This document shows, piece after piece, positions 1 through 64,000 of a stretch of DNA of 64,000 nucleotides. The position numbers and the translations under genes were made by a program. The stretch is from an uncultured Clostridia bacterium. GTDB lineage: Bacteria; Bacillota; Clostridia; TANB77; CAG-508. The stretch spans positions 9,645-73,644 of the forward strand of contig CALXVD010000002.1 of the NCBI GenBank assembly GCA_944391865.1. Direction: 5' to 3'. The notes under the pieces are model-generated. The model saw nothing but the letters and a program-made list of their open reading frames with translations. It had not been told where the DNA came from and searched no databases. The stretch's first letter is position 1; each line of letters starts with the position of its first letter.

Positions 1-29273: not shown

Positions 29274-29858
29274 TTACAAATTTTGTAAACTATTTTTTGC
29301 TAAATTATATTCATTTTTAATAATTGTCATTATTATTTGCACAGTTTTTTCTAAATCATCGTTTTTTAAGACATAGTCATATATTCCTATTTTTGATTCT
29401 TCATAATCGAATCTATTTAATCTAAGTTCTATTTCTTTTAAACTGGCTTTTTCTATTCTATGTTCTAATCTTCTTCTTAATTCTTCTTTTGGAACTCTTA
29501 AAAATATTGTTACTATTTTTACGTCATCTTTTAATAGCTTTATTAAATTTTCTGTTCCATTAACTTCTATGTCTTTTACAATTATTTTACCTTTTTTGAT
29601 ATTTTCGTTTAGAATCTTTTTTGATGTTCCATAGTAATGTTCGTGATGTACAGAGTATTCATAAAACTCGTTTTCTTTAATTTTGTCTTCGAACTCCTTT
29701 GTTGTTACAAAATTATATACTCCCCCATTTACTTCCCCAGGTCTTGGTGGTCTATCTGTGTAAGATGGCATAGTTATTACATTATCCATTCTTTTTAATA
29801 ATTCTTTTTTTATTGTATCTTTTCCAGCCCCTGATACACCAGATAACAATACTAGCAT
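29274..29858 (-). CDS. gmk: guanylate kinase (divergent P-loop GVSGAGKDT)
   Basis: 194 aa. SYTDRPPRPGEVNGGVYNFVTTKEF...YYGTS matches the guanylate kinase core. Adjacent to rpoZ. Confidence 0.75.
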   Translation of the reverse strand: MLVLLSGVSGAGKDTIKKELLKRMDNVITMPSYTDRPPRPGEVNGGVYNFVTTKEFEDKIKENEFYEYSVHHEHYYGTSKKILNENIKKGKIIVKDIEVNGTENLIKLLKDDVKIVTIFLRVPKEELRRRLEHRIEKASLKEIELRLNRFDYEESKIGIYDYVLKNDDLEKTVQIIMTIIKNEYNLAKNSLQNL

Positions 29859-30040
29859 TTTACCACCTTTCCTTCTGCAATTTCGTTTGCAGCAAGAGTA
29901 ACAGCTGATTCTTCATGTACCTTTGTAAGTGGTAGACTTCCTGCTGCTATTTGTCTTGCTCTTTTAGCTGTAACTATTACTAATTCATATCTGTTATTGA
30001 ATATTTTTAATAAATCTGTAACTGTTGGTTTTATAATCAT
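29852..30040 (-). CDS. rpoZ: DNA-directed RNA polymerase subunit omega
   Basis: Likely start is ATG 30038-30040 (MIIKPTVTDLLK..NRYELVIVTAKRARQI) behind AAAGGAG. The ORF-track N-terminal extension runs into repeat F1. Confidence 0.8.
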   Translation of the reverse strand: MIIKPTVTDLLKIFNNRYELVIVTAKRARQIAAGSLPLTKVHEESAVTLAANEIAEGKVVKC

Positions 30041-30064
30041 TTTTATCAATCTCCTTTTTAATAT

Positions 30065-30128
30065 AATGTATGGGGACACTGCTTATTCTTATGCAGTCCC
30101 CTGTGTGAGGAGCAATGTCCCCCGTATC
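30065..30128 (-). repeat. family F hairpin element immediately upstream of the rpoZ RBS
   Basis: On the - strand: gatacGGGGGACATTGCTCCTCACACAggggactgcatAAGaaTAAGCAGTGTCCCCATACATTa. Compare 39668-39731. Confidence 0.7.
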
Positions 30129-30164
30129 ATCTGTTGATGTCAGTTTTCATTTCTCTCTACAATA

Positions 30165-30425
30165 TTACTCTTCTAAGCTCTCTTTATTTATATCTTTGTC
30201 AAGCCTTCCTGCAACTGTTTCTGGCTGTACAGCTGATAAAATTACATGCCCTGAATCCATTATTATAACTGCTCTAGTTCTTCTACCACAAGTTGCATCT
30301 ACAGCCATTTTACTATCTTTTGCTTCTTGTACCAATCTTTTTATTGGAGCAGATTCTGGACTTACGATTGTTATTACCCTATTTGCAGAAATTATATTTC
30401 CAAACCCTATGTTAATTAATTGCAT
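30165..30425 (-). CDS. remA: RemA/DUF370 family regulator
   Basis: 86 aa. [31 protein letters not shown]...[19 protein letters not shown] is the classic RemA sequence. Confidence 0.85.
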
Positions 30426-30451
30426 TCTTTCATCTCCTTTTTTTAATGTAT

Positions 30452-30555
30452 GAGAAGTGAGAAGTGGGATGTGAGAGGTGGGAGATTAAGATATTTCTAC
30501 GAAGTATATCCCTAGAGGCACACCTCACACCTCACATTTCACACTTCCATACTTC
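30452..30555 (-). repeat. family B element (reverse orientation)
   Basis: gagaagtgagaagtgggatgtgagaggtggga...ggcacacctcacacctcacatttcacacttccatacttc, between yicC and remA. Confidence 0.8.
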
Positions 30556-30564
30556 AAATTAATG

Positions 30565-31443
30565 TTACTCAATATTCTGTACTTGTTCCCTTATATTCTC
30601 TAGTTCTGTTTTTATATCAACAACCATATCAGTAATTTCCAAATTGTTTGCTTTTGAACCTATTGTATTTGTTTCTCTATTCATTTCTTGAATTAAAAAG
30701 TCCATCTTTTTTCCTATTGCTTTATCTTGTTCTAGTAATCCTAAAAACTGTGATATATGACTTTTAAGTCTAGTTAATTCTTCTTCTACAGAACATTTAT
30801 CTGAATATATAACAACTTCTTGAGCAAGTCTTGCTTCATCTACAACATCCGTTTTTAAAAGTTCTTTTATTCTACTTTCTAATTTTACTATATATTCGCT
30901 TACAAGTCCAGTAGAAATGCTAGAAATTTCTTCTACCTTCTTAGAAATTAAATTAATTCTATTTTCTAAATCAAGTTTTATTTTACTTCCTTCTTTAGTT
31001 CTCATATCAATAAAACTATTCATTGCTTCTTTAAAAGCAACAAATAACTCTTTTTCTATTATCTCTTCTGCATCTTCTTCAAGTTTTATATTTAAAACAT
31101 CCGGTAACTTAGAAATATCAATTACATTTATATTATTAACAATATTAGTCTCATCAGCTAATTTCTTTAATTCTTCTATATACCTTTTTGCTATTTCTGT
31201 ATTTATACTTATATTTTTGCATTTATCACTATTATTTGTAAAAGTTATAAATACATCAATTTTTCCTCTTGAAACTGAACTTAATATTTCTTTTTTTATT
31301 TTTTCTTCCAAATAATTGAAATTTCTTGGCATTTTTATATTTATATCATTAAAGCGATTGTTTACAGATTTTATTTCTACTATATATTCTCTTCCTTCAT
31401 TTTCATATATACCTCTTCCAAAGCCAGTCATGCTTTTAATCAT
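30565..31443 (-). CDS. yicC: YicC-family stress-induced protein (endoribonuclease YicC)
   Basis: 292 aa. MIKSMTGFGR start and C-terminal DUF1732 motif (KKMDFLIQEMNRETNTIGSKA). Confidence 0.85.
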   Translation of the reverse strand: MIKSMTGFGRGIYENEGREYIVEIKSVNNRFNDINIKMPRNFNYLEEKIKKEILSSVSRGKIDVFITFTNNSDKCKNISINTEIAKRYIEELKKLADETNIVNNINVIDISKLPDVLNIKLEEDAEEIIEKELFVAFKEAMNSFIDMRTKEGSKIKLDLENRINLISKKVEEISSISTGLVSEYIVKLESRIKELLKTDVVDEARLAQEVVIYSDKCSVEEELTRLKSHISQFLGLLEQDKAIGKKMDFLIQEMNRETNTIGSKANNLEITDMVVDIKTELENIREQVQNIE

Positions 31444-32212
31444 TTTTTGTTACCGCCTTTCTTGGTCTGCCTCTTTTTTTAGGTGTATCTACTTCTTTTT
31501 TTACATCTTTATTTAAGCTGTTTTCTTCTTTTTTAGGTCTTCCTCTCTTTTTTGGTGCATTTGTTTTAATGCTTTTTTTATCAATTTCTTCTTTTAATTG
31601 TTTGTTTTCTTCTTCTTTTTGTTCTTTTTTTGATTTAACTCTTTTGCTAACATCTTCAATTTTCTTTTCTTCTTTCTTTACAGATTCTTTTTGTATATCT
31701 TTCTTCCTATTTAATTCTAATTTTTCTTTTTTTACAATTTCTTTTATATCACTAATATTATCCATATAACCATTCTTTGATTTTATTGATATACATATAG
31801 ATTTTATAACATAGTATAAAGAAATACATATTGCTATCCCTATCATATAATGTTTTTCATATATTGGATCTAATTCAAATATTATGTATGGTAAAAACAA
31901 TGTAAAAATAGCTGCAATTAATGTTTCTATTCCATGTATAGCTAGTTTTCCTTTTTGTTTTCTATAAGATATTTCAAATAAAATAATTGATGTTGCCAAA
32001 AGTATAATACTAAAAATGTTAAAATCTACAATTCTAATATTTTTGGTAGTTCCAACACTTCCTATAATTAAAAAAACAAAATAAAGTATCATTCCTATTG
32101 CAATTGTAATATTAATAAATACTTCTTTTCTTATACTTCCTTTTACTTTTTCTGGTAACTTTGTTTTTTCATTAATTTCCTCTTCTATTTTTTCTAATGT
32201 CTCTTTTTTCAC
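31436..32212 (-). CDS. membrane protein with C-terminal K/E-rich tail and two AT-hook-like motifs
   Basis: 258 aa. 4-5 TM helices, then a charged tail containing PKKRGRPKK and PKKRGRPRK. Confidence 0.5.
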   Translation of the reverse strand: MKKETLEKIEEEINEKTKLPEKVKGSIRKEVFINITIAIGMILYFVFLIIGSVGTTKNIRIVDFNIFSIILLATSIILFEISYRKQKGKLAIHGIETLIAAIFTLFLPYIIFELDPIYEKHYMIGIAICISLYYVIKSICISIKSKNGYMDNISDIKEIVKKEKLELNRKKDIQKESVKKEEKKIEDVSKRVKSKKEQKEEENKQLKEEIDKKSIKTNAPKKRGRPKKEENSLNKDVKKEVDTPKKRGRPRKAVTKND

Positions 32213-32976
32213 TAAATGGCTCCTCCCAAATCTCCTAGCTCATACATTATAATAGAGATTAATGTAAAAGCGACTGTTTCTGTTCTTAATATTCTTTTAC
32301 CTAATGTTATTGGTATTGCCCCGCAATTTGTTAATTCTATTACTTCTTTTTCTTCTAGTCCACCTTCTGGTCCTATTATAATACCAATATTTAAGTTTTT
32401 ATCATAATTTTCCTTATATTTTTGAAGCTCCTGCTTTAATGTAATTTTCTCTTCTTTTTCATATGCTAATAATACTATATCATATTCGCAAGTCAAATTA
32501 CAAATATTTTTAATATTTGTAATTTGATTAATTTTAGGTATAATGTCTCTTCCTGATTGCTTTGCAGCAGTTTCAGATATTTTTTGCCATCTTTCTATTT
32601 TTTTAGTTTTGCTTTTTTCATCTAATTTTACAACACATCTTTCCATTTGAACAGGAGTTATTTCATATGCTCCAAGTTCTACTGATTTTTGTATTATTAG
32701 TTCCATTTTATCTGCTTTAGGCAATCCCTGAAATATTGTTATATGTATATTTGGTTCTGTTTCTGAAGCAACCTTATTAAATATATTACATTCAATACTG
32801 TGAGTATCTATTCTAGTTATTCCACATGTATAATTTTCTAAAGTATCTAAATTACATATTTGTATGTTATGATCAATATTCAGTCTTAAAACGTTTTTTA
32901 TATGGTTTACATCTTCACCTATTATTATAATTTTATTATCTTTTATTTGATCGTTTTTTACAAAAAATTTTGGCAT
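32212..32976 (-). CDS. rsmE: 16S rRNA (uracil1498-N3)-methyltransferase RsmE
   Basis: 254 aa. HIKNVLRL N-terminal PUA-like part and C-terminal SPOUT knot (IIIGPEGGLEEKEV...LGKRILRTETV). Confidence 0.85.
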   Translation of the reverse strand: MPKFFVKNDQIKDNKIIIIGEDVNHIKNVLRLNIDHNIQICNLDTLENYTCGITRIDTHSIECNIFNKVASETEPNIHITIFQGLPKADKMELIIQKSVELGAYEITPVQMERCVVKLDEKSKTKKIERWQKISETAAKQSGRDIIPKINQITNIKNICNLTCEYDIVLLAYEKEEKITLKQELQKYKENYDKNLNIGIIIGPEGGLEEKEVIELTNCGAIPITLGKRILRTETVAFTLISIIMYELGDLGGAI

Positions 32977-33009
32977 ATTTTCTCCTTCTTTTTCTTATTT
33001 ATAATTACA

Positions 33010-33034
33010 GGCGGACACAAGGTCCGCCCTCTCA
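33010..33034 (+). repeat. family A GC-rich hairpin repeat
   Basis: GGCGGACacaaGGTCCGCCctctca, directly upstream of the B element at 33057. Confidence 0.6.
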
Positions 33035-33056
33035 TTAATTTTTTCAGTCTGATGTT

Positions 33057-33157
33057 GGAAGTGGGATGTGGGACGTGGGAAATCGATGCAGATCCTACGA
33101 ATACCGACCTTAAAATCCCACTTCTCACCTCTCACATCTCACCGCTAAATTACAATT
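33057..33157. repeat. family B element (divergent core)
   Basis: ggaagtgggatgtgggacgtggga...tcccacttctcacctctcacatctcaccgctAAATTACAATTT, downstream of dnaJ. Confidence 0.7.
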
Positions 33158-33183
33158 TAAAATTCGGTTTGAATATCAAAAGG

Positions 33184-34340
33184 TTACCCAAATATTCCTC
33201 TTTTTCTTACTGGTGGTTGCTCATTCATAGTTTTTGCAAGTTTTGTTAATAATTCTCTTTGCTCTGCTGTTAGTTTTTTTGGTGTTTGAACAGTAACTGT
33301 AAAAATAAAATCTCCACTCCAATTTCCGTTTACAGACTTAAATCCTTTGTTTCTTATTGTAAATTTACTTCCTGTTTGTGTTCCTTCTGGAATTCTATAG
33401 TTTTCTTTGCTTCCATCTACCATTGGTATTTTTAAATCTGCACCAAGTGTTGCTTGTGTAAATGTAATTGGTATTTCACAAATGACATTATCTCCATTTC
33501 TAGAAAAAATACTGTGTCTTTTTATACTTACAACAATATATAAATCACCTTTAGGTCCGCCTTTTTCTCCTGGTTCTCCTTCTCCTCTTAATACTACTGT
33601 TTGGTTATCTGCTATTCCTGCAGGTATTTTTACTTGTATTTTTACTGGTTTTCTAATTTTTCCGTTTGCCCCTACATTCTGAACATTTTTCTTTTATAAC
33701 TTTTCCTTCTCCTCCACATATAGGGCAAGTCTTTGTTGTTTGCATTTGTCCGAAGTATTGTAGATACAGTTTGTTTTATTGTTCCTGTACCTCCACAACT
33801 TTTACAAGTTTCTACACTTGTTCCTGGTTTTGCTTTGCTTCCATGGCATACCGGACATTCTTCGTCCCTTGAAATTGCTATTTCTTTTTCTACTCCTAAA
33901 TATGACTCTTCAAAAGTAATAGTCATATTATATTTCAAATCTCTACCTTTTTTTGGTCCTGCTTTTTGTCTTGAAGTTCTTCCTCCAAATCCACCACCAA
34001 AAAATGATGAAAAGATATCTCCTAAATCTCCAAAATCAGAAAAACCGTCAAATCCAGAAGTTGTATAAGAATAATATCCCCCAGCTCCAGGGCCTCCTCC
34101 TCCAAAGCCTTGTGGTCCATTATGTCCAAATTGATCATACATTTTTCTTTTTTGAGGGTCAGATAAATTTTCATATGCTTCATTTACTTCTTTAAATTTC
34201 TCTTCTGCCTCTTGTTTATTATCTGGGTTTGCGTCAGGATGATATTTTTTTGCCAGTTTTCTATATGCTCTTTTTATTTCATCATCAGTTGCTGTTTTAT
34301 CTACTCCTAGTACCTCATAATAATCTCTTTTATTTGCCAT
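33184..34340 (-). CDS. dnaJ: chaperone DnaJ (needs +1 recoding at CGG 33750-33752 and 33662-33664)
   Basis: J domain (DYYEVLGV...HPD), G/F region, and Zn-finger CxxCxGxG repeats restored only after both shifts ([38 protein letters not shown]...). The C-terminal piece is ORF 33184..33423. Confidence 0.9.
33662..33664 (-). other. in-frame CGG, +1 recoding site (dnaJ, 2nd)
   Basis: GGC AAA CGG AAA AAT TAG becomes [19 protein letters not shown]. Confidence 0.8.
33750..33752 (-). other. in-frame CGG, +1 recoding site (dnaJ, 1st)
   Basis: ATA CTT CGG ACA AAT becomes [19 protein letters not shown]. Confidence 0.8.
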
Positions 34341-34427
34341 ATTCCACATTCCTTTCTAAAGCATTTCTATATTTCAAATTATATCTATATTATGTGTTAC
34401 CTCTAATACACATATAATTTGAAAGTT

Positions 34428-34505
34428 GTGTAGGGGTCGCTGCCCACAGCGACCCATTAATTTTAGATTTTCTTTTACGGGTCGCTGTGGGCAGCGACCC
34501 CTACA
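34428..34505. repeat. pair of family A hairpins in perfect inverted orientation
   Basis: tgtaggggtcgctgcccacagcgaccc (34428-34454) and its exact reverse complement gggtcgctgtgggcagcgacccctaca (34479-34505), separated by a 24-nt AT-rich spacer. Lies in the dnaK-dnaJ spacer. Confidence 0.85.
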
Positions 34506-34536
34506 TTTTATATAAACAATTAAATTTTCATTCGTT

Positions 34537-36423
<1,887 letters not shown>

Positions 36424-36461
36424 TTATTTATATTTTTAAAATTAAAAACTATTTAATTAAA

Positions 36462-36579
36462 TTAACATCAAAAACGAGTATTGCTAGGCAGACGAACTAA
36501 AAAACCGGAGGCGTACATAGGTACGTCGAGGATTTTTTAAGTGATGTCTAACAACGCAAGACGAAGTTTTTCATGTTAA
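36462..36579. repeat. long imperfect palindrome (about 118 nt) in the grpE-dnaK spacer
   Basis: ttaacatcaaaaac...cgtacataggtacg...gtttttcatgttaa. The right terminus overlaps the grpE stop codon (36576-36578). Confidence 0.65.
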
Positions 36580-37085
36580 TTTGCAACTACTACCATTGAA
36601 TGACGCACTACCTTTGTTCCAATTTTATATCCTTTTCTAAATTCTTGCACAATTTCTTTTTCTCCTTTTGTTTCGTCTTGAATACTACTTACTGCTTCGT
36701 GTACTTCTGGATCAAAAGTTTCTCCTACTGTTTTTATTTCTTCTACTCCAAATTTTGCAAGTACATCATTAAATTGTTTTAATACTAATTCTATACCTTG
36801 TTTATAATTTTCATCTTTTGTTTCTACAGATAATGCTTTTTCTAGATTATCTATTACTGGTAAAAAACTAGAAACTATATCTGCTAGAAGAGAATTATAT
36901 AGCATTTCTCTTTCTTTATTGCTTCTTTTTTTATAGTTTTCAAACTCTGCCATTATTCTTTTTAGCCTATCATTTGTTTCCTCTAGTTCTTGTTTCATTG
37001 CTCCTAGTTCATCGTTTTCTTTTGCTTCTGTTTCTCTTTTTTCCTCTTTATTTTCATTTAATTCTTCTTTTTTTTCTTCTGACAT
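36576..37085 (-). CDS. grpE: nucleotide exchange factor GrpE
   Basis: True start is probably ATG 37083-37085 (MSEEKKE) behind AAGGAGGA. The ORF-track extension to 37190 is repeat B5. GrpE core: RLKRIMAEFENYKKR...GYKIGTKVVRHSMVVV. Confidence 0.9.
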   Translation of the reverse strand: MSEEKKEELNENKEEKRETEAKENDELGAMKQELEETNDRLKRIMAEFENYKKRSNKEREMLYNSLLADIVSSFLPVIDNLEKALSVETKDENYKQGIELVLKQFNDVLAKFGVEEIKTVGETFDPEVHEAVSSIQDETKGEKEIVQEFRKGYKIGTKVVRHSMVVVAN

Positions 37086-37107
37086 TTTATCCTCCTTAAT
37101 ATATGCT

Positions 37108-37200
37108 GTGGGAAGTAAGATGTGGGAAGTGGGAATATATATCAAATTTATGTAATTCTTAATGCAAAAGGCACACTTCACACCTCTCACTTCTCATCTC
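37108..37200 (-). repeat. family B element (reverse orientation)
   Basis: gtgggaagtaagatgtgggaagtggga...ggcacacttcacacctctcacttctcatctc, in the hrcA-grpE spacer. Wrongly translated as a GrpE N-terminus in the ORF track. Confidence 0.8.
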
Positions 37201-37216
37201 TAAATAATATTCAAAT

Positions 37217-38224
37217 CTATTCATTTTCATTTAATTTTTTACTAATGTATTTCATGATAGAAATTACTTTTGAATAATTCATTCTTTTAGGACCAATTAT
37301 TCCTATTGTTCCCATATCTTTATTTCCAACTTTATGTTTAAATGTTATTATGCTTAAATCTTTTAAGTCTTCATTTTCATTTTCATCACCTATAAATACA
37401 TTTATATCTTTTGCAATCCCAGAATTAAATATTTCTAGCATTTCTTCTTTTGTATCTAATATACTTAAGAAGTTTTTAGCGGTATCTATCTTTTTAAATT
37501 CTGGAAAATCAAATACTTTGCTTGCTCCTTCTAAATATATTTTGTTTGTATCTTCTATTGCTCTATTCATTTGTTGTATTATAGGCTTTATAACCTTTGC
37601 TTGGTCTTTCATTGTAGATAAGATGTATTCTTCCATTGGCTTATCTATCTTTTCAAATGGTTTACCTCTTAATTTATTGTTAAATGTTATATTTAAGTCG
37701 TTTATTTGGTTTTGAGAAACATCTTCATCATATTTAATAATTGTTTCTTTTACAGCACCATTTTCTGTAAGTATTACTGCCATAAGTAGTCTTTCTCCAA
37801 GAAGGATAAATTTAATATCTTTAATTATGTTATTGCTAGAATCTGGTCCTATTGCAACAGTTGTATAATGTGTCATTTCTGATATTGTATTTGTTGTTAT
37901 TTTTGTTAAATCTTCAATTTCATTTACCTTAGTTTGCAAATTTTCTCTTATATATTGTATTTCTTCTAAACTAATATTTTCATCGTTTAAAAGTTCATCC
38001 ACATAAAATCTGTATCCTTTTACAGAAGGAATTCTACCAGCTGATGTATGGGGTTTTTCTAAATATCCTTCATGTTCTAATTCTGCCATATCATTTCTAA
38101 TAGTTGCACTGCTATAATCTAATCCATACTTTTCAACTAATATTGCTGAGCTAACTGGTTCTGCTGTATTGATATATTCTTCTATTACAGATTGTAATAC
38201 TTGTTTTTTCCTATCATCTAACAA
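37217..38224 (-). CDS. hrcA: heat-inducible transcription repressor HrcA
   Basis: 335 aa, TTG start. N-terminal wHTH (EPVSSAILVEKYGLDYSSATIRNDMAELE..GYLEKPHTSAGRIP). CIRCE operators upstream. Confidence 0.9.
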   Translation of the reverse strand: MLDDRKKQVLQSVIEEYINTAEPVSSAILVEKYGLDYSSATIRNDMAELEHEGYLEKPHTSAGRIPSVKGYRFYVDELLNDENISLEEIQYIRENLQTKVNEIEDLTKITTNTISEMTHYTTVAIGPDSSNNIIKDIKFILLGERLLMAVILTENGAVKETIIKYDEDVSQNQINDLNITFNNKLRGKPFEKIDKPMEEYILSTMKDQAKVIKPIIQQMNRAIEDTNKIYLEGASKVFDFPEFKKIDTAKNFLSILDTKEEMLEIFNSGIAKDINVFIGDENENEDLKDLSIITFKHKVGNKDMGTIGIIGPKRMNYSKVISIMKYISKKLNENE

Positions 38225-38239
38225 CTTTCACACCTCGTT

Positions 38240-38266
38240 TTAGCACTCTTTGTTTTTTACTGCTAA
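38240..38266 (-). promoter_or_regulatory. CIRCE operator upstream of hrcA
   Basis: - strand TTAGCAGTA-aaaaacaaa-GAGTGCTAA, 15 nt upstream of the hrcA TTG start. Confidence 0.7.
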
Positions 38267-38282
38267 TATATTATACCCAATT

Positions 38283-38309
38283 TTAGCAAAAGTCAATACA
38301 GTTTGCTAA
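38283..38309 (-). promoter_or_regulatory. second CIRCE-like inverted repeat overlapping the putative hrcA promoter
   Basis: - strand TTAGCAAAC-tgtattgac-TTTTGCTAA with an embedded TTGACT. TATAAT at 38270-38275. Confidence 0.5.
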
Positions 38310-38343
38310 TTTTTTAAAACAAAAAAAGGACATATGCCCTTTT

Positions 38344-39652
38344 TTATGCTATTTCTCCTTGTTTTTGAGAATTAACAGATTTTTTCTTTATTTTTGCTCT
38401 CTTAGTTTCTTTGTTTTCATTAATAATTAATTTAGGTCCAGTTTTCTTTTCAACAGTATCTTTTGTTATAATGCATTTTTCAATTTTTGGATTTGTTGGA
38501 ACATCAAACATTATATCTCTCATTATATCTTCTATAATAGAACGAAGTCCTCTTGCTCCTGTATTTCTTTCTAAAGCTTTTTCTACAATTGCATTTAATG
38601 CTTCATCTTCAAACTCTAATTCTACTCCATCTAGTTCTAATAATTTTTTGTATTGTTTTGTTAAAGCATTTTTAGGTTTTGTAACAATATTTATTAGAGC
38701 TTCTTTGTCTAGTTCTCTTAATGTTGCAATTATTGGAAGTCTTCCTACAAACTCTGGAATTAATCCAAATTTTAGTAAATCTTGTGGCAAAAGTTCTTCA
38801 AATATTTTGTATTTTTCTTGTTCTTTTTTGCTTTCTATTTCTGCGCCAAAGCCCATTCCTTTTTTACCGGTTCTGTCCTTTATAATTTTTTCTAATCCTT
38901 CAAAAGCCCCTCCACAAATAAATAATATGTTTGATGTATCTATTTGCAAAAACTCTTGATGTGGATGCTTTCTTCCTCCTTGTGGTGGAACAGATGCAAC
39001 AGTTCCTTCTATTATTTTTAGTAGTGCTTGTTGTACCCCTTCTCCACTAACATCTCTTGTAATTGATGGATTTTCTGATTTTCTCGTTATTTTGTCTATT
39101 TCATCTATATATATAATTCCTTTTTGTGCTTTTGGAATATCATATTCTGCTGCTTGAATTAATTTAAGTAATATGTTTTCTACATCTTCTCCCACATATC
39201 CTGCTTCTGTTAAAGTTGTAGCATCTGCTATTGCAAAAGGAACATTTAATATTCTTGCAAGTGTTTGGGCAAGAAGTGTTTTTCCACATCCTGTTGGTCC
39301 AAGTAGCAAAACATTGCTTTTTTGAATTTCCACATCATCTATAATTTCGTCACATGAAATACGTTTATAATGGTTATACACAGCAACAGATAATGTTTTT
39401 TTAGCATCTTCTTGGCCGAATTACATATTCATCTAATATGCTTTTTATTTCTGCTGGTGTTGGTATATCTTCTGATTTTATATCTTCATATCCCATTTCG
39501 TCTTCGTAATGCTCATCTTCTATAATGTTGTTGCATATTGCTATACACTCATCACAAATGTATGCATTTGGTCCTGCAACTATTCTTTTTACCATTTCTT
39601 GTGGTTTTCCACAAAATGAACATCTTATGTTTTGGTTATTATTTCTTGGCAT
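38344..39652 (-). CDS. clpX: ATP-dependent Clp protease ATP-binding subunit ClpX (needs +1 recoding at CGG 39416-39418)
   Basis: Zn-ribbon CSFCGK...CDEC in piece 39401..39682 and the AAA+ core in 38344..39381. Repair gives [25 protein letters not shown]. Start ATG 39650-39652 behind AAAGGAGG. Confidence 0.92.
39416..39418 (-). other. in-frame CGG, +1 recoding site (clpX)
   Basis: GTA ATT CGG CCA AGA becomes [20 protein letters not shown] (GGC as the +1 codon). Confidence 0.85.
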
Positions 39653-39667
39653 TATGGCCTCCTTTCT

Positions 39668-39731
39668 AATGTATAGGGACACAGCTTACCTTAGAGGTAT
39701 CTCTATGTTTGAGGAGCTATGTCCCTACTTA
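39668..39731 (-). repeat. family F hairpin element immediately upstream of the clpX RBS
   Basis: On the - strand: taagtaGGGACATAGCTCCTCAAACAtagagatacctctAAGgTAAGCTGTGTCCCTATACATTa. The stem GGGACAT.GCT/AGC.GTGTCCC is kept with one compensatory pair. Confidence 0.7.
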
Positions 39732-39774
39732 TGAATTGCTAATGATAGTTATTATGTTTTCTTGATTTTTTATC

Positions 39775-40380
39775 TTACTTTCTTACATCTATGATTTCAT
39801 CAATTAATCCATATTTTAATGCTTCTTCTGCTGTCATGTAATGGTCTCTTTCTGTGTCTTTTTCTATTTGTTCTAGACTTTGACCTGTTTTTTCACTTAA
39901 TAATTTATTTAATTTTTCTCTTGTTCTTACCATGTGGTCTGCATGAATTTTTATTTCTGTTGTTTGACCAGAAAGTCCTCCTGAAATTAGAGGTTGATGT
40001 ATTAGTATTTCTGAATTTGGTGTTGCAAATCTTTTTCCTTTTGTTCCGCAAGTTAAAAGGACAGACCCCATACTTGCAGCAAGACCAATACATATTGTAG
40101 AAACTGGGCATTTTATATAGTTCATTGTGTCTACTATTGCCATTCCATCTGTAATAGATCCGCCTGGACTATTAATGTAAAATGATATTTCTTTATCTGG
40201 ATCCTCTGACTCTAAAAATAACATTTGCGCAATTACTAAACTTGCTGTTACATGATTTACATCTTCACTTAAAAATATAATTCTATCTTTTAATAATCTT
40301 GAAAATATATCGTATGATCTTTCCCCTCTTCCTGTTTGTTCAATTACATAAGGTACTAAACTGTTTTTTAAACTATCCAT
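39775..40380 (-). CDS. clpP: ATP-dependent Clp protease proteolytic subunit ClpP
   Basis: 201 aa. Catalytic region [11 protein letters not shown] and IHQP. Confidence 0.95.
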
Positions 40381-40430
40381 AAAATTTTCCTCCTTTGATT
40401 TATTCCTTTAGACAAATTGGAATTTGTGTG

Positions 40431-40836
40431 ATTAAATTTATTGCAAAAATTTCTAATTATTAAACTAAATATAAAATATGAATTTTGAAAATAATGTCCT
40501 CCAAGGCATACGCGGGTATTCCCCCGCCTCAATGGGCTGTCGGACCATTATTTGTCAAAATTAATATTTTTATATTTTAACCCTTTAATGAAAATTAAAA
40601 TTTTCATTAAATTGATGATTTTAAATTGTAGAGTAGCGCGAAGAGATTTCCATTTATATTTTTCGAGCGGGTTACGGGTGGGGACCGACAAGCTTAGATT
40701 ATGTTTAGAAAATTTAGCGCCAGCTAAAATTTTATTACATAATCTGCACAGTTGGGGCGCGCGAGATAAAATATAAATAAATCTCTGGGAGCGAATCTAA
40801 AAACAAATTTAATTTTAAAATCCAAATTACAATTCA
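40431..40836 (+). repeat. family D element (copy 2)
   Basis: Same orientation as copy 1. Lies between the clpP start and the tig stop. ORF 40552..40776 inside it is not credible. Followed by a + strand hairpin plus T-run at 40837-40893. Confidence 0.8.
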
Positions 40837-40893
40837 GGGTAATAACCATATTTATATTATTCTATAAACAAGCTATTACCCCCTTTATTTTTT
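40837..40893 (+). terminator. possible + strand terminator closing family D copy 2
   Basis: GGGTAATA...(29-nt loop)...TATTACCC followed by CCTTTATTTTTTA on the + strand. There is no T-run on the - strand. Confidence 0.35.
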
Positions 40894-51834: not shown

Positions 51835-52389
51835 TCATCCTTCTTTATCTTTCTTTATTTTATTTGCATATCTCTCTTCCTCCGAAAAAATGCAACCACA
51901 ATATTTTTGCATATATAATCCTAAACTTCTTGCTTTTGCTTGTCCTTCTCTAAATCCAACCCTAAAATCTCTGTATATAAACTCAATTCCGTATTTTTCT
52001 GCTAATTTTTCTCCTAATTTTTTTATTTCTTCATGTTTTTGATATGGACTAACAAGCAACGTTGTAGAAAAACTGTCATATCCATTTTCTTTTGCATATT
52101 TTACAGTTTGTTCTAGTCTTACTCTATAACAATAATTTACACATCTATTTTCTAAATCATTCACTACATTTTTGCAAAATTCTCTTAATCCATAATTTTC
52201 TTCAAATATAGCTTTTACACCTATGCTTTTCGTGTAATCTCTTAAGCAATCTCTCCTTGCCTTATATTCCATATATGGATGTATATTAGGATTAAACCAA
52301 TATACAGTTGGTTCTATTCCTTCACTTCTTAATTCATCTATACAATACACACTACAAGGTGCACAACAAGTATGCATTAATAATTTCAT
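51835..52389 (-). CDS. queH: epoxyqueuosine reductase QueH (DUF208)
   Basis: 184 aa. MHTCCAPCS N-terminal Cys cluster and C-terminal YCGC. Confidence 0.8.
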   Translation of the reverse strand: MKLLMHTCCAPCSVYCIDELRSEGIEPTVYWFNPNIHPYMEYKARRDCLRDYTKSIGVKAIFEENYGLREFCKNVVNDLENRCVNYCYRVRLEQTVKYAKENGYDSFSTTLLVSPYQKHEEIKKLGEKLAEKYGIEFIYRDFRVGFREGQAKARSLGLYMQKYCGCIFSEEERYANKIKKDKEG

Positions 52390-52391
52390 TT

Positions 52392-53009
52392 TTACTCCTT
52401 CTTTTCGTCAAAATCCTCTATACTATATAAATTATATCCTTCGTAATTATAGCTTGCATCTATGCCTTTCATATAAACTTCTCTGTCATTTATTTTGTCT
52501 GTTAAAGCATTTTGTAATAGCATTTTAATTTCAGTATTTTTTATTGGGCTACGCTCCATTGCCAACAAATAATCTTCCTTATTTATTTTGCTCCAATCTA
52601 TTACTTTGCTAATTTCTTTCTTTAAAATCATATCTAGCCATATTCTTGTACTTCTACCATTACCTTCTCTAAAAGGATGTGCTATATTCATTTCGATATA
52701 TTTTTCTATAATTTCATCAAAATTTGACTGTGGCATTCTATCTATTTGTTTTAAAGCCTCTTCCAAATACATAGCTGAAGCAAATCTAAAATTACTTTTT
52801 GATATATTTTCAGTTCTAATTTTTCCTGCAAATTCATATATTTCTTCAAATAAGTATTTATGAATCTGCGATAATCCTTTAAATGTTCCAACTTCAAAAG
52901 AATTTAACAAGCCTGTTTCAAACAATTCCAATGATTTCTTCTTTGTTATTCTTTCTTCTACTTTCGCAAGTTCTATTGAATTATTTATTCCTAACTTATT
53001 TTTTAACAC
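52392..53009 (-). CDS. fic: Fic-domain protein (adenylyltransferase)
   Basis: 205 aa. Canonical Fic motif HPFREGNGRSTR. Confidence 0.85.
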   Translation of the reverse strand: MLKNKLGINNSIELAKVEERITKKKSLELFETGLLNSFEVGTFKGLSQIHKYLFEEIYEFAGKIRTENISKSNFRFASAMYLEEALKQIDRMPQSNFDEIIEKYIEMNIAHPFREGNGRSTRIWLDMILKKEISKVIDWSKINKEDYLLAMERSPIKNTEIKMLLQNALTDKINDREVYMKGIDASYNYEGYNLYSIEDFDEKKE

Positions 53010-53032
53010 AATATACCTCCTAACACTATTAA

Positions 53033-54031
53033 TTAGTCTTTATCTATTCCTAAATGCTCGTATGCCTTGTCTGTTACAATTCTTCCTCTTGGAGTTCTTG
53101 CTAAAAATCCCATTTGCATTAAATAAGGTTCGTATACATCTTCTATTGTTTCTACTTCTTCTCCTATTGTGGAGCTTAATGTCTCAATACCAACAGGTCC
53201 ACCTGCATAGTTTAAAATTATAGTTTTTAATATTTTTCTATCTATATTGTCTAAGCCTAGGTCATCAATTTCTAATTTTTCTAAAGCAATTTTTGCTATT
53301 TTTTCTGTTATTGTTCCATCTCCTAAAACTGCTGCATAATCTCTTACTCTTTTTAAAAGTCTATTTGCAATTCTTGGAGTTCCTCTAGAACGTTTTGCTA
53401 TTTCTAATGAACCTTCCTTTTCTATTGAAACATCTAATATATTTGCAGACCTTTTTACAATTGTATCTAAATCATTTACATTATATAGTTCTAATCTATG
53501 TACTATTCCAAATCTATCACGAAGAGGTGTTGTAAGAGAACCTGCTCTTGTAGTTGCACCAATTAATGTAAATTTAGGTAAATCTAATCTAATAGACCTT
53601 GCACTTGGTCCCTTTCCTATAATTATATCTAAATTATAATCTTCTAAAGCAGGATATAGTATTTCTTCTACACTTCTATTTAATCTGTGTATTTCATCTA
53701 TAAATAAAACATCATTTGGAGATAAGTTTGTTAAAAGTGCTGCTAAATCTCCTGGTTTTTCAATTGCAGGTCCTGATGTAATTCTTATATTTGTATTCAT
53801 TTCATTTGCTATTATACTTGCAAGAGTTGTCTTTCCAAGCCCAGGGGGCCCATAAAGCAAAATATGATCTAATGGTTCTCCTCTCTTTTTGGCTGCTTCT
53901 ATGTAAATTTTCATATTTTCCTTTGCTTTTGTTTGACCAATATATTCACTCAAATTTTTAGGTCTTAAACTAACTTCTGCAATTTCTTCTGTTTCATCTT
54001 GCAAATTTGGTATCAACAAATTTTCGTCCAT
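53033..54031 (-). CDS. ruvB: Holliday junction branch migration helicase RuvB
   Basis: Start is probably ATG 54029-54031 (MDENLLIPN). Walker [22 protein letters not shown]. Confidence 0.95.
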
Positions 54032-54112
54032 TTTATACCTCACATTCTTTTTTATTATATATTTAAATAAAAAAAAACACAATATATTATTTGAAATATA
54101 TTGGTTGTATCT

Positions 54113-54230
54113 GTGAAGTGAGAAGTGGGATATGGGAAGTGTGAAATTAGGTTAAGCCTAACAATGCCTAGCCCTAAAAAGCACACCTCACACTTCGCAC
54201 CTCTCACCTCTCAAAAACAAATTACAATTT
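54113..54230 (-). repeat. family B element (reverse orientation, close to the reverse complement of 26177-26310)
   Basis: gtgaagtgagaagtgggatatgggaagtgtgaaattaggttaagcctaacaatgcctagccctaaaaagcacacctcacacttcgcacctctcacctctc...CAAATTACAATTT. Confidence 0.85.
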
Positions 54231-54233
54231 ATC

Positions 54234-54908
54234 TTAAACTACAAATAACAAAATGCAAAGAAAATGCAAGAAGCTTCCTAGAACTATAAATAGATGAAAA
54301 ACAGAATGCATATATTTATGTTTTCTTCCTAAGCCATATAGTATTGCACCTATTGTATATGCTATTCCTCCTGCTACTAGCAAAATTAAACCGTTTGTTC
54401 CTAATAACTTTGGCAATAAATCTGCTCTAAATATTACTGCCCATCCCATAACTAAATAACAAATCATTGAAAATACTTTATATTTTTTTAGGTCAATTGC
54501 GTTTAAAACTATACCGAGTATTGCCATAGCCCATATTAATGCAAATATAGTCCAGCCCAAAATTAAATTGTATTCTCTAAAGCTACACAAAGCAAATGGT
54601 GTATAAGAACCTGCAATAAGCAAAAATATTGTGCAATGATCTAGTACTTGCATTACTTTTTTGCCTGTTGTTTTGGGGCTAAGTCCATGGTATATGCTTG
54701 ACATTGTATATAGAATTATCATTGTTGTTCCATATATGCTACTGCTTACTATACCATAAACATTATTGTGCAATGCCGACATAATAACACACAATATAGT
54801 TGCAACTATTCCTAATACCGCACCAACTATATGTGATGTCATATTAAAAATTTCTTCCCCTTTTGTATAAACAGGTAAAACTCTATCCTTTAATTTGGTT
54901 CTTTTCAT
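54234..54908 (-). CDS. hemolysin III / PAQR-family membrane protein
   Basis: 224 aa, 7 TM helices. EEIFNMTSH..., LDHCTIFLLIAGSYTP, HLFIVLGSFLHF. Confidence 0.85.
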   Translation of the reverse strand: MKRTKLKDRVLPVYTKGEEIFNMTSHIVGAVLGIVATILCVIMSALHNNVYGIVSSSIYGTTMIILYTMSSIYHGLSPKTTGKKVMQVLDHCTIFLLIAGSYTPFALCSFREYNLILGWTIFALIWAMAILGIVLNAIDLKKYKVFSMICYLVMGWAVIFRADLLPKLLGTNGLILLVAGGIAYTIGAILYGLGRKHKYMHSVFHLFIVLGSFLHFLCILLFVV

Positions 54909-54937
54909 AAAAGCTCCTTTTTTTGATAATGTTTTCT

Positions 54938-54963
54938 GACGGCTTTCTTGCCGTTCCTACAAT
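54938..54963 (+). repeat. family A GC-rich hairpin repeat
   Basis: GACGGCtttcttGCCGTtcctacaat. Confidence 0.6.
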
Positions 54964-54978
54964 ATTTGAAATTATTTT

Positions 54979-55009
54979 GGGCGGATATGAAATCCGCCCC
55001 TACAACGTT
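54979..55009 (+). repeat. family A GC-rich hairpin repeat
   Basis: GGGCGGATatgaaATCCGCCCctacaacgtt. The tail is identical to the 12991-13039 copy. Confidence 0.8.
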
Positions 55010-55045
55010 TACAATTAATTTTGCCAAATATAAATTAATATGCTT

Positions 55046-56278
55046 CTATTTTGTTTTTTTCCTTCTTAAGACTATTCCTTCTTCTAATTTATATGGTATC
55101 TCTAATATTACTTTTTGTCCTTCCCTTCCCGGATTTACAAATTCAATTTCTTTTTTAGTTTCTATATCCCACATTTTTTCTATCTTGAATACTTCAGGTT
55201 CTAATTTGTTTGGTATTAATACTTCTAATGTATCTCCTAATTGCAGCCTATTTCTAATTTCTATTGTATATATATTTTTTTCATTATTACAAATTACTTT
55301 ACCACCAAACTCATAGTCAGGATTATATTGTTTTCCTTCATATTCTTGAAAATCTCTATTATTTTTATCATTAAAATAAAATGTTGTTAAACCTCTCGTT
55401 TTTGTTTTTTCCAATTCTTTTAAATATTTGCTATAATCGTATGCACTTGGATTTTTTATGTAATCATCTATTGCATTTCTATATGCACTTATAACTGTTG
55501 CAAGATAATATTCTGTTTTTAATCTTCCTTCAATTTTTAAACTATCTATTCCCATATCTATTATTTCAGGTAATTCTTTTATTAAACATAAATCTTTTGA
55601 GGAAAGTATATATGTACCATTTACATCTTCGTGAACAGGCATTAAATTTCCAGGGTTATTTTTTTCTTCTATATACATATTATATGCCCATCTGCAACTT
55701 TGTGCACAGTCTCCTAAATTTCCACATCTACCAGCTAAAAAATCACTCAAATGGCATCTTCCAGAATAACTGTAACATATTGCACCATGTACAAATATTT
55801 CTATTTCCATATCTGTATTTTCTTTTATTTTTTTTATTTCATCTTTGCATAGTTCTCTTGCTAAAATAATTCTTGTTGCACCATTTTTCTTCCAGAAATT
55901 ACTTGTGTGGTAACTTGTAACATTTGCTTGCGTACTAATATGTATAGGAATTTCTGGAGCAATGTTTTTTACTAGTTCTACTATTCCACCATCAGATATT
56001 ATAAGTGCATCAACATTTGCTTCCTTTAACTTTGTAACTTGCTCTTCTATTTCATTATACATATTATCTCTTGCATATATATTAAGTGCTGCATATACTT
56101 TTTTGTTTATATTATGTGCATATTTAATAGTTTTTATTAATTCATCATCATCAACACTTACTCTAGAACGTAATGAAAGCTTTGAAGTTCCCATATATAC
56201 AGTATCTGCTCCATATTTAAAAGCAGTCTTTGCTTTTTCAAACGATCCAGCAGGAGCTAATAATTCTGGTTTTATCAT
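55046..56278 (-). CDS. peptidase U32 family protein (YrrO/TrhP-like)
   Basis: 410 aa. PELLAPAGS start and E..HGA.C.SYSGRC motif (EIFVHGAICYSYSGRCHLS). Confidence 0.85.
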   Translation of the reverse strand: MIKPELLAPAGSFEKAKTAFKYGADTVYMGTSKLSLRSRVSVDDDELIKTIKYAHNINKKVYAALNIYARDNMYNEIEEQVTKLKEANVDALIISDGGIVELVKNIAPEIPIHISTQANVTSYHTSNFWKKNGATRIILARELCKDEIKKIKENTDMEIEIFVHGAICYSYSGRCHLSDFLAGRCGNLGDCAQSCRWAYNMYIEEKNNPGNLMPVHEDVNGTYILSSKDLCLIKELPEIIDMGIDSLKIEGRLKTEYYLATVISAYRNAIDDYIKNPSAYDYSKYLKELEKTKTRGLTTFYFNDKNNRDFQEYEGKQYNPDYEFGGKVICNNEKNIYTIEIRNRLQLGDTLEVLIPNKLEPEVFKIEKMWDIETKKEIEFVNPGREGQKVILEIPYKLEEGIVLRRKKTK

Positions 56279-57486
56279 AAACTATGCCCTCCGTTTTCAT
56301 CTTCTACTCTAGCTGCTCCTCCCCAAATATTTTCAATTTGGGCAAGTAATTCATCTTCTAATGGCTCTGTTTCATCAAGTCTATTTACTATCATAGCAAT
56401 TTTTAGTGCACCCCATATCTCTTCTTTTTTATTTTCATCATATTTAGCAGAAGGTATATATTTTCTTAAGAAGGGAAATTGTGAAGCAGTTAAATTATCA
56501 AATTTAGCAGATATTCTTCTGTCTTTACTTTCTTTCCCTGCATTTCTTCTTTCTACAATTATTCTTCTTAAAAATGGCCAGTTTTCCATTAAAGTGTCAT
56601 AAAAATCTTGAAGTTTTAATCCGCGTTTAGTACCTATAAATTTCCATGGAGAATTAACTCCTCTTATTAGTTGTCCGTTTTTAAATTTATTTTCTATCAT
56701 GCTTTCGTCAACTGGCTTGTATTTGCTATGTGAAGCTGTACCTCTTAGGGCATTTTCTTCAACTTCAATTGTTTTAAATTGTGTTTCTATTATAGGCAAT
56801 TGCAATTTAGTTTTAGTTGTATCCATATATTCCTTCATTTCTTCAAATGTTTTTACTAGTTCAGTTAATCTTTCTGGATCTTGAATAAAATGTTGCAAAT
56901 TTGGAAAAATTGGCACCATATTTTTTTTGCTTGAATAATTAGGTATTTCTTTTGAGCGTTTATACTCCTTTGTCTGTGCTGTGTTAACTGTCCTTACTAT
57001 CCATTCCTTTAGGTCTATGTCATGACTTTTGGGTAAAAAATCTCCCATACAATGATAAGCTATATATCCTGATGGTTTATTATATTTTTTATCTTTTGAA
57101 ATCTCAAATTCTAGATGACTAAATAGTGCTAATATTTCCTTATCTGTTTCTGTTGGTGCTACAATTTCCATACCAAAAATATCATCAAGAATTTTCTTAC
57201 CACTATTAATTCTTGAACTAGAAAAATCTTTAATCCTTGCCTTTAGTTTTACATCCCCTATAAGTTCGTTTTGTTTTGCAATTTCTAAACATACATTATA
57301 GTTCTCAACTAATTCTAAAAATCCTTCACCTAGATCTACTATGAATCTTCTATAACCATCTGCTAATTCCCCAATTGTTGGTTGCATTTTCTTAGTTTCA
57401 TCATCAAATCTTTTCTTATCATCTCTTATATTCTTTACTTCTATAGCAAATTGTTCTATAAACTTTTTTCTTTTATCATCTTCCAT
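56275..57486 (-). CDS. divergent RelA/SpoT-domain (nucleotidyltransferase) protein with long insertion and C-terminal extension; toxSAS/CapRel-like candidate
   Basis: 403 aa. Aligns by eye to the SAS at 20048..20701: ARIKDFSSSRINSGKK vs SRIKKPNSIIKK; DIFGMEIVAP vs DVAGIRIVCP; PSGYIAYHCM vs KSGYSSYHLI; IIETQFKTIEVEENALRGTASHSKYKP vs VEIQICTMAMDFWSNLEHEVKYKP. Confidence 0.45.
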   Translation of the reverse strand: MEDDKRKKFIEQFAIEVKNIRDDKKRFDDETKKMQPTIGELADGYRRFIVDLGEGFLELVENYNVCLEIAKQNELIGDVKLKARIKDFSSSRINSGKKILDDIFGMEIVAPTETDKEILALFSHLEFEISKDKKYNKPSGYIAYHCMGDFLPKSHDIDLKEWIVRTVNTAQTKEYKRSKEIPNYSSKKNMVPIFPNLQHFIQDPERLTELVKTFEEMKEYMDTTKTKLQLPIIETQFKTIEVEENALRGTASHSKYKPVDESMIENKFKNGQLIRGVNSPWKFIGTKRGLKLQDFYDTLMENWPFLRRIIVERRNAGKESKDRRISAKFDNLTASQFPFLRKYIPSAKYDENKKEEIWGALKIAMIVNRLDETEPLEDELLAQIENIWGGAARVEDENGGHSL

Positions 57487-57495
57487 ATTTAATTT

Positions 57496-58080
57496 TTAAA
57501 TTAGCACTTTACTTACTGCTAATCCGTCTCCTACCTCTAAAATTTCCGTCTCTAAATTTTCGTTTTCTGTTACCATTTTTATATATTCTCTTAAGTGATT
57601 TACTGCTGTTCTTTGTTTGTGCTTGTTATAATCACTCATAACATATCCTTTATACAAAATATTATCAGCTAAAATTATACTGCCTTTATGTGACAGTCTT
57701 AAAGATTCTTTCAAAAATATAGGATACTTACCCTTTGCTGCATCTATAAAAAACAAATCATATTTTTCATTTAGAGTGGGCAAAACTTCTACTGCATTAC
57801 CCTTTATAACATTTATATGTTGTTTTAGTCCTAGCTTTTTTATATTTTCTATTGCTACATTTGCTCTATTTTCATCTAATTCGATAGTATCAATATAAAC
57901 TTCATTATCTAATATATTAGAAAAACATATTGCTGAATACCCTGTTGCAGTTCCTAATTCTAATATTCTTTTTGGTTTTTCTTCTAACAATATTTTTTCT
58001 ATTACTTCTAATGTGTCATCCATTATAATTGGAATATGTTCTTCCAATGCTTTTTGTTTAATTTGTTCAATATTTATCAC
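57496..58080 (-). CDS. trmR: SAM-dependent O-methyltransferase (YrrM/TrmR-like)
   Basis: 194 aa. Class I MTase motif ILELGTATGYSA and FIDAAKGKY. Synteny with the U32 peptidase as in the B. subtilis yrrMNO locus. Confidence 0.7.
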   Translation of the reverse strand: MINIEQIKQKALEEHIPIIMDDTLEVIEKILLEEKPKRILELGTATGYSAICFSNILDNEVYIDTIELDENRANVAIENIKKLGLKQHINVIKGNAVEVLPTLNEKYDLFFIDAAKGKYPIFLKESLRLSHKGSIILADNILYKGYVMSDYNKHKQRTAVNHLREYIKMVTENENLETEILEVGDGLAVSKVLI

Positions 58081-58424
58081 TTTTCTCTTCCTTTATCATA
58101 CATCTTTCTTTTTTTTAAAGAATTATACCAGTTTTGAAAAACTGTTTTTAAATCTATTCCAGCCTTTGTTAAATAATCGAATTGTTTTTTAATTTCTTCA
58201 TCAGAAGCTAAAATAGTAGTTATTTCCTCTAATGTTTTGTCAGTTTTTAGTCCTTCTTCTATCTTGCTTATTACATTTCTTCTATTTACCGTATCTTGAC
58301 TTTCTGGAGAAGTCTTATTATCTCTAATATACATATTAGAAGAACTTCCTGGCCTATATGTTCCATTTTTATTGATACTCTTTGAATATCTATTATACCT
58401 AGAAGTATGATTATAATCTCTCAT
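58077..58424 (-). CDS. hypothetical basic protein
   Basis: 115 aa. Overlaps the trmR start by 4 nt (coupled). No family recognised. Confidence 0.45.
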   Translation of the reverse strand: MRDYNHTSRYNRYSKSINKNGTYRPGSSSNMYIRDNKTSPESQDTVNRRNVISKIEEGLKTDKTLEEITTILASDEEIKKQFDYLTKAGIDLKTVFQNWYNSLKKRKMYDKGREK

Positions 58425-58429
58425 TTATT

Positions 58430-60239
58430 TTACCTCCTAGTAGCTCTTTCTCTTTCTTTATTATTTAATATCTTCTTTCTTAATCTAATACTTTTTGGTG
58501 TTACTTCAACTAATTCGTCATCTTGTATAAATTCTATTGCTTTTTCTAGGCTCATTTGAATTGGTGGAACAAGTCTTAATGCATCATCCGATCCAGAAGC
58601 TCTAGTATTAGTTAAATGTTTTTCCTTGCAAACATTTACTGCTAGGTCCTCTCCTCTTGAGTTTAATCCAACTATCATTCCTTCATAGACTTCTGTTCCT
58701 GGTCCAATAAATAAATCACCTTTATCTTGAGCATTATATAATCCATATGTTATTGCTTTTCCAGCTTCAAATGCAACAATTGTTCCTCTAGTACGTGATA
58801 CAACATCTCCTTTATAAGGCTCATATGAATCAAATATATGATTCATAGTTCCTTCTCCTTTTGTATCTGTTAAAAATTCTGTTCTATAACCAATTAGTCC
58901 TCTTGCTGGTATCTTAAATTCTATTTTTGTATGGCCATCTTCTGCTGGTTCCATATTTATCATTTCTGCTTTTCTTCTACCTAGTTTTTCTATTACATTT
59001 CCAATGCAATCGTCTGGAACATTTACAACTAATCTTTCAATAGGTTCGCATTTTTCTCCATTTATTTCTTTAATGATAACTTTTGGACGAGATACTAAAA
59101 GCTCAAACCCCTCTCTTCTCATTGTCTCTATTAAAACTGATAAGTGTAATTCTCCGGCGTCCTGCTACTTCAAATGAATCTGGGGAATCTGTTTCTTTTA
59201 CTCTTAAAGATACATTTCTCTCTAATTCTTTAAATAGCCTATCTCTTATATGTCTTGAAGTTACAAACTCTCCTTCTCTTCCTGCAAATGGTCCATTGTT
59301 TACAGAAAAAGTCATTGTAACAGTAGGTTCATCAATGTCTACAAAGTCTATTTTTTCTGGATGATTAATATCACAAATTGTTTCTCCGATATTTATATTA
59401 GTTATTCCAGAAATTTCAACTATATCTCCTGCTTTTGCTTCTTCAACTTCAACTTTTTTTAGTCCCATGTATGTTGAAACTTTAACAACTTTTGCATTTT
59501 CTTGTTTATCTTTTTTGCATACAACAACAGGCATTCCTTCTTTTATAACTCCACGCTCTACTCTACCAACTGCAATTCTTCCAACATAATCATCATAATC
59601 TATATTAGAAACAAGCATTTGCATTGGTCTATCTTCATCGCATTTTGGCGGTTCTATTGTGTTTATAATAGTTTCAAAAACACATTTCATATCTTTTGCT
59701 TCATCATCTAAATTCATTTTTGCAACACCTTGTTTTGCAGAAGCATATATTACTGGAAAATCAAGTTGTTCATCATTTGCTCCAAGCTCTATAAATAGCT
59801 CTAATACATCATCTACAACTTTTAATGGTCTTGCACCAGGCCTATCTATTTTATTTATAACAACAATTGGTTTTAAATTAAGTGCTAAAGATTTTTTTAA
59901 AACTTCTCTTGTTTGAGGCATTGCCCCTTCAAATGCGTCAACAAGTAATAATACACCATCTACCATTTTTAAAACACGTTCAACTTCTCCACCAAAGTCA
60001 GCATGTCCAGGTGTATCTACTATATTTATTTTTATGTCGTTATATATAACAGAAGTGTTTTTTGCAAGTATAGTAATTCCTCTTTCTTTTTCTAGATCAT
60101 TAGAATCCATTACTCTTTCTTGTACTTGCTCATTTTCTCTAAAAGTTCCACTTTGTTTTAGTAAAGCATCTACTAAAGTCGTTTTTCCATGATCTACGTG
60201 TGCTATAATTGCTACGTTTCTAATTTTTTCATTGCTCAT
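58430..60239 (-). CDS. typA: translational GTPase TypA/BipA (needs +1 recoding at CGG 59154-59156)
   Basis: G1 AHVDHGKTT and G3 DTPGHADF. Pieces 59103..60239 and 58430..59122 join as [32 protein letters not shown]. Confidence 0.92.
59154..59156 (-). other. in-frame CGG, +1 recoding site (typA)
   Basis: GGA CGC CGG AGA ATT becomes [21 protein letters not shown]. Confidence 0.85.
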
Positions 60240-60359
60240 TTTATAATCCCCTCTAACCTTATGATTACTTACAACAATAATTAATTATACATCTTAACGT
60301 CGTTATTTGTCAACTGTAAACCACTCCTCTTGCTGTGCTTCTTCTGAAAAAGAAAAATT

Positions 60360-61502
60360 TTACACAAACTCTTCCCATACTAAATTTGCTAGGTCTATTC
60401 CTTTATTTGTTAGCTTTATATTGTCTATATCTATTTCAATTAATTCTTGGCAAGCTAATTTGTTAAGTATTTCTCTATATAAATAAATAGGATTATCTAC
60501 AAATTTATTTTTAAATTCTGATATTTTTACTCCTTCTACTTTTCTTAAACCCAATAACATATATTCTTTCATCTTGTTTGCTTTATTTTGCTTCTCATGT
60601 ACAATTCGCATATGTTGGTCGCCGCACATTTAATCCTCTGCAAATATAATTATCTAAATTTTCTGTATTAGAATATCTCGTATTATTTATATATGAATGT
60701 GCTGCAAGTCCAAAACCAATGTATTCTTCTTGATTCCAACATGACAAATTATGTCTTGATTCATAATCTTGTTTTGCAAAATTAGATATTTCATAGTGTA
60801 TGTAACCTTGTTTTTCTAATTTTTTTTTTACCTTCCAATACATTTTTCTTTCTAGTTCTTCTGGTGGCAAAAAAAGTTCTTTTTTGTTTATTTTTTCTTC
60901 TATTGGCGTGCCTTCCTCTACAATTAAAGAATAAACTGATATATGTTCTGGTCCGCAAATTAATTATTTCCGATAAGTCTTTTTGGACATCTTCCAAATT
61001 TTCAGTTGGAAGTCCTATCATTAAGTCTACATTAATATTTTTAAATCCTATTTTTCTTGCTAGATTATATCCGTTCCAAAAATGTACGATAATTGTGGAT
61101 TCTTCCTATTAATTTTAGTAAATCATTATTTGTACTTTGAAGTCCAAAGCTAATTCTATTTATTCCAGAATTATAGTAATCTTTTAGTTTTTCCTCATTT
61201 ACTGTTCCTGGGTTTACTTCTATTGTAATTTCTGCATTTTCTGAAATTTTGAATTTCTGTTTCATTGTTTTTAAAATATCTATTATATATTTACTTTCTA
61301 TATATGATGGAGTTCCTCCTCCAAAGTATATTGTACTAACTAGATATTCTTCTTTATTGATTTTATAATTCTTTATTTCTTGTTTTAATGTTTCTATGTA
61401 TTTATCTACCAAATTTTCTTTGTTTGAAAATGATATAAAATCACAATAATTGCATTTTTTCACGCAAAATGGTATGTGTACATATATTCCTAAATTTTTC
61501 AT
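60360..61502 (-). CDS. hemW: radical SAM heme chaperone HemW / oxygen-independent coproporphyrinogen oxidase-like (needs +1 recoding at three CGG codons)
   Basis: CxxxCxxC (FCVKKCNYCDF). Four ORF pieces join at 61071 (FLE-GYNLARKIGF), 60953 (INL-GPEHISVYSLIVEEGTP) and 60622 (GLNV-GDQHMRIV). Confidence 0.85.
60622..60624 (-). other. in-frame CGG, +1 recoding site (hemW, 3rd)
   Basis: AAT GTG CGG CGA CCA becomes L-N-V-G-D-Q-H-M-R-I-V (GGC as the +1 codon). Confidence 0.7.
60953..60955 (-). other. in-frame CGG, +1 recoding site (hemW, 2nd)
   Basis: AAT TTG CGG ACC AGA becomes N-L-G-P-E-H-I-S-V-Y-S-L-I-V-E-E-G-T-P. Confidence 0.85.
61071..61073 (-). other. in-frame CGG, +1 recoding site (hemW, 1st)
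   Basis: TTG GAA CGG ATA TAA becomes F-L-E-G-Y-N-L-A-R-K-I-G-F-K-N-I-N-V-D-L. Confidence 0.8.
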
Positions 61503-61521
61503 TGTCGTCCTTTCTAGTTTT

Positions 61522-61620
61522 GATGTGTGAGATGTGAAATGTGAGGTGTGCTTTTAGGGTTAAGCTACGCAAGTCCTTCCCTTATTTCACACTTCCCACA
61601 TCCCACTTCGCACTTCTCAT
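61522..61620 (+). repeat. family B element
   Basis: gatgtgtgagatgtgaaatgtgaggtgtgcttttagggttaagctacgcaagtccttcccttatttcacacttcccacatcccacttcgcacttctcat, between hemW and whiA. Confidence 0.8.
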
Positions 61621-61636
61621 TCAAATTTTTATCAAT

Positions 61637-64000: not shown

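Follow-up and report, generated by a model that had tools for sequence, protein, structure and literature searches.

RelA/SpoT-type (RSH) synthetases are familiar as makers of stress signals and, more recently, as tRNA-poisoning toxins of phage defence. What, then, is a divergent protein of this type doing inside a translation and tRNA-modification operon of an uncultured Clostridia bacterium? The window analysed here is a stretch of 64,000 nt from contig CALXVD010000002.1 (assembly GCA_944391865.1) and carries gene X, a 403-aa ORF on the minus strand (56275..57486). Besides X the genome encodes Rel and a RelQ-like small alarmone synthetase (SAS), which leaves the need for a third alarmone synthetase to be explained. 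A stand-alone alarmone hydrolase was not found in the genome, the sole HD_4 domain belonging to the long Rel. The canonical SAS, also encoded in the window (20048..20701, minus strand), is real (Pfam RelA_SpoT, 104 bits) and served as reference for a sequence-only reading, in which X was a CapRel-like candidate inserted between two genes of tRNA modification.

The genes around X lie on the same (minus) strand in a string headed by typA/bipA (58430..60239), which is a single frame of 602 aa only when the CGGA at codon 362 is decoded in one step. It is followed by the gene of a conserved basic 115-aa protein (58077..58424; pI 9.6), kept also where X is missing, and by a trmR-like gene (57496..58080) located 9 nt upstream of X. 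The trmR-like product is a SAM-dependent O-methyltransferase of the ho5U to mo5U type (Pfam Methyltransf_3, 101 bits); among solved structures it is closest to B. subtilis YrrM/TrmR (5zw3, E 4.4e-33) and next closest to 8k1f, a 'tRNA 5-hydroxyuridine methyltransferase'. Downstream of X is a trhP-type U32 gene (55046..56278) with Peptidase_U32 and U32_C domains (304.8 and 49.8 bits), the architecture of YrrO/TrhP1 (PMC6599085); it scores 355 bits with the NCBIfam TrhP model PRK15452, under the equivalog cut-off. The placement of X between trmR and a TrhP-type U32 gene, as read from the sequence earlier, stands, and so does the 4-nt overlap with the latter: the X stop shares ATGA with the U32 start, and the Shine-Dalgarno sequence of the U32 gene (GGAGGG, 56287-56292) falls within the last codons of X. 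No terminator-like site is reported by the scan at the trmR-X or X-trhP junction. The GC content of X (0.28-0.31) is neighbour-like; a composition shift and flanking direct or inverted repeats are absent. There is no in-frame CGG in X and its neighbours. A link to CGG +1 decoding, hinted at earlier, was dropped, as a split typA is confined to the closest relatives and the X family occurs also in lineages where typA is unbroken.

The four landmarks from which RSH membership had been proposed (ARIKDF, DDIFGMEIVAP, PSGYIAYHCM and IIETQFKT plus SHSKYKP) are all present in the 403-aa ORF. The donor-ATP motif R-x-K-x3-S-x3-K and the Mg2+ Asp of D-x-x-G align to those of YjbM, and the acceptor-stacking Tyr (G-Y-x3-H) and the catalytic Glu (E-x-Q) are also there. 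Among 45 homologues R84, K86, D87, K98, D102, G105, Y141, H145, H253, Y256 and K257 are invariant and E234 nearly so. A 52-sequence superfamily alignment (A3) has R84, K86, K98, D102, G105, Y141, E234, Y256 and K257 as invariant and S90, N94 and H145 as near-invariant columns; position 236 is Q or H in the family. Ten catalytic or structural residues are invariant in A3 although the sequences are only 20-30% identical. Judged from these alignments, the motif matches are more than chance look-alikes.

X itself reaches only 22.4 bits with Pfam RelA_SpoT (PF04607), over residues 226-257, which is below the gathering score of 27. Its short relatives pass this score with 31-37 bits (27-37 bits when the mid-length forms are included), and the membership of X therefore rests on transitive homology and fold. 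NCBIfam and PADLOC scans of X give no matches. A profile search against PDB sequences returns YjbM/SAS1 (1.5e-5) together with RelSeq, RelP and FaRel2; RelQ, RelP and Rel (1.5e-5 to 1e-4) are closer to the family than FaRel2 (1.8e-3), and CapRel has no match in the same search. In related genomes the A3 profile picks up canonical Rel and SAS proteins (E ~1e-9), and the top matches of X in a viral library are RelA/SpoT and Tas1-like proteins. A G-alpha match from a single-sequence PDB search is spurious, and a divergent YrrN/U32 protein was ruled out, there being no U32 similarity. With the AF2 model of X (pLDDT 83.7, pTM 0.82) as query, the top 23 Foldseek matches in the PDB are all RSH synthetases, the best being SAS1 (5dec_A, E 2.6e-3, prob 1.0, TM 0.53 on target). 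The structural comparison that had been suggested as a check of the sequence-only reading thus has, among its top matches, RSH synthetases and no different nucleotidyltransferase fold, and the catalytic residues are intact. Taken together, fold and profile searches match only enzymes of the RelQ, RelP, Rel, SpoT and FaRel2 types. On the combined evidence of alignment and model, X is a very divergent member of the RelA/SpoT synthetase fold with an intact catalytic core.

The N-terminal region (residues 1-78; 57253..57486) is modelled as two long helices (H2-34 and H38-72). It is acidic (pI 4.8) and contains a near-invariant Y45. Its earlier description as a 60-aa extension is overstated: SASs also have N-terminal helices, and the motif Arg is at position 84 in X and at ~67 in the window's own SAS. 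The first half of the core (79-150; 57037..57252), defined by the invariant columns and by alignment to YjbM and the window's SAS, holds the ATP phosphate site R84-x-K86-x3-S90-x3-N94-x3-K98, the Mg2+ Asp motif D102-x2-G105 and the acceptor-stacking motif G140-Y141-x3-H145. The insertion of about 80 aa noted ahead of the catalytic E-x-Q strand was confirmed and covers residues 151-229 (56800..57036; A3 alignment and secondary structure of the model). It enters at the turn joining the Y..H strand and the E-x-Q strand, and pLDDT falls within it at residues 171-190. The ~240-aa forms lack it and the ~330-350-aa forms have an unrelated insertion in its place. A disruption of the active site by the insertion was considered and rejected, the model placing it at a distal turn between two core strands. 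The second half of the core (230-262; 56701..56799) contains P231, E234-x-Q236 with the catalytic Glu, and H253-x2-Y256-K257.

What had been taken for one C-terminal domain of 130 aa consists of two parts. Residues 263-312 (56551..56700) form a beta-hairpin and a helix (model strands 281-286 and 289-292) common to all forms of the family; this element is basic (pI 10) and carries R275, G276, P280, K282, F283 ... W303, P304, with P280 invariant and P304 near-invariant in A3. The helical extension of residues 313-388 (56323..56550) is confined to the long forms and is without a fold match in the PDB. When the C-terminal domain is modelled separately (pLDDT 82, hairpin plus helices) the best Foldseek match in the PDB reaches no more than E 2.6 (prob <=0.15), and 7ZTB, the CapRel structure, is not among the matches. 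The remaining residues, 389-403 plus stop (56275..56322), are a disordered tail (pLDDT <50) whose end, ...GGHSL, is conserved as GGxSL among close relatives. Basic patches are restricted to residues 263-312 and the insertion, the whole protein having a pI of 6.4. The family is mildly acidic (median pI ~6); the pI of the window's RelQ-like SAS is 9.3.

RelQ/SAS1 (YjbM) and RelP/SAS2 are the best profile and fold matches of X and share with it the motifs R-x-K...S...K, D-x-x-G, G-Y-x-x-x-H, E-x-Q and Y-K. The short members of the X family equal them in size (about 230-250 aa) and, like them, are chromosomal and come without an antitoxin. X differs in its sub-threshold Pfam score, in being acidic rather than basic and in an Arg to Glu exchange after the motif Gly, and it adds a family-specific P...WP element, the 80-aa insertion and a helical C-terminal extension of ~90 aa. 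A housekeeping SAS consists of one domain of ~210-240 aa and produces (p)ppGpp out of ATP plus GDP/GTP, whereas X has 403 aa. The exchanged residue is Glu107, at the position of the canonical Arg in D-x-x-G-x-R, two residues past the motif Gly. Most of the family has Glu here (consensus FGxEI) and a few short members keep FGIRI. Roles have been described for R64, K66, S70, K74, R77, D90, R95 and Y128 of FaRel2, in which R95 holds the acceptor adenine (PMC11782079). X has the RSH core of FaRel2 (and PhRel2), the equivalents of R64/K66/S70 and D90 on the donor side and the acceptor Tyr (Y128), but R95 corresponds to Glu107.

The X family comprises 119 representatives among 1.84 billion proteins and is restricted to one GTDB family; its homologues fall into 80 clusters, every one unannotated. 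It is best read as a small, previously undescribed SAS-like subfamily of one family of uncultured, small-genome gut Clostridia. Frames of 229-492 aa, in size classes of ~240, ~330-350 and ~400 aa, are intact in dozens of species. The order trmR-X-trhP is seen at 28 of 37 loci, often with translational coupling, and short, mid, long and tandem forms of X all occur in this slot. A one-off insertion, as first supposed, does not agree with three length classes sharing the slot in 27 of 36 species genomes. In the tree the family is monophyletic, with operon-located forms in at least four deep clades and the forms found elsewhere making up one clade and one stray; the trmR-trhP slot is the ancestral position. 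Stand-alone short forms are single, partnerless genes amid housekeeping genes (e.g., directly before rpsJ). Elsewhere in the order, in families other than that of X (L033, L035), trmR and the U32 gene adjoin directly.

Within the genus X is patchy, with a clear copy in ~12 of 27 genomes. Genomes that lack it (U32 83-86% identical to that of the window) are nested among carriers whose U32 proteins are only 74-76% identical. The slot of X-less relatives holds a small reverse-strand ORF, and in G014 it is taken by a canonical RelA_SpoT gene (76 bits) that runs on the opposite strand. In relatives without X, tblastn shows no remnants of it in the short gap between trmR and U32. As X is lost or swapped in close relatives, it is an accessory gene. 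Its sequence changes at two to three times the pace of the neighbouring genes; in L038, X is 67% identical, as against 85% for trmR, 97% for U32 and 93% for HlyIII. In one member of the family, G418, the motif Gly and Tyr are no longer present. X is dispensable and fast-evolving. Synteny of the orthologues, which if universal would have spoken for a housekeeping gene, is widespread but not universal: many genomes share the slot, yet in many of the same genus X is absent or replaced.

CapRel, the architecture proposed at the outset, is like X a single chain of comparable length in which an RSH core comes first and an extra domain follows at the C-terminus. However, the extra domain of CapRel, a sensor of phage capsids, is a pseudo-zinc-finger antitoxin domain (pZFD) that has anchors and a YxxY switch obstructing the donor site, and that of X is helical, has no PDB fold match and hence is not a pZFD. 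The sequence of residues 263-403 contains no YxxY, and CapRel is missed by both profile and fold searches. Modules of the toxSAS type (FaRel, FaRel2, PhRel, PhRel2 and unfused CapRel) are conserved sets of two or three genes in which the toxin neighbours its cognate antitoxin, of the pZFD/ATfaRel2-like, Panacea, Tis1-like or SAH type. X shows no such toxin-antitoxin arrangement, since no antitoxin-like partner is present and the neighbouring TrmR-like and TrhP-like genes persist without X. Mobility finds no support either: homologues are absent from phages and plasmids (tblastn) and from viral contigs (IMG/VR pattern scan). Unlike CapRel, X is a gene of a housekeeping operon for which no occurrence in a prophage or defence island was found. 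PADLOC models give no match to X at E<=1; the PADLOC RSH model PDC-S33 matches the window's RelQ-like SAS (1.3e-22) but not the X family. X is thus neither a CapRel-type fused toxin-antitoxin nor a mobile defence insertion.

The best explanation, which is held tentatively and falls somewhat short of an even chance, is that X may be a catalytically competent ATP-dependent pyrophosphotransferase of RSH fold, the long form of a new SAS-like subfamily. Such an enzyme would take the beta,gamma-pyrophosphate from ATP and attach it to the 3'-OH of some acceptor other than canonical GDP or GTP, because the base-contacting Arg of RelQ, Rel and FaRel2 is Glu in X. The best guess at the acceptor is a free nucleotide, in which case an alarmone-type signal would be produced along with the translation and tRNA-modification genes; the tRNA 3' end is the alternative. 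The long form would have gained an extra distal subdomain, together with a new C-terminal domain of helices whose probable function is to regulate activity or to dock a partner. The patchiness of X, its divergence relative to its neighbours and the presence of Rel and a RelQ-like SAS in the genome count against this explanation. Moreover, the typA-trmR-trhP block is itself conserved, and the kept position of X may be inherited gene order and not functional coupling.

The patchiness and fast divergence of X would suit a self-contained toxSAS-like effector, a reading that is unlikely but follows the logic of CapRel with an unrelated regulatory domain. Here X would pyrophosphorylate the 3'-CCA of tRNA or make (pp)pApp, the C-terminal domain of the long form would keep it inactive in cis unless released by, for instance, phage infection, and the trmR-trhP junction would be a hotspot for cassettes. 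The intact core is in its favour, and so are the accessory nature and fast evolution of X, as cassette-like turnover and rapid divergence are typical of conflict genes. The slot is variable (long, mid, short and tandem X, the opposite-strand RelA_SpoT gene of G014, a small reverse ORF, or nothing), the pTM of 0.82 suggests tight packing of the C-terminal domain on the core, and SASs form a continuum of toxicity (PMC7229694). Against this, fold searches miss CapRel and pZFD-containing chains, YxxY is absent, and the ~240-aa forms have neither extra domain nor partner, whether inside housekeeping operons or alone. FaRel2, also an accessory gene and a weak profile match (1.8e-3), comes with the gene of its own small antitoxin, ATfaRel2, and its N-terminal region recognises tRNA (PMC11782079), whereas X has no such partner and its N-terminus is acidic. 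The PADLOC, phage, plasmid and viral-contig searches are all empty. The slot contains almost exclusively RSH-type genes, unlike the mixed systems of defence hotspots, and is an ancestral position stable over deep clades. Fast evolution, the trhP Shine-Dalgarno sequence inside the tail of X and the loss of motif Gly and Tyr in G418 would also fit a remnant that is in decay or has lost catalysis, retained solely for its 3'-end ribosome-binding site and a signal for coupling to trhP. This is very improbable in view of the invariance of ten catalytic or structural residues at 20-30% identity, the intact frames in dozens of species and the confidently predicted fold.

A further reading, quite unlikely in our view, makes X a working accessory of the anaerobic wobble-uridine (xo5U34) pathway, in which TrhP hydroxylates and TrmR methylates. 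Its target might be the substrate tRNAs or the enzymes themselves; alternatively, X might provide or control a co-substrate derived from a nucleotide. The tight or overlapping trmR-X-trhP junctions in 27 of 36 genomes, spanning three length classes and tandem pairs, point this way, as does the unrelated canonical RSH gene at the same junction in G014. X takes the place of yrrN in B. subtilis yrrM-yrrN-yrrO (PMC6599085). Both operons (trmR-trhP2-trhP1 in B. subtilis) run on one strand, with a TrmR-like gene first and a TrhP1-type U32 plus U32_C gene last; in B. subtilis the middle gene codes for YrrN, another U32 protein, which ho5U formation requires, and here for an RSH-fold protein unrelated to U32, while sister families of the order have no middle gene. 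Chorismate synthase is found in 0 of 31 genomes of the order and in 14 of 14 control genomes; the prephenate needed by E. coli TrhP cannot then be made, and the mechanism of TrhP in this order becomes a question. This counts in favour of an accessory, but X-less families of the order are also without chorismate synthase. All relatives examined retain TrhP and TrmR and X is often absent, so that X cannot be required. Some lineages carry X far from both genes, and the conserved order may be mere inheritance. No literature joining an alarmone synthetase with peptidase U32 was found, and RSH-fold enzymes are not known to take part in base modification. The strongest version, an RSH fold recruited in the prephenate-less order as a dedicated xo5U34 accessory that acts on tRNAs or makes a nucleotide-derived factor and so tunes TrhP/TrmR, is more doubtful still; if true, it would give RelA/SpoT-type proteins a role beyond alarmone signalling and toxin action.

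With X as a SAS-like pyrophosphotransferase of altered acceptor choice still the preferred reading, the locus represents a third setting for RSH synthetases, in which a divergent, lineage-restricted subfamily has long resided in a translation-factor and tRNA-modification operon. The family is distinctive in its altered acceptor site, its three length classes and a C-terminal domain without fold match. Since standard models miss X (Pfam is sub-threshold, NCBIfam and PADLOC are empty and the homologues are unannotated), it would extend the catalogue of RSH subfamilies. Proteins of ~240, 330 and 400 aa would serve as a set for testing what determines acceptor choice and toxicity in the RSH fold. 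The locus also raises a separate, testable question, namely how TrhP-type hydroxylation proceeds in organisms without a chorismate pathway.

The 403-aa ORF at 56275..57486 on the minus strand (hereafter X) encodes a RelA/SpoT-type protein, a conclusion on which four lines of evidence agree. Its Pfam RelA_SpoT score, 22.4 bits, falls short of the 27-bit cut-off, and the match is confined to residues 226-257; NCBIfam and PADLOC scans give no match, and every one of its 80 homologue clusters is unannotated. The domain assignment of the sequence-only reading is nevertheless borne out by conserved motifs, fold matches of the AF2 model and a transitive Pfam link. R84, K86, D87, K98, D102, G105, Y141, H145, H253, Y256 and K257 are invariant in 45 aligned homologues, and E234 is nearly so. 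Confidence in the AF2 model is high (pLDDT 83.7, pTM 0.82), and the Foldseek check proposed earlier returns only RSH synthetases as its best 23 PDB matches (SAS1, RelP, SAS2, SpoT, RelSeq and RelA). RelA/SpoT and Tas1-like proteins also rank first in a viral library. Relatives of ~240 aa and 330-350 aa exceed the Pfam threshold over the whole domain. Across a 52-sequence superfamily alignment at 20-30% identity, R84, K86, K98, D102, G105, Y141, E234, Y256 and K257 remain invariant. The superfamily profile matches YjbM/SAS1 (1.5e-5), RelSeq (4e-5), RelP (8e-5) and FaRel2 (1.8e-3) in the PDB, and canonical Rel and SAS (small alarmone synthetase) genes of related genomes at ~1e-9. Relatives of X are rare, with just 119 found among 1.84 billion representative proteins in an exhaustive profile search.

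With residue roles assigned by equivalence to the FaRel2 structure paper (PMC11782079), X has the donor-ATP phosphate site as well as the Mg2+ Asp and the acceptor-stacking Tyr. FaRel2 contacts the acceptor base through R95 (PMC11782079). Glu107 of X replaces the acceptor-base Arg, the R of D-x-x-G-x-R in RelQ, and most of the family carries Glu here, unlike the window's own SAS (20048..20701, minus strand), which keeps the Arg. Two long acidic helices (residues 1-78) precede the catalytic core (residues 79-150 and 230-262). By the AF2 model and the alignment, an inserted subdomain (residues 151-229) sits at a distal turn that joins two strands of the core; the short forms (~240 aa) lack it, and the mid forms (~330-350 aa) carry an unrelated insertion instead. 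A basic beta-hairpin/helix element follows (residues 263-312, with P280 invariant and P304 near-invariant), which is found in all family members but not in canonical SASs. A helical extension peculiar to the long forms of ~400 aa (residues 313-388) leads to a disordered tail after residue 388. The C-terminal 142 residues, modelled separately, reach pLDDT 82, and a PDB fold search with this model matched no solved fold (best E 2.6).

ORF calls place X in an unbroken minus-strand string composed of typA/bipA (58430..60239), a 115-aa basic ORF (58077..58424), trmR (57496..58080), X, a U32 gene (55046..56278) and a gene for an HlyIII-type membrane protein (54234..54908). The 194-aa TrmR-like O-methyltransferase (Pfam Methyltransf_3) has B. 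subtilis YrrM/TrmR (5zw3, E 4.4e-33) and a 'tRNA 5-hydroxyuridine methyltransferase' as its nearest solved relatives. The 410-aa U32 protein has TrhP as its top NCBIfam model, and it shares the arrangement Peptidase_U32 plus U32_C with E. coli TrhP and with YrrO/TrhP1 of B. subtilis (PMC6599085). Only 9 nt separate the trmR stop from the X start. The overlap of X with the U32 gene start, noted earlier, is confirmed as an ATGA junction, with the trhP Shine-Dalgarno GGAGGG lying within the last codons of X. No terminator-like sites were reported by a scan of the junctions among these genes, GC content is even over the string, and a search for flanking repeats around X found none. The gene for the conserved 115-aa protein between typA and trmR (pI 9.6) shares 4 nt with the start of trmR, occurs as a duplicate pair in one relative (G002, locus L020 109-822) and is kept with or without X. 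E. coli TrhP requires prephenate. Chorismate synthase (PF01264) is found in 0 of 31 genomes of the order, 18 of them high quality, and in 14 of 14 control genomes; the TrhP-type U32 gene is kept in every relative examined despite the missing synthase. The sole other U32 gene in the genome searched as the window's own (G000, contig C5, 9431-11455, minus strand) is one 846-aa frame with two U32 domains.

A census in which each prokaryotic species was represented by one genome turned up 37 X-family loci. Every one belongs to a MAG of uncultured gut Clostridia, sampled from rabbit, goat, human and other sources, and one of these is Clostridium sp. CAG:273. At 28 of the loci, or in 27 of 36 genomes (one genome being split over two contigs), a family member is flanked by TrmR-like and TrhP-like genes of the same strand; X is thus not the one-off insertion first supposed. 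Long, mid and short forms and tandem pairs all occupy this slot, as they do on metagenome contigs. At the other nine loci a short form stands alone amid housekeeping genes; it may directly precede rpsJ, for instance, or be flanked by an ATP-grasp gene and an amidase gene. The trmR-trhP linkage is broken too in these lineages. An ML tree sets the family apart from canonical SASs as a monophyletic group (96/96), in which the long forms make up a single clade on a long stem. Operon-located forms span at least four deep clades, and those found elsewhere form one clade and one stray; the simplest reading is therefore that the family originally sat in the trmR-trhP slot. Across the order, strong matches are confined to the window's own GTDB family and trmR directly abuts trhP in other families (loci L033, L035); X is therefore an ancient, lineage-specific addition. 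The tandem members in the slot measure 408 and 342 aa (L037 38-2386) or 330 and 491 aa (L051, L053 2434-4909), the 491-aa form having an additional N-terminal ~190 aa without family match. In a 262-aa slot member from genome G418 (L081 2599-3384) the motif Gly (DDIFATTI) and the stacking Tyr (FVAEH) are both gone, and this copy may be inactive.

Within the genus, ~12 of 27 genomes hold a clear X copy, a presence/absence count drawn partly from incomplete MAGs. X-less genomes with U32 proteins 83-86% identical to the window's nest among carriers at just 74-76%; their trmR-trhP gaps measure 176-385 bp, and no traces of X were found in the gaps of X-less relatives. Three X-less gaps hold a small conserved reverse-strand ORF of ~85-93 aa (…RKFQPKITP…GLKPIRN…) with no Pfam or PADLOC match (L022 1169-1438 (-) in G024; L026 1117-1479 (+) in G019; L027 gap 2791-3109 in G003). 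The G014 gap (L023 2851-3660 (+)) holds a 270-aa canonical RelA_SpoT-domain protein (Pfam 76 bits) on the opposite strand, so that two independent RSH-type genes are known from this junction. The G002 and G023 gaps hold X-family members of 332 and 298 aa, respectively. Identity at locus L038 is 67% for X, compared with 85% for trmR, 97% for U32 and 93% for HlyIII; at L045 it is 40% for X, compared with 74% and 77% for its neighbours. By these comparisons X is accessory and diverges far faster than its neighbours.

A possible tie of X to unusual decoding is not sustained, since the family is present in many lineages with unbroken typA and X has no in-frame CGG; nor do trmR, trhP or the small ORF. 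Under table 11 typA falls into 378- and 230-aa ORFs with a shift at about 59150-59157, and it forms a single 602-aa BipA frame provided that CGGA at codon 362 counts as a single step. The split recurs at the same place in the closest relatives (L001, L038-L041, L044, L049), and typA is intact in more distant ones. On contig C4 of G000 (64656-65616, minus strand) the HD_4 domain of the long Rel gene is matched by two overlapping hits in different frames with stops nearby, which suggests another frame shift within an essential gene. A HemW/HemN-like radical-SAM gene at 60360-61112 (minus strand) of the window is broken up over different frames into three short ORFs of 76-91 aa, possibly through further CGG shifts.

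The intact active site, the patchy presence of X, the turnover at its slot and its rapid evolution would suit a CapRel/toxSAS-type effector, as the sequence-only reading proposed. This proposal fails the defining tests of such systems: no antitoxin gene adjoins X, CapRel (a solved pZFD-containing protein) is not recovered, the YxxY motif is absent and, unlike in CapRel, the C-terminal domain corresponds to no solved fold. PADLOC does not match X although its RSH model PDC-S33 detects the window's ordinary RelQ. Searches of phages, plasmids and viral contigs gave no X copy, and a stand-alone hydrolase is missing from the genome. The ~240-aa members have neither extra domain nor partner, yet lie in housekeeping operons. 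The N-terminal region of the mildly acidic family proteins is itself acidic, whereas in FaRel2 this region is credited with recognising tRNA (PMC11782079).

A role as partner of the TrmR/TrhP tRNA-modification pathway fits the recurrent and translationally coupled position of X, which occupies the middle place held by yrrN in the B. subtilis operon. However, TrhP and TrmR are retained wherever X is lost, the typA-trmR-trhP block is conserved as a whole regardless, and inherited gene order could itself account for the position. Because the CapRel/toxSAS reading fails its defining tests and the pathway position may be inheritance, a predicted SAS-like pyrophosphotransferase with a non-canonical acceptor is ranked first, on the strength of sequence and model. 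X would then be a chromosomal, non-mobile and catalytically active enzyme, produced jointly with translation and tRNA-modification genes. The best guess for its acceptor is a free nucleotide, with the tRNA 3′ end as the alternative.
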